Shown: piece after piece, positions 1-64,000 of the stretch
Layout of the letters: every line of letters starts with the position of its first letter
How positions within the stretch are numbered: the stretch's first letter is position 1
IMG/VR virus record: IMGVR_UViG_3300032214_001346
Span: 29,413 to 93,412 of that record
Origin: a virus
DNA: 64,000 bases
Direction: 5' to 3' (one strand)
Notes under the pieces: generated by a model
Databases searched by the model: none
What the model was told of the DNA's origin: nothing
What the model saw: only the letters and a program-made list of their open reading frames with translations
Made by a program: the position numbers and the translations under genes

Positions 1-378
1 GTGATTATGTTATTGTGTTACACAAATATGAAAGCTACTAGAAAGATTTGGACTAAAAAAGGACTGGCTAAATTAGGTGGTATAGTCCGCAGATCCCGTG
101 AGGCCAGACAATTGACTTTAAGAGAACTTGCTGACTTGAGTTCTACTGAAGGTAATTCGGTCCACTTCAAAACCATTAGCTGTATTGAAAATTCTTCTGT
201 AATGCCCAACTTTAATACTCTTGAAGCGATCGCCTCATCAGGTTTAATTTTTGACGATAAAGGTAAGACTTTAGATATTTACGACTTCATTGATATTGCA
301 TCTGAAACCGACAACAGCACAGATGAAACTACAGATATTTACGCAGACTTACCTCTTTTAAACAATATTGAGAATTAA
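1..378 (+). CDS. XRE-family HTH transcriptional regulator (likely start near 28)
   Basis: LGGIVRRSREARQLTLRELA...TISCIEN...PNFNTLEAIA is a typical HTH_3 pattern. Confidence 0.8.
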   Translation: MIMLLCYTNMKATRKIWTKKGLAKLGGIVRRSREARQLTLRELADLSSTEGNSVHFKTISCIENSSVMPNFNTLEAIASSGLIFDDKGKTLDIYDFIDIASETDNSTDETTDIYADLPLLNNIEN

Positions 379-381
379 AGT

Positions 382-747
382 ATGAAAGCAGGAAGATTAA
401 TCAAATCTATATGTAGCCGGGCTTCTAGTATGAATCAGGCTGCTAAAAAGTCTAAAGTTTCTCAAGGAACTTTGAGCGAATGGCAAGCGGATAAAGTGTC
501 GCCTGGATTAGAGAAATACGTAGATTTGTGTTTGGCTATGGGTTGCCGTCCTGGTTTTGAATTGGATCAATATTTGGGTCTAGGTGCAGCAAAACCAAAA
601 ACAGCAGAAGATGTTTTAGGCGTAGCGTTGGGACTACCACCCATAGAACAGCAACGCTTAATCTCTTTAATTACTGCTAAGTATGTTGAATATTTAAGCG
701 GTGAATTGAAAGATGAGATGATAGAATTAGCAGACATCAATAATTAA
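382..747 (+). CDS. XRE/Cro-like HTH regulator
   Basis: SMNQAAKKSKVSQGTLSEWQADKVSPGL HTH pattern. Confidence 0.75.
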   Translation: MKAGRLIKSICSRASSMNQAAKKSKVSQGTLSEWQADKVSPGLEKYVDLCLAMGCRPGFELDQYLGLGAAKPKTAEDVLGVALGLPPIEQQRLISLITAKYVEYLSGELKDEMIELADINN

Positions 748-755
748 AGGAAATT

Positions 756-962
756 ATGGCACGACCATCAGATTACGGTAAAAACAAAGTAAAAGTTACG
801 CTTAGGCTTACTCCAACAGCTAGATGTGTATATCAGTGTTACGCAGACCATTTATGTATAGCCTTTGGTGAGCTAATTGAGAGAATTGTCCGAAACCCAG
901 ACGTAGCAAGGGGTATGGCTGCTTTTCTGGAGACTGAAAAAAAAGTTTTGGAAAAGGCTTGA
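756..962 (+). CDS. Small ribbon-helix-helix-like DNA-binding protein
   Basis: KVKVTLRLTP beta-strand followed by two helices (GELIERIVR). Confidence 0.5.
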   Translation: MARPSDYGKNKVKVTLRLTPTARCVYQCYADHLCIAFGELIERIVRNPDVARGMAAFLETEKKVLEKA

Positions 963-1020
963 CAAAATAATTCTATCCATACATAATGGAAATATAGAAA
1001 AACAAACGACGCGGGAGGGT

Positions 1021-2118
1021 GTGATGGACTTAGTAAAAAGAAGACAGGTATTGATCAATTTGATCTCCCGCGTCGGGAGAGGACAACAAAACATCTACCG
1101 CTGGGTAGATGAGTTAATCAGTATTGACGCTCAGATTGAGCAACAGGAACAGGTACAAGAGGAGACAAAAAAAGTGACAACAGAATTAAAATTAGCGGTA
1201 GGGATGCAAATAGTTCACCCTCGCTGGGGCGAAGGAATTATATTTGCCGTAATGGGCAAAATGGTTTCAGTGGATTTCCCAGGAATGGGAAGAAAGCTGG
1301 TATCTGATACTTCAGATTTAAAAGCTGTTGACAAACAATCTAAACAGAACAAGCCACAACAACAGTCGCAAGTACAATCACAAGCACCAATTAAGTCACA
1401 ACCCAAGATTGATACAAGTATAGAAGTCGCTAAACAGCAACTTCTAGCACTTGGTGTACTGGAAGAGTCTATTTCAATCCAGGACGGACTTGTAGTGGTC
1501 CTAGGTGCTGATTGTAAACAGCATGAAGGAAAGTTTTTCTATTGGGACAAAACAGTGTTCCCTACTGAACACGATAAGGGTTATAAAAAAGATGCAGGCA
1601 ATGTCCGCATCAATCCAGCACAGATTAAAAACTCCCAGAGAAAAGCCTGGGAAAACTATAAAATTGAGCAGGGCAAAAAACCTGCTCAACCATTTGAAAA
1701 GTGGTTAAGTGGGAGGTTAACTAACCTCCCCAAACTAGTTATTAATAAAATTGATGCTGAACCTGCATCAATTTGGATCAAAGAAGATATAAACAAATAC
1801 GTTCTGTTTATTAACAGAACGTCACGCCACGTTCAAGAACTATGTGCTGCTATTCGGCATGAAATGAATGGCACGGATAGTCAAGATGGGAAGTTTATGG
1901 TCTTCCTGGACAACCAGGAAGAAATTACCCTCGCCTCAAAAGGGAGCGAAGGATGGAAATTGAGTACTCATGTCACCCTAATGAAAAAAGAGGGTGACAC
2001 CAAGAAGGAGTTTTACGTAAAAGATGAGGTTTTTGCACCCATCATGGAAAAGTTAAATGTAGCTGCTGAAAAATGCGGTGATTCTTTTAAGATGCCATTT
2101 GGGCTTCGCGTAATGTAA
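1021..2118 (+). CDS. Hypothetical protein with SH3/Tudor-like (UvrD C-terminal-like) module
   Basis: GMQIVHPRWGEGII...VSVDF motif; TTGACA promoter and GGGAGG RBS upstream. Confidence 0.6.
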   Translation: MMDLVKRRQVLINLISRVGRGQQNIYRWVDELISIDAQIEQQEQVQEETKKVTTELKLAVGMQIVHPRWGEGIIFAVMGKMVSVDFPGMGRKLVSDTSDLKAVDKQSKQNKPQQQSQVQSQAPIKSQPKIDTSIEVAKQQLLALGVLEESISIQDGLVVVLGADCKQHEGKFFYWDKTVFPTEHDKGYKKDAGNVRINPAQIKNSQRKAWENYKIEQGKKPAQPFEKWLSGRLTNLPKLVINKIDAEPASIWIKEDINKYVLFINRTSRHVQELCAAIRHEMNGTDSQDGKFMVFLDNQEEITLASKGSEGWKLSTHVTLMKKEGDTKKEFYVKDEVFAPIMEKLNVAAEKCGDSFKMPFGLRVM

Positions 2119-2140
2119 TATCTCACTAAAGTAAGTTGTA

Positions 2141-3312
2141 TTGCGACCTAAGCACGTCGGTAAACTGCTGTTGTAAATAAGGAGCAAAAAATGGAAACAA
2201 CAATGATAGTAGCGGAAGTAGATGATGAGTATCAGGGTTGTCAAGGAAAAATCATTTTCATGGCAAATACTTACTATGCAAAATTAAAAAACTACACTTT
2301 GGAGCTACAAGTACAAAAAGTTTTGTTTCTACCTAGCTGGGTTGAGATTGTCACACCGTTCAAAGCTGAAATTGAAAATGAGTTTGGCACTAATGCTAAT
2401 TCGGTATGCAATGCCGTTAGCTCGGTTTTAAAAGGTATAGAAAGACGTGTGAACGCAGAAGCGAATCAATTCCCAGATGGTATGCTAATTCAGCAATATC
2501 AACTTTTTTGCAAGTCTGTTAAATCCTTGATGAGCGAGTATAGTAAATCTAAGCGTGTAGAAGGACAAAAGAAATTAAATTTGAGACAGCAAAATACAAT
2601 TGATGTTGAGGTCGCTTCGTTGCTTTTGTGGTCAAAAGCTAAGTTGCAAAACTTACCACGACTAGGTAAAGACTGGACTGAAGTAGCGATCGCGCTGATG
2701 ACCCTTACAGGTCGAAGGCAGTCTGAAATTATGTGTAGTGGTAGCTTTGAATACCTTGATAATAACTGGGTTATGTTTAGTGGACAACTCAAAAAACATA
2801 GTTTAGAAAGTGCCGAAAGCTACAAAATTCCCATTTTAATGGGCGCTGCTAGAGAAGTAGTTGAAGGACTTAGGTGGCTGTCAGACTCGCGTAAGCGAGT
2901 ACAGATTATAGATGGTGATGTTAGTGCTGCTGCTAAAAAGGCTCATGATATGTACAGCAGTTATCTAAGCGCGAGCGTCAAGGATGTGTTAGGTGCTTAT
3001 GTAAAGACTGATGATAACTGGGTTCACGAAGGAAAAGATCGGAAAAAATGTCTTCTCTTGAGACAAATATACGGTCAAGTCGTCTATCCTTTGTTTTTTA
3101 GGGATAGTAGGCAAAAAATAAACCAAGCGTTAAATCAAATTATGGGACATAACAATAGCTTAGAAGCGGGTAGGAGCAGTGTCACCTGTTATGACGCAGA
3201 TGTCGTAGTGATTGACATTGATAAATGTAAATAGTTAGCTTTGCGACTTAAGTACGTCATTAAACTGCTGTTGTAAATACTGAAGAGCAAAATAAAATGG
3301 AAACAACAATGA
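2141..3312 (+). repeat. Two ~65-70 bp direct repeats (2141-2206, 3241-3312): leader, RBS and first codons METTM
   Basis: TTGCGACyTAAGyACGTC..TAAACTGCTGTTGTAAATA...GAGCAAAA..ATGGAAACAACAATGA upstream of two consecutive genes. Confidence 0.85.
2191..3234 (+). CDS. Protelomerase / telomere resolvase family protein
   Basis: LTGRRQSEI, FSGQLKK, YKIPIL, LLRQIY, IMGH and a C-terminal Tyr match the R-K-R-H-Y pattern of TelN/ResT-type resolvases. Confidence 0.8.
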   Translation: METTMIVAEVDDEYQGCQGKIIFMANTYYAKLKNYTLELQVQKVLFLPSWVEIVTPFKAEIENEFGTNANSVCNAVSSVLKGIERRVNAEANQFPDGMLIQQYQLFCKSVKSLMSEYSKSKRVEGQKKLNLRQQNTIDVEVASLLLWSKAKLQNLPRLGKDWTEVAIALMTLTGRRQSEIMCSGSFEYLDNNWVMFSGQLKKHSLESAESYKIPILMGAAREVVEGLRWLSDSRKRVQIIDGDVSAAAKKAHDMYSSYLSASVKDVLGAYVKTDDNWVHEGKDRKKCLLLRQIYGQVVYPLFFRDSRQKINQALNQIMGHNNSLEAGRSSVTCYDADVVVIDIDKCK

Positions 3313-3611
3313 CAGTAGATGGTTACAACTATACTTTAGTTGAATACGCTTACACAACAAACCAAGGAGACTTGGTTGGTTATTCCAAGTCCCATGACAT
3401 TAAATTTGCTGGGGAAATTAAAGAAATACCTGATGATTGTGAGTGGCTGACACCACTCACTCCAGTTAAACGCGCCCCTCTGGGCGACACCTTCGTAATG
3501 GAAGATGGGGTGGATACTTATTCCAGACATTTCTTAGAGGAACAATTAAAAGAAGAAGAAAGTCTCAAAAGGCGTAGGATAAAGCCGGGCTGGCAGCCTT
3601 TTACCTTTTAG
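3297..3611 (+). CDS. Hypothetical protein
   Basis: ORF with RBS and the duplicated leader. Confidence 0.6.
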   Translation: METTMTVDGYNYTLVEYAYTTNQGDLVGYSKSHDIKFAGEIKEIPDDCEWLTPLTPVKRAPLGDTFVMEDGVDTYSRHFLEEQLKEEESLKRRRIKPGWQPFTF

Positions 3612-3709
3612 CGTCATCCCACCTGATGATGGGCGGCTGGCTACCGCCCGAAACTACCACCCCGGTAGTAGTGGGAAGCCTATTTACATTACACCCACAG
3701 GAGACAGAC

Positions 3710-3937
3710 ATGGACGTTAAAGAATTTATTATTGCTAACTGGAAAAGCACTCAATCTCTTAACACCCTATTGGGTGTTGATTTTCCCAAAAATGACGAGT
3801 TTCACTTTGGTGAAACTCCCACAGAACAAGGAAGAATTGAAGTAAAAAACGGGAAGATTACCCGTGTCACTACATGGTCAGGTTTAAGCTGGTCAGCTAA
3901 ATATGGCTACAGCAGTCCTGTTGTAGATGTCTTTTAG
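3710..3937 (+). CDS. Hypothetical protein (start MDVKEF after CAGGAG RBS)
   Basis: ORF track 3626-3937; RBS supports the downstream ATG. Confidence 0.55.
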   Translation: MDVKEFIIANWKSTQSLNTLLGVDFPKNDEFHFGETPTEQGRIEVKNGKITRVTTWSGLSWSAKYGYSSPVVDVF

Positions 3938-4022
3938 TGTTATTTGCGGATCATGAAAGATCCGCACTTAAAGCTTTTGCAATTCCCTTCTTGAGGGATA
4001 TTTTTTATACTTGGAGTAACAG

Positions 4023-4340
4023 ATGAAAGTTGGAGATAGTTTAATTGTTTTAGACAAATCCTGGAACAAGACAAGAGGGCAGGTATCTCAAGGAATTATT
4101 GAAAAGATAGGACGGACATACTTCTATGTTCGTGTTGATTATGATCTAATAAAAGTTCAGATAGGGGATTTCCCTATTGTCGTCCAAGAGTACAATGCTG
4201 TATTATTTGATTCACAAGAATCATACAGCAACTACATTCAACACAAAGATAATCTTAAAAAACTTCAAGTTGCAACCAGAAAACTTGATTTGCTGACACC
4301 GGATCAAATACGTCGCATTTTAGAAATAATAGAAGAGTAG
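4023..4340 (+). CDS. Hypothetical phage protein (beta-barrel-like N-terminus)
   Basis: ORF with GGAG RBS; MKVGD...IEKIGRTYFYV pattern. Confidence 0.6.
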   Translation: MKVGDSLIVLDKSWNKTRGQVSQGIIEKIGRTYFYVRVDYDLIKVQIGDFPIVVQEYNAVLFDSQESYSNYIQHKDNLKKLQVATRKLDLLTPDQIRRILEIIEE

Positions 4341-4342
4341 CT

Positions 4343-5011
4343 ATGAATCAATTAACACTCTTTGAAGAGCAGCTTACTGTCAGTGATGACTTTACGAACG
4401 ATGACTATGAAACACCTGACTGGTTAGCCAAAGCAATGGCTAATCTAGTCTTGCTTACAGACAGAGAGATTCTTGAACCATTTGCTGGTTCAGGTCAAAT
4501 AGCTAAATACCTACCAAGCGATCGCTCAGTAGAGTGTGTAGAAATCAAGTATTCCCGATTTTTGCAAGGGAAAGAAAAAGCTAAGTTGGCTACATGGGTA
4601 AATGGTAACTTTTTTAGCGATATTTCTAAGTGTGGATGTGACCTTATCATCTCAAATCCACCTTTTTCTTTATGTGTTGAGGCGGTTGCCAAATCTTTGG
4701 AACTGCTTAATGATAGCCCCAATTCCCGTCTCTTGTTTTTGATGCCATTGGATTGGAATTGCTCTCAAGGAAGGGCTAAAGCGTGGGAATCATTGGATGC
4801 ACATATCCATCATGTCTACCCTATCGCCGACAGGATAGATTACCTGAAAGATGGTATTCCTATGAGCAAGCAACAAAAAATAGTTAATGGTGTTCCGCAG
4901 TTCAAGAGTGGAAAGCCAGTCATGAACAGCGGTCGTCAATGTTACGATGCTGTTTTTGATATCCGTTTAAGCAAATCACGGTCAGCATTAACACTAATTT
5001 TCAAGCCATAA
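4343..5011 (+). CDS. SAM-dependent DNA adenine methyltransferase
   Basis: DDYETP, LEPFAGSG (motif I), ISNPPF (motif IV). Confidence 0.85.
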   Translation: MNQLTLFEEQLTVSDDFTNDDYETPDWLAKAMANLVLLTDREILEPFAGSGQIAKYLPSDRSVECVEIKYSRFLQGKEKAKLATWVNGNFFSDISKCGCDLIISNPPFSLCVEAVAKSLELLNDSPNSRLLFLMPLDWNCSQGRAKAWESLDAHIHHVYPIADRIDYLKDGIPMSKQQKIVNGVPQFKSGKPVMNSGRQCYDAVFDIRLSKSRSALTLIFKP

Positions 5012-5026
5012 GAGGAGCATAACACA

Positions 5027-5482
5027 ATGGACACGCTGTTAATCAGCTTACACCCTCGCCACTGTCAGAACATTCTCGCAGGGAACAAGACGATAGAGCT
5101 TAGGAAAAGAAGTCCAAGGAAAAGAAGTCCAAAAGCCATTAAGCCAGTTTTTTTCCCTGGCAACAAACAAGGACTGATTCCTAAATTCAAAAAAATATTG
5201 ATTTATGAGACCAAGCCGACAGCAGCAATTGTAGGATTAACCACACCCACTGAGATAATTGAACACACTTGCAGCGAGTGGCATAAATTTACAAGCGAAT
5301 TATGCTTGTCTGTAAGTGAAATAGAGGAATATCTAGGCGGATATTGTGGATGGGGAATCAAAGTAGAAAACCCCCAGCTAATTACACCAATTCCACTTTC
5401 AAAAATGCGTGATTTAAACATCACGCCACCACAAGGGTACAGATATCTAAGTGACGAATTAGTTGAGCAACTACTCGCATAA
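5027..5482 (+). CDS. ASCH domain protein
   Basis: ISLHP...ILAGNKTIELRK...IYET.P...PPQGYRY. Confidence 0.8.
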   Translation: MDTLLISLHPRHCQNILAGNKTIELRKRSPRKRSPKAIKPVFFPGNKQGLIPKFKKILIYETKPTAAIVGLTTPTEIIEHTCSEWHKFTSELCLSVSEIEEYLGGYCGWGIKVENPQLITPIPLSKMRDLNITPPQGYRYLSDELVEQLLA

Positions 5483-5612
5483 TGCTATACTATGGTATAG
5501 TAGTACCTACGAAACACTCATATAAGCGATCGCCTTTTCCGTTAGGCGATCGCTATTTTTTTTGATTGTGGAAACACCAAAACCCTTGAAAATCAGGGCT
5601 TTAATTTTCTGG

Positions 5613-5820
5613 TTTTAATCGTGCCAATTGCCTGTCATTGGTTTAAATCTTTGTACAGCACTAAGTTCACGTTATGGCTTTAAAAATGCCCAACAACTAG
5701 CGGCATAATCCACTTACGATAGAATGAGCATCCGGCGCAATTGTCACCGGTTTAATTGAGTTATTTTGAAGGTAAAAACTTGGTTTTTTGTCACTGGCAC
5801 GATTGCTTAAGGACAAAATT
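5613..5820. repeat. ~205-bp element with AATCGTGCCA/TGGCACGATT inverted ends, copy 1
   Basis: Both ends match 36737-36943 in inverted orientation. Confidence 0.7.
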
Positions 5821-5874
5821 CTTGAAAAAGAAAAAACCCTGTACATCAACTACAGGGTTTTGTTTTAGTATCAT

Positions 5875-6396
5875 TTAATTGAGAAGGTTTCTGATTCCTT
5901 GGGAATATCCTTTCCCTTCCCCAAGGTTTTTCAAAATTTTCCATTCCTCTTCTGACAATTTAATTTGACGAGAAGTGCCGTCAATTTTTGGCTTATTGTT
6001 GTGGGAGTTGGGGTTTTTTCCTCTCCCATCAGGTACAGGGATTTTGACCGTTAGGGTTGTTTCACTAGTCCCATTACCATTTGGTTTGTCGTAGTCGTGA
6101 GACTTCTTGACTTCCTTTTTTATCTTTATTCCCGTTGGTACATGAGTATACCAATCAGACTTTTTACAATGATTCCAAAGCTTACCGGGATTTTCGTAAG
6201 CTTCTATCATATAGATATCGTCAGCGATATCTATATCTCCTAAAGCTGTCTCAATGACATCTGGGATATCATTGTAATTTCCAGAAGCTATGCTTTTAGC
6301 ATAAGAATCTGAAAGTTTATTGTAGCTTGTGTAAGCGTAATATGCTGTGTACACAAAAGTGTCATATTTTGTCATATGCTTACAATCCATCCGCAA
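5875..6396 (-). CDS. Hypothetical protein with C-terminal RHH-like segment
   Basis: ORF; SRQIKLSEEEW...GYSQGIRNL. Confidence 0.55.
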   Translation of the reverse strand: MRMDCKHMTKYDTFVYTAYYAYTSYNKLSDSYAKSIASGNYNDIPDVIETALGDIDIADDIYMIEAYENPGKLWNHCKKSDWYTHVPTGIKIKKEVKKSHDYDKPNGNGTSETTLTVKIPVPDGRGKNPNSHNNKPKIDGTSRQIKLSEEEWKILKNLGEGKGYSQGIRNLLN

Positions 6397-6854
6397 ATAG
6401 CATTGCTGTATTTATGTCCTTCAACATCAACTGAAGGAATTTGACCAACTTTGAACTTAAATTCAATTGGCTCTTGGGAGTTTGCTCTTGCAGTAAACTC
6501 AATTATTGCCCCTACAGGCAATTCATACTCAGAAATACACCACTTTCCGTGGTTGCCTCTATTGCCAACTAATTCCCATTCTGGTTTAGAAAGTGGTTTT
6601 AAAACTTCGTAAATTGGCTTGCCATTAACTGTAACCATGGCACTGCGCCAGTTAGTCGTGTGAGATTCACGCCCGGTTTTTACTTGAACTTTCATTGGTT
6701 GTGGTTGTGGTGTTACTTGTGTCATTGCCTCTAATTTTGCTTCTAATACACACAGTCGGTCAACGAATGAGCGCAAGCCATTCTTTATAGCTCGCAAACA
6801 GGCTTGAATTTGTCCTTTGATGGTACGAATTTTAAAAGAGATGGTAGCAGTCAT
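6372..6854 (-). CDS. Hypothetical protein
   Basis: ORF with TTGACA promoter upstream. Confidence 0.6.
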   Translation of the reverse strand: MTATISFKIRTIKGQIQACLRAIKNGLRSFVDRLCVLEAKLEAMTQVTPQPQPMKVQVKTGRESHTTNWRSAMVTVNGKPIYEVLKPLSKPEWELVGNRGNHGKWCISEYELPVGAIIEFTARANSQEPIEFKFKVGQIPSVDVEGHKYSNAICGWIVSI

Positions 6855-7010
6855 TTCTTTAACCCCTGTATTTGTTCATGTTTCTATAATAGGGGATAAA
6901 GAAAATAATGTCAATACAGAAATTAAAATAATTTTAAGATACAGGATAATTAAAAGCACGCAAGTAAATACAAAAATCCCCAATCCTTGATAGAAGAACT
7001 GGGGATTTAA

Positions 7011-7472
7011 TCAACCTACTTCATCTGGTATGTATTTATCGTTGTATGTTTGAATTATTTGACAATATCTAAGCGCACTTTGAGGGCTATATTCATAGAT
7101 ACTTTTTGCTTGTTTAATTTGACCGGGTAGCATATCAGGGAACTGAATTAAAATGTCAAGTATTGGTAGCTTAACTTTCTCTTTTTTCAGCATCAAGCTA
7201 AGTCTTTTTTCAACATCTTCTCTGGTTCTTTTAAGCGCAATTCCGACTTGTGCAATGTGGCTGTTTTCAATTTCTTTCATTAAAGTTCTGTCTTCTTCAG
7301 TAGTCCATTTTCTTGGTGTAGTTAATTCTCTTTTTGGAACTACAATATTAATATGTCCCTCCACAATTCTTCTTCTGTAATACCGGACTTTCTTTAATTC
7401 AATTCCCAGTATCTTGGCAGCTTTGGGGCATTTTTCACGTGCTATAATTTCTAATTGTTCTTTGCCGATCAT
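7011..7472 (-). CDS. Hypothetical protein with HTH and Myb/SANT-like motif
   Basis: RKWTTEEDRTL...LKRT. Confidence 0.55.
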   Translation of the reverse strand: MIGKEQLEIIAREKCPKAAKILGIELKKVRYYRRRIVEGHINIVVPKRELTTPRKWTTEEDRTLMKEIENSHIAQVGIALKRTREDVEKRLSLMLKKEKVKLPILDILIQFPDMLPGQIKQAKSIYEYSPQSALRYCQIIQTYNDKYIPDEVG

Positions 7473-7477
7473 GATAG

Positions 7478-8047
7478 TTACTGATGTTCAATATTTGTCT
7501 CGCTGTAGTAGCTATTGAGAATTTTAAATAGTTCTAATAGCGCGTCTCCTGATAATTGTTCTTGCCGACTTAAGTGTAAGATTGTCTTAAATGAATTGGT
7601 TTCTAGCTCACTTAAACTGAGGATAACTGGATATTGAGTCTTGAGGATTAAGACATTATTCTTAACATCAAATTTCCAGAATGTAGATACATTAATTAGT
7701 ATTTCATTCTGATTGAATTTGAGGATGTCACGATTAAAAACGACTGCTTCTTTAATGTTGTGACAAACATTAAAGGTGTTGTCTATTTCACCACCCATTA
7801 CTGAATCCAAAACAGAAATTAAGTTTGAGCGGGTAACTTTAACTTTGTGTTTTTGTCCTATCAATCCATAGAGTTCTCTGGATACAGAGCCAACATAACC
7901 ATCGTCGTAACTTAACTTTTCCGCTATTTCTATGTAAGTCTTTCCGTCGCAAAGAAGGCTCACGATGTCTCTCTCTATAGTGCTAAGAGATTTGTGTCGT
8001 ATATTCTCAGAAAGGGCATTAATGTAATTGATATATTTCATGATCAA
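7478..8047 (-). CDS. Regulator with cyanobacterial vMAP/NB-ARC-type N-terminal HTH
   Basis: LSTIERDIV..LCDGKTYIEIAEKLSYDDGYV...KVTRSNL; divergent from nblA. Confidence 0.65.
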   Translation of the reverse strand: MIMKYINYINALSENIRHKSLSTIERDIVSLLCDGKTYIEIAEKLSYDDGYVGSVSRELYGLIGQKHKVKVTRSNLISVLDSVMGGEIDNTFNVCHNIKEAVVFNRDILKFNQNEILINVSTFWKFDVKNNVLILKTQYPVILSLSELETNSFKTILHLSRQEQLSGDALLELFKILNSYYSETNIEHQ

Positions 8048-8217
8048 AGTTGTTAAAAAAGCAACAAAAAAGAGGTTTTTGTTGCTAATGGTGACAAACC
8101 TGTTAACTTTATTCGAGATTTTATTAGCTTAACTTTTATTTATTAAAATGTCAATTATTCAATTGGCAACAATAAAAATATCTGCAATAATAATTAGTAG
8201 TTTCAAGGATTAATATT

Positions 8218-8397
8218 ATGGCTGAATTATCAATTGATCAGCAGTTTCAGTTAGCTGCTTTTGAACTTCAAGTAAAGCAAATGTCGCGGGAACAAGCACA
8301 AGAATTTCTGATTAATTTGTTCAAGCAATATCAAACTCAAAGGGCAGCTTACATTGAACTTCTGGGACATCAGTGGGGCATAAGCTATATCCCATAA
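8218..8397 (+). CDS. nblA: Phycobilisome degradation protein NblA (59 aa, absent from ORF track)
   Basis: Translated by hand: MAELSIDQQFQLAAFELQVKQMSREQAQEFLINLFKQYQTQRAAYIELLGHQWGISYIP. Matches the NblA consensus LS.EQQF...F..QV..MS.EQA..FL..L......Y..LL.HQWG; AAGGA RBS upstream. Confidence 0.93.
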   Translation: MAELSIDQQFQLAAFELQVKQMSREQAQEFLINLFKQYQTQRAAYIELLGHQWGISYIP

Positions 8398-8457
8398 TTG
8401 GTTTTTAGTCCCACTGTTTGCTGTTATATTTTTTGTGGGACTAATTTATGTGTTTAT

Positions 8458-8724
8458 ATGCTTTACGTAATTGAATCTAGTAACAACTTATATAAGATTG
8501 GCATCTCTAATAATCCGATTAAACGACTTAACCAATTGCAAGTAGGTAATGGTGAAAAGTTAAAGATGGTTGCCATGCTGAATGTACAGAATGAAAAAAT
8601 TACTGAGAAAAGAATACACTCAATGCTATGGCAGAATAAAAGTATTTTTGGTAGAAATAATGAATGGTTTAATTTAAATAATGAGCTATTAAATTGGTTA
8701 TTGGAATACTTACAGACTTGTTAA
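8458..8724 (+). CDS. GIY-YIG (T5orf172/Mug113-like) nuclease domain protein
   Basis: LYVI...YKIGISNNP.KRL.QLQ.GN...E..IH...EWF. Confidence 0.8.
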   Translation: MLYVIESSNNLYKIGISNNPIKRLNQLQVGNGEKLKMVAMLNVQNEKITEKRIHSMLWQNKSIFGRNNEWFNLNNELLNWLLEYLQTC

Positions 8725-8837
8725 GAAATAAGGAACTACCTTCCTGTTAGTTCCTTACCAAGGATTTATCTTGAATGTACAACCAAATTATAATATATTT
8801 TATTTAAAAAAATACCCCAATGACGGGGTATAATATT

Positions 8838-9341
8838 TTAAGCAATCTTTAAAAACGCATCCAGTGTTTTGCTAGGCACGGGCAGATGAGTGTGGAACTC
8901 TAGCCCGTGTTTTTCCGCCCATCTTCTCAGTGTCCTGATGTGAGGCGATCGCCCCACCTGATGATTTAACCACAAAGGTACATCACAGCCTTTGATACCT
9001 TCAATAACAATTTCATCACCTAAAGCCTGTCCTAATGCTGCTTTAACTCTTGGCTCATTTAAGCGAGTAATTATTTGCTTGAGGGTGACACCAGACTTAC
9101 ATCCAACTGGGGGCTTATCACCTCGCTTTTGTTCCCTGCGAATATACGCCAACATCATTAACCACTGGCAATGAGTTTTGCTAATCAATACTTCATTATC
9201 ATTGGGAGTTTTGCGACCGTCGGGAACTTTGCAAATATGCTTGTATTTCCGCCAGGTGCGATCGCAGATGGGGCTACCGTATAATTTAACGCAAACAGCC
9301 CGCACCCATAACTCAGGATACACATTACTCATAACTAGCAA
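8838..9341 (-). CDS. Hypothetical protein, possibly DNA-binding
   Basis: ORF in leftward operon. Confidence 0.55.
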   Translation of the reverse strand: MLVMSNVYPELWVRAVCVKLYGSPICDRTWRKYKHICKVPDGRKTPNDNEVLISKTHCQWLMMLAYIRREQKRGDKPPVGCKSGVTLKQIITRLNEPRVKAALGQALGDEIVIEGIKGCDVPLWLNHQVGRSPHIRTLRRWAEKHGLEFHTHLPVPSKTLDAFLKIA

Positions 9342-9558
9342 TCCTCGTTATCAATTCTTGCAATGCTCTATAGGAATAGCTCCCGCTGCGGTAATCTTTC
9401 GCTGCTTGCTCAAGTTCATCGGCTAATATTTCACTAGCAGAAATAAGTGCTAAGGCTTCTAAGACTTTTGCTAAATCATATAAGTCAAAGTCGTTGCAGT
9501 CGGACTCTAAATACTGTAAAACACTTAACAAAGGAATTTTCCACATACTTACCTCCAA
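9325..9558 (-). CDS. Hypothetical protein
   Basis: ORF overlapping its neighbours in an operon. Confidence 0.55.
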   Translation of the reverse strand: MEVSMWKIPLLSVLQYLESDCNDFDLYDLAKVLEALALISASEILADELEQAAKDYRSGSYSYRALQELITRIASYE

Positions 9559-10049
9559 TCGTTAGCCCAAATAAAATTAATCCCAGCGTTTTTGGCGCAT
9601 TGCTCATCTTCTACCCTGTCTCCCACCATTAAAGCATCTTCCAATGGCAATGAACAGCAATCTTCAATGAACTGCATAAGCATACCTGGGGAAGGTTTAC
9701 GATAATTGCGCCCTGGCTTTAAATTAACTACATTTCCGTGTGGATAGCATCTATACCCATTGCTACCGTCAAAAGTAGTACAGAAATTAATACATTGTAG
9801 TTGTGGTAATAATTGCATTGTGTACATTTGTTCTTTGATGCAGCTATTTAATGTCTTTTTACGCGCTTCTACACCTGCTTGGTTAGTCACCCCTACAATA
9901 GTCCAGTCTGAATATCGGGTTATTGTTTCTCCTACCCCAGGTATTAATTCTTGATCGTAAGGGTCGTTAATAAATGTTGCCCCTGATTTAGTTTGCCGTA
10001 CAGTGCCGTCTAAATCTAAGAATAAAATTTTACTCATTGGCTTCTCCAT
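9549..10049 (-). CDS. HAD-superfamily IIIA phosphatase (GmhB/PNKP-like)
   Basis: FLDLDGT, VTNQAG, RKPSPGML, MVGDR..D motifs. Confidence 0.88.
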   Translation of the reverse strand: MEKPMSKILFLDLDGTVRQTKSGATFINDPYDQELIPGVGETITRYSDWTIVGVTNQAGVEARKKTLNSCIKEQMYTMQLLPQLQCINFCTTFDGSNGYRCYPHGNVVNLKPGRNYRKPSPGMLMQFIEDCCSLPLEDALMVGDRVEDEQCAKNAGINFIWANDWR

Positions 10050-10407
10050 TAACTAAATTTAGTCTCTTTTGCCGTCCTACTGCTTTGTAATGCCCAAATT
10101 CTTTAATCTGGATGTCTTTCTCAGAGACTCCAAATTCTTGGGCTTTTTCTTGTTCATGCAGCTTGACTACTTGCTGTTCCTGTCTCCAAAGGGATGCGAT
10201 CGCCATTTCCAGTCCTTCTCCCATGCCCACGCCGTAGCAAGCAATCACTCTTAAAAGTTTACGCTTAAGTTCAGCAGGGACTTTGGCGCGTACTTCCCGT
10301 CTAGCATCGTCCACAACTTTGCGTCCGTTAATCATGCCTCGATCAGGATGTGCTGCAATATCAGCTTGCAATTGTTCTCTTGTTTCTGGTTTTTCGCGTT
10401 TAGTCAT
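10030..10407 (-). CDS. Hypothetical protein (RHH-like core)
   Basis: ORF; EVRAKVPAELKRKL. Confidence 0.55.
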   Translation of the reverse strand: MTKREKPETREQLQADIAAHPDRGMINGRKVVDDARREVRAKVPAELKRKLLRVIACYGVGMGEGLEMAIASLWRQEQQVVKLHEQEKAQEFGVSEKDIQIKEFGHYKAVGRQKRLNLVNGEANE

Positions 10408-10538
10408 TTATTCACCTAATTATTCTTCTTTCACTAATAGCACACTAATAGCGGAATATGCTATTTTTATTTTAAATCCTCCTAGAAGCTGAAACCAACT
10501 AGGAGGATATTGACCCCGTACACAGGAGCTAATAAATT

Positions 10539-10781
10539 ATGGCACGAGTTAAGGTGATTGAGGATATTTTACCGAAACAAGAAGCGAGAAAAGCCGGTTT
10601 TTCCCCAGAATGCCACGGATACCAGAATTTCTGCATTAATTACATTGACAGGAAAATCAACGAATACTATCAAGGGACTGGGATTCAGCCGCCAACATTA
10701 TCCACAATCCAAGCTTGGTTTTATAAAGACAACATCCCAGACTGGGCTGTGGTCATGTTCAAAAAAAACTTGCTAGTCTAA
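10539..10781 (+). CDS. Small putative DNA-binding protein
   Basis: AGGAG RBS; PTLSTIQAWF HTH-like segment. Confidence 0.55.
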   Translation: MARVKVIEDILPKQEARKAGFSPECHGYQNFCINYIDRKINEYYQGTGIQPPTLSTIQAWFYKDNIPDWAVVMFKKNLLV

Positions 10782-10908
10782 CACCCCTTTAAATAGAAGT
10801 CAATGATTTATGGGATTTACCAGATATCTATTGACGCTCTATTAGAGGGGTTTTATATTGAGGACATACCAGACATGACCCGGACATGAGACGGGAAAAC
10901 AATATGAG

Positions 10909-11178
10909 ATGAATCTACCAAAGTTAAGTCGTAAAGAAGCGGGTGATCGTTTAGGAGTAGGAGAAAGACAGGTACAGCGATATTTAAAAGTTGCGGTTCA
11001 GTATTTAAGTTCATTTAGTTCTTTTATTGACCCAGTAACAAACCAGTTAAACGGTAGCCCACTTACTGAAAAAGAAGTTAGCAATTTAGAGGAAATACAA
11101 GCTTTACTACGTAAGTACAAAAACTCTAAAAAAAGTAAAGAACAAATAGCAAGTGAGTTAAGCAATGGCAAACATTGA
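10909..11178 (+). CDS. HTH DNA-binding protein
   Basis: LSRKEAGDRLGVGERQVQRYL. Confidence 0.7.
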   Translation: MNLPKLSRKEAGDRLGVGERQVQRYLKVAVQYLSSFSSFIDPVTNQLNGSPLTEKEVSNLEEIQALLRKYKNSKKSKEQIASELSNGKH

Positions 11179-11326
11179 AGTAGTAGTCCTAATCCGTAAA
11201 TTAGAAAATGACGGTAGCTACACTGAGTGGCAAGCAAGACCCGGTTTTAACGCATTTAACGCTAAAGCAAAGAAAGAAATTCAACAAATGATAGGAGTCA
11301 CAGGAGCTAATTATGAACGTATTTGA
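11165..11326 (+). CDS. Small hypothetical protein (53 aa, not in ORF track)
   Basis: MANIEVVVLIRKLENDGSYTEWQARPGF... overlaps both neighbours in operon fashion. Confidence 0.45.
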   Translation: MANIEVVVLIRKLENDGSYTEWQARPGFNAFNAKAKKEIQQMIGVTGANYERI

Positions 11327-11882
11327 TTTGATTAAGCAGTATCTAAAGAATCCCATTTCTGATGAACAATTAGCAGTAAAAGCTGAGTCTATCGCTAATG
11401 AAGTGGGAATTAATTTGGCTAGTATTTACAACGCAGAAGCTAACACATTTGATGAAGCTACTGCTAGATTTATTGCCGAAGAAGTGGATAAAGCTAATAA
11501 TTTACCTGCTGTCGTTAATAATGACACTCAGTTAGCGACAACAGAACCCAAAAAGAAGGGTAAAAAAAGCGAGATTAGTAACACCAATATGCCCAATGCA
11601 AATGGTGTTGAAGCACTAAGACCTGCTGTTCAGAATTTGAAAACAGCAGTTGAGTCTGAAACTAAAGAAATCATCCAAGTATTTGATAGTAACTGTGGAA
11701 GAGTTGAGAGTGCGGTAACAGCTAAAATTATGCAACGCTGCCAACAAATCAACCCAAATATCATTGCTAAAGTGTCCAGTGAGTTGGAGGGATACACAAA
11801 TCAGTCTGCATCCTTTCGCCAACAGATTGGATCAATCTTCGATGAGGCTTTTGAAGATATCATCAATTTTGAAGCCGTCTAA
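11313..11882 (+). CDS. Hypothetical alpha-helical protein
   Basis: ORF with AGGAG RBS. Confidence 0.65.
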   Translation: MNVFDLIKQYLKNPISDEQLAVKAESIANEVGINLASIYNAEANTFDEATARFIAEEVDKANNLPAVVNNDTQLATTEPKKKGKKSEISNTNMPNANGVEALRPAVQNLKTAVESETKEIIQVFDSNCGRVESAVTAKIMQRCQQINPNIIAKVSSELEGYTNQSASFRQQIGSIFDEAFEDIINFEAV

Positions 11883-12021
11883 TTGGATGATTGCAGCAGT
11901 ATTTATTCAGTTCTTTATTCTATCAGGAATAGTGGTTTATGCAATTTCCCAGCCACCTAGAAATACAGGAGGAAGTAATCAGTCCACAACCAGTGGAACT
12001 TACGTACAAGCCCAGCGGTGA
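11842..12021 (+). CDS. Small single-pass membrane protein
   Basis: WMIAAVFIQFFILSGIVVYAI hydrophobic helix. Confidence 0.45.
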   Translation: MRLLKISSILKPSNWMIAAVFIQFFILSGIVVYAISQPPRNTGGSNQSTTSGTYVQAQR

Positions 12022-12304
12022 ATTTACTTTAAAGGGTTCTCCTGCGCTCAATGCAATTGATAGATTGATAATTTCATCGGACTATCACAAAGACCAAGAC
12101 CGTCGCCTCAAGTCAGAGTTAGAGCAACGCATAAGCGATGAAGCCAAAATGACAAATGCCATGACTATTACCTTTTTAGGCTTGGCAACATTAACTTTAA
12201 TCCTCTGTGCATTTTTAAGCATTAACAAATCAACTAACCAGGAGCATAAACAATGTTTGACAACATTTTCGCCGGACTCGCAACTCAAGAAAAGACACAA
12301 TTAA
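11939..12304 (+). CDS. Membrane-anchored hypothetical protein
   Basis: ITFLGLATLTLILCAFLSI transmembrane helix. Confidence 0.55.
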   Translation: MQFPSHLEIQEEVISPQPVELTYKPSGEFTLKGSPALNAIDRLIISSDYHKDQDRRLKSELEQRISDEAKMTNAMTITFLGLATLTLILCAFLSINKSTNQEHKQCLTTFSPDSQLKKRHN

Positions 12305-12690
12305 CTGGGATGGGCGCTGATGTCACAAAAATTGGTGATATGGGTGCATCGCTAACTAGAATCAAGGAAACCATGAAGTTGCCAGCAGGAGTTTCCGCTC
12401 AACAAGTCCTTCAAGAAGCTAGAAACACTGGGGAAATAGAAGCCCAGTTGGCACTGGCTAAAGATATTGCAACTAGCAGAAGTCAGCAGATGGATCAGTT
12501 GGTGAGACTTCATGAAATAAATGTTCAGCACACGCAGAAAGTGATGCAAGTTGATGAACGTCTAAGAAGTATCCAGGCTAATCACGGCAAAGCTGTGTCT
12601 AGGTATCAATTAGGCGCGGCGGAAACTCAAGTTAATTTAGACGGGTTTCAAACAGTCTACGAAGTTCAAGCAAAGGAAATATTTTCATGA
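12253..12690 (+). CDS. Coiled-coil hypothetical protein
   Basis: AGGAG RBS; Q/E-rich helical sequence. Confidence 0.65.
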   Translation: MFDNIFAGLATQEKTQLTGMGADVTKIGDMGASLTRIKETMKLPAGVSAQQVLQEARNTGEIEAQLALAKDIATSRSQQMDQLVRLHEINVQHTQKVMQVDERLRSIQANHGKAVSRYQLGAAETQVNLDGFQTVYEVQAKEIFS

Positions 12691-13169
12691 TTTTTAAGAG
12701 GAATAGTGAAGCGGACGCTACCCTATTCCAATTCTTTAATAAAGTTGGTTGGGGCGTGCTTTTATACAATGCTTACACCCTTTACCCCTACTTTTATGAC
12801 TTATTAAAGAGTGCGGAATATTGGCAAAGAATATTTGCAAGTGCTGTAGCAGTGGCTTTGATTTTGGGGATTGAATTGTCAGTAACGACAGTTATATTTG
12901 ATCCTAAAATGCTAATCAAAGTGTTAACAAAGCCTAAAGCAGATCAGGAAGTAAAGAAGATATTTGATACAGTTTTTTTTGTAGGATTAATAATTTTTCT
13001 GCTCGTAGCATCTTACACATTTTGGACTGATTATCAAATCAATTTGAAGCAATTAGGCAATCCTTCTGCTATGTTTTTAAGGGTTCTTTGTGGAGTATTT
13101 GTTGTTGGTAGCGAATTGGCTTTTGGCTGTGCAAATGTATTTGATTTAGCAAGTAAGGAGAATGATTAA
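12687..13169 (+). CDS. Multi-pass membrane protein
   Basis: About four hydrophobic segments. Confidence 0.7.
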   Translation: MIFKRNSEADATLFQFFNKVGWGVLLYNAYTLYPYFYDLLKSAEYWQRIFASAVAVALILGIELSVTTVIFDPKMLIKVLTKPKADQEVKKIFDTVFFVGLIIFLLVASYTFWTDYQINLKQLGNPSAMFLRVLCGVFVVGSELAFGCANVFDLASKEND

Positions 13170-13170
13170 A

Positions 13171-13266
13171 ATGCCAGTAACAGATATCAAAAGTGTAATC
13201 ACAATATTACTAATTGCATTGTTCTTAAGCATGATTTTGTATTTGCAATATGACATGAGGAGGTAA
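13171..13266 (+). CDS. 31-aa membrane peptide (not in ORF track)
   Basis: MPVTDIKSVITILLIALFLSMILYLQYDMRR; fills the gap between two genes exactly. Confidence 0.5.
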   Translation: MPVTDIKSVITILLIALFLSMILYLQYDMRR

Positions 13267-13557
13267 GTGATGAATAAGTTATTGTATGGCGGTTTACTAT
13301 TTTGTGGGTATGCAACTTTCCAGCTTTTAGGCTTTTTAATAAAAGCTTATCCTTCTACTGCCGGCGGTGCGATCGCACTGATTCTTTTAGGATTGTTATT
13401 GATACTAATTGCTGGTTTTAATAATTGGTTAGGGTTGTATCACAGATATCACGGAGCAATGAGTAAAAACTTAACTTTAGTGGGGTTTGCCCCTATTTAC
13501 ATCTTTGGTGGTTTAGTTCTATTTGCAGTCATGGTAGGTTTATATGCAGCATCTTAA
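13267..13557 (+). CDS. Three-helix membrane protein
   Basis: Hydrophobic helices; GAGGAGG RBS. Confidence 0.65.
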   Translation: MMNKLLYGGLLFCGYATFQLLGFLIKAYPSTAGGAIALILLGLLLILIAGFNNWLGLYHRYHGAMSKNLTLVGFAPIYIFGGLVLFAVMVGLYAAS

Positions 13558-14050
13558 CTCAATTTTAAAACGCTTAGAAGCCTTGTCTTCTGAATACCCT
13601 GAACATATCATACTTGATGATTATTGGCTAGATGATCTATGCGATAGTTTGGTGACACAAAAACAAAACTCAAGTCAAAACCAGCGTTTTCAACTAATAG
13701 TAACTGGGGAATTTTGTATTGGTAAATCAGCATTGATTGAGATAATTCAAGAGAGAACTGGTTTACATGGAGACGACATTTTGGAAAGACAAAGACCGTT
13801 TGATGACGGACTCACTAAAAAACAGCGAGAAAACATCTCTTTTATTGCCATGGGTACTCGCGTGATGAGGTACTTCTTGTGCAGCCTTAATTACTGGGAT
13901 ATCAAACCAGAATTAGGCTTGCTGTTTGAAAAAGCATGGGATTTGCTTGACAACAAATATATTCCTTGTGCATTGGTAATTCCTACAAACAAGGACCCTT
14001 ACATAACATTAGCTCTTAACTTACCAAAACCTTCTTATGCAGCATCATAG
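13544..14050 (+). CDS. Miniaturised, degenerate paralogue of the downstream ATPase
   Basis: LSSEYPEHIILDDYWLDDLC vs LASQYPEYVRIDDEWVDELC; GEFCIGKS vs GETQSGKS; ALVIPT vs ALVVPT. Confidence 0.65.
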   Translation: MQHLNSILKRLEALSSEYPEHIILDDYWLDDLCDSLVTQKQNSSQNQRFQLIVTGEFCIGKSALIEIIQERTGLHGDDILERQRPFDDGLTKKQRENISFIAMGTRVMRYFLCSLNYWDIKPELGLLFEKAWDLLDNKYIPCALVIPTNKDPYITLALNLPKPSYAAS

Positions 14051-15608
14051 TAACCCATTTTCAAAAGATAAAGACATTTATTCCAAGTTGATAAATGTTG
14101 AGCGGGTTTTAATGGGAACTCTTGCAGCTACAGCAATAGCAGGTACGTTTACCCCAGTGATATTTGCCCCAAACTTAAATAGTGAAGTTAAGCTAATTCA
14201 ACAGTTACTTGGGCTTTTTTCAGGTGCGTGTTTTACCGCTGAAGTCTACCGACGCAAGCATAAAGAGAAGTTCTACAAGTCTATTGAAGATGCTAGTCAC
14301 GCTATTATCAAAGAGGAACTCAAAGGCACGTTTACCTTTGAACAATGCAAGAATGCTATTCAATCTAAGCGTGAGTTGGCAGGGTACATAAATGGACTTC
14401 CAGAAATGGAACGACCCCGCTGGATGCAATCTTATGGGTTACAAGGCTTAGTTGAGTTGCCACAAGTACAGCAAGCGGTTATTGATGAGCCTAGACAGTT
14501 ACCAGGTTCTCGTGCCGTGGCTAATCCTGAAATAGCGACAGTGGATGAAAAGATGGTTCAATCAATTATCAATCCCAGCACCCGACAATTACTGGAAGAA
14601 TTAGCGTCTCAGTATCCTGAATATGTACGGATAGATGATGAATGGGTTGATGAATTGTGTGAAAGTTCCGCTAGACAGAAGATGAGCGAACGTGCTAACC
14701 ACCACTTTAGCTTTTGGGGTGAAACTCAGTCAGGAAAGTCTACTTTAGCAGGTGTTTTTATCAATAAGATTGCTGCTAAGTCACAAGGACCAGCTTATGT
14801 GTTTGGTTCAGACCCTAAGAACTATTTAACAGCTTGGTTGTGTAAATTTAGCCGCAAGTTTGATGGTTTCAAAACCAATCTAGATCAATGGGTTACGTTT
14901 GCCACAAAAGTTATAGATGCACGTCAGGATGAGTTTAAAAACAACCGCAAGGGTGAAGGATTAGGTGAAATATTCCTGATTCAAGATGAAGTTAATGTGG
15001 TATTTGGTGAAGGGAAAGGACTTGTTGGACAAGTGCCGAAAGACACAGCAATGAACCTTTGTGCTATGTGGAATTATATTATTAACTTCACCGCTGCTAT
15101 GAAGATTCACGGTATTTTTATGGGACAAAACCCATTGAGTACCTACACTGGTTTTAGTCGTCCTGCGCTTAAAAATATCTGCTTTTTGGCACTAGGTAAA
15201 GTGTCTAATTACGTTTTAACTAAGATGCCGGAACTCTTAAACGTGAAGTCAGAAATATCTGATTTGTTTAGTCAAGTGTGTGAACTTTTAGACAAAGAAC
15301 AGGTGAGATACGCCTTAGTAGTCCCTACCCGTGGTAGTCCTTTTATTGCTTTGATTCCTGTATTTGATATTGATGCAATGGAACAAACTAGTGGTGATCA
15401 AAGTGAAGATGAGGGTGAAGCCCAACCGCAGGAAAACACAGCGGACTATTATCAAATATTGACTAAATGGTGCAAGGAAGTCTTGAAAAGGCAACCTACA
15501 GCAGATGAGTTAAAAGCAGCATGGAAACATTTAACCCAACAGGAATTAAACGATAAAGGTGTTGAGTTATTAATGGCGAAATTAAAGGAGGGACTGGAAG
15601 ATGAGTAA
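14037..15608 (+). CDS. Membrane-anchored P-loop ATPase, FtsK/HerA/TraB-like
   Basis: Two N-terminal hydrophobic helices, Walker A GETQSGKS, Walker B FLIQDE, sensor-like FMGQ. Confidence 0.7.
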   Translation: MQHHSNPFSKDKDIYSKLINVERVLMGTLAATAIAGTFTPVIFAPNLNSEVKLIQQLLGLFSGACFTAEVYRRKHKEKFYKSIEDASHAIIKEELKGTFTFEQCKNAIQSKRELAGYINGLPEMERPRWMQSYGLQGLVELPQVQQAVIDEPRQLPGSRAVANPEIATVDEKMVQSIINPSTRQLLEELASQYPEYVRIDDEWVDELCESSARQKMSERANHHFSFWGETQSGKSTLAGVFINKIAAKSQGPAYVFGSDPKNYLTAWLCKFSRKFDGFKTNLDQWVTFATKVIDARQDEFKNNRKGEGLGEIFLIQDEVNVVFGEGKGLVGQVPKDTAMNLCAMWNYIINFTAAMKIHGIFMGQNPLSTYTGFSRPALKNICFLALGKVSNYVLTKMPELLNVKSEISDLFSQVCELLDKEQVRYALVVPTRGSPFIALIPVFDIDAMEQTSGDQSEDEGEAQPQENTADYYQILTKWCKEVLKRQPTADELKAAWKHLTQQELNDKGVELLMAKLKEGLEDE

Positions 15609-15804
15609 TCAGTTGAAAGGATTTGTGTTACAGGCTGATCAAGGATTGATTCACAGAGATACCAGCATTTTTAATGTTGTATTTACATCCAGGATTAGTG
15701 AAGCTTATCTATTTGATTCAGTACGAGAAATTGATGTGTTCAAAGCAGTAAGGGGACTACAATCAACGCCATTAATTTGTTATCAAATCCATCAGCAAAC
15801 ATGA
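15601..15804 (+). CDS. Hypothetical protein
   Basis: ORF coupled to the ATPase gene, followed by a hairpin. Confidence 0.5.
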   Translation: MSNQLKGFVLQADQGLIHRDTSIFNVVFTSRISEAYLFDSVREIDVFKAVRGLQSTPLICYQIHQQT

Positions 15805-15876
15805 TAAATAATTGCAGTCAAAAAGAGTATAAAATATCTATGTACTCTTTTTGAAAAATGCAGTTTAAGGGTTGCT

Positions 15877-16722
15877 ATGTCAAGTTATCAACAAGTATTA
15901 GACTTTTTAAAAGCACGAGGTGGAGTTGTTAATTTAAGAGAATTAAGACAATTTCCCAATAGTATTGTAGATACATTACATTTGCACCAATATATAGAAA
16001 TAACGGGAAAGATCGGCTGTCATGAAGTATGTTTAATTTGTGATAAATTTGAAGCTAAAGACGATAAAAAACCGCAACCAACCCAAACTATCATTAAGCA
16101 TAAAGAACCCCCTCAAATCCCAAAAAAAACTAAAGTAAAGCCTCAACCAAAAATTAGTAACAATGACAGACTTGAGCGTTGCCAACAAGTAAGAAATTCT
16201 ATCTTTAGTGAGATTAAAAATGCACATAAACCCATGTCTGCTATGGAGTTGAAAGATAAGTTTCCACAGATTAGACCTAGAGCGATCGCCTATCATTTAA
16301 AGAGATTAGAAAAGGAAAGTTTGGTATGTTCTATTGATTGGAATACACGGTTATGGACTAATACGGAAAGGGAGTGCCTACTTCATGAAATTATAGGTAC
16401 TTATATTGGTAGGTATGAAAACAAGAACGCTGTTTTAGATGTTTTGAAAAATGCAGATGAAGCAATGTCAGTGACAGGTATTTTACGTAAGTTACCACCA
16501 AATCAATGTAGCGGGACCACTTTAAGAAAGATATTAGAATTGTTCATCACAAGGGGTATAGTCAGGGCAGGAAGCTATGTCAAAAGTAATATTGTGTACT
16601 TTGCTCTTATTGATAATTCAATAGCTTTATCCCACTTAAATCAACTAATCAAATATAAGAAGAGAAGGTTAAATTCTCAGTTATCATTACCCCTCAAAAA
16701 CAGCTATGAAGACCATAACTAA
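15877..16722 (+). CDS. Tandem winged-helix protein (paralogue of 17758-18999)
   Basis: Shared FLK.RGGV.NLREL N-terminus; repeated wHTH units. Confidence 0.65.
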   Translation: MSSYQQVLDFLKARGGVVNLRELRQFPNSIVDTLHLHQYIEITGKIGCHEVCLICDKFEAKDDKKPQPTQTIIKHKEPPQIPKKTKVKPQPKISNNDRLERCQQVRNSIFSEIKNAHKPMSAMELKDKFPQIRPRAIAYHLKRLEKESLVCSIDWNTRLWTNTERECLLHEIIGTYIGRYENKNAVLDVLKNADEAMSVTGILRKLPPNQCSGTTLRKILELFITRGIVRAGSYVKSNIVYFALIDNSIALSHLNQLIKYKKRRLNSQLSLPLKNSYEDHN

Positions 16723-16856
16723 AGTCACTGTTAGTGAATTAATCAAAAGTGCTGTCAAGTCTTTAGACGCGCTTTCTCAGCATCCAGAATTAGCAGACAA
16801 TTCCACTGTTGAAACTGCTATTAATTTAGTTCTCAAATTAAAGGGTCAAGTCAAAT

Positions 16857-17078
16857 ATGAGTGAAATATCTTACGCATTGTGTCACGAATTTAAGCAAGC
16901 TAGGGATAACTTAGTCATTGATAAATTTCATGCTGTTCAGTCTTCCATTACTGTCAAGAAATGGTGGCAAATTGTTTTTAAAAACAGTGATGGATTAACA
17001 ACTATTAAGCACGGATTATCCCAAAAGAAGGCAGAAAAATTAGCTAATGAACTGAACAAATTAATTGATACTAAATAG
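16857..17078 (+). CDS. Hypothetical protein
   Basis: ORF in operon. Confidence 0.5.
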   Translation: MSEISYALCHEFKQARDNLVIDKFHAVQSSITVKKWWQIVFKNSDGLTTIKHGLSQKKAEKLANELNKLIDTK

Positions 17079-17115
17079 TAAAATACGATTATTATTTACT
17101 ATCAAAAAACCAGCA

Positions 17116-17514
17116 ATGTCTACCAAATACGAAAAGAAAAGTAAGTATCAGCAACGGAAAATGGCAGAGAAGAAAAAGATACAGAAGCAAAAAGTGGACT
17201 ACGATAAACGCTATGGTAGTTCTAGGAAATACCGGAAACAGTGTGCGATCGCCCATAAGTCAACCCATGGTTTATGTTGCGTATGTATGGTTAGAAAATC
17301 AGATGAGATACATCATGCTTACTATGGGAAAGATGCAATTGGGGAGTCTACATTTCCGGTTTGCTTATCTTGTCATCAATCTATCTGCCATAGCCCCAAG
17401 AATTGGATTAGAGACGGTAGCAATCCATTGTGGAAAAACAGGAATACTTCAGAATTTTTGCAGCGATTAAGATTAGGATATCAATTGCTCTATGAAGGCA
17501 TAAATCTGATATAA
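17116..17514 (+). CDS. HNH-type Zn-binding endonuclease-like protein (paralogue of 36333-36659)
   Basis: CCVC...IHHAYY...FPVCLSCH. Confidence 0.65.
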   Translation: MSTKYEKKSKYQQRKMAEKKKIQKQKVDYDKRYGSSRKYRKQCAIAHKSTHGLCCVCMVRKSDEIHHAYYGKDAIGESTFPVCLSCHQSICHSPKNWIRDGSNPLWKNRNTSEFLQRLRLGYQLLYEGINLI

Positions 17515-17753
17515 TTATTTCAACAGGAATTGATACATAAGGTCAAGATAGGTTTCCACAGCCTATCTTTTTTTGTGCTACAATAAAGGAGGTAGATGCT
17601 CATAAATAATAATGATGCAAGATCAAGATAGGTTTCCCATAGCCTATCTTTTTTATTAATTATTGTTATTTAAAAAATACTTTGATATAATAATATGATG
17701 ATAGGTTTTTTGAGGTTTACCTGTGACTTGATGGGGTCGTCCCCATCTTTTTT
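17510..17753 (+). ncRNA. Three tandem candidate small-RNA units (-10 box, short body, intrinsic terminator)
   Basis: TATAAT/TGCTACAAT boxes at 17510, 17576 and 17686; hairpin plus T-run at 17545-17574, 17625-17654 and 17730-17753. Confidence 0.5.
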
Positions 17754-17757
17754 GTTA

Positions 17758-18999
17758 TTAATTATTTAAAAAATAAAGAGTATGCCGTCCTTTAATGCAG
17801 GAATACAAAACTCCTGTGGACTTCATTTGTCGTAACACTCTGTGGATATGTGGAAGGGAGTAATCATTAATTAAGTCGCTTAAAATGCTTTGAGCGTGAT
17901 GGTTATTGTTTTTGATGGACTCAATAACTTGGTCCCTTAATGTGTATCCAGAAACTTTGTTTAGGCTTTCCATGGCGGAAGAATTAGACTTGAGGGCAAT
18001 ATGTAAAGAGTATCCGGTGCGCTTTAACTCAATTAGTCCTTTATTTTTTAGCTTGTGTATAACAACCCAAGCGGATTTACGTGGTATTTGGGATTGTGCG
18101 GATATACCACGAATCCCCAAAGCAATGCTAGTATTTTCTAACACGCTTAAAATTCTTTCAGCAACTTTCTGTGAACCGGGTCGGGGTGTCCAGTCCCCAA
18201 ATAGATGAGAGCGATCTGGGGTGGTGTAGTATTTGATATTATTCTTGGTAACACGACTACAGCACAAGACCCCTTTGCGGGCGAACAGTGATAAGTATGC
18301 AGATATGGTTTTGATGTTAGTGGATTCTGGTAATAGCGATCGCACTTGCTGTAATGTCATTGGCGAGTCGGAATCAACGACAATCTCTAGTACCCTGTGT
18401 TTTAGATTTATGTCTTTAGCTGTGGCTAATTTCTCTTTTAAAGCGGCTGCAGTGGCAGGAACGGGAATTGGTTCAGGTTTAGGTTTCTTGGGCTTTCTAT
18501 TCAATCCTGCCAGTAATTCTTTTCGGTCGGGCGTGGTGTAGTGCCTAAACATCTTTCTATTTTCACTGCAAACTATAATTCCGGCTTTAACAAGTGCTGA
18601 TAAGTAAGCGCAGATACTATCAGGATTACACTGGATTAGTTGTTCTTTAATCTCACTGGCTGTCACTGGATAATCAGCGTTTTTAATAACACTAAATATC
18701 TTGTTTTTCAGAGAGAAATCATTAGCCTCTCTCTTGGTTTTTTTCTTTTCTACCAACTTATTTTCAATGACTTGATGGTGCTTTCGTACTTCTTCTTTTG
18801 CTGTTATTCCATCATATTTCTTGGTGAATTTATCCAATAAAGTGACTTCAATGCCACTACTTCCCCGACTGACTTTGATGCATCCTTCTAACTGTAAAGC
18901 TTCAATATCTTTGCGGTTAAAGTGAGAAAGTTCGCGCAGGTTAATTACTCCTCCACGAACTTTAATAAAGTCTATAATTCCATTTTGGTTTATCAACAT
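17758..18999 (-). CDS. Multi-winged-helix DNA-binding protein
   Basis: Repeated units such as I.AYLS.L.K.G...CS......YTTPDR. Confidence 0.7.
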   Translation of the reverse strand: MLINQNGIIDFIKVRGGVINLRELSHFNRKDIEALQLEGCIKVSRGSSGIEVTLLDKFTKKYDGITAKEEVRKHHQVIENKLVEKKKTKREANDFSLKNKIFSVIKNADYPVTASEIKEQLIQCNPDSICAYLSALVKAGIIVCSENRKMFRHYTTPDRKELLAGLNRKPKKPKPEPIPVPATAAALKEKLATAKDINLKHRVLEIVVDSDSPMTLQQVRSLLPESTNIKTISAYLSLFARKGVLCCSRVTKNNIKYYTTPDRSHLFGDWTPRPGSQKVAERILSVLENTSIALGIRGISAQSQIPRKSAWVVIHKLKNKGLIELKRTGYSLHIALKSNSSAMESLNKVSGYTLRDQVIESIKNNNHHAQSILSDLINDYSLPHIHRVLRQMKSTGVLYSCIKGRHTLYFLNN

Positions 19000-19014
19000 C
19001 CGCTTACACCTGAT

Positions 19015-19845
19015 TTACTTTTTGTCCTTAATAGCTTCATTGATTATAGCAGCTAAGTCCTCTAATTTGGACTCATAGTAATCGGTGTTTTGTTGATATT
19101 TGAATATTGAATTAAACAACATTAATTTATTCCACTCAGCGAATAAGAACCCAGCAAAAGTATTCTTATAAAAGAATAAATGAATGGCGAAACGACCAGT
19201 TCCCCTTTCTGCTAACCAAGTCTCACAAGTCTCATTGTTGGTACAATAAAAATATTTTTGGTTATCATTAATCATTGGTAAAACAGCGTAGTCAAAAAAA
19301 TGTTTATTGATTGGTGATTCATGAGCTAAGGAATATTTACCATCCGAAGATACTTCCAAGAACACTGTATGATCTCCTTCATACTCCTTAAACATAGATA
19401 GCCTAGTTGCATTTAGTTCCTTTCTCGTGCGCTTCATTTCTTGAGTAATTCGTAGTACCTCTTCAGAGGAAATATTATCAAAATATTTTTGATTACTCAT
19501 TATTTCCAATAAAACATCTTTAAACTGATAAATAATTGTCTTAACCAAAGTCTCACCTGTTAAGGACAGCACAGCTGTAAATAAGCATCCAGATACAACA
19601 ATTAAAGCTTTGATAATATTCAGTGATACAACAGCTTCATGAAAATCTTCATAATCAGATTTTTGATAATTCTCCTGTACTTTTATCGGTTTTTGTGAAT
19701 TAGCTTGATAGACTTGTACCTGCTTAGATAATCCTTCTGTGTTATCAAAGGCTTTCACTTGACGTGATGTAATGGTGACATGAATGAAGCCTTCAATCCC
19801 AATTAATAAAAACATTAACCCGTACAATATTTTTTTCTTTTTCAT
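19015..19845 (-). CDS. Membrane protein with GAF-like C-terminal domain
   Basis: Two hydrophobic helices; ELNATRLSMF...WLAERG...FAGFLFAEW. Confidence 0.55.
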   Translation of the reverse strand: MKKKKILYGLMFLLIGIEGFIHVTITSRQVKAFDNTEGLSKQVQVYQANSQKPIKVQENYQKSDYEDFHEAVVSLNIIKALIVVSGCLFTAVLSLTGETLVKTIIYQFKDVLLEIMSNQKYFDNISSEEVLRITQEMKRTRKELNATRLSMFKEYEGDHTVFLEVSSDGKYSLAHESPINKHFFDYAVLPMINDNQKYFYCTNNETCETWLAERGTGRFAIHLFFYKNTFAGFLFAEWNKLMLFNSIFKYQQNTDYYESKLEDLAAIINEAIKDKK

Positions 19846-20092
19846 GGTAATTTACCTATAATTTTTACTTAATTATAAGTAAGTAAAAGTCCTTACAAAA
19901 TTCCTGAAAACGTTGTAAGTGTGGACATTCCACAAAAAATGTTATTATTATGTTTCATAATTATTTAAGATTTTAAAGAAATATTTATCTTTTGGTGGTG
20001 CTTTTATTATCATTAAAAACAACAAAACCGCTACGTGAGCGGTAATGTTGCGGCAGTCCTACGACGACCCCTAGGCTGTGCCTATTTGGATT

Positions 20093-21256
20093 TTAGTACA
20101 TACTTGATTGGGTTTCATTGTTTACAAGTGAAGCGCAAATATCGTACATCTCAGCCCATACGTAATCATCTTTTGCAATTGACGACAAAGGCTGTCCTGC
20201 GTATTTTACTTGCATAGATACGTGAAAATATCTAGTTAACATTTTTTTGATCAAGCTTATCTTGGTTTTCTCGCTTACTTGCAATCTATAATCTCCTGTT
20301 TCAGTTTTTTCTACAAAAACTCTAAAACCAGACATTATCGGAAAAACCAAGGATTGCTGAGTTATCACACAGGTAAGTATTTCATGGTTAGGCAACTTGG
20401 TATATTTCCTAGCGTCGTTTCCACTTTTTGTAAACCTTGTTCCTGTAGCACTAGAATGATGCTGTTCCTCTAGTCTTTTGAATATTTTAGACTGAAGATC
20501 TATAGCGTCGTGAACTAACGAAAAAAGTTTTTTTGGTATTAAGTCTCGATGTACAGAATTAGAAGCCTGTATTGAAAGTTTTGGATGCTTTTTTTTGTTG
20601 GTATTGGATGGAGAATAACTTGGATCTAGTGCCCAAATAAGGCTGTAAATTCTGGCAATTGTACAGCACCCATCAACATTTGTTGTTTGCACTCCAAATT
20701 GCCCTTCATGATAAATAATTCTGTACCTTTCAAGTTCTGGTTTTATCCAGTCATAGTCACCGCTATAATTTGCTAAACTCATTTTTGAGACGGCTTTACT
20801 GGTATTTAGTGCGATCGCCTTTTCTTTTAATTCAATTTCATCAAAACCTGAATAGATTATGATGTTTACAAAAACTTGAGAAATATCTATCTCTTTAAAA
20901 TTAGCAGCCATGCAAAAAGCTAATAGCCGATGACCGCCATCTAACAATCCATCGGAATCTTTAAACGTCAATCTAATCAAACTTGCAGTAATTTTTGAGC
21001 AATCAGCAGCAAGATGAAGCGGCGAACTGATAACCGAAACGCCCTTTTTCAAGGATTCAATTATTGATTCGGTAACAGAGTTTTTTATCGGTCTTCTTAC
21101 GTTGGCAGTTAGTGGAATTTTCCACAAAAGATGAGATTCGTTTTTACTGTTAGCTTCAACTAAATCCTTAAGAGTAGTTGATACGTGATACTCTTTTCCC
21201 TGTTGAACTGGAAATTCATTTAACGACCGGAACTTTAAGTTAATAACGTGTGGCAT
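20093..21256 (-). CDS. AIPR-family / ParB-like (DGxHR) protein
   Basis: ANVR, GLLDGGHRL and ALNTSKAVS motifs. Confidence 0.7.
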   Translation of the reverse strand: MPHVINLKFRSLNEFPVQQGKEYHVSTTLKDLVEANSKNESHLLWKIPLTANVRRPIKNSVTESIIESLKKGVSVISSPLHLAADCSKITASLIRLTFKDSDGLLDGGHRLLAFCMAANFKEIDISQVFVNIIIYSGFDEIELKEKAIALNTSKAVSKMSLANYSGDYDWIKPELERYRIIYHEGQFGVQTTNVDGCCTIARIYSLIWALDPSYSPSNTNKKKHPKLSIQASNSVHRDLIPKKLFSLVHDAIDLQSKIFKRLEEQHHSSATGTRFTKSGNDARKYTKLPNHEILTCVITQQSLVFPIMSGFRVFVEKTETGDYRLQVSEKTKISLIKKMLTRYFHVSMQVKYAGQPLSSIAKDDYVWAEMYDICASLVNNETQSSMY

Positions 21257-21279
21257 AATTGAATTATAGGTTAGTTGGT

Positions 21280-21311
21280 TTCACATCAATAAAATATTTT
21301 ATTGATGTGAA
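21280..21311. repeat. Perfect 32-bp palindrome; candidate protelomerase target
   Basis: TTCACATCAATAAAAT|ATTTTATTGATGTGAA with no loop. Confidence 0.6.
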
Positions 21312-21371
21312 TTTACTTATAATAATATCATAAATTAATTTATTTGTTAAAAAAATAAACGGTTTTAAAAG

Positions 21372-21397
21372 TACCCACTAATACGCTTTAGTGGGTA
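21372..21397. terminator. Conserved 26-bp hairpin TACCCACTAA-N6-TTAGTGGGTA, copy 1 of 4 (others 23208-23233, 25431-25456, 28347-28372)
   Basis: Each copy lies just past the stop codon of a minus-strand gene. Confidence 0.7.
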
Positions 21398-21404
21398 GCC
21401 TTAA

Positions 21405-22193
21405 TTAAATTACGTCAACCACAGATGGATACCACTGTAGGGACTGGACGGTTTTATTATGTCCTTTAGCTGTATCCAAAACTATTTGAGAATACTCTTT
21501 ACCCTCTTCCGTTGGCAACCACAACGGGCTAGAACTGCTGGTATTTTTAGTTTGCATCCCTTTTTCCATCAAGAGTAAATTCATCCTTCTAGCGGAAATT
21601 TCTAGCCCTGTTTTTTGAGCATAAAGTTCTGCCAATTTACCAGGGCGCACCAGTTCCTTCTCTACAGGAATGCCTAAGAGGGTTTTTGATTCTTCCATGG
21701 CAGATGCTAACGCAGGATAGCTTTTGGCAATCTGATTAGCTTTGACCCCTGCTATTAAACGTGAGTCTATGGCTGTACAAGCAAATACTAAATCTATCGC
21801 TGTACTTATTTGTTGCATTTCCGGTTGCATGGGAGTCACACCCGGATAACTACCTGATTTCCTGATCGCTGGCAATACTTGTGATGTTACCCACCGCTTA
21901 AACTCTTTAGCTTGTGGTTTATGACTTCCAAAAATACAAGCGTACAATCCAGACTCATTAATGATTGAAACCTTGAAAGTATTGCTGCTAAAGGATTCCG
22001 CCAAAATGGCGGAATCTAATTTTTTGGGATTAATCACATCCTTGTCTTCAGTATCTACGAGGTTCAGCATTTTTGATAAATCGGCATAATCAAAAATTTC
22101 TGCAACATCTTTAGCTACAAACCAAGGTTCGCCGTCAATCATCAAAACGCGGACTTGGTTGTTATTAAAATTAAAAGCTGTTAAAGTAGTCAT
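21405..22193 (-). CDS. BRO-N domain phage antirepressor
   Basis: FNFNNNQVRVLMIDGEPWFVAKDVA...INESGLY..IFGS.KP.AK.FKRWVT..VLP.IRK.G.Y. Confidence 0.9.
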   Translation of the reverse strand: MTTLTAFNFNNNQVRVLMIDGEPWFVAKDVAEIFDYADLSKMLNLVDTEDKDVINPKKLDSAILAESFSSNTFKVSIINESGLYACIFGSHKPQAKEFKRWVTSQVLPAIRKSGSYPGVTPMQPEMQQISTAIDLVFACTAIDSRLIAGVKANQIAKSYPALASAMEESKTLLGIPVEKELVRPGKLAELYAQKTGLEISARRMNLLLMEKGMQTKNTSSSSPLWLPTEEGKEYSQIVLDTAKGHNKTVQSLQWYPSVVDVI

Positions 22194-22260
22194 AGTTGAC
22201 CTGTTAGTTAGGTTGACCCCAGCGATAAGACTTCATGGGTGGCTGTATCCACCTTTTGAA

Positions 22261-22327
22261 GTGCTGGTATTTTAATTATAACACTTAATCGCAAATATAA
22301 CTACACTTATTGATATAATAATTATGT
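22261..22327. promoter_or_regulatory. 67-bp divergent promoter block, repeated at 24077-24143
   Basis: Near-identical direct repeat (one mismatch) with TATAAT boxes on both strands. Confidence 0.7.
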
Positions 22328-22347
22328 ATTTTATTGATAGCCAGGGC

Positions 22348-23204
22348 ATGATTAATCAGATAATTCATGGTGATTGTTTTGAAGTTTTGAAAGATATTCC
22401 TGATGGTTCTATTGACGCTGTAATCACAGATCCGCCTTACATGACAACTGATTTAAACTTTGATAAAACAGGCTTTGATGTTGACTTATTCTTAAAATTA
22501 TTATTACCAAAACTTAAAAGTGATGGACAATTAGCTGTATTTGGGAGTATTGAATTACTTGCTAAGTTTAGCGGTATTTATCCTATTAGATGGTCAGGAA
22601 TGTGGCTGAAACAAAGCGGAGTAATGAGAACTCATACAGCCAAGAAACCTATGAGCAAAAGCGAACCTTACTGTATATTTGCTCACCCAAAACATAAAGT
22701 ATCAAACCTTGTTTATAACAAAATATTATTGCCAGGAGAGCCTTATGAAAAAAACAAAAAAATACTGGCTATATTAGAGACGGCAAAAATCAAATAGATA
22801 GAGCAAATACTTCTGCATGGACTAAGGACGGGTATATCTCAAAAAACCTGGGTACAAGACAACAAACAGATGTTATTGAAGCACCAAATAAAAGTTGCTT
22901 AAAACACCATGAAAGAACCATTCACCCCACACAAAAGCCTGTAGCACTGATATCTACATTGGTTCAGTGGATAACCAACCCCGGCGATTTAGTCCTTGAC
23001 CCATTTGCTGGTAGTGGTACAACGGCACTAGCCTGTAAAGAACTTGGTAGAAACTATATCTGCATTGAGAAGGAACGGGAATATGTTGATATTATTCATA
23101 AACGCTTAAACACTCCCATTACTGAGAGAGGCTTAACTGTAGAGGAACAGGTAGAGATTGAAGAGAAGACTAAGCCACCTTATCAGCAGTTGTCATTGTT
23201 TTAA
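22348..23204 (+). CDS. N4C/N6A DNA methyltransferase split by a -1 frameshift at 22748-22762
   Basis: IHGDC and TDPPY in the first frame; HPTQKP and [10 protein letters not shown] in the -1 frame; junction at GAAAAAAACAAAAAAAT. Confidence 0.8.
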
Positions 23205-23239
23205 AAATACCCACTAAAGCGTATTAGTGGGTATGGGAA

Positions 23240-24013
23240 TTATTCACCAATTAATCTTTGTCTAGTATCTCCAAATATTAAATCAATGACTTCATCCAAT
23301 GAATCAGGTGCAACATACTCACTAGTAGAGTGCCTCGTAACGGGTATTAATAAATCATCACGGTTCATGTTCCGTAATTTATCAGCTACCCATTTAAGCG
23401 AAGGTATCTTTTGTCCAGTACGCTTTTTAATTTCTGCTTTGAGTTGATCAGCAGTCAGGATTTTGGATACTTTACCCGTTTTTAGTTGCACAATCTCAGT
23501 AGCCAAAACTTCAGACTTGACAATCTGATCTGACATCCCTCTTAATGCTAAAACTGTTTCTTTGCCGTGCATAGTGAGCATAGACGAGTCTATTTCTTTG
23601 CCTTTGTTAATTTCCTTGGCAACTGCTAACTGAAGTTCTAGCTCACGGATACGCTCTGACTGTTGGGGAATAACGGTTTTTATGACGGCTTTAGCATCTT
23701 TAAATGCTTTGACCAGCGATCGCTTACATTGTCTAACCTTATCAGTGTTTTTGGATAAAGTCATTACGTAAGTAGCTTGGTCTTCATTCAAATAACAGAA
23801 AACGGTTGTATTCTTTGCACCGACTGAGTTTATTGCAGTTCCGTTTTCAAATCGGAGGTATCCAAACTCTTGAATTTCTGTCCAGTATTTCTTGATTGTT
23901 CTAACAAATGATTCATGCTCAATACTTAGCTCCCTGGCAATGAGTCGGGAATCAACAACCAGTTTACCATTTCTGTCAATTACGTCAATTTGTGTTAAAC
24001 TATTCATATCCAC
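23240..24013 (-). CDS. Rha-family phage regulatory / antirepressor protein
   Basis: VVDSRLIA..L.I.H...YLNEDQAT.VMT.S.NT..V..CK..LV.AF. Confidence 0.85.
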   Translation of the reverse strand: MDMNSLTQIDVIDRNGKLVVDSRLIARELSIEHESFVRTIKKYWTEIQEFGYLRFENGTAINSVGAKNTTVFCYLNEDQATYVMTLSKNTDKVRQCKRSLVKAFKDAKAVIKTVIPQQSERIRELELQLAVAKEINKGKEIDSSMLTMHGKETVLALRGMSDQIVKSEVLATEIVQLKTGKVSKILTADQLKAEIKKRTGQKIPSLKWVADKLRNMNRDDLLIPVTRHSTSEYVAPDSLDEVIDLIFGDTRQRLIGE

Positions 24014-24179
24014 CTCTTATTTTTAAGTTGATTACCAGTGACATAACCGTTAGGAATGTTGATACCGTTCTTAACGGTGCTGGTATTTTAATTATAACAC
24101 TTAATCGCAAATATGACTACACTTATTGATATAATAATTATGTGGTACTTAATGATTTTTGCAAAAGGGAATAAGCTTT

Positions 24180-24767
24180 ATGGAAGTAACATTAATCGCT
24201 TTAATCTTAATATCATATTTAGTCTACTTACTGCATTTTAAAATAATTCCATCATTGCAAAGATTAGATAAGAAAGTTTTTAAAAACAAGAACAGACCCA
24301 AGTTATCCCCAAATCAAGAATCAGAAATTAAAGGATATATGCGGCAGATATTAGCAACTACAAGCTTTAATCGTGTGTCCCTTTATTTCTTAGACTCACC
24401 ATACATAAACAACAATCTTATTCAAGCAGACTCTTACACATTATGGATAGAAGCGTCTAAATCTATTCCTATGCGAAAAGACACTAAATTATCTTTTGCT
24501 TATATCAGTGAAGAATTTAACCGCATGATACAGGCAAAAATAACTCATAAATATTATAAAAACGCTAAAGAGGGTCTAATATGTCAGGTGTGGTTGCGCG
24601 ATCGCCATACTGTCAGCTATGGGATATATATAATCAATGACTGTTCATTTTTGTTACTGGAAATTGCTATTACTCAACTTCCTAAATTATTTTATATTTT
24701 ATTGAGACACAATAAACACGGGGATTATGTTAGTCCGTGTTCTGCGGTAGCCCGTGTTTTACGGTAG
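24180..24767 (+). CDS. Membrane protein with GAF-like domain (distant paralogue of 19015-19845)
   Basis: N-terminal TM helix; FNRVSLY...CQVWLRDR vs ATRLSMF...CETWLAER. Confidence 0.5.
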   Translation: MEVTLIALILISYLVYLLHFKIIPSLQRLDKKVFKNKNRPKLSPNQESEIKGYMRQILATTSFNRVSLYFLDSPYINNNLIQADSYTLWIEASKSIPMRKDTKLSFAYISEEFNRMIQAKITHKYYKNAKEGLICQVWLRDRHTVSYGIYIINDCSFLLLEIAITQLPKLFYILLRHNKHGDYVSPCSAVARVLR

Positions 24768-24771
24768 CTGA

Positions 24772-24915
24772 TCAGCCATAAGCAGCTTCACTCATGTCTT
24801 CCCCAATGCAGTAGCCATAAAAGTATTGCTCGTTGTCTCTTGTTCCTTCTGGGTAGGGATTATTGTAAGGTTGATTGTTGAACCCAGCATCATATCCTTC
24901 TTCGTATGCAGACAT
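24772..24915 (-). CDS. 47-aa Rmf/CrpP-like small protein (not in ORF track)
   Basis: MSAYEEGYDAGFNNQPYNNPYPEGTRDNEQYFYGYCIG resembles the GY.AG...PY...W..GW pattern. Confidence 0.5.
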   Translation of the reverse strand: MSAYEEGYDAGFNNQPYNNPYPEGTRDNEQYFYGYCIGEDMSEAAYG

Positions 24916-25087
24916 AGTTTTTCTCTACTTTCTATAGAATTAATGTAGTTTCCTGCTTTTCATAGGGAAACATAACAATTATTGTATCACGAATAATTAT
25001 AATTATTTAAAGTTTTATGGTAGCTATGTTATGAGTGTTAGCTGCTAGTTTTAATCCGGCTTTCAAAAGTAAGTTAATATTAAATTA

Positions 25088-25417
25088 ATGATTTTGGGTA
25101 TAATTATGACACAATCTTTGTATTTTTTTAATAATAGCAAAGTTACTCCTGAAAAGGTTGAATTAAGGTCGCCTTTGTCTTGCATTAGTGCTTATGAAGA
25201 AACTTTAGAATCTCTTTTGTGTACGGCTGATTATCTTTCTCCTGTTTCCACTAGCTTTATGATGAATGACGCTGTGTGGGGGGCTATTGAAGGGATTATC
25301 AGAGATCAAATATCAGCGTTAAAACTTTCTCTTGAGGAACAATTTGATCTGTTGCAAGACCATCAAGTTCTTGGTAATTTGTTTAGGCACAATTTATTAC
25401 TGGTAACTGTTTATTAA
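25088..25417 (+). CDS. Hypothetical protein
   Basis: ORF. Confidence 0.45.
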   Translation: MILGIIMTQSLYFFNNSKVTPEKVELRSPLSCISAYEETLESLLCTADYLSPVSTSFMMNDAVWGAIEGIIRDQISALKLSLEEQFDLLQDHQVLGNLFRHNLLLVTVY

Positions 25418-25467
25418 TAAACAGTGTATTTACCCACTAAAGCGTATTAGTGGGTAGTGGAAATAAG

Positions 25468-25887
25468 CTACTTCACTGGATACCATGTATCAGATCGCCG
25501 CTGCTCTTGCCATGCCAGCTTTGACAAAGTGGCTTGTAAATAAGAAATTGCCTTCTTTTTAGCATCCTCTTCATATACGGCATAGACGTAAAATCTATAT
25601 ACGTCTTCGAGAAAAGAATAGCCCTCTTCAGATGAATTTATTCCAATCCATCCTTTGGAGACATATACAGGGTATTCCTCTTTAGCAGGAATTTTTACCG
25701 TATACGGAGTTTCATTATGCTTCGGCAATTCTGGAATTGTCAAGACTTCCAATTCTTCAATCTGTGCTGACTCATCATCTTTAAATCCCCACAGGACTTT
25801 TGCTCTTTCTGCATCTTCCATGGATGCGAAAGCACCGTGAACTTGGTAATCGTCGTATTCACCAGATGTGAGTAGGTATACTTGCAT
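25468..25887 (-). CDS. Hypothetical phage protein
   Basis: VYLLTSGEYDDY.V.G.F pattern common in phage small proteins. Confidence 0.65.
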   Translation of the reverse strand: MQVYLLTSGEYDDYQVHGAFASMEDAERAKVLWGFKDDESAQIEELEVLTIPELPKHNETPYTVKIPAKEEYPVYVSKGWIGINSSEEGYSFLEDVYRFYVYAVYEEDAKKKAISYLQATLSKLAWQEQRRSDTWYPVK

Positions 25888-26138
25888 TAAATTAACTCCA
25901 ATAAAATTGTTAGTGCTGATTGGATGCTGTTGATTGCATCCTTGATTAATGCCCGCTTTTGGGTTGCGGGTTTATTTGGTTTAGAAACTAACAACTCATC
26001 ATTAGCTATTAGTTTCATGAACTTAGAAATGTTGGGGTCTTCACCCCACGTACAGCCAAACTCTAAAGCTTTATTCTCTAGCTTGGCTTTGTCTTCCATT
26101 GAGACGGAGAGCGTAATGCTCTCCTGTTTCCTGGTCAT
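25887..26138 (-). CDS. Stand-alone RHH-like regulator resembling the N-terminus of cyanobacterial WYL proteins
   Basis: MTRKQESITLSVS.EDKAKLE..ALEFG.TWG..PNISK. Confidence 0.6.
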   Translation of the reverse strand: MTRKQESITLSVSMEDKAKLENKALEFGCTWGEDPNISKFMKLIANDELLVSKPNKPATQKRALIKDAINSIQSALTILLELI

Positions 26139-26473
26139 TGCAAATAAATTTCAACTTCTGTCCCTTTGTCGCGTAGATAAGGCGCAAAGCTTTCTTCATC
26201 TTCACCCAATACAATACAGGCGTTATTTACAGCATCATGAATGCTACAATCCATGAAAACTTGATGCTTGTAATACGTGGCTTTCATTATGCTATTCTGT
26301 ACCATTGTCAGAACCAGGGCTGATAATGGTGTACCACTTTTGCTGTACTGAGATGAGAAGTACAAATCTTCATCCCTTTTGACTTCATAATTTAATCTAT
26401 TTTCTAATGCTTGAGCCATAAACTTGTCATGCGCCAATTGCGCTAATTGCGATTCGTTTTCCCACCTAAACAT
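26135..26473 (-). CDS. Hypothetical protein
   Basis: ORF with AAGGA RBS. Confidence 0.55.
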   Translation of the reverse strand: MFRWENESQLAQLAHDKFMAQALENRLNYEVKRDEDLYFSSQYSKSGTPLSALVLTMVQNSIMKATYYKHQVFMDCSIHDAVNNACIVLGEDEESFAPYLRDKGTEVEIYLQ

Positions 26474-26487
26474 AAGTGTCCTTTTTA

Positions 26488-26928
26488 TTACAGGATTTTA
26501 CTTGCGCCTATACAGTAACCGATTATCCGGTCACTCCATCCCAGTTTTTCCATCTCCTGAATGGGTGCAAACTGACTCATCCAATCCCAAGGATCAGACG
26601 GTCTGATTTTTAACCCAATCAATTCAGGAATTAATCTGAGCATTTCAGGTTTCCAATACCTTTGCAGACAGCCACCGACCTTAATAAAGGCCTTTTTAAC
26701 TTGTTCCTCTGAATATGTGGGAACAAGAAAGTCCATTAAGTTCAGTTGCACTGGGGTGGTGACAGACTTAAGAGGGGGTTGAACAGCAGCCTCTATACTT
26801 GCAAGCTTATTCTCGCAGTCAATCAGGGCAATAATGTACTTACGAGCATTCCTAACGCCTATAGCTATTTGGTTTCTCAGCCTGGCGATCGCTGACTTTA
26901 ACTTTTTAACGATAAGTGCAACACCCAT
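26488..26928 (-). CDS. Hypothetical protein
   Basis: AGGAG RBS and TTGACA promoter upstream. Confidence 0.6.
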   Translation of the reverse strand: MGVALIVKKLKSAIARLRNQIAIGVRNARKYIIALIDCENKLASIEAAVQPPLKSVTTPVQLNLMDFLVPTYSEEQVKKAFIKVGGCLQRYWKPEMLRLIPELIGLKIRPSDPWDWMSQFAPIQEMEKLGWSDRIIGYCIGASKIL

Positions 26929-27076
26929 GGTACAATACTCCTAATCACTTGGTTAATAGAGGCTTGGGCTGTCTCCCTTGTCTCTATATTTATATCATTA
27001 CACAATATTTTATCCTTGTCAATAAGAAATTGTCCGTATTTTAATATATTTTGTACTGAATTTTTAAAGTTGTAAA

Positions 27077-27373
27077 TTGTACAATATGAAAAGAAGTAAG
27101 CGACGTAACCGACATCAACTAAAACAGCAACTAAGGAAATTAGATGCGATCGCGCTTAAACAAATCCATAGGAGCTATAACCTTTCTTCGGCTTCCTGGG
27201 GTGGTAGTCGTTGCCCTGGATGCGGAATAAGTATTCGACCGTGCCAACTGCTTAACGCTGATTTTAGCCGGACTTTAGTAGATGAACACAGTAGATGGGT
27301 TGGGCATATTTCAGGGCATTTTCTACCTTGCAAAAAAGTTAAACGCTGTCCCGGCGAAAGGGATTGGTTTTAA
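27077..27373 (+). CDS. Small basic Cys/His-containing hypothetical protein
   Basis: CPGCG...H...C. Confidence 0.4.
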   Translation: MYNMKRSKRRNRHQLKQQLRKLDAIALKQIHRSYNLSSASWGGSRCPGCGISIRPCQLLNADFSRTLVDEHSRWVGHISGHFLPCKKVKRCPGERDWF

Positions 27374-27493
27374 AGTTTCGGGAATTGATATTATTTTTGC
27401 CATTAAAGGGATTGATTATAGTTGCATGATGTGAATCATCGTTTTCAATAATCCAATGTCTTTAATGGCTATTTTTATCCACAATCAGGTTTT

Positions 27494-27583
27494 CCAGCTA
27501 CGGAAAAACCACAAGCGGAAAAACCAGCTACGGAAAAACCACAAGCGGAAAATCCGGCTACGGAAAATCCGGCTACGGAAAAT
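27494..27583. repeat. Six 15-bp iteron-like repeats (CCAGCTACGGAAAAA / CCACAAGCGGAAAAA variants)
   Basis: Direct reading; followed by an AT-rich tract. Confidence 0.85.
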
Positions 27584-27675
27584 CTGCTATATAATAAATA
27601 TCTATTCCAATAAGTATTTAATTAAAGAATTATCTAAAGAGGAAGTATCTAAGCGGAATGCCCCTCATAAGAGGA

Positions 27676-28288
27676 TTTAAGAAAAGAACTAACACAACAG
27701 ATATCTGTTATTCCTGGCTTAAAGACAAATATTTTTAGAGAACAGATAAATCACTCATTGGATCAGGTTATGCCCGCCCGCCGCGCTTAAAAATGACAAG
27801 AAGCTATAGATAGTAAAGCGTAAATTACATCACTCAACTACAATCAAGTACCTTCATGGCGGAAATAACACCAATTCCTGTAATTCCTGTTTCTCCTATG
27901 AGTCCACTTGCAATTAACCCAGTTCAGGTGTCTTTATTTTAGTAAAGAAAGCCTTGAAAGCCTTATATTCTCGATCCGTTAAAAGTAACGTTGGAGTCGT
28001 TAAAAGTAACGTTGGAGTCGTTAAAAGTAAGGTTGGAGTCGTTAAAAGTAACGTTGGAGTCGTTGAATTTAAGGTTTCATCTATATTATTAAACAATCTT
28101 AATTAACAGTCTTAATTAACAATCTTTAGCTTAAGCGTAAATAAAAAAGCTTCTTTAAGAAAAGAACTAATACAACAGATATCTGTTATTCCTGGCTTAA
28201 AAGTAAATATTTTTAGAGAACAGATAAATCACTCATTGGATCAGGTTATGCCCGCCGCCGCGCTTAAAAATGACAAAAAGCTAATAGA
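27676..28288. repeat. ~135-bp direct repeat (27676-27810 and 28154-28288)
   Basis: TTTAAGAAAAGAACTAA...GATCAGGTTATGCCCGCC...GCTTAAAAATGACAA present twice. Confidence 0.9.
27977..28064. repeat. Four 21-bp iteron-like repeats CGTTAAAAGTAACGTTGGAGT
   Basis: Direct reading; followed by AT-rich CTTAATTAACA repeats. Confidence 0.9.
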
Positions 28289-28395
28289 CTTTGGTTCAGA
28301 ATTTATAAAGCAATTTTAAAGCGTACTTATTGAATAAATAAAAAAATACCCACTAAAGCGTGTTAGTGGGTATCAGGTTGAAACCTACAATGCAA

Positions 28396-28599
28396 CTATA
28401 ACACTGTTGAAACAGCCAAGACATCATTCATGTCTTGTCCATAATATTGAACTTCAGCGGTTCTCCGTCCAAAGCGAATATCCGCGTTTCCGCCGAAGGC
28501 TCTAATTTTCCCTGCGGACATCTTGACGTACACCTGGTTATCGTCCGTTAGGGAAAAATACCCGCAGACTGGTACATCTTTAAATTGTCTAAGCTTCAT
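28396..28599 (-). CDS. Small hypothetical protein
   Basis: AAGGAG RBS, TTGACA-17-TAGACT promoter, terminator after stop. Confidence 0.65.
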   Translation of the reverse strand: MKLRQFKDVPVCGYFSLTDDNQVYVKMSAGKIRAFGGNADIRFGRRTAEVQYYGQDMNDVLAVSTVL

Positions 28600-28703
28600 T
28601 GTTTTGTCTCCTTGTCTCCTGATTTATAAATATAGTCTATCTTATTTTTTGTTTACTGTCAAGTGGTTTTAGAAAATATTTGTTTCGCTTGCTTGCTTGA
28701 ATT

Positions 28704-28811
28704 CTTGCAATTAACCCAGTCCCTCAAGTCCGGTTTCACCACGCTGAAACACAATTTAATACTTTAACTTACACCTTGCAATTAACTCAGTCCCTCAAGG
28801 TCGATTTCACC
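28704..28811 (-). CRISPR. Distal mini-array: two degenerate 37-bp repeats (28704-28740, 28775-28811) and one 34-bp spacer
   Basis: CTTGCAATTAACyCAGTCCCTCAAG....TTTCACC variants of the main repeat. Confidence 0.85.
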
Positions 28812-28941
28812 TTTACCCCTATTATAGCATTATTTCTTATTAGGAAACAATTGCTCAAGTACCCGTCCTACAGTAGTTCCTAACCACTGACCACCGCGTT
28901 TTGAGGGTATGTTTTTATTGTTTAAATAATCTGCGATCTAG

Positions 28942-29181
28942 CTAAAAATCAACTCTACCATCACTGTTTAATTGGAATGTTTCGGCGTAGTCCTTGGCGA
29001 TGAAACTGCTTATTAAGTCTACAGTGGTTACTTCGTTCATGGTTTTGTCGTAATACTGAGCATAATCTGATATGGTTTTATAGGCCACTATTAGGTTTAT
29101 GGCACTAGCTTTTAGTTCCGGGTTGTTCCAATCTGTCTTGTTGATGAACGCCAATTCTTTGCTGATATCCATTAATTCCAT
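28942..29181 (-). CDS. 79-aa hypothetical protein embedded in the CRISPR array
   Basis: ORF with an extended -10 (TGCTATAAT) upstream, inside the duplicated 36-bp unit. Confidence 0.6.
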   Translation of the reverse strand: MELMDISKELAFINKTDWNNPELKASAINLIVAYKTISDYAQYYDKTMNEVTTVDLISSFIAKDYAETFQLNSDGRVDF

Positions 29182-29236
29182 AGCTTTTAAGGGGTAGGTT
29201 TTACCCCTATTATAGCATTATTTCTTATTAGGAAAT

Positions 29237-29637
29237 CTTGCAATTAACCCAGTTTCCCAAGGTCGGCTTCACCAATTAAATAGCACCGGCACTAATGATG
29301 AGATAAGAGTCTTGCAATTAACCCAGTTCCCTAAGGTCGGTTTCACCTTCTGAATATTGAATCTTTGATAGAAGCTAACTTGCAATTAACCCAGTTCCCT
29401 AAGGTCGGTTTCACCAACTCGATGTTTTTTATTCCTGATTTTGAATCAAATCTTGCAATTAACCCAGTTCCCTAAGGTCGGTTTCACCCAAACCGGGAGG
29501 GTTGATGGAATTTAGGTCGACACTTGCAATTAACCCAGTTCCCTAAGGTCGGTTTCACCTTTGAAGCTCAAAAAAAGAGATTAGAGTTGAATTTTCTTGC
29601 CTTGCAATTAACCCAGTTCCCTAAGGTCGGTTTCACC
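29237..29637 (-). CRISPR. CRISPR array: six 37-bp repeats (GGTGAAACCGACCTTAGGGAACTGGGTTAATTGCAAG) and five spacers of 31-41 bp
   Basis: Repeats start at 29237 (3 mismatches), 29311, 29379, 29452, 29523 and 29601, with unique spacers. Orientation inferred from the effector gene and the ATTGCAAG end. Confidence 0.97.
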
Positions 29638-31371
29638 TGCCGTATCCCAGATCGTAAGCTGTGTAAAGGTTTCATCCCCTGATTGCGCGGATCTCTTATT
29701 TTTCTTTGTTCCAGGTTTTTGAGTTTTCGCTGAATTAGCTGAAATGCTTATTGGGTAAGGTGCGCGGGTGCTTGGTAAATTGTCAAGGTTCGGATTGCTT
29801 ACGGTGTCTACCTTTGAGGTTGTTTTCACGGCTTTAGAGGTTTTTACATCCCCCCTTCCGCGCTGAGTTCCCCTTTCGGGGTTTAATTGGGAGGAATATC
29901 CATCCTCCGGTGGTGCTTGCACACCTTCCTGGTGACATCCCGTATTGGAATCAGAGCCAGGCTTTCGGGTTTCCCCATGTTCCCACGCCCAAGCGCGGTA
30001 CACTGCTGATAATTGTTTTTTGCCTTTGAGCAAGATGTTCTTAGCTGCATTAGAATCACGTCCTTCTGTGTGACCACATTCTGTACAGCGGTGAGTTCTT
30101 TGGCTCAATGCTTTCTTTATTTTAGCACCACATTTTGAACAGTCAACCGTAGTGAAATGAGCAGCAACTTTTACAAACTCTCTATCAGTATCTTTACACT
30201 TTGTTTCAATTTTACTGATTAAATCACCCAGTGCTGAATCAGCAAAACTTTTGTTTAACCCAGCTTTACGTTTTGCACCGTTTTGTTCATAGCCATTGCC
30301 GTCCTCACGTTTCTTGGCTTTGGGCTTACGGTTCAGGTTTTGTATCTTTAAGTCTTCCATCACAATCCCAGAATACTCACGCACAACTTTAGTAGATAAC
30401 TTATGGTTAAAAGCGTTACGGCTGCGGCGGATCTTTTCATGGTGTAAAGCTATTTTTTGATAGGTTTTCTTCTGATTACATCCTCCCTTTTGTTGCCTAG
30501 ACGCTTTACGCTGTAACCGTCTTAGCTTTGCTTGTTGTTTCCTAAATAGCTTAGGCGGTTCTATTTCTCTCCCCTGATCTGTGGTGATAATTGATAGTAA
30601 ACCCGGATCAATTCCTACTGCTTTATCAGATTTTGGTAATGGGTCATTGGGGATATCAACGCATACATGAAGATAGTAACCTGATGGTTCTTTAACTATT
30701 CTGGCAGGACCCCATTCTTGCCAGTCATATCTATCAAATAATCCTTTAACTTTAATTTTACCAAGTTTAGGGAACTGGACATAGCCATTATTTGAGCCGG
30801 GTATTTTTTCCGGTTTTAGTTCTTTGGATAAACCCCCAGCATTGAGATTAACAAGTGACTTGATTTTATCATTTCTCCCTTTGAATTTTGGCTTTCTACC
30901 GGGGTGTTTTGGGGTAACGTAAGCTTTCCATGATTTCTTTAAAGAATCAATTACCCCTGCCTTAAATTTAGTGGGAACATCTGCCATAAAGTCGGGAATA
31001 TTGTCACTCCTATAAAATTCACATTGTCCATATTTATCAGGGTTTTCAATATTCAAATGTTGTCTAATTTCACAGTAAGGATGACCGCTTTTAGGTCTGA
31101 TGACACCTGTACCGACTAAGCGGACTTTTTCCCACTTCTCAGTAGACTTACCTTTCTTGTCTTCAGTAACAACCTTTCGCCATTTCCACTGCAAAACTAC
31201 ACCATCAGGAATAATGCGATCGCTTATTTCTTTCTCTCTATAATATTTCTGTCTTCCTGCTAGTTTGAGTGACAGCCCTGTATTCCAAACCCACTTGAGT
31301 TTGTCTAGCCATTGATTAATCGTTTGTACCTGTGCAACCGTGGGGTCAAGTTTAAATTCAAAAGTTTTCAT
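29608..31371 (-). CDS. CRISPR-associated TnpB-like RNA-guided nuclease (compact type V, Cas12f/V-U2-like)
   Basis: N-terminal FKLDPT...WVWN; RuvC-I GIDPG, RuvC-II VMEDL, CxxC..CxxC zinc ribbon, RuvC-III RDSNAAKNI. Adjacent array; no tnpA or cas1/cas2 in window. Confidence 0.9.
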   Translation of the reverse strand: MKTFEFKLDPTVAQVQTINQWLDKLKWVWNTGLSLKLAGRQKYYREKEISDRIIPDGVVLQWKWRKVVTEDKKGKSTEKWEKVRLVGTGVIRPKSGHPYCEIRQHLNIENPDKYGQCEFYRSDNIPDFMADVPTKFKAGVIDSLKKSWKAYVTPKHPGRKPKFKGRNDKIKSLVNLNAGGLSKELKPEKIPGSNNGYVQFPKLGKIKVKGLFDRYDWQEWGPARIVKEPSGYYLHVCVDIPNDPLPKSDKAVGIDPGLLSIITTDQGREIEPPKLFRKQQAKLRRLQRKASRQQKGGCNQKKTYQKIALHHEKIRRSRNAFNHKLSTKVVREYSGIVMEDLKIQNLNRKPKAKKREDGNGYEQNGAKRKAGLNKSFADSALGDLISKIETKCKDTDREFVKVAAHFTTVDCSKCGAKIKKALSQRTHRCTECGHTEGRDSNAAKNILLKGKKQLSAVYRAWAWEHGETRKPGSDSNTGCHQEGVQAPPEDGYSSQLNPERGTQRGRGDVKTSKAVKTTSKVDTVSNPNLDNLPSTRAPYPISISANSAKTQKPGTKKNKRSAQSGDETFTQLTIWDTAGETDLRELG

Positions 31372-31579
31372 GGTAAAATAGATGCGTGGGTATGTTGGAC
31401 CTACTCCTAGTGGTGGATTGATGCTGAGAACATCACCACGCGACTAGGTTTAAATATTATAGCATTTAAACCAAATATATGACATTGAGGCAATTGAAAC
31501 AGAAACTTTACGCTACAATAATAATGTCAAGCTCAGATATATTAAGGGTGCTGTCAGTAATGCTGACAGCTTTATCATT

Positions 31580-31909
31580 ATGTTCCCAAATGCGCCTAGT
31601 TCTCTTAAAATCAGTTGGGATAATGCCATAAGTTTTGAAGCAAGTTTCTTATCTCAAAACTACCAGGGTGGTGTGGATGAGAAAGGGAATAGAAACCAGC
31701 TTAACCAGGTGGTCGGTACGCAGACTTTGACCTTGACCATTGATAGTTTATTTACTTATTCAGAGATTGATACTTTTTTAACTAATAATTTAAGTAAGCC
31801 TTTCTACTTTAATTCCACTTTGTACCGTTGCGAGACGTTTAAGTGGACACCATCTAGCGATAAGGTGTTTAAGTTGGAACTGAGTTTAATTCAAATATTT
31901 AGACCTTAA
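31580..31909 (+). CDS. Probable phage minor tail protein (lambda gpM/Dit-like), displaced from the tail module
   Basis: EIDTFL....KPFYF....YRC..FKW...L.QIFRP pattern. Confidence 0.5.
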   Translation: MFPNAPSSLKISWDNAISFEASFLSQNYQGGVDEKGNRNQLNQVVGTQTLTLTIDSLFTYSEIDTFLTNNLSKPFYFNSTLYRCETFKWTPSSDKVFKLELSLIQIFRP

Positions 31910-32025
31910 TCAAGTCTAATCGGGCTATATATTCAATAAAAATTATAAGATATTTCTACTGATATTGTGCATAACAATTAATTATATGTAATTATTAAAA
32001 ATAAAAATGTTGAGGTTTTAATACT

Positions 32026-32580
32026 ATGAAATGGGAAAAACTACCAAAACCTTGGACTAAAGAACAGTGTCGCCGTCGCTACGTTGAAAGTGAAGAGGAT
32101 ATAGGTATTAGAAAACTGGCTGTCGAGGCTGGCTTGGGTAAGGGAACTGTTGAGGTATGGGTAAGACGAGAATTATGGGTAGACCAAAGGCGACAGTACC
32201 AAGACACCCTAAAGACAACTATTCAAGTTAAAACTATACAGAAAGCATCTGAGAAAATATCAGATGAACTCTCTCAAATTGTCATTGAAAATTACAAAGT
32301 ACACAAACTTGCTAGGGATTATGTGGCTAAAATAATTGAGGTTAAAGCTAGACAATTGGCAGAAGATTTAGAACTGACGGGAGAAGAAAGAAAGAAAGCA
32401 ATTTCTCTACATAGCGCACCTGAAACAAATCAATGGTCACAGGCATTGCAGCGGTCAACAAGTGCCATTAATGAGACTAGAGGGATTAAATACTTTGTTG
32501 ATGTCAACGCAGCTGCTGATAAGCTATCTAGGGAAGGCTACCAAATTATTGATCCAAGTGAAGATAATGAAGATATTTAA
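32026..32580 (+). CDS. Probable terminase small subunit
   Basis: N-terminal HTH (RYV...GIRKLA....GTV..W...E.W..QR) followed by a helical region. Confidence 0.55.
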   Translation: MKWEKLPKPWTKEQCRRRYVESEEDIGIRKLAVEAGLGKGTVEVWVRRELWVDQRRQYQDTLKTTIQVKTIQKASEKISDELSQIVIENYKVHKLARDYVAKIIEVKARQLAEDLELTGEERKKAISLHSAPETNQWSQALQRSTSAINETRGIKYFVDVNAAADKLSREGYQIIDPSEDNEDI

Positions 32581-32878
32581 GATTTTTGATTTTACTGGAC
32601 ATGGTGCGATCGCTATTGAGCATGGAGAAACTGTATATAAGGCAATTCATTACCACTTACTACGTAATGAGTTGGTGCAATTGGATTTTACAGGAATTGA
32701 GATTTTAGGTACTGCATTTGTGGGAGTTGCCCTAAAGCAACTCCTGAGGGATATTTCCCAGGAAAAAGTGAATGGCTTAATTGAGTTTACTGGACTCAGT
32801 GATGATAAACGTGATATGATACAGCGTGTAATGAAAAAAGCGTATAAGTGGTACTTTGATGAACAAAATCAAGCGTAG
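32567..32878 (+). CDS. STAS-like DUF4325 protein
   Basis: G..VY..I...VQLDFTGIEILGTAFV...L. Confidence 0.7.
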   Translation: MKIFKIFDFTGHGAIAIEHGETVYKAIHYHLLRNELVQLDFTGIEILGTAFVGVALKQLLRDISQEKVNGLIEFTGLSDDKRDMIQRVMKKAYKWYFDEQNQA

Positions 32879-33395
32879 CCAGATAGAAGAATGGGATATT
32901 GATCGGCTGTCTCCTTATGAGAACAATGCTAAGTTGCACCCTGATTCTCACATTGAACAGATAGCTAACTCCATTGAGGAATTTACTTTTCTCGACCCGG
33001 TGGCAGTAGATGAGAATGGTGAAATACTAGAAGGTCACGGTCGGCTTTTAGCAGCCAAGAAACGGGGTGATAGTACAATTCCCGTAATTCAAGTTACTGG
33101 GCTGTCAGATGCTCAAAAAGTGGCATATCGGTTAGCACATAACAAACTGACCATGAACACTGGATTTGATCCTGATATGTTGAAACTGGATTTTGAGTTT
33201 CTACAGGATAGTGAATTTGATCTGGGTTTAACGGGCTTTGGGGAATTGGAATTAAGTTTTCTGGATGATGAACAGGAAGAGGAAATTAATGAACCTTACA
33301 GCCCAAAATCGTCAACCAAGGAAGTCAATGTAGATGAGTTTGAATTTGACCACAAGTGTCCTAAATGTGGTTTTCAGTACAATGATAAAAAATGA
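32856..33395 (+). CDS. ParB/Srx N-terminal domain protein
   Basis: LSPYENNAKLH...IANSIEEF...ILEGHGRLLAA...RLAHNKL; C-terminal CPKCG. Confidence 0.85.
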   Translation: MMNKIKRSQIEEWDIDRLSPYENNAKLHPDSHIEQIANSIEEFTFLDPVAVDENGEILEGHGRLLAAKKRGDSTIPVIQVTGLSDAQKVAYRLAHNKLTMNTGFDPDMLKLDFEFLQDSEFDLGLTGFGELELSFLDDEQEEEINEPYSPKSSTKEVNVDEFEFDHKCPKCGFQYNDKK

Positions 33396-34435
33396 ATAAT
33401 CCCCACGCCTGGTACTTAAAAGATTTGAAGCTTATACCCCAAAATGGACTAAAGGTAATGTCAACTTTTAGTTGCGGTGGTGGTAGTTCTTTAGGCTATA
33501 AACTAGCAGGCTGCAATGTCATTGCTGCTAATGATATTGATCCGGAAATGGCTTATCATTATCAGCTAAATCTTAATCCTCAACATTATTTCTTGTGTCC
33601 AGTCAAAGACTTAATCAAGAAACAGTTGCCCAGTGAACTCTATCACTTAGATATATTAGATGGCAGCCCTCCTTGTTCTAATTTTTCAGTATCAGGGAAC
33701 AGAGAAAAGGACTGGGGGAAGAAAAAACACTTTCGGGAAGGTCAAGCTGTACAGGTTCTTGATGACCTGTTCTTTGATTATTTAAACTTAGTTCAAAAGC
33801 TAAAACCCAAGGTGGCGATCGCTGAAAATGTCAAGGGGTTAATATTAGGTAATGCTAAAGGTTACTGCAAACTCATTATTGACAGATTCAAAGCTATTGG
33901 TTACAGCCCCCAACTATTCTTAGTTAATGCTGCGGACTGTGGTGTACCGCAGAGACGAGAACGGGTATTTTTTATTGCACTACGCAACGATATTCATAAG
34001 CCTAAGCTGATATTAGCACCTAAGCACCGATGGGTTAGCACGGGAGAAGCCACTAGTGATTTGCAAGTGCTTACACAGGATGAAATTAAAGAAACCCGTC
34101 CTAGTCCCAACGATATTAAGTGTTGGGAGCATACACGCAAAGGTGATATGTACAAAACTTTTTTATTAAAGACAGAGAAACGTAATGCTTGCTTTAACAA
34201 TATTAGGTTAGATGATAGTTGCCCTGCTAGTACGCTTAGTTCTACACCGGAACTATATACGCACTGGGATGTATGCAGAAAACTAACTTATAGAGAATAT
34301 AAACGCTTAGGCTCATTTCCAGATGATTATAAAGCCAGAAGTACAAGGATAGGTAAATATATGATAGGTATGAGTGTACCACCGCGCATGATGGAAAAGG
34401 TAGCACAAGCGGTAATTAGTCAGTGGTTATTGTGA
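33392..34435 (+). CDS. DNA (cytosine-5) methyltransferase
   Basis: FSCGGG, GSPPC, ENVKG, PQRRERVF motifs. Confidence 0.93.
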   Translation: MNNPHAWYLKDLKLIPQNGLKVMSTFSCGGGSSLGYKLAGCNVIAANDIDPEMAYHYQLNLNPQHYFLCPVKDLIKKQLPSELYHLDILDGSPPCSNFSVSGNREKDWGKKKHFREGQAVQVLDDLFFDYLNLVQKLKPKVAIAENVKGLILGNAKGYCKLIIDRFKAIGYSPQLFLVNAADCGVPQRRERVFFIALRNDIHKPKLILAPKHRWVSTGEATSDLQVLTQDEIKETRPSPNDIKCWEHTRKGDMYKTFLLKTEKRNACFNNIRLDDSCPASTLSSTPELYTHWDVCRKLTYREYKRLGSFPDDYKARSTRIGKYMIGMSVPPRMMEKVAQAVISQWLL

Positions 34436-34561
34436 GTTTTTTGGCAATGTATTAAAAGCTGTGCTATAATAATTGAAACCAGCACCGTAAAGAGTGTAGT
34501 AGCACTCAGAACGGTTGTATCGCTGGTTAACATTTCACCCGTAAGAGCGGGTTAATCTGTC

Positions 34562-35383
34562 ATGACTAATTTAGCATTAATCGTTGAACAAATCAAGAAT
34601 GAAATTACCGTTGACTCCGAAGGTAAGGGTAAAGCCTCTATTCGTGCGGTCGCTAGACTGATGGATGTTGATCATGTTTCACTTTTGAGTAGCTTCAAGA
34701 GTGGTGAACAAAACCCCTCTAAATTGGCTGAAATGCTTACAGAGTATGGGTTTGATAGTGGGGAACAAATCTCGTGGTCAGAAGCAGGAATACCAGATGT
34801 AGCGATCGCAGTCATAGCGAAATACTACGCATATAAAGCTGGTAGGTATTGTAAGAAACAAGCTGAACTTGTGGATACTGTTTTTACGTCCATTGGTGTC
34901 CGGGTATGGATGCAAAAACAGGTGGGTTGGGAAAAACAAGAATCTAAGGATAGGGGGCTTGTGGGATTGTGTCAAGATGCAAGTATACTTATAGATTTAA
35001 TACTTGATGGTACTGACGTTCACCCCAACTTAAAAGCCGCAGTCAAGGCTAACCAAATAGCCAAGATTTACCCGGCGCTCGCTTCGGCGATGGAGGAATC
35101 AAAGTCACTGCTAAGTATTCCTGTTGAGGATAAGCTGATCAGACCAGGCAAACTAGCGGAACTATATGAAGCTAGAACCGGGGTGAAATTGTCAGCACAA
35201 AAGATGAACTCGTTACTAGCTGAAAAGGGATTACAGGTCAAAAACACCCCCAACAGCAACCCTTTATGGCTACCCACAGAGGAAGGAAAACAATATTCCC
35301 AAGTGGTTTTAGATACTGCAAAGGGACATAACAAAACCGTCCAGTCGCTACAGTGGTACCCATCTGTGGTTGATGTCATTTAA
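34562..35383 (+). CDS. Antirepressor-like protein sharing its C-terminal domain with 21405-22193
   Basis: KANQIAK.YPALASAMEESK...LDTAKGHNKTVQSLQWYPSVVDVI nearly identical; different N-terminus. Confidence 0.75.
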   Translation: MTNLALIVEQIKNEITVDSEGKGKASIRAVARLMDVDHVSLLSSFKSGEQNPSKLAEMLTEYGFDSGEQISWSEAGIPDVAIAVIAKYYAYKAGRYCKKQAELVDTVFTSIGVRVWMQKQVGWEKQESKDRGLVGLCQDASILIDLILDGTDVHPNLKAAVKANQIAKIYPALASAMEESKSLLSIPVEDKLIRPGKLAELYEARTGVKLSAQKMNSLLAEKGLQVKNTPNSNPLWLPTEEGKQYSQVVLDTAKGHNKTVQSLQWYPSVVDVI

Positions 35384-35433
35384 TTATTCAAAAACAAACC
35401 CCCCGGATTAGTGCTAATCCGGGGGGTTTAAAA

Positions 35434-35685
35434 TTAAATAGACATGAGAAACTTGCGCGGTGGTCGTTTAAGCGTGAGCCATTCTTGCCTATAGGCGACT
35501 TTTAAGGGTCGCCAGTCTATAGTAACTACTCTATCTTTCAGTTTCCTGATGACCTTCCAGTCAACGTAATCAGTTCCTAATTGCTCAGAAGCATACCTTA
35601 CCAGGGACTCTTTATCCCAGGTTTTGACTTCAGTGGCATCAATGGTAATAAGCTTAGATTTGTCAGTTTCAAATTCAATGAACAT
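35434..35685 (-). CDS. Hypothetical protein
   Basis: GGGAG RBS and conserved promoter. Confidence 0.6.
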   Translation of the reverse strand: MFIEFETDKSKLITIDATEVKTWDKESLVRYASEQLGTDYVDWKVIRKLKDRVVTIDWRPLKVAYRQEWLTLKRPPRKFLMSI

Positions 35686-35958
35686 TTGTGTCTCCCTTGT
35701 TTCCTGTGTATGTAACTGCTATAGTCTATTCTACTATTTATTGTCAAGTAGTTTGTGTACTGAACTTTTACAAATATCTTTGTGTAGCTATTTTACGGTT
35801 GGGTACTTGAGCGATCGCTGTCCAGTTGCACCCCAATAATCCCCAATCTCTTGTAAATCAAGGGCTTTAAGAATTTATAAAATATTTTCTAAAATCTATT
35901 GACAATAAATAACTTGATAGACTATAGTAGTTACATAAGCAAAACACGGGAAACAAGT

Positions 35959-36132
35959 ATGAAGTATAGATGGAAAGACGGCAAGGCACAGGCGATCGCT
36001 TACGTTCCTGCGTTAGGCAAATGTGTAGTTGTTAAAGAAGCTAACAGCATTCATGACTTATATGGCGGCGATGAAGACGGTGATGAAGATGAAGATGATG
36101 ACGACACAGATGAAGATGAAGAAAAAAATTAA
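35959..36132 (+). CDS. Small protein with acidic tail
   Basis: ATG after the conserved promoter; D/E-rich C-terminus; terminator follows. Confidence 0.55.
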   Translation: MKYRWKDGKAQAIAYVPALGKCVVVKEANSIHDLYGGDEDGDEDEDDDDTDEDEEKN

Positions 36133-36332
36133 ACCATAATTGCAACCCTCTTGACTATCAAGAGGGTTTTTTAATGAGTTCCTGATAAATTATATTGGCT
36201 GTAACTCTAAAGTTATCAACGGCACTTTTTAGCTTACTTAATTCGGTTTTAAGTTTATCTGAATCTTTTATAAAATTCATATTTTTTATGAGTTCATGTA
36301 GATATTGTAGCATTATATTTTTAATTGTAGCA

Positions 36333-36659
36333 TTATATTTTTAATTTCCGCAACCGTTGATAATTTCGCTTTAGGCGGGCTGTAAACTCAGCGGTATTAT
36401 GATTCTTCCATTCTGGATTTACAGAGTCTATAATCCAATTTTTGGGACTATGACAGACAGTTTTATGACAGTGTCTACAGACTGGGAAAATATTAATCCC
36501 ATATCTGTCTCCTGACTTCCTATAACTAGAGTGGTGGACTTGTTCAGACTTATTAATCAAGCACACACAACAAATCCCATGGGTTCTTATATGTGCGTTG
36601 CGGCACTTTTTTTTATGCTTTTTGGCGTTGCTTCCATATCGAATTTGGTAGTTAGTCAT
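36333..36659 (-). CDS. HNH-type endonuclease-like protein
   Basis: THGICCVC...VHHSSY...FPVCRHCH. Confidence 0.65.
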   Translation of the reverse strand: MTNYQIRYGSNAKKHKKKCRNAHIRTHGICCVCLINKSEQVHHSSYRKSGDRYGINIFPVCRHCHKTVCHSPKNWIIDSVNPEWKNHNTAEFTARLKRNYQRLRKLKI

Positions 36660-36736
36660 TGTGACAAATAGATAACTACTACCAATGATAATAAAAAACC
36701 CGCTTAAATTAAAGTTTAAGCAGGTGTAGTTTATTT

Positions 36737-36943
36737 AATTTGTCCCTAAGCAATCGTGCCAAAGGACAAAAAGCCATAAAAATTGCCTGTTTAAATTAAA
36801 TTTAAACAGGCTCAATCATGCCAAATGCTGATTATCTCGTTATTCAATCGTGCCAACCGTTCCTGGGGATTTTGAACGGTATTCATTGAACTTATTGCCC
36901 TGTAAAGGTTTTAGCCAGGGACAGGCAATTGGCACGATTAAAA
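36737..36943. repeat. ~205-bp element with inverted AATCGTGCCA ends, copy 2 (inverted relative to 5613-5820)
   Basis: Reverse complement gives TTAATCGTGCCAATTGCCTGTC and TGGCACGATTGCTTA.GGACAAA. Confidence 0.7.
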
Positions 36944-37213
36944 AGGGATGTCGTCAGGGTCGCCTGAGTTCTCGTAAGCAGCCCAATAGTAATCGTAAAC
37001 TTCTTGAGTAGTTTTGATGTACTCAGAATAAAGAACTGGCATTGAGATATCTACATGGGAAATATCCCATGTAAACTCTAATCTTCCATATTCAAGGGTA
37101 GACCCTTGAATAACCTCAATCTTAAATACAGGTAACTTGATAAACTTAATAGTACCCAAACGTTTCCAGTGAAGCTGGAAGTTGAGTTCACATAAATTAA
37201 ATAGGTCTGTCAT
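36938..37213 (-). CDS. Hypothetical protein
   Basis: CAGGAG RBS before MTDLF; conserved promoter. Confidence 0.6.
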   Translation of the reverse strand: MTDLFNLCELNFQLHWKRLGTIKFIKLPVFKIEVIQGSTLEYGRLEFTWDISHVDISMPVLYSEYIKTTQEVYDYYWAAYENSGDPDDIPF

Positions 37214-37397
37214 TGCTTTTGTCTCCTGTTTTTTGTTTATATAACTACTATAGTCTATTCCACTATTTATTGTCAACAAGTTTATGTACTGAACTTTAGT
37301 AAATATTATTTATACTTAAAGTACATAATTCTTAGGCACATTGACAAAGGTTAATAGATAGACTATGTTAATGATTACAAATCAAAAGGAAGACAAT

Positions 37398-37760
37398 ATG
37401 ACTTACCATCCAGAAACTCAAGCCCGCTACAACGCTACCGAAAAAGGTAAAGCGCGTAAACGTAAGTGGGCTGCCGGCATGACAGAAGAACAGATGGAAA
37501 AGCAGCGTCAAGCTAAACGTGAATGGGCAGAAAACATGACAGAAGAACAGAAGGAAAAGCAGCGTCAAGCTAATCGTGAGTGGGCTGCTAACATGACAGA
37601 AGACCAATTAATAAAGCAGCGTGAGTCTAGGCAAAGATGGTTAGACAACATGACTGAAGAACAGCGCGAGAAGCAACGGGAATATATGCGTGAGTACAGC
37701 AGAAAAAGACGATTAAAAAAGCTACAGAACAAGGAAGATACTAAGCAAACGGATTGTTGA
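37398..37760 (+). CDS. Charged helical repeat protein
   Basis: Four 19-aa repeats MTEEQ.EKQR...REWA.N; AAGGA RBS. Confidence 0.65.
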   Translation: MTYHPETQARYNATEKGKARKRKWAAGMTEEQMEKQRQAKREWAENMTEEQKEKQRQANREWAANMTEDQLIKQRESRQRWLDNMTEEQREKQREYMREYSRKRRLKKLQNKEDTKQTDC

Positions 37761-39213
37761 TTTTTCCGCCCACAAAGGTGCTTCGAGGTGCTGAGTTGCC
37801 CAATTCACTAAAAGCACCATCGGCACTGTCTACAATGTCATTGGTGAGGGGTTTCTTACTTCCATCAAATTCATGTATTGCAGCAAGAAACTGGTCGTTC
37901 CAAGCACCCCTAAGTAGTTTGACTTTTCCCTGTTTGGCTGCGATCGCCATGGGTAAGGCACGGGTCACTTTATCCCCCAATGGTTTAATTCCTTTAGCGT
38001 CAAATTGCGCTAATTGACGCTTTAGCGAAACTTCATAACGTTTACCAGCACTACCACCTTCTAATTCCCACCTGATTTTACAATCGTGGCCATCCTGGTA
38101 AGCTATTTTGACTACTGATAAGTCGCCTTCTTCTGCTGATACCTGTTCCCAGTGACAGTCAAGGATATAGTACGTGCCTTGATGTAATTTAATCTTGGTA
38201 CGTACACTATAGAAACTAGATTTGGTGGCAACATCAGCAGCGGTGGCTGCAAAATCCCAAAATGCCACTGTTGTACCACCAATGGGAACTGCATTAACAA
38301 TCTCAAACCACTGACGATTAAAGATAGTCCCTGATTCATATTTAATTTTCCAGTTGCCTTTAAGTAGTCGCTCCATCTCTACAGGGTGCAACGATAATAG
38401 GTTTTGTAAGTATTGAGGGTTGGTTTCTATTAGTGCCGGGTTGTCATAAACTGTACCTTTAATAAAACTAAAGCTTTTAGGCGGTGCTATTTCTGCTAAG
38501 TCAGGAAACTTGTGCATGAGTTCATCTTCAGTATCACCCCAGTGCAATTCTCCATTAATCCGATAGAAATAACGGATAATTCCTGACCGTTCCTCTATGG
38601 GGTATCCGGTATTTTGATCAATGTACCAACTAATCATTTTGGCTACCCATGAATCAGCATCAGGGTTACAAGTTGCATCTATGCGAGGCTTGACCCCACA
38701 GGCGGAACGATTACGGGAAAAGAGAAACCAGAATTGACGCTCGGTAAACTTAGTCAGTTCATCAAAACCGATATGGCATATCTGCGAACCAGGGTACTTG
38801 TCTTCTACATCTTTCTCATACTGAGCATGACCAAAACTAATCGCGCTACCATTGGGAAATGTCCAGTCAAGCTGGTACTCACGGGCTATCGAGTTTTTAA
38901 TCTGTTTATATAAACTCCTAGACTCATCCCATAAACCACCTTCATTAGTTATTTCCGGTCGAGTTCTTCTGAAGATTACTGAACCATAACCAGGCACGTT
39001 TAAATATTTAGCCGCTTTTAGTAACATAGCATAACTTTTTCCACTGCCGGCTGCACCCCCATATATGCAGACATCAGCGTAGTTGTCATAAAATAGTTCT
39101 TGCGCTCCGGGTTGAGGGTCTGGCAGATCAATCTGAACTATTTGGTTTTTGGATGACCTGGTTTTAGTGTATTCTCTGACTTTAATGATGTTTTTAGGAT
39201 TAAGTTTGTTCAT
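37741..39213 (-). CDS. terL: Terminase large subunit
   Basis: Walker A YGGAAGSGKS, Walker B GFDE, ATCNP, RNase H-like WDFAA and NDIVDS. Confidence 0.92.
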   Translation of the reverse strand: MNKLNPKNIIKVREYTKTRSSKNQIVQIDLPDPQPGAQELFYDNYADVCIYGGAAGSGKSYAMLLKAAKYLNVPGYGSVIFRRTRPEITNEGGLWDESRSLYKQIKNSIAREYQLDWTFPNGSAISFGHAQYEKDVEDKYPGSQICHIGFDELTKFTERQFWFLFSRNRSACGVKPRIDATCNPDADSWVAKMISWYIDQNTGYPIEERSGIIRYFYRINGELHWGDTEDELMHKFPDLAEIAPPKSFSFIKGTVYDNPALIETNPQYLQNLLSLHPVEMERLLKGNWKIKYESGTIFNRQWFEIVNAVPIGGTTVAFWDFAATAADVATKSSFYSVRTKIKLHQGTYYILDCHWEQVSAEEGDLSVVKIAYQDGHDCKIRWELEGGSAGKRYEVSLKRQLAQFDAKGIKPLGDKVTRALPMAIAAKQGKVKLLRGAWNDQFLAAIHEFDGSKKPLTNDIVDSADGAFSELGNSAPRSTFVGGKINNPFA

Positions 39214-39285
39214 GATTTTTATATGCACAAAAAAAACCACTGTTAATAGTGGGTTAAAGGATGAGAAAGCTAAATCTATTATGTA

Positions 39286-39816
39286 TTATGGCATCATTAT
39301 TTGCCATAAAAGTTCATTTCTTGCTTCTATATATTCAACAGCAGAGAGGTATTTCTCTTCTGTTGAAAACATCTTTTGATTAATCTCAAATGCAGATAAC
39401 AAAGTGTTCATCTGCTTGTCTGACAAATTCCATTTGACTTTAAAGTCAGCGTCTAACTGACTTAATTGTATTTTCTTTTTATACTTAGCTAATTTTTCAT
39501 TAGCTAAATCATTGACTTCTTTTTGTGTAATAGTCCGACCATCATACTGACAATTAACTGCATTTGCATTTATCTCTTGCTGCCATAATTCAGCTTCTAC
39601 TTCTGAAATAAGCATTTCCCATACTTCTGGGGAATCAATGTTCTCCAGAATGTATTTTTCTTTAGTGGTATTTTCATCTTGGCGACGTTTAATTTCGTCT
39701 TTAAACTGTTTCTTCAGTTTCGGCGATTCTAGCTTGTTAGAACCCCATTCCAAATATTCTAAAGGAACATTTTTAATGTCTTGTCCCTTGTGTTTGCCAA
39801 ATGTTAAAGTAGTCAT
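39286..39816 (-). CDS. DUF3820/ExoX C-terminal-like protein
   Basis: LTFGKHKGQDIKNVPLEYLEW. Confidence 0.65.
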   Translation of the reverse strand: MTTLTFGKHKGQDIKNVPLEYLEWGSNKLESPKLKKQFKDEIKRRQDENTTKEKYILENIDSPEVWEMLISEVEAELWQQEINANAVNCQYDGRTITQKEVNDLANEKLAKYKKKIQLSQLDADFKVKWNLSDKQMNTLLSAFEINQKMFSTEEKYLSAVEYIEARNELLWQIMMP

Positions 39817-40310
39817 TGCTTTGTCTCCTGAACTATAAATATAGTCTATCTTATTATTTATATATCGTCAATAAATTTTTATACTGAATTTTCATACAAT
39901 AAAAAACTACCAAATAAAGAAGATTTACTTAGTAGTTTGTAAAGGTGCATCTTAATATATTATAACATAAATATTCTTGTCAAGCTTGAAAGCGTTGAAA
40001 AATAAGGGCTTAAATATTTGGTTACATTATCTTATTAATAGATACTAACTATCTTTTTGGAATTAAATTCTCTTGATATAAATGTTTGCCAGTAAGATAC
40101 TGTAGTTAAATATTGAGAATTTATTAAAAGTACAGCAAATAACCAGCCAATTAGCTTGACAGGGATAAAAAACTATGTTACACTAAAGGTGTGATGGTTA
40201 CAAAAACAAAAACGCTGTAACGGTTTGATGTCTGTCAACCGCTACAGCGTTGGGAAATAAGGTTTAAAGGTACACATAATTAAACATAATTAAATGGTAA
40301 CTCATGGTTT

Positions 40311-41159
40311 ATGGAAAATCAAGTAGTAGAAACAATTTTAACGGAACAGGAAGTAGCGGAAATTCGGGAGTTGGCTTATGCGATCGCCAATGACCTGACT
40401 GACCGGGTTTTATTCACTCACATGGGTATTCTCAACGCCTTAATGTGGCGGGCTGCTGTTGATTATGGAGTCAATGCCAAGAATATGGACTTAGACAACT
40501 GGAAGAACTTGCTACTTTGTAGTAAAGACCAGAATGTGAATATCATGGTCGCTCACAAATACTTAGAAGATTATTTGACAAGCAACTGGAAAGGTGCTTT
40601 TTATAATAAAACCACTTTAAGAACTTACCGTAAACTCCATATCCAGTGGGGTTTGTTCTGGTTTGATATTGATTCCCGTCCCAAGGGCGCGGCTTGGGGT
40701 GCGGCTAATGGTGTCGAAGGACAAGGTACAGCCACCCCCCCGGTTTTGGAACGGGTTGATATTCCCAAAATCCTGATTTTTTATCAGGTATTTGATCAGG
40801 TCCGCAGGGACAGGATTAACTGGAAGTTAAGACATTCAGAGAATGTTTCCAGTTTTGAGTGTATGCCAGATCACGGTGGCATGATGATGGTTCAGTTCTA
40901 TAATGCCTTATTTCATGTCACCAGCGACTTTCGTGGCAATTGTCACGGACATGGTGATGTGATTATTGAAACGCTAAATGTTGAACCAACCCCAGTCTTT
41001 AAAGTCATTATCTGGAAGTGGACCAGACGTAAAGGCTTGTTTAGGACGGCTTGGGAACGTATGCTAGTCAAAGCAGGACAAATAGCCCAACAAGCTATAT
41101 CACTCACGTCTAAGCTAGTTGATAAACCACTAGGAAGTATAGTAGAAGTACCCTACTAA
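40311..41159 (+). CDS. Hypothetical protein
   Basis: 282-aa ORF with no recognised motif. Confidence 0.65.
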   Translation: MENQVVETILTEQEVAEIRELAYAIANDLTDRVLFTHMGILNALMWRAAVDYGVNAKNMDLDNWKNLLLCSKDQNVNIMVAHKYLEDYLTSNWKGAFYNKTTLRTYRKLHIQWGLFWFDIDSRPKGAAWGAANGVEGQGTATPPVLERVDIPKILIFYQVFDQVRRDRINWKLRHSENVSSFECMPDHGGMMMVQFYNALFHVTSDFRGNCHGHGDVIIETLNVEPTPVFKVIIWKWTRRKGLFRTAWERMLVKAGQIAQQAISLTSKLVDKPLGSIVEVPY

Positions 41160-41233
41160 TACTTCTACTATTTTCAGTGAAATAAAATATTTTTAATTGT
41201 GTCTAGGTAAGTTAATGTGATTTACCTAAGTTT

Positions 41234-41521
41234 TCAGTTGTGTTCATCAAATAGTTTAGACGCTTCATAAAAACGCTGGACTCTTTTTTGCTGTTTAAAG
41301 CCTTCTAATATTTTATTTAAGCGTCTTGTGATTTCGTTAGCAATGTGCTGATTTTCTTTGAAGCTATAATCTTCATAGTTGCAATCAGAGTTAATGGCAA
41401 TGTTTCGTGTTGCTGATGCTTCTTTGCTGTTATTAAGTATTTTGTATAGCATTGCTGTACGTTTAAGGGTTACATCTGTATTTAAGAAACTTTCTACTGG
41501 TATCTCAGTATTTTTGTTCAT
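41234..41521 (-). CDS. Hypothetical protein
   Basis: GAGGA RBS. Confidence 0.5.
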   Translation of the reverse strand: MNKNTEIPVESFLNTDVTLKRTAMLYKILNNSKEASATRNIAINSDCNYEDYSFKENQHIANEITRRLNKILEGFKQQKRVQRFYEASKLFDEHN

Positions 41522-41536
41522 ATTTCCTCTTTAGAT

Positions 41537-41752
41537 TATAATATAGTCAAGTGCGTGAATTTAGCGGAATCAGTGGCTATAATTCCACTGATTTTTTTGT
41601 GTGCTATAATCATGAAAATAGAACCCCTTGTTACTATCAAGTCAGTCCAGTGATCACTTCAACATCACTGGATTTTTTTATGTGCTACAATCGTAATGAG
41701 CATACCTGGTTACGTGAATCTAGCGATCGCCTCAATGTCGCTAGATTTTTTT
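41537..41752 (+). ncRNA. Three tandem candidate small-RNA units
   Basis: -10 boxes at 41537, 41602 and 41683; terminators at 41568-41598, 41646-41679 and 41717-41752. Confidence 0.5.
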
Positions 41753-41756
41753 CTTT

Positions 41757-42023
41757 TCAATATACGTTTTTTGGAAGTAAGGATTGAATAGGGAGATTTA
41801 AGGCATTGGCAATTGATTCAATCTCACTAAATGCTATGGTCTGTCTTCTGCCGTCCCGTTCTTTGAACAAGTCTTCTATGGCAATAATGACGTTCACTGA
41901 TTTATCAATTTTTGCTGCTAGTTGTTTCCTGGACATTCCCGCTTTTTCACGAGCTATATAAATTAAGATTCCTATTTTTCCTTCTGTGGACAAGGTTTCA
42001 AAGCTATTTGGTTCTACAATCAT
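41757..42023 (-). CDS. XRE-family HTH regulator
   Basis: AREKAGMSRKQLAAKI...IESIANALNL. Confidence 0.8.
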   Translation of the reverse strand: MIVEPNSFETLSTEGKIGILIYIAREKAGMSRKQLAAKIDKSVNVIIAIEDLFKERDGRRQTIAFSEIESIANALNLPIQSLLPKNVY

Positions 42024-42158
42024 GACTGTTATATTAATTATTTACACCACTAATAATATATCAAAGAAAACCGCTGATTCTCGCTTTTTTCGCAGATTTA
42101 ATTAAGTCAAATAATTAGTTTAACGGTTAAACTAAAAGCAGTTTTAAATGTTTTAGTT

Positions 42159-43298
42159 ATGCCAAATACAACTAAAAATAAAACTATCTTAACTAAGGTT
42201 TTAAGTTCTGATTTGCTATTAAATCGGGATGCAAGAACTTTAGGGTTCTCGTTTTCTTCTAAGAGTAATATCTGTGAAAGATATTCTCTCTATGGTGATT
42301 TACCTGAAGGTGCTAGTGTCGTTTTTGATGAGCAATTATCCCACGATGCTCGTAGCTGGGACTTGACAAGGGTTACTAATAAAACTTGTCCTTTTCTCAA
42401 AAATCATGCACGTGGTCAAAAAATCGGCATTGTTACTGAAGTCGGCTTGGACGGTGATCGCGGCATGGCAACTGTGAAGCTGTCTAGGAACGGTTTAGCA
42501 GAACAATTCATGTCTGACATTGAAGATGGTACTTCTGGAGGTATCAGTTTTGGATATACCGTAGAGGAATACCGTGTCATCACCCCAGCAGAGTACGCTA
42601 CTGATAAGGATGGTTGCGTTATGCTGACAAAGAAAGCCCTCTTAGAAGCAACAAAGATAGTTCTATTGGAAATATCTTCTGAAGACATACCAGCAGACCC
42701 AACAGTTGGATACGGAAAGTCTCTTGTATGTTTTGATGATATTTCAGTTAAGGGAGACCCCAATTTTAACCCCAATCGAAAAATGAATGAGAAAACTGAA
42801 TTGGAATTAGTCACGGTTAAAGCCGCTTTAGCAGAAGCTAATAATACTAATGTTTTATTGTCTGAAAAGCAGGTTTTGTTAACCAATGAAAACAATAGAC
42901 TGAGTGAACAAATTAAGGTTTTAAGTAAGTCTATTGAGGAAAAAAACACTGCTATTTCTACTTTTGAAAAGCGTGAATCAGTGGTATCTCGCTATTATGA
43001 TTTACGTCAAAAAGCTGAAGATTTGGTATCTGAAGGCAAACTAGCTGCTGTTGAGTTTGGTGAATTATTTTCTGAAAAACCCAGTAATGATATTGCTCAC
43101 CATACCAAGAGCGATCGCTTGGGTTATATTGAGTTTCATCTTGAATTAATCAATAAGAGAACCGCACCTTTACTTAATCTGAAACAGTCAATTTCTGAGC
43201 CTATTGTCAATGCTGGTCAGTCTAATCCTGCTGATTTAGAAACACGGGCTTTACAGATTATTCAATCTTTAGGTCAATCTAAACCAATTATAGATTAA
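42159..43298 (+). CDS. HK97-type prohead protease fused to a coiled-coil scaffold
   Basis: PFLKNH, ISFGYTV, EISS..IPADPTVG; coiled-coil C-terminus. Confidence 0.85.
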   Translation: MPNTTKNKTILTKVLSSDLLLNRDARTLGFSFSSKSNICERYSLYGDLPEGASVVFDEQLSHDARSWDLTRVTNKTCPFLKNHARGQKIGIVTEVGLDGDRGMATVKLSRNGLAEQFMSDIEDGTSGGISFGYTVEEYRVITPAEYATDKDGCVMLTKKALLEATKIVLLEISSEDIPADPTVGYGKSLVCFDDISVKGDPNFNPNRKMNEKTELELVTVKAALAEANNTNVLLSEKQVLLTNENNRLSEQIKVLSKSIEEKNTAISTFEKRESVVSRYYDLRQKAEDLVSEGKLAAVEFGELFSEKPSNDIAHHTKSDRLGYIEFHLELINKRTAPLLNLKQSISEPIVNAGQSNPADLETRALQIIQSLGQSKPIID

Positions 43299-43302
43299 TA
43301 CT

Positions 43303-44250
43303 ATGACTATGCGTTATGAGTCGTATCTTTACGACGATGAGTTATCAGGGTTTTTTTCTGTATTAGCACGGGCTACAGAAACAACCCCTACCCGATACAC
43401 CCGCTTAAATGAAGCCTATGCAACGGGATCTACTGGGGCTATCCGTAAGCTGGTTAAAACTTTTGCTCCTGGTTTCTTTGCTGGTAGTGGTACTTCAACT
43501 TCGTTGGTGGGCAATCGGATTTTACCCCGTATGACTACCAGAACCGCTACCGCTGCTAGTGCTACCAGTATTTCTTTCCCTGTCGGTACTGCTGGTATTT
43601 TCATACCTACTGATGTTCTCTCTATCATTGCACCTTCAGTAAGATTGACAATCTCATCCTCAAGTCCAGGATGGTCTGCTAGTGATACTATCACTGTAAC
43701 CGTCAATGGTGTTGCTGTTACTTATGCTGTGGTGGCTGGCGATATTGGTAGTTCATTGGCAGCAACCAATACTAACGTGGCTAATAAAGTAATTGGAGCG
43801 ATCGCTGCTAATCCTTATACTTCTAGACTGGTTTCTGGTTTATCGGTGGCTGGTACTTCCCCTGCTATGGTAATTGTCTTTTGGGCAAAAGATTTTACCA
43901 GTCTTTACAGTTTTACTACTAGTGTTTCAAGCACCAATGGTACTTCTACCGCTTCTGCCGCTGTATTTGCTCCTAACGCAGCTATAGGTACAATCTCTGC
44001 GGTTAACACAGTTACAGATGTTGTCACCATTAGTGCAGCTTCTGTATCCGTGCCTTTGGGTATGCCTATAGGTGTGGCTGCTAGTTCACCGGAAAACTTA
44101 GGAATGTTGTCTCCTGAAGTTCCTATTGATTTGCTGTACAGAGAAAGCCAGAATTACGCTCTCTACTTAGAAGGCGATGTTTATGGGTCTAGGTTGCCTT
44201 ATATGGATGGACAACTAGCCGCTTTATATCCTGAAATTCGTTTGGTGTAA
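43303..44250 (+). CDS. Probable head decoration protein
   Basis: Located between protease and capsid genes; T/S/A-rich beta sequence. Confidence 0.6.
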   Translation: MTMRYESYLYDDELSGFFSVLARATETTPTRYTRLNEAYATGSTGAIRKLVKTFAPGFFAGSGTSTSLVGNRILPRMTTRTATAASATSISFPVGTAGIFIPTDVLSIIAPSVRLTISSSSPGWSASDTITVTVNGVAVTYAVVAGDIGSSLAATNTNVANKVIGAIAANPYTSRLVSGLSVAGTSPAMVIVFWAKDFTSLYSFTTSVSSTNGTSTASAAVFAPNAAIGTISAVNTVTDVVTISAASVSVPLGMPIGVAASSPENLGMLSPEVPIDLLYRESQNYALYLEGDVYGSRLPYMDGQLAALYPEIRLV

Positions 44251-44253
44251 TTT

Positions 44254-45432
44254 ATGCCCTCAATTATTGAATTAATCAACTCACAACCGGGCGTGGTTCA
44301 GCGGGCTATTGACTTGCAACTGGCAACTGTCTCTAGCACTGGTGAAGTCTATGCTGACGGTTATCCCGACCCTGCTTTGAATCGTTTTTTCCCTTTTGTT
44401 CAGTATAGTGATCCGGTTTTAGCATTGCTCAAAATGCGGGCTTATACTCCTACTCTTGCTTATGTGGTAGCTACTGATGGTGCTATTCCCCAAGATGTAG
44501 AACGCCTTAGCGTGACTCAAGAAACCTTTGGTAATTTTAAACTGGCTAAATCTAGATTGATTACTGAAGAGGATTTTAACCTTGCTCAACAGGCAGAACG
44601 TTTGGCAATGTCTGGTAACGCTCAAGCGTCTGAAGCTATTAGAAATATCTTTTTAGGCGTACCTGCACTGCTTACCCAGTCTGTTATTAACTTACATACT
44701 GTGTTGACTTTGCTGATTGCTTGTACTGGACAATGCAACTATCCTGACCCTACATCAGGAGCGTCAGCAGTTCTTAGTTACAGAAGTCAAATCCCTTCGG
44801 AAAATTTACCATCTGCTTTGACGGGTACTAATGTGTGGTCTGCTTCGACTACCGCTACAGGTATTGATGATTTGGTGAGCCACTTGTCTAGTTACTACAA
44901 CAGTGTTAAGAGGTTTCCTCCTTATATTGTTATGTCTAGGCTAACTGCTAACAACCTTAGAAACCAAACTAGCACTAAAGAAATTGTAGGACGGTCTAGA
45001 GGGATGATTACAAGCTTAGAAGCAGCTAATGCCAGTGCCGTAGCTGCTTTGCCACCTCCATCTTTACAGGAAATTGGTGGTGTGGTTGGACAACGATTAT
45101 TAGCAGGTGGTGGTCAAAATCCCAACATTGAGATTATTGTTTCCGATGCGGTTTACTATCAGCGCGGTTCAGGTCGTGTAGGCACAGAAGTAAAAACTTA
45201 TGTCCCTGCTGACTATTACTTTTTTGCTCTTGATAACTACATTGAACGGGCGATTGTTCCCACTGCTTCTAACAACTTTGCTGGGGGGCTGGTAACTAGT
45301 ACTGAAGTCGTCAGCAAAGAACCACCTCAAGAAAAAATCACTGTAGCGGGACGTGGCTTTCCTCTTGTGATGGACCCTCGGTTTATTGGGGCTAGAAGTA
45401 CCAACAGTGCCACTGCGTTGACAGTTATTTAG
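44254..45432 (+). CDS. Major capsid protein (lambda E-like)
   Basis: Position, size (392 aa) and C-terminal GFPLV.DP. Confidence 0.75.
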   Translation: MPSIIELINSQPGVVQRAIDLQLATVSSTGEVYADGYPDPALNRFFPFVQYSDPVLALLKMRAYTPTLAYVVATDGAIPQDVERLSVTQETFGNFKLAKSRLITEEDFNLAQQAERLAMSGNAQASEAIRNIFLGVPALLTQSVINLHTVLTLLIACTGQCNYPDPTSGASAVLSYRSQIPSENLPSALTGTNVWSASTTATGIDDLVSHLSSYYNSVKRFPPYIVMSRLTANNLRNQTSTKEIVGRSRGMITSLEAANASAVAALPPPSLQEIGGVVGQRLLAGGGQNPNIEIIVSDAVYYQRGSGRVGTEVKTYVPADYYFFALDNYIERAIVPTASNNFAGGLVTSTEVVSKEPPQEKITVAGRGFPLVMDPRFIGARSTNSATALTVI

Positions 45433-45838
45433 ACTGTGACCACTTGATTGGGCTGTTTCCCCGAAGCCCAAACATGGATGTACCTTTGGTTGGTGATGCT
45501 GATTCTGGACTGGTATTTGTGACTATCTTTAACAGTCGTTGGTACTCAAGTCCATACTTACTTTGTCCGTAGCTATCGGGAACACTTTGTAACTCAATGT
45601 TGTAAGACTCATCATCTACTTCTAAGCGTTTTAAGACTCCCGTACTGTAATCACTACCCGTACTTTGTTTAGTTAAGGTAATTTTGTGAGCGGTCAATAA
45701 CTCAGTTGCCACGTCTTTTAAAGTTCCCCAATGGTACAGTTCAACTTCTAGAAGTGCTTCTGGTAAAAACAAATTAAACTTGGTTTCTTCACCCGTAAAT
45801 TCTGGATATTTGACAATAAAGTTACTGAATAAAATCAT
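45425..45838 (-). CDS. DUF4054-like head-tail adaptor, inverted relative to the operon
   Basis: F...YPEF...LLTAH...YG.SKYGLEYQRL. Confidence 0.7.
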   Translation of the reverse strand: MILFSNFIVKYPEFTGEETKFNLFLPEALLEVELYHWGTLKDVATELLTAHKITLTKQSTGSDYSTGVLKRLEVDDESYNIELQSVPDSYGQSKYGLEYQRLLKIVTNTSPESASPTKGTSMFGLRGNSPIKWSQSK

Positions 45839-46259
45839 GATTTCCTCCTATGTAAACCAAACAATTGGATATTTAGAACCCTTTAATTCTAACTTAACCT
45901 TAACCTTTCAAATGGGTAATGGTCATTTTGTTGAGGATGCTGTGGGGAATAGGATTGAAACAGTTTCTACTGTGATTGTTCAAGCTTCTGTATCTATTAA
46001 GAAGGATTTTAAACCTTTGTTTGAAGATGCTCAAATGGGACAAAATATTCTTTATTTAAAGGGAAGGATGATTGGTAATTGGAGTAATTTGGTTTTTAAT
46101 TATCAATTAATTGCTGATGCTGTACTTACTGATTCAAGTGGTAGTATGGTTACAGGACAATGGCAATTTATTCCTGTGCCTCAAAACCGAATTGCAACTT
46201 ATTTAGAAGTAAGAAAAAGATACATTGAGGGTCGTTTAACTATAGCAAGTAGGGTATAA
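45837..46259 (+). CDS. Probable head-closure protein
   Basis: Position; EDAVGNRI motif; ATG at 45837. Confidence 0.55.
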   Translation: MISSYVNQTIGYLEPFNSNLTLTFQMGNGHFVEDAVGNRIETVSTVIVQASVSIKKDFKPLFEDAQMGQNILYLKGRMIGNWSNLVFNYQLIADAVLTDSSGSMVTGQWQFIPVPQNRIATYLEVRKRYIEGRLTIASRV

Positions 46260-46261
46260 TT

Positions 46262-46657
46262 ATGGTTGTAGCTAATTGGAAAAGTATTAAAATTCCCCGA
46301 AAACTCACTGCTACCCACGCATGGACTGCCCCTCATGCAGTGATTGTCCATGAAGGCGCGACTTTCTCTAATGGCTCTGAAAACCCAGCCCGTCCTTGGG
46401 TTGGTGCTGCTATTGATGAGTATGATTTTTTGGGTGAATATGCTGACGGGTTTAACCAAAGTGAGGACTTTAAACAGGCTTTTATAGCTATGTCTGAAGG
46501 GTTTGGTGAAGCTTGTCAGGCAAATCTTGAGGATGTCCGTTGGCAATGGCCACGCACCACCGTCCGTAAGAGTGGGGATGTAGTTGGTTCACCCCGTGAC
46601 ATTGTGGACACTGGGGAACTGAAAGACTCTTACGAGGTGCAATATGAAAGCAATTGA
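46262..46657 (+). CDS. Neck / tail-completion protein (HK97 gp10-like)
   Basis: VHEGA..PARPW...IVDTGELKDS. Confidence 0.65.
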   Translation: MVVANWKSIKIPRKLTATHAWTAPHAVIVHEGATFSNGSENPARPWVGAAIDEYDFLGEYADGFNQSEDFKQAFIAMSEGFGEACQANLEDVRWQWPRTTVRKSGDVVGSPRDIVDTGELKDSYEVQYESN

Positions 46658-47012
46658 CCTCAGAAAAATTCTGGCAACGCTACTGGCTACTGAGTTGGGT
46701 ACTTATACTAATGGGTTGCCTTCAATCTGGGTATACGGTAGTTCATCTCAACCACCATCTGCAAGTAACGGGCTTGAATGTTTGATCAAGGAAACCCCTA
46801 ATGTTGCGGCTAAAGCTACCAGTGCCGGGTCAAGATATAAGCCTCAGCAATGGGAAATTCTATTGCGTAATTGGGTAAAAAATTCTAATTTACCAACGGC
46901 GATCGCTAAGATAGAAAGACGGTTTCCAGTCTTACGTTATACACACATTCCCGCTACTTCTGATATACTAGAGCAAAGCAGGATTGTCATTTTTGACCCC
47001 ATAGTTACTTAA
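46644..47012 (+). CDS. Probable tail terminator
   Basis: Position before tail genes. Confidence 0.5.
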   Translation: MKAIDLRKILATLLATELGTYTNGLPSIWVYGSSSQPPSASNGLECLIKETPNVAAKATSAGSRYKPQQWEILLRNWVKNSNLPTAIAKIERRFPVLRYTHIPATSDILEQSRIVIFDPIVT

Positions 47013-47028
47013 CAACCACTTAAAAATT

Positions 47029-48132
47029 ATGCCACAATTTGAGTTTAGCAGGTTAAAATCTGTTATTGCCAACCTCACTAACACTGTTATTAGTGCAGGT
47101 ACGCAAGTAGAAAGAGATGATGTTGCTGAAGAATCTAACTTTTTACCTTTCAATCACGCCAGTATCACGCCTGTAATTTTCGTGGTGGCTGGTTGTAACT
47201 TGGCTACTACTGGCACTATTACTACTAACTTGGCTAATGGCTTCGCTAACGTTCGTGTTGGTGATGCAATATCTTTGACCGTTGCTGGTACTGGTCCAGG
47301 AGCAATGCTTGATACTACAGTTGCTAGTGTTGTTAGTCTTACTCAGATTACCGTTGCTGGTACAATTACGGCTGCAAGTACAGGCAATAGTTCCACTGTA
47401 ACCATTACCCCACGGGTAGCCAATTGTATATTGACTGCAAACAGCACTACTATAACCACCAATGCAGTTAATGGTTTTGACCGTATTCAACCTGGTGATA
47501 GTGTTACTTGGTTTAGTGGTACTGGTAGTATTCCTGCTAATACAACAGTATTATCTGTGCCTAACACAACTACTATAGTTGTTAGCGCTGCCCCTGGTGC
47601 AGGTACAGCTACTTTAAGCTTTTCTGCTGTAATTGGTGGATGTACTGTACCCGCAGGAGTAAACCCAGTAGTAACTACAACTGTACCTTTTGGGTTTAGT
47701 CGTGTTCGTCCTGGTGACACTGTTGCCTTTGCTACTGGATTAAATGGTGGGGCTGTATTAGGTACAGCCACAGTTGTAACTGCTGTTAATAGTGCTACTT
47801 CCATCACGTTGGGTAGTGCTATTAGCGCGGCTGGTACAGTAACTAATGGAACTTCAACTACAGCCACAACCACTGGACAAACTTCATCTTTAGTCTTTAC
47901 CCCAGTGGCGATCGCTCCTACTGCATGGGCGATTAGATTACTGTACCAAAGAAACGGCTCTGTGGTGACTATTCGCCCAACTGTGTACTTGTATGATGGT
48001 AGTTTAGGCATTGTTACTGGGACTGCTACTAATGCTACTGCTGCTATTAGTCTTTCTGATTCTCAGAATAATGTACCAACTGTTGATTTAGATACTTTTT
48101 ACAATGCAATCCGTGTTACTCGCAGTGTTTAA
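47029..48132 (+). CDS. Virion structural protein with three internal beta-rich repeats
   Basis: GC...TITT...GF..V..GD.V repeated three times. Confidence 0.6.
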   Translation: MPQFEFSRLKSVIANLTNTVISAGTQVERDDVAEESNFLPFNHASITPVIFVVAGCNLATTGTITTNLANGFANVRVGDAISLTVAGTGPGAMLDTTVASVVSLTQITVAGTITAASTGNSSTVTITPRVANCILTANSTTITTNAVNGFDRIQPGDSVTWFSGTGSIPANTTVLSVPNTTTIVVSAAPGAGTATLSFSAVIGGCTVPAGVNPVVTTTVPFGFSRVRPGDTVAFATGLNGGAVLGTATVVTAVNSATSITLGSAISAAGTVTNGTSTTATTTGQTSSLVFTPVAIAPTAWAIRLLYQRNGSVVTIRPTVYLYDGSLGIVTGTATNATAAISLSDSQNNVPTVDLDTFYNAIRVTRSV

Positions 48133-48176
48133 TTTTTTTGTTTACACTTATTTTGTAATTGCTTAGGAGTTTATAA

Positions 48177-48938
48177 ATGGCTTTAGCTAATCGTCCGGTT
48201 CAGACCGTAATTCTCCAAAACTTTGCTCTTGACTTAAAAATGTTGGGAGAGAACAACCGCAATCTTAGTGTGACTACTTTGACTTGTGGACTTGGTGCTT
48301 TAGAAGGTGCTACTAGTATTAATGTTACCGCTACTACTGGTGTTAATTATACTATTGCTGCTGGTACTGCCCTTTCTTTTGTTGCTCCCACTAGTCCATT
48401 GGGGCGAGTAGAAGTATTGTTACTAGTTAATGCTACTTTATCAGGTACTTCTACTATATCTTTAACAATTGCACCTCTTTTAGATTCTATTGCAGCTAAC
48501 TCTACTGCTAGATTAGTTCAAGATATGTTCCCTGTACTAGGAATTACCAATCTTGGTCCTCAACTTAGTCCCACTGTGGTGGACACTACTCACGCCCAAT
48601 CTGGTAGTGGTACTAGTTCTGCTATTGTCCGTACTAAAAGAGAACTTACTGTAGAAGGCATTGAGTACGTCGGTGACGTTGCTTTAGAACAATTTGTTAA
48701 ACGGACATTCTTTGACCCTATATATATGAATCGGGAATTGTACGCGATCGCTACTTACCCCAATGGCTCAAAACTGGAAGGTGCATCTAAAGTAACGGCT
48801 TTGACTATGCCAGCAACACAGATGGAAGTCATGAAATATACTTTCACTTTAGAGTTTCAAGATGAGATATTCTGGACCCCTGCTTACTACGCTTCTGGTG
48901 GTGCTGCTAATGGATTCCCCAATTACAACCCTAACTAA
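48177..48938 (+). CDS. Major tail tube protein
   Basis: Position; EVMKYTFTLEFQ C-terminal pattern. Confidence 0.7.
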   Translation: MALANRPVQTVILQNFALDLKMLGENNRNLSVTTLTCGLGALEGATSINVTATTGVNYTIAAGTALSFVAPTSPLGRVEVLLLVNATLSGTSTISLTIAPLLDSIAANSTARLVQDMFPVLGITNLGPQLSPTVVDTTHAQSGSGTSSAIVRTKRELTVEGIEYVGDVALEQFVKRTFFDPIYMNRELYAIATYPNGSKLEGASKVTALTMPATQMEVMKYTFTLEFQDEIFWTPAYYASGGAANGFPNYNPN

Positions 48939-49177
48939 TGAAGGTTCTCAAAGATAGCACTGGGTTATTAGCTGTCTTAATTAACTGCCGCATGGATGAG
49001 GATAGGTTGCTATGCGGTGCGGCAGTTTTTAGAGGAGGGCTGTCAGGGCAAATTACCGTTTCTGATCGCTACTCCTCTTATCAAGTCAAGATTCCTGATT
49101 CCGTTAAACAGGTGGCAACCTATCAACTTTTAGCAGATTCCCAAGATAATTTAGAGATTGAATTATGCGCCCAATAA
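48938..49177 (+). CDS. Hypothetical tail-region protein
   Basis: Translationally coupled ORF. Confidence 0.55.
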   Translation: MKVLKDSTGLLAVLINCRMDEDRLLCGAAVFRGGLSGQITVSDRYSSYQVKIPDSVKQVATYQLLADSQDNLEIELCAQ

Positions 49178-50028
49178 TTAACAAAAAAGCCAAGTATGAA
49201 GTTATTCCCGTGGGTAATGAGTCTACGGGAATTATCTATTTAGAAAAACGCGGTTCTTTGAGCGTCGGTGAAGCTAGGGACATTGATAGCATTGATGCTA
49301 AACGTCAAAAAGCTGCTATTATCGCGTCTAAGCTGGTTAAAAAGATTTCTGTAGACCGTGGTGTCACAATTGCAGAAGCCCAAGAATTACTTTCTCCTAC
49401 TCGGTCTGCTGATGGTGCGACTGAAGTTGATAACTCTGATGTCATTTACGACTACATTGAAGACTTCACTGAACTAAATGCTCTGAGTTCTATTGACAGT
49501 GCCTCTGTGTCCATTTCAGTGGCTACCCTGTTCATTAAGAAACGGGTGGCTTTCCCAGTGGAACTCACATCATCAGTACCTTTCAATTCCACAAGTATTT
49601 CCGTTGCTTCAACCCACTTCCCATTACAGGATGGACAAGTAATTCGCTTCGGCGATTGTTTAGTCACTGTGTTGGGCAACTATCAACCCTCAGACACAGG
49701 ATTGATACTTAGAGTTCAGCCTGTATCTGAAAATCTACCCATGACTGTAGGGTTTCTTTACAATAACTCAACCAAGTCTTACGTAGTTGGTACAGATGAG
49801 TGGTCTGAAGAAGACACTAAGGACTGTAGTGATGAATTTGTATCTGCTATCTACAAATTCTATGAGAACGAGCGTAGTCGTTGGAAGGTAGAACCAGAAT
49901 CAGCACCCGCACCTGTAACTGAGGGGGAGCAGCTACCAGTTCTTCAGTTGACTGGGGAAGTATTTACTGGCGAATCCAATCCTACCGAGTTTCTGACCCC
50001 AGATTTAGAGACTGGGATAGTTTCTTAG
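49165..50028 (+). CDS. Tail assembly chaperone (gpG-like)
   Basis: Between tail tube and tape measure genes; GGGGGAG slippery site near 49923. Confidence 0.7.
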   Translation: MRPIINKKAKYEVIPVGNESTGIIYLEKRGSLSVGEARDIDSIDAKRQKAAIIASKLVKKISVDRGVTIAEAQELLSPTRSADGATEVDNSDVIYDYIEDFTELNALSSIDSASVSISVATLFIKKRVAFPVELTSSVPFNSTSISVASTHFPLQDGQVIRFGDCLVTVLGNYQPSDTGLILRVQPVSENLPMTVGFLYNNSTKSYVVGTDEWSEEDTKDCSDEFVSAIYKFYENERSRWKVEPESAPAPVTEGEQLPVLQLTGEVFTGESNPTEFLTPDLETGIVS

Positions 50029-50321
50029 ACCAGCCTATTCACGTAGTATTTGAGTGCATTGAGGCACTTGAACAACACCGGAGGGAACAGGCTAATATTG
50101 AGGGACGGGTTCATGCAATCGGCTGGACGGGATTGTTTAACGGGTTCAAAAAAGACACTGACCCCAACATGGAGTTTATTGATTTGCTACCCTTTCCTGA
50201 CGATATTAGAGGCGATACCCGCAAGATTAGCCAAGCAACGGAAAACATTGTTAAGGATATTATCAAAAACAATCGGTTGCCCGCTCCGGTTCTATCAGCT
50301 TTGAATCTGCTACTTTCTTGA
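49923..50321 (+). CDS. gpGT-like -1 frameshift extension of the tail chaperone
   Basis: -1 frame open from 49923 to 50321 (VDWGSIYWRIQSY...LLPFPDD) with no upstream ATG. Confidence 0.65.
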   Translation, partial: GGAATSSSVDWGSIYWRIQSYRVSDPRFRDWDSFLDQPIHVVFECIEALEQHRREQANIEGRVHAIGWTGLFNGFKKDTDPNMEFIDLLPFPDDIRGDTRKISQATENIVKDIIKNNRLPAPVLSALNLLLS

Positions 50322-50374
50322 TTACAGATTAATATTCTTAGTCTGTAATCTTTTTCTTTATAGGAGTTAATATT

Positions 50375-53300
50375 ATGAATTTAGGTGAATTAATTGTAGA
50401 GTTATCTGCTGATTCTTCTGAGCTAGAAAAGACTTTGGAACGGGCTAAGAAGAATGCTTATGAAGCGGCAAAAGCAGTAGAAAAAAGCTTTGCAGATATT
50501 GAATTAAAGATTGGGGTTGACGATGATAGCTTAACCGACTTAAACGAACACTTAAATTTAAAAGTAAAGCATCTTAAAGAAGTTAATAAGTATTTTAATA
50601 ATAATCCTATTGTTGTTAATGTTGATGATAAAGAATTAACTGATTTGAATAAGCACTTAAATTTAAAATTAAAGTTCTTTAAAGAAGTTAATAAGTATTT
50701 TGATGATAATCCAATTAAAGTTAATACTGATACTAAAAGTCTTGATGAATTAGAAGATCACTTAAAGAAGCTTTCAGACAAAACTATTACTATTACTGTT
50801 GAATCAGAACTAAGTAAGCAATTAGAAAAAAGCTTGGTTGATGCTGTTAAAAATGCTGTTAAAGAAGGAATGGAACAACAGACTTCAGCATCAGAAGCGT
50901 CGCCCGAAAAAGGTAAAAGCATGGGTCGCATTGTTGCTGAAGGTATGTTTAGTAAATTCGGCGAAGATATTATGCGCGGATTATCTCAAGGGTTAAAAGA
51001 CGTTAGCGGCGCAGACGTTGAAACTATAGCTAGAGTAACTTCTAACGTGATTTTGCGATATGCCGGAGCGGGCAAAGAAGCGCAAAACGATCCTCGTAAC
51101 AGTAACAAAAAGTTCACTGAAATTACTAAAGACGCTTTAGAAGCCATTATTAGACAGTATGAGCAAGAGGCTATGGGGCTAGGTAGTATTGCTCCAAATA
51201 AAACTGCAAATGAGTCTGGTAAAAAGCAGCCAAAAACCGCAGAATCATCTAATAAAAAAACAGAAAAAAAGTTAAATAATATTGCTGAAAATGCAATTTT
51301 TGATCTCTTTTTGGGCGGTAATTTATCACAAAATATAATAAAAAACTTAGCTCTTAAAACGGTACAAAAGACTTTGAAAACACTATTACCACATACTTAT
51401 TCAACAGTTGAAAACTTAACTTCAAGTACAACACAAACTACCTCCACTGAATTAAAGCTTGGTCAAGCTGCAACTAGTTTACAAAATGCTGCTCAATCAT
51501 TGAATAATGCAGCTAATACATTAAATAATTCTGTGTCTGCTACAGATTTGATAACAACTACAGCAGTAATACAATCACCTGTAGAAGAAATTCAACCCTT
51601 AAATGTTCCTTTGCTTCCTCCTTCAAAAGCTAAGAAGCCAAAGCCAGAACTTGAATTAGTACCTATTGAAAATACAGCAGAAGTAGCACAAGAGCAACTA
51701 AAACAACATATTAAATCAATAAGATCAAATACATTTCAAAACCTTCATCAATCTAGGCAATATGCTGACGCAAGTGCTAAAGAAAATAATGATAAATTAA
51801 TACCTTTAGAGCCAATAAAAGCTAAAAAAATAGATAATATAAAAGTACAAAAAGAGATGTCTTTAGAAAATATTAAAGCTTCTTTTAAAGCGATAAATCA
51901 ATATTTTGCTGAAGAATATAATAAATTAACGGCTGAACTTAAACAGGTTAAAAAAACAGGAACTCCAGCAGAAATTAAAGCCACAAGAGAGAGGTTTAAA
52001 AAGTTTATAGCCAATAGTAACTCTGCAATAAAAGATATAGATGATACTATTATAAAAGCGAAAGAAACTGGTTTTGAGTCACATATTAACAGCGATCTTA
52101 CTGATGTTTATAGAAAGGGGAAAGGAGAGATAAGGAATAGACAACAAAGAGCTATTCACTCAGAAGGCGACCTTAATTACACAGAAAAAGATATTTTTGA
52201 AAAGCAACGAAAAGGCTATGTTGATTTAGCTCAAAGACTAGGTATTGATATTGACGCAGGATTAGCAAAAGGTGTTAAGCATGGCACTAATGGTGTGTCA
52301 GATGAAGCCAGGAAGATGCTTGATGACTTAATTGAAACTGTTGAAGCTAAGATGAAAATCCAGTCTCCATCTTTGGTGATGTTTGAGATTGGGATGATGA
52401 TAGCTTCTGGGTTGTTTCTTGGGATGCAAAAAGGGAACAGCAAAGTTGCAATAGGAGCTAGACAGCTTGTAAGCACTGTTAAAGATGCTGTGGGTTCAGC
52501 CAAGGAAATTCTTGAACCAGCATTGGCTATTGGTGGTCTTATACCGGGTGTGTCTACTGCGGCCACTTATGGGGGTGTAGGACTAGCCGCAGCTGATTCT
52601 GGGCTAAAGATGCTTGACAAAGTAGGGGAACGGCACGCTGCTAATCCTACACAAACATTATTTCAGTCTGCGTTTGAGTCTGGAAAAGATTTTATTACTG
52701 AGTTAAGGGCTGACAAGACACTTACCAAGCCTAGAGAAGCATTTGATCATTTTATTAATTTAAGCAAAGCAGGTGCAGCTACTTTCGGTGTAAACTCATT
52801 TACTGCTTTTGATGCGGCTCAGTCTGGTATGACAGCACTTTTAAGAAGTGGTGCAATAGGAAAAGCAGTAGCCCAATCTCATGGGGAAACTAAGACCAGG
52901 TTAGCAAAAGATCCGTCTCTTGATTACATGACTACTTATAAAGCAGTTCTTACAGAGAAATTAAAAGATTTAAAGCTGACTAAACCTGAGATTATCAAAG
53001 CTATTGGTAGTGCATTAAAAGTAGTTCCTACTGGTTTTGGTACAGCAGCTAATTCCGCTGCTGAAACCGCAGGGATGGTACTTGCTGATGGCATAAATGC
53101 TTTGACTATCCCCAGAGATTTATACAGGAATATTGCAACAAAAACTGCTAAAGGTGCAACTTATCAACAGGCGATCGCAGAATCAATTACTGATTTAGGC
53201 GCACCCACTCAAGTAGCTGATGTCATTGGTAGCTTTGGGGACAAACACAGCGTTTCCTTAAATGCTTTTGCTCGCATGAGTGGCAACGTAGTTGAAAACA

Positions 53301-56300
53301 TTAATAGAAGTCTTATTAATACCGTTGCAGCTTCATCTAAGGCTGTGAGTGTTAGCACTAATGCTGTAAGTAATCAAGTTAAAAAGAATATGGGTCATTT
53401 GCCTAGTCAGCAACCAATAAGTAAATCTGACTCAGGAAATGTTACCAGTGCTGCTGTAGCCTCTGGTAATGCTTCTTCCAAGCCATTTACGTCCATAGGC
53501 GGAAATATTATGAAAGGACTGGGTAAAGGAATGGCGGACAGTATTGGAAGTGTTACTAAAGTTATGGACAATGCTGGTAATGCAATTCAATCCCAGATTA
53601 AGCAGAATATGGGCATCAGTTCACCATCGAAGGTGATGATAGCATTGGGTTTAATGATAACATCGGGGTTGGCTATAGGGATTAAAAAAGGAGCAATAAA
53701 TGTTGATGGCTCAATGGAAGCAGTTGTTGGTAGTATCAGTTCTGGAGTAAAAAAATACACAAATATTAGACAATTTTTTGTTCAAAGTTTAAACAAAAAT
53801 CCAAATAATGTAATCTCTCAATTAATCCAGTCACTAAAAAAAGATTTTGGCAGTAATACTATTTTAGGAAATGTATTTAATAGTGCCATGTCTGCATTTG
53901 GTAAAGGTGGTGGACTAAAAGATATAAGTGTTAATTTCATATCTTCTTTTGGTAAAGGTGTATTAGCGTCTACTGGTGGTGTAATAGGAATAGTAAGTAA
54001 CTTTGCAAGTTCTGTTATAGGTGCAATCAAAAAAGTGTTTGGGATTGCGTCACCTTCTAAAATCATGATGGCAATAGGCTTGATTTTTGGTAATAGCTTT
54101 AAAGTTAAGGCTTTAAGTGCTTTATTGAGTGCCAAATTAGCAATTTCTCAAGTAATGAATGACATTGTTGATAATATTAGAAATATAGTGTCATCCCAAC
54201 CACCCGTTACACCACCAAAGCTTAAGAAAAAAACTTTATTTAATATGTTTGCTGACTTAAGCACCGCAGATGTTCTGGGCGCAACTCATAGATTTATCTC
54301 GCCTATACTGCCGAAACACCTGCAATCAAATGATGTTGAGTTCTATAAGCAATTATATCAAGGACAAAACACTCCTGGTACAATTTTAAAGAATACATTT
54401 GATGAGATTAAGTCTAATATTAAACCTGGCGGCTTAATAGATGGATACTTAAAGCTAGGTACTGACTTGGCGACAAATATCTTTACAGCAGTTAGCACAA
54501 GTCTTCATCAAACCACTTTATCTGGTTACGCTTCACTAGGTCAAACAATGCGGAATGCTGTTAATGCAGCTTTGTTTTCTTTAGCGGACACGCTTAAACA
54601 ACCACTGCATCAGGCTTTGCTGTCTCAAACCAGGAGTATATTGCCTTGGTTCTTAAAATTTATACCTCGAAGTTTTCAGCTACTTCCTAAATTGAGTTTT
54701 GCTGTGCCATTGGTAGGGGGATTAGCATTAAAGCTTGGCAATTCAATTGTTAAGAATTTACTGGAAAACAATATTTTGAAAGAAGGCGGTTTTTTAACAA
54801 ATTTACTGAGTTCTATTATTAGAATAAATCTTCCAGCACTACCTGGCGTTAAAAAATCAAATTTAATAAAAGGATTAGGAGATGTATTATCACCACTTCC
54901 TTTTTTGATGACTGCATCACCAATTAGTGGTCTTCCTTTGCCTTTTTCTTCGCTTATTTCTTCGCTTGTAGCAGAACCTGGATCTCACTATAGAGGACTC
55001 AAAAATACTGACCTTAAAAAGAAAGCTCCTACTGTTGAACAAGTTTTACAAAATCAAACTCAAGTTAACAGAGAAAAAGCCCAATTGCGTGATGTTGCAG
55101 GTACTCAAGCCAGCAAAGAATTTATAGAGAATTTAGGAAATACTTTGTTGGACAAAGTATTGATCAACCTTGATATTCCTGTGATTCCTAGATCAGTTGT
55201 ACAGGGATTAGTTGGTAAAAAACTAGGAGAGGAGTCAGGGAGCTTGGCAAATATTCTTAACTCTATAGGTATTCAAAAAAGTAAAGCTGAACAAGTATTA
55301 ACACGGAATCTTGAATCAGGTAACACAAAAAGATTAGATAGACTTACAAAGCAAATACTGAGAGAGCGTGGTGTCACTAAATCTGTTCGTGATGCTATGA
55401 CACCGGAACAATTAGCCGCAGCCCGTGACAACGTACTCAACAATCCTCTTGATATAACCAAAAAAGAACGTGATTTTTTGCGATTTGAAGGAGATTTGGA
55501 AGCTAATATAGGCAAAAAAGGATTTGATATTACACAGAGAACAAGAGAAGCCAAGCTTATCCGCATTCTTAGAGAGCGTGGAGTTAGTAATGCAGAGATA
55601 AAAAATATTAGGCAATCCAATGGACTGAACGATCTTGCGGCTGATTTAGTTGCCAACCCCCGTACTGGTAGCTTTATAGGTAAGCTCACAGAAGCTTACG
55701 CTAGTAATGACCAGGATGCAATGAAGGAACTGGTCAAGCAAGGGTTAAGAAAAACTGGGATGTCTGCTAAACAGATTGATGCTATTGACCCCAAGCTTTT
55801 GGACACAGCCACCGCAGGGTTAATGACTACTTTGTCTGGACTACAGGCTAAGTTCAGGGAAAAAGGCTTTGACATGGGTAAAGCTTTGGCTAAGGGATTG
55901 AAAGACTCAATGGTGAATTTAGCTAATGCTAAAGATGACTTGGAGTACACCGCCAAAAAAGCCATGGGACAAGTTAATCTTAGCGATTCAATCAAATTGA
56001 TAAAGAACCGCATTTTAAGGGGTACAGCAGCGACTCAAGAACAATTTACGGAAATGTACAACCAGATGGGATCTAAGTTCAAAAATAAATTGTTTGGTGA
56101 CTCTAAAGAAGGCGATGACATATTCCCTAGTGTCCTTCAATTTATGGGTTCAATCGCTACAACCTTTGCACCAATTACCACTATGATAGGTGCAATTACG
56201 CCATTATTATTACCTTTAGCCCCAATTATTACAGGTATAGGCATGGCTGTAAACATGGTTGCACCTCACGTAGCTAAATTAATAGATGGTATTCAAAGGG

Positions 56301-59300
56301 TTGAAATATTACAAAGAAGATTCAAGTTTTTAGGCGGATCAACAGAAGGCGGAAAAGCGGAACTTAATTACGCAAAAGATATTGCTGGCAAACTTAATGT
56401 ACCTTCAGAAGTAGCTGCTAACTCCTATTCTCAAATAGCGATCGCAGCTAAAGACAGCAAGATGGAAGGTCAAGGGGTTAAGGAACTATTTGAAGGCATC
56501 ACTTCATCTTTAAGTGCGTTAGGTATCACCGGTCAGGATGCTAGTCTGGTATTTATGGCATATACGCAGATATTAGCTAAAGGTAAGCTGTCTATGGAAG
56601 AGCTTAGGCAGCAGTTAGGCGAAAAGTTCCCACCTGCTATGGCTACGTTCGCTAAAGCCATGGGTGTGACTATTCCTGAAATGAATGAACTGGTAGCGTC
56701 TGGTAGTATCTTATCTCAAGATATTTTACCTAAAGTAGCCAAAGTATTAAAAGAAGATTATGGTAGTGCTGCTTCTGATCAAGCTGGGGGACTGGTAGTT
56801 GCGCTCAACAAATTAGGTAATGTGGGTTTTGAGATTACAACAATATTTGCGGATCAGATTGGGGGTACTTTAGGATTTTTTGTTGATCTTTTTGCCAATA
56901 TCTTGGGACTACTTAAAAACACACTCAATGAATTAATACCATTGGCTCAATCTTTTATGATTGGCTTTGCAACTTCAATTGCAATAGGACTAACAGTTAT
57001 TCTTACTCAACTTAACCCTTTTGTAGTTGCAATGAAGAGTTTGCAAGCATTCTTGTTAGCTACTTTTTCTGCTATTACTACTAATATGATGCCAATGGTT
57101 GTTGGTATACTGTCTGACGTTGGTGATGGTTGGCTAGGCGCAGAAAGAAATCTCATGGACAATATGGTTCAAGGTGTCAGTAACATGATTATCACTGTGT
57201 TTAGCACTATAGACACTGTTATGCGCTCCATGAGCGACCATCAATTTTCTTTTGGTACAGTTTTCGGTGGCTTAATCCAAGGAGCAGAACAAGCTGGTAG
57301 TATCATAGACTGGCTTAAAGGGGTATTTGCAGGTTTCTTTAAAATTCTTCCTTCTGGGATTGTAGAGATACTAGCTATAGTATTCATGCTAGAGCAAGCC
57401 ATAGCTTTAGCTGTGATGGCTCTGTGGCCTGCTGTTACAAAACTATGGGGTGGCTTTACAGGTATGTTTAAAGCATCATGGACGGCATTCCGAGGTGTAA
57501 TGGGAACTATCAAAGGCGTTACTGAACTAATGATGACATCTTCTGCTCTTGGTTCTCAAGTAGTGGATCAGACAGAAGCTAGGACACTAAAGAGGGTTTC
57601 GGCGATAAATGCTTCTTTAGCATTTTTAAAGCAAGCACTGTTACATTTTGGCGTAGCTTACGCTGTTTTGATGTTTTCTAAAGGTGATTTTAGCGACCCA
57701 TTGCGAGAATCAATTAATAAATCTACCGCAGACATTAATAAACATTTAAATCAAGTCAGATTAAACATCAACCAAACCACCGAAGCGTTTAATAAAGCCA
57801 CTAAATCTGTAGAGAAACTTGGTAATACGATCACCCATGCTTTACCGGCTAAAGGGGTGCAATTAGACGTTAGAAGTCTCTGGGGTGGTGGTGACTGGAA
57901 ATGGGACGACGCAGTACGGGATACTAACGCGAAATACAGACAAGGTGGTTCAGGTCCAAGCGCAATGGATGTTATAGGAACTGGTGCTTTATATGCCGGA
58001 GGTGCTGGGTATGCCGCTGCTGCCGGATCTAAAGCAATAAAAGCAATTGTAGACCTTGCAGTAAAAACAGCCCCAATCTTAGCCTCAAATGCAGCATTAG
58101 GGTCGGCGCCTGGATCACGCATGGCTGTTCCTCTTTTCGGCAGACTTGCTACAGCAATAGCTCCTGTGGTTGCCATAATGGGTCCATGGGGTTTAGCGAT
58201 CGCAGGTCTTATAGCTACTATTGTTGCAGTTGGTGTGGCATTAGATGCGTTTGCTCCTAAGATTACTAAAGCGCAATTAAAGGAGTTGCCAGAAGAAATT
58301 AAACAGATTATTAACGCTAAGGAAGTTGGTGAAAGGCTAGATTCTGCGTCTTTACAAGTTATTAAGCTTTACAAAGATCAGCAACTCAGCAACGAAAGAT
58401 TAAAAGAGTTTATGGCTTCAATTGGTTTAGACGGGAAAAACCCTTATGGCTTTGTTGCCCGACCAGTTGTACCCATGACACAGGAACAGAAGGAAAGATT
58501 TGAAAAGGAGATCCCTGTACAAAACATTACTAAAAGTATAGAAGACAAAAAAGCGTCGCTTCAGGAACTAGAAAAAAATGCAGGAACTACAGAAACAGAA
58601 AAGTCAAAAGCAAGATCCAAACAAGGGTATAAAACAGTCCAAGAAGAGCTTACTAAATTGGAGAAAGATAAGCTGTTAATGCAATTATCTTTTATGGCTA
58701 ATTATGACAATAAGTCAAGAATGGATGCAATTGATGAGGAGATTAAAAAGAAAGAAGCGGAAATACGCAAAGCCGTTGAACAAGTCCCAGAATCAACACC
58801 TTGGATTGTTTCTTCTTATGAAGGACTTGGTGGTTTTGCTCCAGTCAATAAGCCAGTTGTTCCAAAAGATTTAAAACCAAAAGAAGACTTAGAGAAACTA
58901 CAAAAAGAAAAAGCCGCTTTACAAATAAATATTAACGCTTCAGCGCAACGCAGAGTTAACTATGATGCAATTAAGAAAATTGATGTTGACATTGAAAAAA
59001 CCGCTGCTGAATTTGTTAAAGCTAGTAATCAATTAGCAGTCAACCCCAATGACAAGCTACGCAATAAAGCAGGGTTAGCAAAAGAACGTATCGCGCAGCT
59101 ACAAAAACAAAGACAGAAATTAGTTGATGAGTTTGGCGATCCTACACCAGCAATTAAGCAAATGCTGGAAGTAACCAAGAGGGAAATAGAGAAAACTTTA
59201 TCTGATTCAAGCATCACTTCTCAGCAAAGGAAGGTGACAGTACAGCAATTAAGGAAAACACAGGAGACACTTGAAAAGTCATTAGCAGAAGCGGAAAAGT

Positions 59301-62300
59301 TCAGTATTGCACCAATAGCTGACACAATGTACACTCAAGCGGTCGCAGCACTTAAAGACAATGAAGTTAAGTCCAATGTAGACATCAGTAAAAATAAGAT
59401 TGTCTCTAACCAGGCACAAGCTAGACTTTACGGAACTACCTTGACATCTCAGCAAATTGCGCCCGGCTTATCTGACAGACAGATTGCAGATTTGACTTTT
59501 CAGCAAAAAGTATTAGAGCGTTCTTTGAAAATCAAGGAAGATAACTTATTGAAACTCCAAAACGCTGCTGCACAATCTCCAACCAACTTATCTCAAATAC
59601 AAGAGGAAATTACCAAGCTTCAGCAGGAAATAGCGAAGGATAGGGAACAGGTAAGCCAAAATACTTTAGAGATTGTTAAAGCGCAACGAGAAGCTAGACA
59701 AGCGTTAATTGACCAGACTAAACAGGTAGCGGAATACTACCGGACATCTTTAAGGGAGTCCCAAGCTGCTGCTATTGAGTTTGATAAAGCTACCAATAAC
59801 ATTAAGTCTCAACAGTTCGCTACTAAGCTGAAACAGGCTTTGGTTGGGGCTGGTAATAATATCTTTACCAACTTTATTGACAGTGTAATTGGGTTGTTCC
59901 AACAACTTACTGAAATTGAGAACTTACGCTTAGACAGGCAAAAACAGAAGTTAGATTATGAGAACAATATACAGGACATCCTGATTAAAGTCACGGAAAT
60001 GCAGCGTAGTCTACCGGGTAAGATTGTACCTTTTAGTCTTGATCAGATTCGTAACTTTGACAAGGAATTGGGAACTGTTAACAGCAGTGTGTCAGGTATC
60101 AATAAAGAGATTAACAGTGTTACAAAAAATTTAGGTGTAAGTGCAGTTAATTCTACTATACAACTTAATAAGCAATTAAAAGAGGTTCTTAGCACTGTAG
60201 AAAAGATAAATAAAGTAACTAGTAATCAGCAGCTACAACCACCAAACAACAGTGGTGTTTCTCCAGTACCGATATCTCAGAAAACAAAAATACCAGTAAC
60301 ACCTGAAGATGAGCAAATTTGGCGTGAGTTTGTTGCACCACAATCTGGTATTAAAAGCGGTACATCTAGTCTACCCACATCCACTCCAGTAGCTAATGCG
60401 CCTAAAGAGGTGTTGGTGGCTGGGCTTATGTCAGATATGGGCTATAGCTACTATTCTCAAGTCACTAAGTCAAAACCAAAGCTACCGGACAATGCTTTTT
60501 TATCACCTATTGTGGGTAAGAACTTATCTAACATCATTAATACTAAATACCGACCTGAAGATTCCTTTGGGAAGACCGGAGGGATTCGGTTTAACCAGAA
60601 TATTGGGGTTGGTAAAAATACCAATATTCAATCTTCTGTAACTGGTATGGCTACGCTTATTGGTAATACTTTAGAGATTATCAAACAAACCAAGGGTGGC
60701 ACTATTAAGCTGATTTATGAAGGGTTGAATATTCCCAGTGTTAAAAAGAATTTGAAACTCAATGATGGTGGTTCTGTCAATATCAATGCTGGGCAATTAA
60801 TTGGTACTTTAGCAGGGAATAATTTTAAGTTCCGCACAGAAGTCAATTCCTCTAATATGGACCCATTAAAAGTCGTTAGAGACATTGAATATAAAAGATT
60901 AAATGCTTTTCAGAAAGCGGCTAGGTTTTTTGATCAGCCAAATAAAGCCGTAACAAATTTAGGTTTATTGCCAGAGCCAAAGCCGGTAGCAACATCTTCT
61001 ACACCACCTGTTAACCGGGCTATTAATTGGTTTAAAGCAGGAGTCAAAAAATTTGTGAGAAAAAATGCTCCTGAAGAGGTTAAGCGAGTCATCCGTAATA
61101 CAAAGAATTTTGTTGATAATATTCCACCAATAATCCCTACGTATAATCAGAATACTAACAGCTACAATCCTGGTATTTTGGATATTTTAATAGGCAATAA
61201 TTCAAAACCAAATCCAAAACCAAAACCAAATCCAAAACCAAACAATAGTACTGGTAGTAGTAGAAATAACCAAAGCACTGGTAACAAGCCGACAACAACC
61301 AACCAAGGTAATGTACCAAATTTGTCTGGTGCATTTCCACAGCCTAGCACTGGCGGGCTAACTACAGTAAGTAACACTGGAAACCCAGGTAACGTACCAA
61401 ATTTATCTGGTGCATTTCCACAGCCAGGAAAAACACCACAGCCAGGAAAAACACCACAGCCACAACTACCACAAATACCACAGACAAGGCAACCCGTGGT
61501 AATTCCACCAGGCACTGATCCTTACACTAGATCACAATTGCAGAATCAGCCATTACCTGATAAGTTACAAGGAGGTGTTGGAGAAGCTGGTAAGCTCGGT
61601 GTGGAAGCTGCTAAAAAAAGAGACGCTGCGGCTAGGTTGCAAAGGCAACAAGAAATAAGCGCAAAGCTGGTAGAGTTCCAAAGAAATTTATCCAATCTAT
61701 TAAGAGATACCAATAAAGGTATCAGAGATGAATCACTACAGGCTGCACAAGATATTAGTAATGCTTCTGAGTATATACAAGGGCTGTTAAATCCCAATGC
61801 TTCTGATAAGGAAAAATTTGCTACTGACTTCCAAAAACTAAAGAATGAATACCAAGCAAGGATTAATGAACAACAGAATATTATTGAGTCTACAAGAGCG
61901 CCTCTTGCTGAATTAGCAAAGGTTGATGAGCTAATTGCTGCTGCTCAGAGAGAAGGTATAGATGCGTCAGGGCTAAAAAGATTAAGAGACGAAGTGTACA
62001 GAGTCGTTAAAGCAAGGGAACGAACAGCGATCGCACTCCGCAATATGTACACCAAGAACAAGCAAGCGGTTTTTGATAAGTATGTAAGCAGATTTAAAGA
62101 GGAGCAATCAGATAAAGATGCTGATAGAAAAGCTGCTCTCTTGGGTGTAAATATCAGTCAATTAAAACTACGATTGGAAGAACTGAGAGGAATTCAAGCA
62201 ATTGATCCTTTGAACCCTGAATTACTCAAGATACCTGACCTTGAAGCAAATATAGCTGAATTAGAATTAACTCAAACAACCCTCCAAAAAATAGCTGCAC

Positions 62301-63892
62301 TTAGACGCGAGTGGCGACAATCAGGGGGTAAAAACATGGGTAAAGATGTTTATGACAAAAGAATGCAAGATATTAAGAATACTGTCACAAAACAGACAGC
62401 AATCATTGAAAGAAAGCGTCGGACTGACAATATATCAGCTTATGTTAATCGTGAACTTGGATTGATAGATAAAGGGGCTGCTGAGAGAGAACCAATTACC
62501 AAGGGTTTACAGCTTGATAATAGTTTATTTGCTGCTAGGAATAAGAACGGTTTAGTTAATATTATTAACTTTGAAAATGAAGCATTAATTAAACAAAAAG
62601 AGTTAATGGACTCTTACAGAAAAACTAGCTTAGAGACTCAGCGCGACTTTAAATTATCTTCTGATGATAGAATCACAAAACGCCTAAGAAATGCTATGAA
62701 TCTCCAAAAAGAATTAAATGTTTTAAAAGTGGAAACTGAGTACCAAAAAGCGACTGGCGAGATTAAAAATAGACAGGTGACTGTAGATGTGGAAGTGAGA
62801 TTATCTGATTCTGCTAAGGCTATTTTTGAAAGCAAGAGTACCATTAAAAAGAATTTGGGATTGGAGTTGGCAGGGGAAAGATTAGACCGTCAGAACGCAA
62901 TTACGACTCAAGAGAATGAGTATAAGCGAAAACAAAATGAAACTAGTCAATTTATTCTGGACAATAACCTGACTGAGTCACAGGCTTATGTACTGAGAAA
63001 GAATAATGAAGTAGAGAATGATTTAAAGCTACGTACCATTAAATCCCAGTTCTCAGAGTTTGCACAACTAATTAAGTCCTTTGTGTCTGGATTTAAGAGT
63101 TCTTTTAAAGAGTTTCTACTCAGCACAGAAGACACAGGTACAGCACTACTGAATTTAGCTAAAGGTATAGGTAAGTCTGTACTGGATACTTTGGCGGAAA
63201 TGGCATCTAAGCGTGTAACAGACTTACTTTTTGGTTGGATGGGCGGGGCTGGGCTTAACCCGGCAACAGAATTATCTTTTGCTGCTCAACAACTTACTCA
63301 AGCTGCGATCGCGCTACAGACAGCGGCGGGTGCTTCAGCCTTAGACTTGGGTAGCTTTGATGGATTTGCTGGTTTTGGTGATATTGCTTCTTTTATCCCT
63401 ACGGGTATGGAGTTCTTAGATCCTTCTACTTTTGGGGCTGCTGACTTTGGTTCAGCTATTTTATCAGGATTTGCTAAAGGTGGGATGATTGATAAAGATA
63501 CTCTTGGGAAGATTCAGAATTTTGCCAACGGGGGAATTGTGGGAACGATGAACAAGGAACGGGCTATGACAGGGAGGACGCCGCACTTGGTGGTCGCTTC
63601 TGAAGGTGAGCGCATCCTTAATCACAAAGAAACTGCTATTTGGAATAAGTTGCAATCAGGTATTTCTGGATTTGCTGATGGTGGTATTGTCGGTGGTGGC
63701 TCTGGGGATATTGCTTCTAAGATTGGTAGCACTACAACGGTAAATGTGCCTGTGAGTGTGTCAGTGAGTGAAGGTTCTGATGTAGATGGAGCTAGATTGT
63801 CACAGACTGTTCAGGCTCTTGTCAGTGATGGAATTAGGCGGGAGATGCGTCCTGGTGGCTCTATTCGCAGGGGTAATCCTTACGGTCGATAA
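50375..63892 (+). CDS. Tape measure protein (4505 aa)
   Basis: MNLGELIVELSAD start, tape-measure domain (AYTQILAKGKLSMEELRQQLGEKFP), GI.SPS.VM repeats, FA.GG C-terminal repeats. Confidence 0.93.
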   Translation: MNLGELIVELSADSSELEKTLERAKKNAYEAAKAVEKSFADIELKIGVDDDSLTDLNEHLNLKVKHLKEVNKYFNNNPIVVNVDDKELTDLNKHLNLKLKFFKEVNKYFDDNPIKVNTDTKSLDELEDHLKKLSDKTITITVESELSKQLEKSLVDAVKNAVKEGMEQQTSASEASPEKGKSMGRIVAEGMFSKFGEDIMRGLSQGLKDVSGADVETIARVTSNVILRYAGAGKEAQNDPRNSNKKFTEITKDALEAIIRQYEQEAMGLGSIAPNKTANESGKKQPKTAESSNKKTEKKLNNIAENAIFDLFLGGNLSQNIIKNLALKTVQKTLKTLLPHTYSTVENLTSSTTQTTSTELKLGQAATSLQNAAQSLNNAANTLNNSVSATDLITTTAVIQSPVEEIQPLNVPLLPPSKAKKPKPELELVPIENTAEVAQEQLKQHIKSIRSNTFQNLHQSRQYADASAKENNDKLIPLEPIKAKKIDNIKVQKEMSLENIKASFKAINQYFAEEYNKLTAELKQVKKTGTPAEIKATRERFKKFIANSNSAIKDIDDTIIKAKETGFESHINSDLTDVYRKGKGEIRNRQQRAIHSEGDLNYTEKDIFEKQRKGYVDLAQRLGIDIDAGLAKGVKHGTNGVSDEARKMLDDLIETVEAKMKIQSPSLVMFEIGMMIASGLFLGMQKGNSKVAIGARQLVSTVKDAVGSAKEILEPALAIGGLIPGVSTAATYGGVGLAAADSGLKMLDKVGERHAANPTQTLFQSAFESGKDFITELRADKTLTKPREAFDHFINLSKAGAATFGVNSFTAFDAAQSGMTALLRSGAIGKAVAQSHGETKTRLAKDPSLDYMTTYKAVLTEKLKDLKLTKPEIIKAIGSALKVVPTGFGTAANSAAETAGMVLADGINALTIPRDLYRNIATKTAKGATYQQAIAESITDLGAPTQVADVIGSFGDKHSVSLNAFARMSGNVVENINRSLINTVAASSKAVSVSTNAVSNQVKKNMGHLPSQQPISKSDSGNVTSAAVASGNASSKPFTSIGGNIMKGLGKGMADSIGSVTKVMDNAGNAIQSQIKQNMGISSPSKVMIALGLMITSGLAIGIKKGAINVDGSMEAVVGSISSGVKKYTNIRQFFVQSLNKNPNNVISQLIQSLKKDFGSNTILGNVFNSAMSAFGKGGGLKDISVNFISSFGKGVLASTGGVIGIVSNFASSVIGAIKKVFGIASPSKIMMAIGLIFGNSFKVKALSALLSAKLAISQVMNDIVDNIRNIVSSQPPVTPPKLKKKTLFNMFADLSTADVLGATHRFISPILPKHLQSNDVEFYKQLYQGQNTPGTILKNTFDEIKSNIKPGGLIDGYLKLGTDLATNIFTAVSTSLHQTTLSGYASLGQTMRNAVNAALFSLADTLKQPLHQALLSQTRSILPWFLKFIPRSFQLLPKLSFAVPLVGGLALKLGNSIVKNLLENNILKEGGFLTNLLSSIIRINLPALPGVKKSNLIKGLGDVLSPLPFLMTASPISGLPLPFSSLISSLVAEPGSHYRGLKNTDLKKKAPTVEQVLQNQTQVNREKAQLRDVAGTQASKEFIENLGNTLLDKVLINLDIPVIPRSVVQGLVGKKLGEESGSLANILNSIGIQKSKAEQVLTRNLESGNTKRLDRLTKQILRERGVTKSVRDAMTPEQLAAARDNVLNNPLDITKKERDFLRFEGDLEANIGKKGFDITQRTREAKLIRILRERGVSNAEIKNIRQSNGLNDLAADLVANPRTGSFIGKLTEAYASNDQDAMKELVKQGLRKTGMSAKQIDAIDPKLLDTATAGLMTTLSGLQAKFREKGFDMGKALAKGLKDSMVNLANAKDDLEYTAKKAMGQVNLSDSIKLIKNRILRGTAATQEQFTEMYNQMGSKFKNKLFGDSKEGDDIFPSVLQFMGSIATTFAPITTMIGAITPLLLPLAPIITGIGMAVNMVAPHVAKLIDGIQRVEILQRRFKFLGGSTEGGKAELNYAKDIAGKLNVPSEVAANSYSQIAIAAKDSKMEGQGVKELFEGITSSLSALGITGQDASLVFMAYTQILAKGKLSMEELRQQLGEKFPPAMATFAKAMGVTIPEMNELVASGSILSQDILPKVAKVLKEDYGSAASDQAGGLVVALNKLGNVGFEITTIFADQIGGTLGFFVDLFANILGLLKNTLNELIPLAQSFMIGFATSIAIGLTVILTQLNPFVVAMKSLQAFLLATFSAITTNMMPMVVGILSDVGDGWLGAERNLMDNMVQGVSNMIITVFSTIDTVMRSMSDHQFSFGTVFGGLIQGAEQAGSIIDWLKGVFAGFFKILPSGIVEILAIVFMLEQAIALAVMALWPAVTKLWGGFTGMFKASWTAFRGVMGTIKGVTELMMTSSALGSQVVDQTEARTLKRVSAINASLAFLKQALLHFGVAYAVLMFSKGDFSDPLRESINKSTADINKHLNQVRLNINQTTEAFNKATKSVEKLGNTITHALPAKGVQLDVRSLWGGGDWKWDDAVRDTNAKYRQGGSGPSAMDVIGTGALYAGGAGYAAAAGSKAIKAIVDLAVKTAPILASNAALGSAPGSRMAVPLFGRLATAIAPVVAIMGPWGLAIAGLIATIVAVGVALDAFAPKITKAQLKELPEEIKQIINAKEVGERLDSASLQVIKLYKDQQLSNERLKEFMASIGLDGKNPYGFVARPVVPMTQEQKERFEKEIPVQNITKSIEDKKASLQELEKNAGTTETEKSKARSKQGYKTVQEELTKLEKDKLLMQLSFMANYDNKSRMDAIDEEIKKKEAEIRKAVEQVPESTPWIVSSYEGLGGFAPVNKPVVPKDLKPKEDLEKLQKEKAALQININASAQRRVNYDAIKKIDVDIEKTAAEFVKASNQLAVNPNDKLRNKAGLAKERIAQLQKQRQKLVDEFGDPTPAIKQMLEVTKREIEKTLSDSSITSQQRKVTVQQLRKTQETLEKSLAEAEKFSIAPIADTMYTQAVAALKDNEVKSNVDISKNKIVSNQAQARLYGTTLTSQQIAPGLSDRQIADLTFQQKVLERSLKIKEDNLLKLQNAAAQSPTNLSQIQEEITKLQQEIAKDREQVSQNTLEIVKAQREARQALIDQTKQVAEYYRTSLRESQAAAIEFDKATNNIKSQQFATKLKQALVGAGNNIFTNFIDSVIGLFQQLTEIENLRLDRQKQKLDYENNIQDILIKVTEMQRSLPGKIVPFSLDQIRNFDKELGTVNSSVSGINKEINSVTKNLGVSAVNSTIQLNKQLKEVLSTVEKINKVTSNQQLQPPNNSGVSPVPISQKTKIPVTPEDEQIWREFVAPQSGIKSGTSSLPTSTPVANAPKEVLVAGLMSDMGYSYYSQVTKSKPKLPDNAFLSPIVGKNLSNIINTKYRPEDSFGKTGGIRFNQNIGVGKNTNIQSSVTGMATLIGNTLEIIKQTKGGTIKLIYEGLNIPSVKKNLKLNDGGSVNINAGQLIGTLAGNNFKFRTEVNSSNMDPLKVVRDIEYKRLNAFQKAARFFDQPNKAVTNLGLLPEPKPVATSSTPPVNRAINWFKAGVKKFVRKNAPEEVKRVIRNTKNFVDNIPPIIPTYNQNTNSYNPGILDILIGNNSKPNPKPKPNPKPNNSTGSSRNNQSTGNKPTTTNQGNVPNLSGAFPQPSTGGLTTVSNTGNPGNVPNLSGAFPQPGKTPQPGKTPQPQLPQIPQTRQPVVIPPGTDPYTRSQLQNQPLPDKLQGGVGEAGKLGVEAAKKRDAAARLQRQQEISAKLVEFQRNLSNLLRDTNKGIRDESLQAAQDISNASEYIQGLLNPNASDKEKFATDFQKLKNEYQARINEQQNIIESTRAPLAELAKVDELIAAAQREGIDASGLKRLRDEVYRVVKARERTAIALRNMYTKNKQAVFDKYVSRFKEEQSDKDADRKAALLGVNISQLKLRLEELRGIQAIDPLNPELLKIPDLEANIAELELTQTTLQKIAALRREWRQSGGKNMGKDVYDKRMQDIKNTVTKQTAIIERKRRTDNISAYVNRELGLIDKGAAEREPITKGLQLDNSLFAARNKNGLVNIINFENEALIKQKELMDSYRKTSLETQRDFKLSSDDRITKRLRNAMNLQKELNVLKVETEYQKATGEIKNRQVTVDVEVRLSDSAKAIFESKSTIKKNLGLELAGERLDRQNAITTQENEYKRKQNETSQFILDNNLTESQAYVLRKNNEVENDLKLRTIKSQFSEFAQLIKSFVSGFKSSFKEFLLSTEDTGTALLNLAKGIGKSVLDTLAEMASKRVTDLLFGWMGGAGLNPATELSFAAQQLTQAAIALQTAAGASALDLGSFDGFAGFGDIASFIPTGMEFLDPSTFGAADFGSAILSGFAKGGMIDKDTLGKIQNFANGGIVGTMNKERAMTGRTPHLVVASEGERILNHKETAIWNKLQSGISGFADGGIVGGGSGDIASKIGSTTTVNVPVSVSVSEGSDVDGARLSQTVQALVSDGIRREMRPGGSIRRGNPYGR

Positions 63893-63893
63893 T

Positions 63894-64000
63894 GGTAGGG
63901 GTCAACAGATACCAGAACGGTAGGGGTCAACAGATACCAGAACGGTAGGGGTCAACAGATACCAGAACGGTAGGGGTCAACAGATACCAGAACGGTAGGG
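63894..64000. repeat. Perfect 25-bp tandem repeat GGTAGGGGTCAACAGATACCAGAAC, at least 4.3 copies, runs off the window
   Basis: Direct reading. Confidence 0.92.

Follow-up and report, generated by a model that had tools for sequence, protein, structure and literature searches.

A type V-U2 (C2c8) CRISPR locus in a CL131-like cyanophage, with effector tail-coding DNA that probably overlaps a guide-RNA scaffold, a clamp-like peptide and the array leader

A TnpB-like gene that runs into a repeat array in a virus genome may be a CRISPR effector, a relic or regulator, or a mobile gene beside an array by chance, and the gene studied here poses the further question of what its long C-terminal tail is for. 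The locus lies in a window of 64,000 nt, the whole stretch of DNA analysed, taken from IMG/VR record IMGVR_UViG_3300032214_001346 (record positions 29,413 to 93,412; record length 93.4 kb, completeness estimate 94%). The window is, on sequence grounds, DNA of a CL131-like cyanophage, whose host is probably Dolichospermum or Aphanizomenon, and CL131 was the sole phage-database match to the effector gene. The reading favoured here, with a probability of about 0.75, is a type V-U2 (C2c8) locus in which the tail-coding DNA overlaps a guide-RNA scaffold, a clamp-like peptide and the leader of the array.

The effector is clearly a C2c8 protein, a classification based on curated profiles and a fold search. 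It scored 484.2 bits against NCBIfam V_cas_c2c8 (NF038192; cut-off 350) and 1.1e-166 against the PADLOC profile Cas12u2, compared with 1e-49 for Cas12u4, and its relatives carry the NCBI name C2c8. Pfam matches were to OrfB_IS605 (1.9e-21), the Cas12f1-like TNB domain (6.6e-16) and HTH_OrfB_IS605. The RuvC acidic residues are D255 (in GIDPG), E339 (MEDL) and D439 (RDSN), and the zinc-ribbon cysteines, spaced CxxC...CxxC, are C411, C414, C429 and C432; all three acidic residues and three of the four cysteines did not vary among 19 aligned family members. A sequence-only reading had described a phage-borne, TnpB-like type V effector of 587 aa with a RuvC triad, a zinc ribbon and an array, and this description was confirmed by the ORF list, Pfam and the alignment and borne out by the C2c8 and Cas12u2 profiles. 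The core was modelled by AlphaFold2 with pLDDT mostly 70-90 and had its best fold matches in Cas12p (9jg3/9jfs; 2e-22), followed by TnpB and Cas12f; the best solved match by sequence was also Cas12p (2e-29), at an identity of about 20-22%. The effector would be an RNA-guided nuclease about the size of TnpB; its RuvC site is intact, and it presumably cleaves DNA. No paper with a biochemical assay of any C2c8 was found in a literature search, and V-U2 is among the last 'V-U' variants without biochemical characterisation.

Table 1. Features of the locus, in window coordinates
Feature	Position	Strand	Basis or remark
c2c8 (type V-U2 effector) gene, 587 aa + stop	29608..31371	-	ORF; NCBIfam V_cas_c2c8; PADLOC Cas12u2
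Folded core, residues 1-461 (WED/REC, RuvC I-III, zinc ribbon)	29989..31371	-	AlphaFold2, fold search
Unexplained complementarity to repeat positions 7-27 within the gene (codons VQFPKLG)	30760..30780	-	
Promoter-like site (TTGACT, 16 nt, TG-n-TAAAAT)	30119..30146	-	Consensus scan 10/12
Tail-coding region (disordered tail, residues 462-587) and candidate tracr-like scaffold	29611..29988	-	pLDDT, alignment, covariation
Candidate anti-repeat, 5' part (CAATTAAACCC)	29879..29889	-	Inverted repeat I23; position homologous to other lineages' anti-repeats
Candidate anti-repeat, 3' part (CCTCAAAGGTAGACACC)	29803..29819	-	Partial pairing with the repeat's 5' half in the window's lineage
QLTIWD codons, residues 571-576 (beta-clamp-binding-like motif)	29644..29661	-	Alignment, codon table, codon-usage test, complex model
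Main CRISPR array (six 37-nt repeats, five spacers of 31-41 nt)	29237..29637	-	
Insertion splitting the array, 352 bp with 79-aa ORF (28942-29181)	28812..29236	-	
Distal array remnant, two older-variant repeats (L011-repeat-like) and one 34-nt spacer-like unit	28704..28811	-	

The locus type has been known since 2018, when a V-U2 locus was published for Aphanizomenon phage vB_AphaS-CL131 (PMC6293099), a precedent correctly cited in the sequence-only reading, and the present locus adds another instance. CL131 and the present phage share the protein family, the phage lineage, the order of gene then array and the lack of adaptation genes. The gene of CL131 (gp061) has 77.5% nucleotide identity to the present gene, but the repeat sequence and all spacers differ, and the tail is broken in CL131 (annotated length 466 aa, followed by mention of a 255-nt 'gap') and intact here. 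The CL131 paper reported no tracrRNA and left the direction of the array open (PMC6293099).

The tail of about 125 aa is predicted to be disordered (pLDDT about 30) and is genuine coding sequence. Its frame is uninterrupted and can be aligned across 19 proteins of 35-79% identity, and also in relatives down to 31-35%. The alignment of the 19 showed a patch of basic residues and, 24 nt ahead of the first repeat, a C-terminal motif that hardly varies, QL(T/S)(L/I)WD. The array starts within the last 30 nt of the effector ORF, and the first repeat (29601-29637) encodes the last nine codons, GETDLRELG, and the TAA stop, as had been claimed. A special meaning for this stop was not upheld. The frame closes inside the repeat in several lineages and 7 nt ahead of it in the CL131 clade, and the ORF also enters the first repeat in distant loci whose repeats are unrelated (L062, L069, L070 and L084). 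Since there is no conservation past the motif and the frame ends at the first stop that the repeat offers, the stop within the repeat is a by-product; the conserved feature is the motif upstream, and the point at which the frame closes varies.

The motif looks like a beta-sliding-clamp-binding motif, on the evidence of a complex model. [quoted passage not shown] In a complex model with host DnaN, effector residues 567-578 were placed in the canonical DnaN cleft with a score of 0.63 (best control 0.12). QLTIW resembles the clamp-binding pattern QL[SD]LF and lies at the end of a disordered tail. The score may reflect resemblance to solved clamp-peptide complexes. Of 80 solved complexes 58 attained this mark, as did 2 of 110 mismatched pairs; runs agreed in at least 58% of contacts, with a partner pLDDT of 45. 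In the proposed mechanism the tail would end in a peptide that binds the beta sliding clamp. That the motif is a working clamp tether, and that the same ~60 nt also form the end of a tracr-like scaffold and the leader-repeat junction, as a triple code derived from a cyanobacterial TnpB, is put forward tentatively and is doubtful as a whole. If true, the tether would bring a phage RNA-guided nuclease to replicating DNA and would link the evolution of TnpB and type V systems to targeting coupled with replication; the model suggests a host-factor link through the clamp comparable to the use of thioredoxin by Cas12p.

The strongest alternative, though an unlikely one, is that the tail has no protein function, its frame being kept by constraint on a tracr- or omega-like RNA and a leader, with QLxLWD as a by-product of translation. 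Of 16 divergent loci, 15 have the motif codons CAG CTT unchanged; tested against the codon usage of the family, P is about 3e-6 for Leu and 3e-4 for Gln. By manual reading of the flanks, CAGCTT keeps a constant distance of 24 nt to the start of the repeat in five lineages. Because these codons are invariant in nucleotides, the motif may be conserved partly for the sake of RNA or DNA and not of the peptide. The tail also appears dispensable at least sometimes: it is broken in CL131 by a stop (TGA) and a frameshift, the last ~64 tail codons, motif included, are deleted in L012-like variants, and the tail of Cas12n is reportedly dispensable (bioRxiv 10.64898/2026.03.27.714800). However, the frame stays open over 80-190 codons in dozens of lineages despite many indels, the basic patch is conserved though its sequence varies, motif codons 3 and 4 vary synonymously and conservatively across loci, and the model docks the motif in the cleft of the clamp with a score far higher than the controls.

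The favoured reading also gives the tail-coding DNA a role in RNA, in that it would supply a tracrRNA-like anti-repeat for the repeats in the style of Cas12n and the TnpB omegaRNA. Within the DNA that codes for the tail there is a candidate anti-repeat, and across six repeat families it changes together with the repeat. The summed energy of cognate tail-repeat cofolding was -140.3 kcal/mol, compared with -82.8 +/- 11.5 for permuted pairs, a sum reached in 2 of 100,000 permutations, and with one locus per repeat family the cognate pairing ranked first of 720. In MFE folds the first repeat was paired with the homologous tail site in most lineages. In the window, CAATTAAACCC can pair with repeat segment GGGTTAATTG if one bulge is allowed, and pairing of the 3' part of the anti-repeat is good in the sister lineages L029, L059 and L012 and weak in the window's lineage, for which the cognate ddG of -7.3 kcal/mol was also weak (rank 5 of 11). 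The proposal that the locus keeps a TnpB-like overlap of gene and RNA is thus supported by covariation across the family, while pairing in the window's own lineage is weak. When the repeat was compared with the gene and its flanks by RNAduplex, the best energies were no better than with shuffled repeats, so the case for a scaffold rests on position and covariation instead. An Rfam search over 27000-32500 returned nothing relevant.

In four lake metatranscriptomes, contigs of tail plus repeat had a depth of 150-316, compared with 2-33 for gene-body contigs; the high-depth contigs come from a relative with a deleted tail end and lack strand and ends, and DNA carry-over is possible. One of them ends at 30101. 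A tail/array transcript may start at the promoter-like site (Table 1). The site is conserved in the phage clades, but the same stretch also codes for the zinc ribbon, and the number of such sites in the consensus scan did not exceed that in shuffled sequence. In the guide-RNA architecture proposed, the guide would lie 3' of the repeat, and the locus and its relatives yield a concrete design, in which the tail-DNA anti-repeat is combined with the 37-nt repeat and a guide on the 3' side of that repeat.

The array next to the gene has eight 37-nt repeats, which confirms the 6+2 arrangement proposed from the letters. Five of the six repeats of the main array are identical and the distal one has three mismatches; the two variants lie at 28704-28740 and 28775-28811, and there is a solitary half-repeat at 27907-27925. 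The insertion that splits the array has an exact copy of one 36-nt spacer on either side (28812-28847 and 29200-29235), found by a repeat-family search; it was absent from the related loci compared, and its 79-aa ORF had no Pfam or PHROG match.

Spacer content turns over fully between near-identical phages, with no spacer common to five phages whose effectors are 94-99% identical. New spacers enter at the gene-proximal end: three phages (L013, L061 and L016) have distal spacers in common and unlike gene-proximal ones. Given this polarity, the tail DNA, which adjoins the array where spacers enter, would stand in for a leader. No match to Cas1, Cas2, Cas4 or Y1 TnpA (Y1_Tnp) profiles was found anywhere in the record (~94% complete), so the absence of cas1, cas2, cas4 and tnpA claimed for the window holds for all 93.4 kb. 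As the phage lacks adaptation genes, spacers are presumably inserted into its array by host Cas1-Cas2, and the earlier suggestion of borrowed host machinery fits the turnover and polarity seen. This locus and its relatives are examples of adaptation in phages that encode no Cas1-Cas2 of their own, and V-U2 is borne, with fast-changing arrays, by cyanophages of bloom-forming Nostocales.

In the genome of the likely host there are two cas1 loci, and the 37-nt repeat of one host array is like the phage repeat at about 23 of 37 positions (aligned by hand, with no tool). Derivation of the phage repeat as an inverted host I-D/III repeat was considered and is ambiguous, because the repeat ends are quasi-palindromic. 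Chromosomal repeats linked to C2c8 match the phage repeat at both termini in the direction of the gene. A leader motif like CAGCTT...TGGGAT was not seen beside the single host array inspected.

It is quite improbable that the locus is something other than DNA-cutting immunity, either a decaying relic or a regulator that binds without cutting, as Cas12m, Cas12c and TldR do. The CL131 authors suggested a regulatory role (PMC6293099), the array is interrupted by an inserted gene, anti-repeat pairing is weak in the window's lineage and truncated variants circulate. No spacer targets were found in the databases and genomes searched: protospacers of this array and of the 27-spacer array of L018 were absent from phage and plasmid databases, none were present in the virus's own genome, in related loci outside arrays or in the D. 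circinale genome, and an IMG/VR search with one spacer core matched other arrays only. The anti-competitor role put forward in the sequence-only reading is a conjecture. On the other hand, the RuvC residues and zinc ribbon are intact and conserved, five perfect repeats adjoin the gene, near-identical phages have wholly different spacers gained in a polarised manner, and Cas12p, the closest solved relative, cuts DNA (bioRxiv 10.1101/2025.01.20.633832).

An ordinary mobile IS200/IS605 tnpB beside a host-derived array by chance is the least credible explanation, since Pfam and the CL131 annotation, which both label it a transposase, and a generic TnpB model at 201 bits are outweighed by a genome without TnpA, a C2c8 score over its cut-off where the IS200/IS605 TnpB equivalog NF038281 reached 173 bits (cut-off 425), and gene-array adjacency kept in at least 20 loci with covarying repeats.

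Among known systems, IS200/IS605 TnpB (ISDra2; PDB 8h1j/8exa) has the same core fold as C2c8, and its omegaRNA scaffold overlaps the ORF 3' end with the guide 3' of the scaffold, as proposed here. The present locus differs in having no TnpA or IS ends, and a multi-spacer array with turnover in place of a single fixed guide. To our knowledge, neither a clamp-binding-like motif nor an ORF-into-repeat junction has been reported for Cas12n, a family separate from C2c8 that is actinobacterial rather than cyanobacterial or phage. Cas12n (type V-N, formerly V-U4/C2c9) is also small and TnpB-like, its C-terminal tail is disordered, and its tracrRNA lies in the DNA that codes for that tail (PMC12216341; bioRxiv 10.64898/2026.03.27.714800); the ORF-tail/tracrRNA layout is thus already published for Cas12n and TnpB. 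Cas12p ('Cas12 hacker'; PDB 9jfs, 9jg3) is phage-associated and has been termed an early TnpB-to-Cas12 intermediate (bioRxiv 10.1101/2025.01.20.633832). It resembles the present system in its phage link, 37-nt repeat and disordered CTD, has a long tracrRNA comparable to the scaffold proposed here, and differs in its low identity to the C2c8 effector. About 100 Cas12p residues, from the N-terminal helix to WED/REC, were unmatched in the effector (HMMER alignment to 9jfs only) and include much of the REC-inserted thioredoxin-binding (TB) domain, so TrxA dependence and a GTN PAM are not to be assumed for C2c8.

A second complementarity to the repeat lies within the gene, in the VQFPKLG codons (Table 1), where 19-20 of 21 positions pair in A-type lineages and 16 of 21 in a sister lineage with another repeat.

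The 587-aa effector is encoded on a 93.4-kb IMG/VR virus record with an estimated completeness of 94 %. Pfam domains OrfB_IS605, Cas12f1-like TNB and HTH_OrfB_IS605 were detected, and the RuvC acidic residues (D255, E339 and D439) and a CxxC...CxxC zinc ribbon were present and conserved across 19 aligned relatives, confirming the TnpB-like ORF with a full RuvC triad and zinc ribbon described in the sequence-only reading. The protein passed the curated NCBIfam C2c8 model for type V-U2 effectors (484 bits, cut-off 350), failed the IS200/IS605 TnpB equivalog (173 bits, cut-off 425) and was ranked first by PADLOC as Cas12u2 (1e-166). Among solved structures, Cas12p ('Cas12 hacker') was closest in both sequence and fold, followed by TnpB, Cas12f and LaTranC. 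This is a genuine phage V-U2 locus of an already known type and is probably functional.

The sole phage-database match was Aphanizomenon phage CL131, with 77.5 % nucleotide identity across the gene; its V-U2 locus, correctly named in the sequence-only reading, was published in 2018 (PMC6293099). Close relatives were found on 13 IMG/VR contigs, in lake metagenomes and, at 89-92 % identity, on one scaffold of Dolichospermum circinale AWQC310F that looks phage-like, a pointer to the host group. This scaffold (scaffold21 of the draft genome, 84.6 kb; comparison loci L021/L022) carries c2c8 with a 14-repeat array and probably represents a CL131-like phage, either co-assembled or resident. C2c8 scored above cut-off in 6 of 401 cyanobacterial genomes sampled.

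Coordinates of the effector gene and its repeats in the window
Feature	Position	Strand	Description
Effector ORF	29608-31371	minus	587 aa
Main repeat array	29237-29637		six 37-nt copies: five exact, distal one with three mismatches
Variant repeats	28704-28811		two further copies
Lone half-repeat	27907-27925		

The first repeat occupies 29601-29637 and so takes in the last nine codons and the TAA stop of the ORF; the earlier description of an ORF ending inside the first repeat of a 6+2 array was accurate in every detail. ORFs also end within the first repeat in four distant loci whose repeats are unrelated to that of the window: L062 (61 % identity), L069 (35 %), L070 (34 %) and L084 (31 %). In the CL131 clade the ORF ends just before the repeat instead. 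The closure point thus varies, and the special meaning attached to a stop inside the repeat was not borne out.

Among 19 proteins with 35-79 % identity, the tail comprised a variable linker, a basic patch, a near-invariant QL(T/S)(L/I)WD motif and 0-12 unconserved residues. AlphaFold2 pLDDT was ~30 for residues 462-587 compared with 70-90 in the core. In the CL131 annotation (MG209611), gp061 is 466 aa long; the 255 nt from its stop to the array (5786-6040 of the CL131 locus) encode the same family tail, which a TGA and a frameshift break up but which still ends in ...HTQLTLW-stop, 7 nt short of the first repeat. In five lineages, CAGCTT was located 24 nt before the repeat, as read from printed flanks. 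The motif glutamine was always encoded by CAG and the leucine by CTT in 15 of 16 loci, far off family codon usage, indicating a nucleotide-level constraint besides that on the peptide. On this comparative evidence the tail is real coding sequence, and the conserved feature is the motif plus its spacing to the array, with the stop in the repeat incidental.

When the first repeat was folded with 300 nt upstream, it paired with part of the tail-coding region whose place in the protein alignment is homologous in most lineages. This anti-repeat was contiguous in the CL131 clade and L062 and was divided elsewhere by one or two hairpins. When all tails were compared with all repeats, the cognate or a same-family pair was best for L029, L013, L017, CL131, L065 and L069. 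Cognate pairings summed to -140.3 kcal/mol compared with -82.8 +/- 11.5 for permuted pairings (reached by 2 of 100 000 permutations) and, with one locus per repeat family, ranked 1 of 720. The complement of the repeat's last 6-8 nt was present in 6 of 11 tails; in the guide RNAs of TnpB, Cas12f and Cas12p, such a complement serves as pseudoknot partner. We infer a tracr-like candidate anti-repeat inside the c2c8 ORF across the family, a layout like those of Cas12n and of TnpB omegaRNA, in which the scaffold likewise overlaps the ORF. No description of this layout for C2c8 was found in the literature, and the authors of the CL131 study report no tracrRNA (PMC6293099).

The window lineage paired weakly with its own repeat (-7.3 kcal/mol, rank 5 of 11): only CAATTAAACCC (29879-29889) matched well, to the 3' part of the repeat, and the anti-repeat has drifted in its 3' part (29803-29819). 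Duplex energies alone, computed between the repeat and the gene or flanks, were no better than those of shuffled repeats. The proposed TnpB-like gene/RNA overlap is therefore supported by covariation across the family but weakly by pairing in the window lineage itself. The family-wide covariation defines a candidate guide-RNA design for V-U2, a subtype for which a literature search turned up no biochemical assay, and is worth carrying forward. Separately, effector codons VQFPKLG (30760-30780) show complementarity to positions 7-27 of the repeat (19-20 of 21 pairs), with one compensatory change (T:A in the window, C:G in L009, L012 and L018); this match is absent from a sister lineage with a different repeat and could reflect chance, mRNA-crRNA pairing or the source of the repeat's centre.

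Contigs resembling the gene at 95-99 % were present in four lake metatranscriptomes. All four had a tail-to-repeat contig that started at 30101, 29944, 29902 or 29898, ran to 29805 and continued straight into a repeat, at a depth of 150-316 compared with 2-33 for gene-body contigs. Their junction corresponds to a natural deletion variant, found too in the related locus L012, in which the last ~64 codons are lost and the anti-repeat is fused to a repeat. Just upstream of one of the contig ends is a promoter-like site (30146-30119). These contigs, which lack strand and ends and come from a truncated relative, hint at a tail-array transcript at high depth. In L012 (nt 5560-5700) the deletion takes out most of the array along with the QLTIWD motif, making a hairpin like a single-guide RNA, and this truncated variant is the one at high depth in all four metatranscriptomes.

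From the collected arrays, 202 spacers were extracted. Five phages with effectors 94-99 % identical had no spacers in common, and loci L013, L061 and L016 shared distal spacers and differed in gene-proximal ones, indicating that new spacers enter beside the gene, with the ORF 3' end in the leader's place. The placement of variant repeats at the distal end of the window array agrees with this polarity. A profile search of the whole record detected no Cas1, Cas2, Cas4 or TnpA, upholding their reported absence; spacer polarity and turnover in a phage without adaptation genes are worth carrying forward. Two cas1 loci are present in the D. circinale genome, one of them with a 29-repeat array whose 37-nt repeat matched the phage repeat at ~23 of 37 positions by hand alignment, including the ...GTTAA(A)TTGCAA end. 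Insertion of the phage's spacers by host Cas1-Cas2 is thus plausible. The spacer search against phage and plasmid databases proposed in the sequence-only reading identified no target, nor did searches of the phage's own genome, the D. circinale genome or, with one spacer core, IMG/VR.

In the chromosomal or metagenomic loci L030 and L067, c2c8 is directly upstream of a canonical leader and array; both share CCTTGAAAACT just after the c2c8 stop, a motif that also occurs in the D. circinale cas1-linked array, within its leader. Past their C2c8-type repeats, loci L018 (7730-7900) and L137 (3090-3330) have units of a second type of repeat (GTTTCAACTATCCTCAGTCCCCAG...), making these arrays mosaics of repeat variants, and one spacer in that region resembles window spacer 2 (26 nt, 92 %).

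In the effector, QLTIW is similar to QL[SD]LF, the clamp-binding motif of bacteria. A complex model of the host DnaN dimer with effector residues 538-587 scored 0.63 (best control 0.12); 58 of 80 solved complexes attained this mark, as did 2 of 110 mismatched pairs. Runs agreed in at least 58 % of contacts, with a partner pLDDT of 45, and residues 567-578 were placed in the canonical cleft, contacting DnaN 179-184 and 375-382. The model supports binding of DnaN by the tail motif; as many clamp-peptide complexes have been solved, its pass may only mirror likeness. A putative beta-binding motif was described at the C-terminus of cyanobacterial IS200/IS605 OrfB (Gomez et al. 2014; PMC3971601), and no paper tying such a motif to CRISPR effectors was found. 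One of 23 ordinary cyanobacterial TnpBs sampled ended in QLSLF. The clamp-binding-like motif of the C2c8 tail is also worth carrying forward.

The window array is interrupted by a 352-bp insert (28812-29236) bordered by two exact copies of one 36-nt spacer, so that without the insert and one of these copies the array would regain its normal repeat-spacer-repeat spacing. The duplicated unit, read on the gene strand, includes TGCTATAAT, which matches an extended -10 perfectly. A 79-aa ORF in the insert (28942-29181, minus strand) had no match in Pfam or PHROG and was absent from the related loci compared. At 27490-28290, two short tandem-repeat blocks (15-nt units, 27497-27589; 21-nt units, 27977-28076) are present, and a ~103-130-nt sequence recurs after each of them (27676-27806; 28154-28283), an arrangement that looks iteron-like.

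Follow-up and report, generated by a model that had tools for sequence, protein, structure and literature searches.

A small gene between two copies of a spacer-length sequence in a phage-borne type V CRISPR array, most likely a scar of gene-capturing recombination

Introduction

Why would a CRISPR array carried by a phage contain a protein-coding gene, and why would that gene be bordered on both sides by the same sequence, one spacer in length? The question is raised by a 64-kb window (the whole stretch of DNA analysed here), which is part of a 93.4-kb viral record that is 94% complete. An earlier note on this DNA offered two readings side by side, namely, cargo captured by recombination between a spacer and its protospacer, or a self-targeting regulatory or addiction circuit analogous to CreTA/CreR. 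The evidence described below indicates that the structure is most likely the scar of a gene-capturing recombination, not a regulatory circuit.

The phage, its effector and its array

The window phage is, by sequence, a relative of Aphanizomenon phage CL131, and positions 29925-31458 share 77.5% DNA identity with the ‘transposase’ gp061 of Aphanizomenon phage vB_AphaS-CL131. The protein encoded here (Table 1) matches the Pfam families OrfB_IS605, Cas12f1-like TNB and HTH_OrfB, and its nearest solved relative is Cas12p, the ‘Cas12 hacker’ (PDB 9JFS, E 2e-29). All three acidic residues of RuvC-I/II/III (D, E, D) are present in the motifs GIDPG, MEDL and RDSNAA, aligned with Cas12p and ISDra2 TnpB, and the zinc ribbon (CxxC...CxxC) aligns as well. 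On these grounds, we assign the protein to type V CRISPR-Cas as a predicted TnpB-derived, Cas12p-like effector of the published class V-U2. An effector of this class has been published from phage CL131, in a paper that suggested a regulatory role for the class and reported the tracrRNA to be absent (PMC6293099). The effector open reading frame (ORF), which has 587 aa and the conserved end TQLT[IL]W, reaches across the tracr-like region described below and into the first repeat in all close relatives, and in CL131 it stops at 466 aa. An 8-bp inverted repeat (GGTTTAAA … TTTAAACC; window 31440-31490) frames the -10 element of the effector promoter and may be an operator.

Beneath the C-terminal tail of the effector lies a tracr-like region, in which an anti-repeat, located approximately 130-145 nt upstream of the first repeat, co-varies with the repeat and is strong in CL131, G008 and L015 (in L001, it is found at ~5900-5960); in the window phage, the match identified by the duplex search is weaker, at ~10 bp with a bulge. 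Given this co-variation among phages of the CL131 type, a tracrRNA is probably encoded at these loci, contrary to the CL131 paper.

The effector adjoins the CRISPR array, which consists of eight 37-nt repeats located downstream of the effector gene on the same strand and read on the minus strand, and the arrays of related phages hold 2-28 repeats with different spacers. Apart from the unit considered here, the spacers of the window array are 31-41 nt long. Repeats R7 and R8 each carry 5 mismatches relative to R1-R5 and represent an older repeat type, and R6 and R7 differ from each other as well. A related phage has a last repeat identical to R8, which indicates that the array’s old end faces away from the effector. 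Furthermore, the guide orientation can be taken to be that of the effector, because the degenerate repeats are distal, the repeat end …GCAAG is conserved and the anti-repeat co-varies; this end, which lies beside the spacer, is the part of the repeat that is conserved between two repeat families.

Table 1. Features of the interrupted array and its surroundings, in window coordinates
Feature	Position	Strand	Basis or remark
Type V effector, TnpB-like, 587 aa	29608..31371	-	Pfam and motif alignment
Effector promoter: ATGTCA, 18 nt, TG-TATAAT	31456..31485	-	sequence; 12-mer AATGCTATAATA common to U
Tracr-like region beneath effector C-terminal tail	29638..29973	-	duplex search; anti-repeat near 29875-29892
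Main array, repeats R1-R5 (37 nt, identical) and spacers	29311..29637	-	repeat search
Repeat R6, 3 mismatches to R1-R5	29237..29273	-	repeat comparison
U copy a, after R6 + 1 nt; carries an extended -10 (29217-29209) and probably drives the 79-aa gene	29200..29235	-	sequence
7-bp hairpin AGGGGTA / TACCCCT over the edge of U copy a and insert	29190..29208	-	sequence
79-aa gene, small three-helix protein	28942..29181	-	relatives start at second ATG (29172)
Insert tail Z, 94 nt, ends CAATTG beside U copy b	28848..28941	-	sequence
U copy b, abuts R7; with flank TTGTTT, 18 nt, TG-TATAAT	28812..28847	-	sequence
Distal mini-array: R7 (28775-28811), 34-nt spacer sp07 (28741-28774), R8	28704..28811	-	repeat comparison
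67-aa gene (28396-28599) with own promoter (28662-28634) and terminator (28374-28345)	28345..28662	-	sequence
Half repeat, old end of the array	27905..27925	-	G004: matching sequence directly after last repeat

In the distal mini-array, spacer sp07 has matches in two related phages, G003 (32/34) and G002 (29/34); these are located ~1.2 kb behind the arrays, not in them, and beside GTT. The sp07 sequence also occurs outside an array in run X3. The pattern suggests a spacer by which one phage targets others, directed at one and the same variable region.

Several further observations concern spacers and repeats of the relatives. At ~9760-9900 of the L016 locus (record G005), just past the main array, the repeats are of a second, diverged type (GTTTCAACTATCC…AGTTGCAAG). 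The match of window spacer 2 in G005 turned out not to be a protospacer, being a related spacer (26/34 identical) in this diverged second array, and was excluded from the comparison of protospacer-adjacent motifs (PAMs). The motif TTAGTGCCGGTG is common, on both strands, to several G005 spacers and window spacer 5, suggesting that one target site has been sampled repeatedly.

Beyond R8, the array appears to continue in an interrupted form. The sequence that matches the half-repeat region directly follows the array in G004, so that the block at 27905-28703 of the window also lies inside the array. Between R8 and the half repeat are located the 67-aa gene and four 21-bp tandem repeats (27977-28081), and we also place there a 135-bp block that is duplicated at 27676-27810. 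The 67-aa gene is 100% identical in L016, where it is found 3 kb from the array and without U. The array of L008 (record G002; 7735-8684 of the locus) is interrupted as well: an ORF of ~209-221 aa starts in a trailer-like 52-nt ‘spacer’, runs through a whole repeat and ends just before a degenerate repeat; beyond that repeat lie another copy of the trailer and a further gene. The trailer end thus gains genes in other ways too, as an ORF running through a repeat in G002 and as the 67-aa block between R8 and the half repeat in the window phage.

Structure of the interrupted unit

In the direction of the effector, the interrupted part of the array reads R6, a single A, U copy a, an 18-nt leader, the 79-aa gene, a 94-nt tail, U copy b, R7, sp07 and R8. 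The earlier note is confirmed in that the 36-nt unit U occurs at 28812-28847 and 29200-29235; these are its only two copies in the 64-kb window, and they enclose a 352-bp insert with a 79-aa ORF (28942..29181) on the minus strand. No further copies with up to 3 mismatches were found in the window, with none expected from 100 shuffles. Copy b begins on the base after R7, with no gap, and copy a ends 1 nt (T, 29236) before R6. The duplicated sequence has the length of one spacer, with its outer edges 0 and 1 nt off the repeat-spacer junctions. Removal of the insert together with one copy of U would leave a spacer of 36-37 nt, within the range of the other spacers, which agrees with the normal spacing that the note had described.

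The arrangement is real. The junction from R7 through U into the insert is crossed by unbranched Logan contigs from two further studies, X5 (28775-29043) and X6 (28766-29014), with 0 differences in each, and these contigs settle this first junction. In run X1, the region is represented by four graph pieces (28300-28841, 28818-28928, 28899-29229 and 29206-29339) of similar depth (18-25); taken alone, this k=31 graph would look the same for one molecule and for a plain array accompanied by a 388-bp circle. With k=31 shorter than U, a plain R6-U-R7 form would not be visible in the Logan contigs, and among these, none crosses the second junction, from the insert through U into R6, as a whole. The exact 79-aa protein is encoded on 5 contigs, the longest of 97.7 kb. 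Because the R7-U-insert junction is present in contigs of three independent studies, the duplication is not an artefact of assembly, the concern that the earlier note had raised against its own reading.

The 79-aa gene and U are both absent from 10 related phage records, including CL131 and one 100% complete 100-kb genome, and the arrangement of a gene between two copies of U is conserved in no relative and is confined to a single lineage. Uninterrupted arrays, which the note had suggested looking for in related phages, do occur in G001, G003 and G005 (with 21, 19 and 28 repeats, respectively), but none of these contains the plain R6-U-R7 form. U was not found as a spacer in the array of any relative, and these relatives may be too distant for such a match.

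The 79-aa protein is one of a family of seven, all of them small and found in metagenomes only. AlphaFold2 predicts three helices (pLDDT 87, from seven sequences), and searches of Pfam, PHROGs, PDB profiles and the ESM Atlas, as well as Foldseek comparison with PDB and BFVD, gave no usable family or fold match. One member, P0005, is a chimera that equals the 79-aa protein encoded here (P0001) over the first 28 residues and is of the P0008 type thereafter, which indicates that the gene family recombines and is mosaic. An anti-defence or exclusion role of the 79-aa protein is a guess only. The G+C content of the insert (39.2%) is close to that of the genome (38.3%), so the donor was probably a similar phage. 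Within the tail of the insert, the stretch 28899-28938 also occurs in a minor variant from run X1, the sequence of which departs from that of the window over the gene. The tRNA-like appearance of the tail was not borne out, with no match from ARAGORN or Rfam.

The unit U as a candidate promoter

Read on the minus strand, both copies of U contain the extended -10 element noticed earlier, TGCTATAAT (29217-29209 and 28829-28821). The perfect TGCTATAAT precedes the first ATG of the ORF by 28 nt and the second ATG by 37 nt, and the 12-mer around it recurs in the promoter of the effector. In the whole genome, TGNTATAAT is found 16 times against 7.4 +/- 2.7 expected, often before genes and including the effector promoter. 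Promoter activity of U is plausible. Copy a likely drives the 79-aa gene, which could also be reached by read-through from the array. Copy b, which also has a -35-like TTG, would likely start an RNA at about the first base of R7, and such a start would likely allow the anti-rival spacer of the distal mini-array, and the genes beyond it, to be expressed in spite of the insert.

The extended -10 element in U and the hairpin spanning the junction of copy a with the insert jointly suggest that U and the gene are natively one unit; the hairpin, in particular, would be hard to explain unless the two had always been neighbours. If U and the gene are natively one unit, the spacer matches the gene’s own promoter.

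These same features could also be read as a portable promoter that was used twice and never was a spacer, with copy a serving a gene located after a terminal R6 and copy b serving the mini-array R7-spacer-R8. R6 is indeed degenerate, as terminal repeats often are, and an RNA start at the first base of R7 could be functional. Yet the edge of U 1 nt from R6 and the spacer length of U would both be left unexplained, and there is no other copy or near-copy of U in the window genome or in the relatives, which makes this explanation unlikely.

Proposed self-targeting

The note had pointed out that the crRNA from R6 would match the second copy of U, and this match indeed extends over 36 of 36 nt. The guide would consist of the single A followed by U, so that copy b is matched in full except for the first base (A in the guide, G in the target). 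The CAATTG flank adjoins copy b as described, but its PAM-like nature is doubtful: the three bases 5' of the target are TTG, or ATT if the register is one of 37 nt, compared to the GTN recognized by Cas12p (10.1101/2025.01.20.633832).

A comparable case was observed in G002, in which the leader-proximal first spacer matches the phage’s own genome over 37/37 nt, ~12 kb downstream of the array and inside a 77-aa ORF, and matches G003 over 36/37 nt. The 5' flank of this self match is TGG, not GTN, and the match appears to be tolerated. The protospacer flanks amount to three cases only, GTT for the inter-phage target and TGG (G002) and TTG (window) for the self matches, which give only a hint that self matches may survive because they lack the motif. 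The guide formed by R6 and copy a matches copy b but would probably not lead to its cutting.

A selected, CreTA/CreR-like circuit, the second of the two readings, would have the R6-U guide and the effector repress the promoter in copy b and thereby make the mini-array and the downstream genes dependent on the effector. The identity of guide and target promoter over 36 nt speaks for such a circuit, the retention of a perfect self-matching first spacer in G002 fits it, and a regulatory role has been suggested for this effector class in the CL131 paper (PMC6293099). However, the match is complete, with no short seed, and the RuvC residues D-E-D are in place, so that a usable PAM would mean self-cleavage; recombination between the two copies of U would then tend to remove the cassette, which is nevertheless found in three studies. 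Moreover, the flank departs both from the GTN of Cas12p and from the GTT of the inter-phage target, and the first base of the guide does not pair with the target. Nor is there conserved cas linkage of the U module, which is absent from all relatives; downstream of it lie the mini-array and the 67-aa gene, and the latter has its own promoter and terminator and occurs without U in L016. We therefore find the circuit improbable.

Equally doubtful is a wider proposal, in which the phage arrays of this family are gene-capture sites where a promoter-aimed spacer drew in a rival’s gene along with its promoter and the guide-promoter pair was then kept because the effector tunes the promoter that feeds the distal anti-rival guide.

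The proposed gene capture and its remaining alternatives

The explanation that we favour, with moderate confidence, is capture of the gene cassette by homologous recombination, with a spacer and its protospacer as the recombining sequences. U is of spacer length, has its edges at the repeat-spacer junctions and appears native to the gene, and the simplest way to account for this is an array that once held a spacer derived from the gene’s promoter. The ancestor of the window phage would have carried an ordinary R6-spacer-R7 unit, with a spacer of 36-37 nt that corresponded to the promoter region of a small gene carried elsewhere, whether by a rival phage or by a close variant of the ancestor itself. 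An exchange involving this spacer and its protospacer, through a single crossover with a circular piece or through gap repair, would then have placed the gene in the array with an identical copy of the spacer on each side. In the gap-repair version, the donor would have contained two copies of the promoter, for example, before two successive genes. Given that the spacers of these arrays match close relatives as well as the phage’s own genome, spacer-sized homology to the DNA of sibling phages is common here. Furthermore, the two copies of U are identical, whereas R6 and R7 differ from R1-R5 and from each other, which suggests that the event was recent relative to the array. The anatomy, the reality of the structure and the absence of the cassette from relatives are observed; from these, we infer the order of events and the enzymes.

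Capture by spacer-protospacer recombination, as put forward in the note, is thus favoured by the position of the edges, the spacer length of U, the promoter-hairpin unit and the relatives that lack the cassette, but a donor was not found. The exact U was sought in viral contigs, its 24-nt core in collections of metagenomes, viruses and genomes, and two stretches of the insert tail in viral contigs, with no match from a donor in any of these. Searches with peptide patterns of the gene family in viral, metagenome and genome collections yielded no donor, comparison of the array with GenBank phages in distant mode returned chance matches only, and comparison with plasmids likewise gave no donor. 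That the cargo was natively contiguous with the protospacer is, accordingly, indirectly supported, through the promoter and the junction hairpin, with no donor locus found.

Three further points weigh against capture. A 36-bp stretch offers little homology for recombination of the RecA type, and RecA, RecT and ERF were not found in the 94%-complete genome. A 388-bp circle would be an odd and unlikely intermediate, so that one must assume a larger cointegrate that subsequently lost an internal part, or else a donor with two promoter copies. Finally, the protospacer is flanked by TTG, or by ATT if 37 nt are counted, whereas a functional spacer would be expected to have GTN beside its target.

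A host Cas1-Cas2 complex integrating off register would produce a similar outcome, if staggered cuts one repeat-length apart at the edges of a spacer received a 352-bp insert and gap filling duplicated the spacer; the size of the duplication, 36 nt compared to a 37-nt repeat, and its edges at the repeat-spacer junctions are consistent with such an event. In that case, however, U would be unrelated to the insert and yet provide a promoter at the right distance and half of the edge hairpin, a coincidence with a chance of ~1e-3 or less. In addition, Cas1 is missing from the phage, and a prespacer of 352 bp is far beyond the normal size, and we regard this origin as very unlikely. Site-specific (att) integration lacks an enzyme of the phage, in that the 94%-complete genome encodes no integrase or recombinase of PF00589 or PF00239, although a host enzyme could still have acted. 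Last, an artefact or chimera of assembly, which might be suspected in a metagenomic contig with a 36-bp repeat that collapses in k=31 graphs, is exceedingly implausible given the unbranched R7-U-insert contigs in two further studies, the even depth in the third and the exact protein on 5 contigs of up to 97.7 kb.

Comparison with known systems

If the capture reading is correct, a spacer would be not a weapon alone but also a landing pad that brings a rival’s gene into the array. Together with the other gains at the trailer, this would make the array end a trading place for small accessory genes in cyanophages of bloom-forming Nostocales. The locus is, moreover, a compact natural test case for a little-studied class of phage effectors, with a tolerated full self match beside an anti-sibling spacer. 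To our knowledge, clear natural scars of spacer-guided recombination are rare, and we know of none in a phage-carried array.

The miniature TnpB-like effector carried by the phage, with its adjacent array and putative tracr-type RNA, resembles Cas12p and the V-U2 system of CL131. Sequence similarity to Cas12p is moderate, though; the repeat ends in CAAG, not AAAC, and the PAM and thioredoxin dependence are features of Cas12p.

Some archaeal viruses carry mini-CRISPR arrays that are employed in interviral conflicts. The likeness lies in a short viral array with a spacer against close relatives (sp07), but the mini-array described here is the cut-off tail of a longer array with its own effector.

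In CreTA and CreR, which are CRISPR-repressed toxin-antitoxin and Cas autorepression systems, respectively, the guide matches its target partly (CreA) and represses it without cutting. As in these systems, a crRNA-like RNA encoded beside the array matches a nearby promoter; here, however, the match is full, the flank is unlikely to be a PAM, there is no known toxin and the arrangement is not conserved.

The closest parallels are found in bacterial arrays that have received foreign DNA. Recombination between a targeting spacer and a phage genome is known in staphylococci (Varble 2019, Nat Microbiol, as cited in 10.1101/2020.10.09.333658), and the likeness is direct: homology limited to a spacer joins foreign DNA to the array, and the expected product is repeat-spacer-cargo-spacer-repeat. 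As summarized in the citing work, that case concerns the laboratory, bacterial arrays and transducing particles (10.1101/2020.10.09.333658), whereas the present one would be a natural scar, fixed in the type V array of a phage, with a cargo of 352 bp and a spacer that corresponds to the promoter of the cargo. Prophage phiAP1.1 of Streptococcus pyogenes integrates into CRISPR repeats by means of an integrase, with an 8-bp att core in the repeat (10.1101/2020.10.09.333658). There, too, foreign DNA resides in an array with its own expressed gene, expression being predicted in our case; in the window phage, by contrast, the duplicated sequence is the spacer and the genome is devoid of an integrase.
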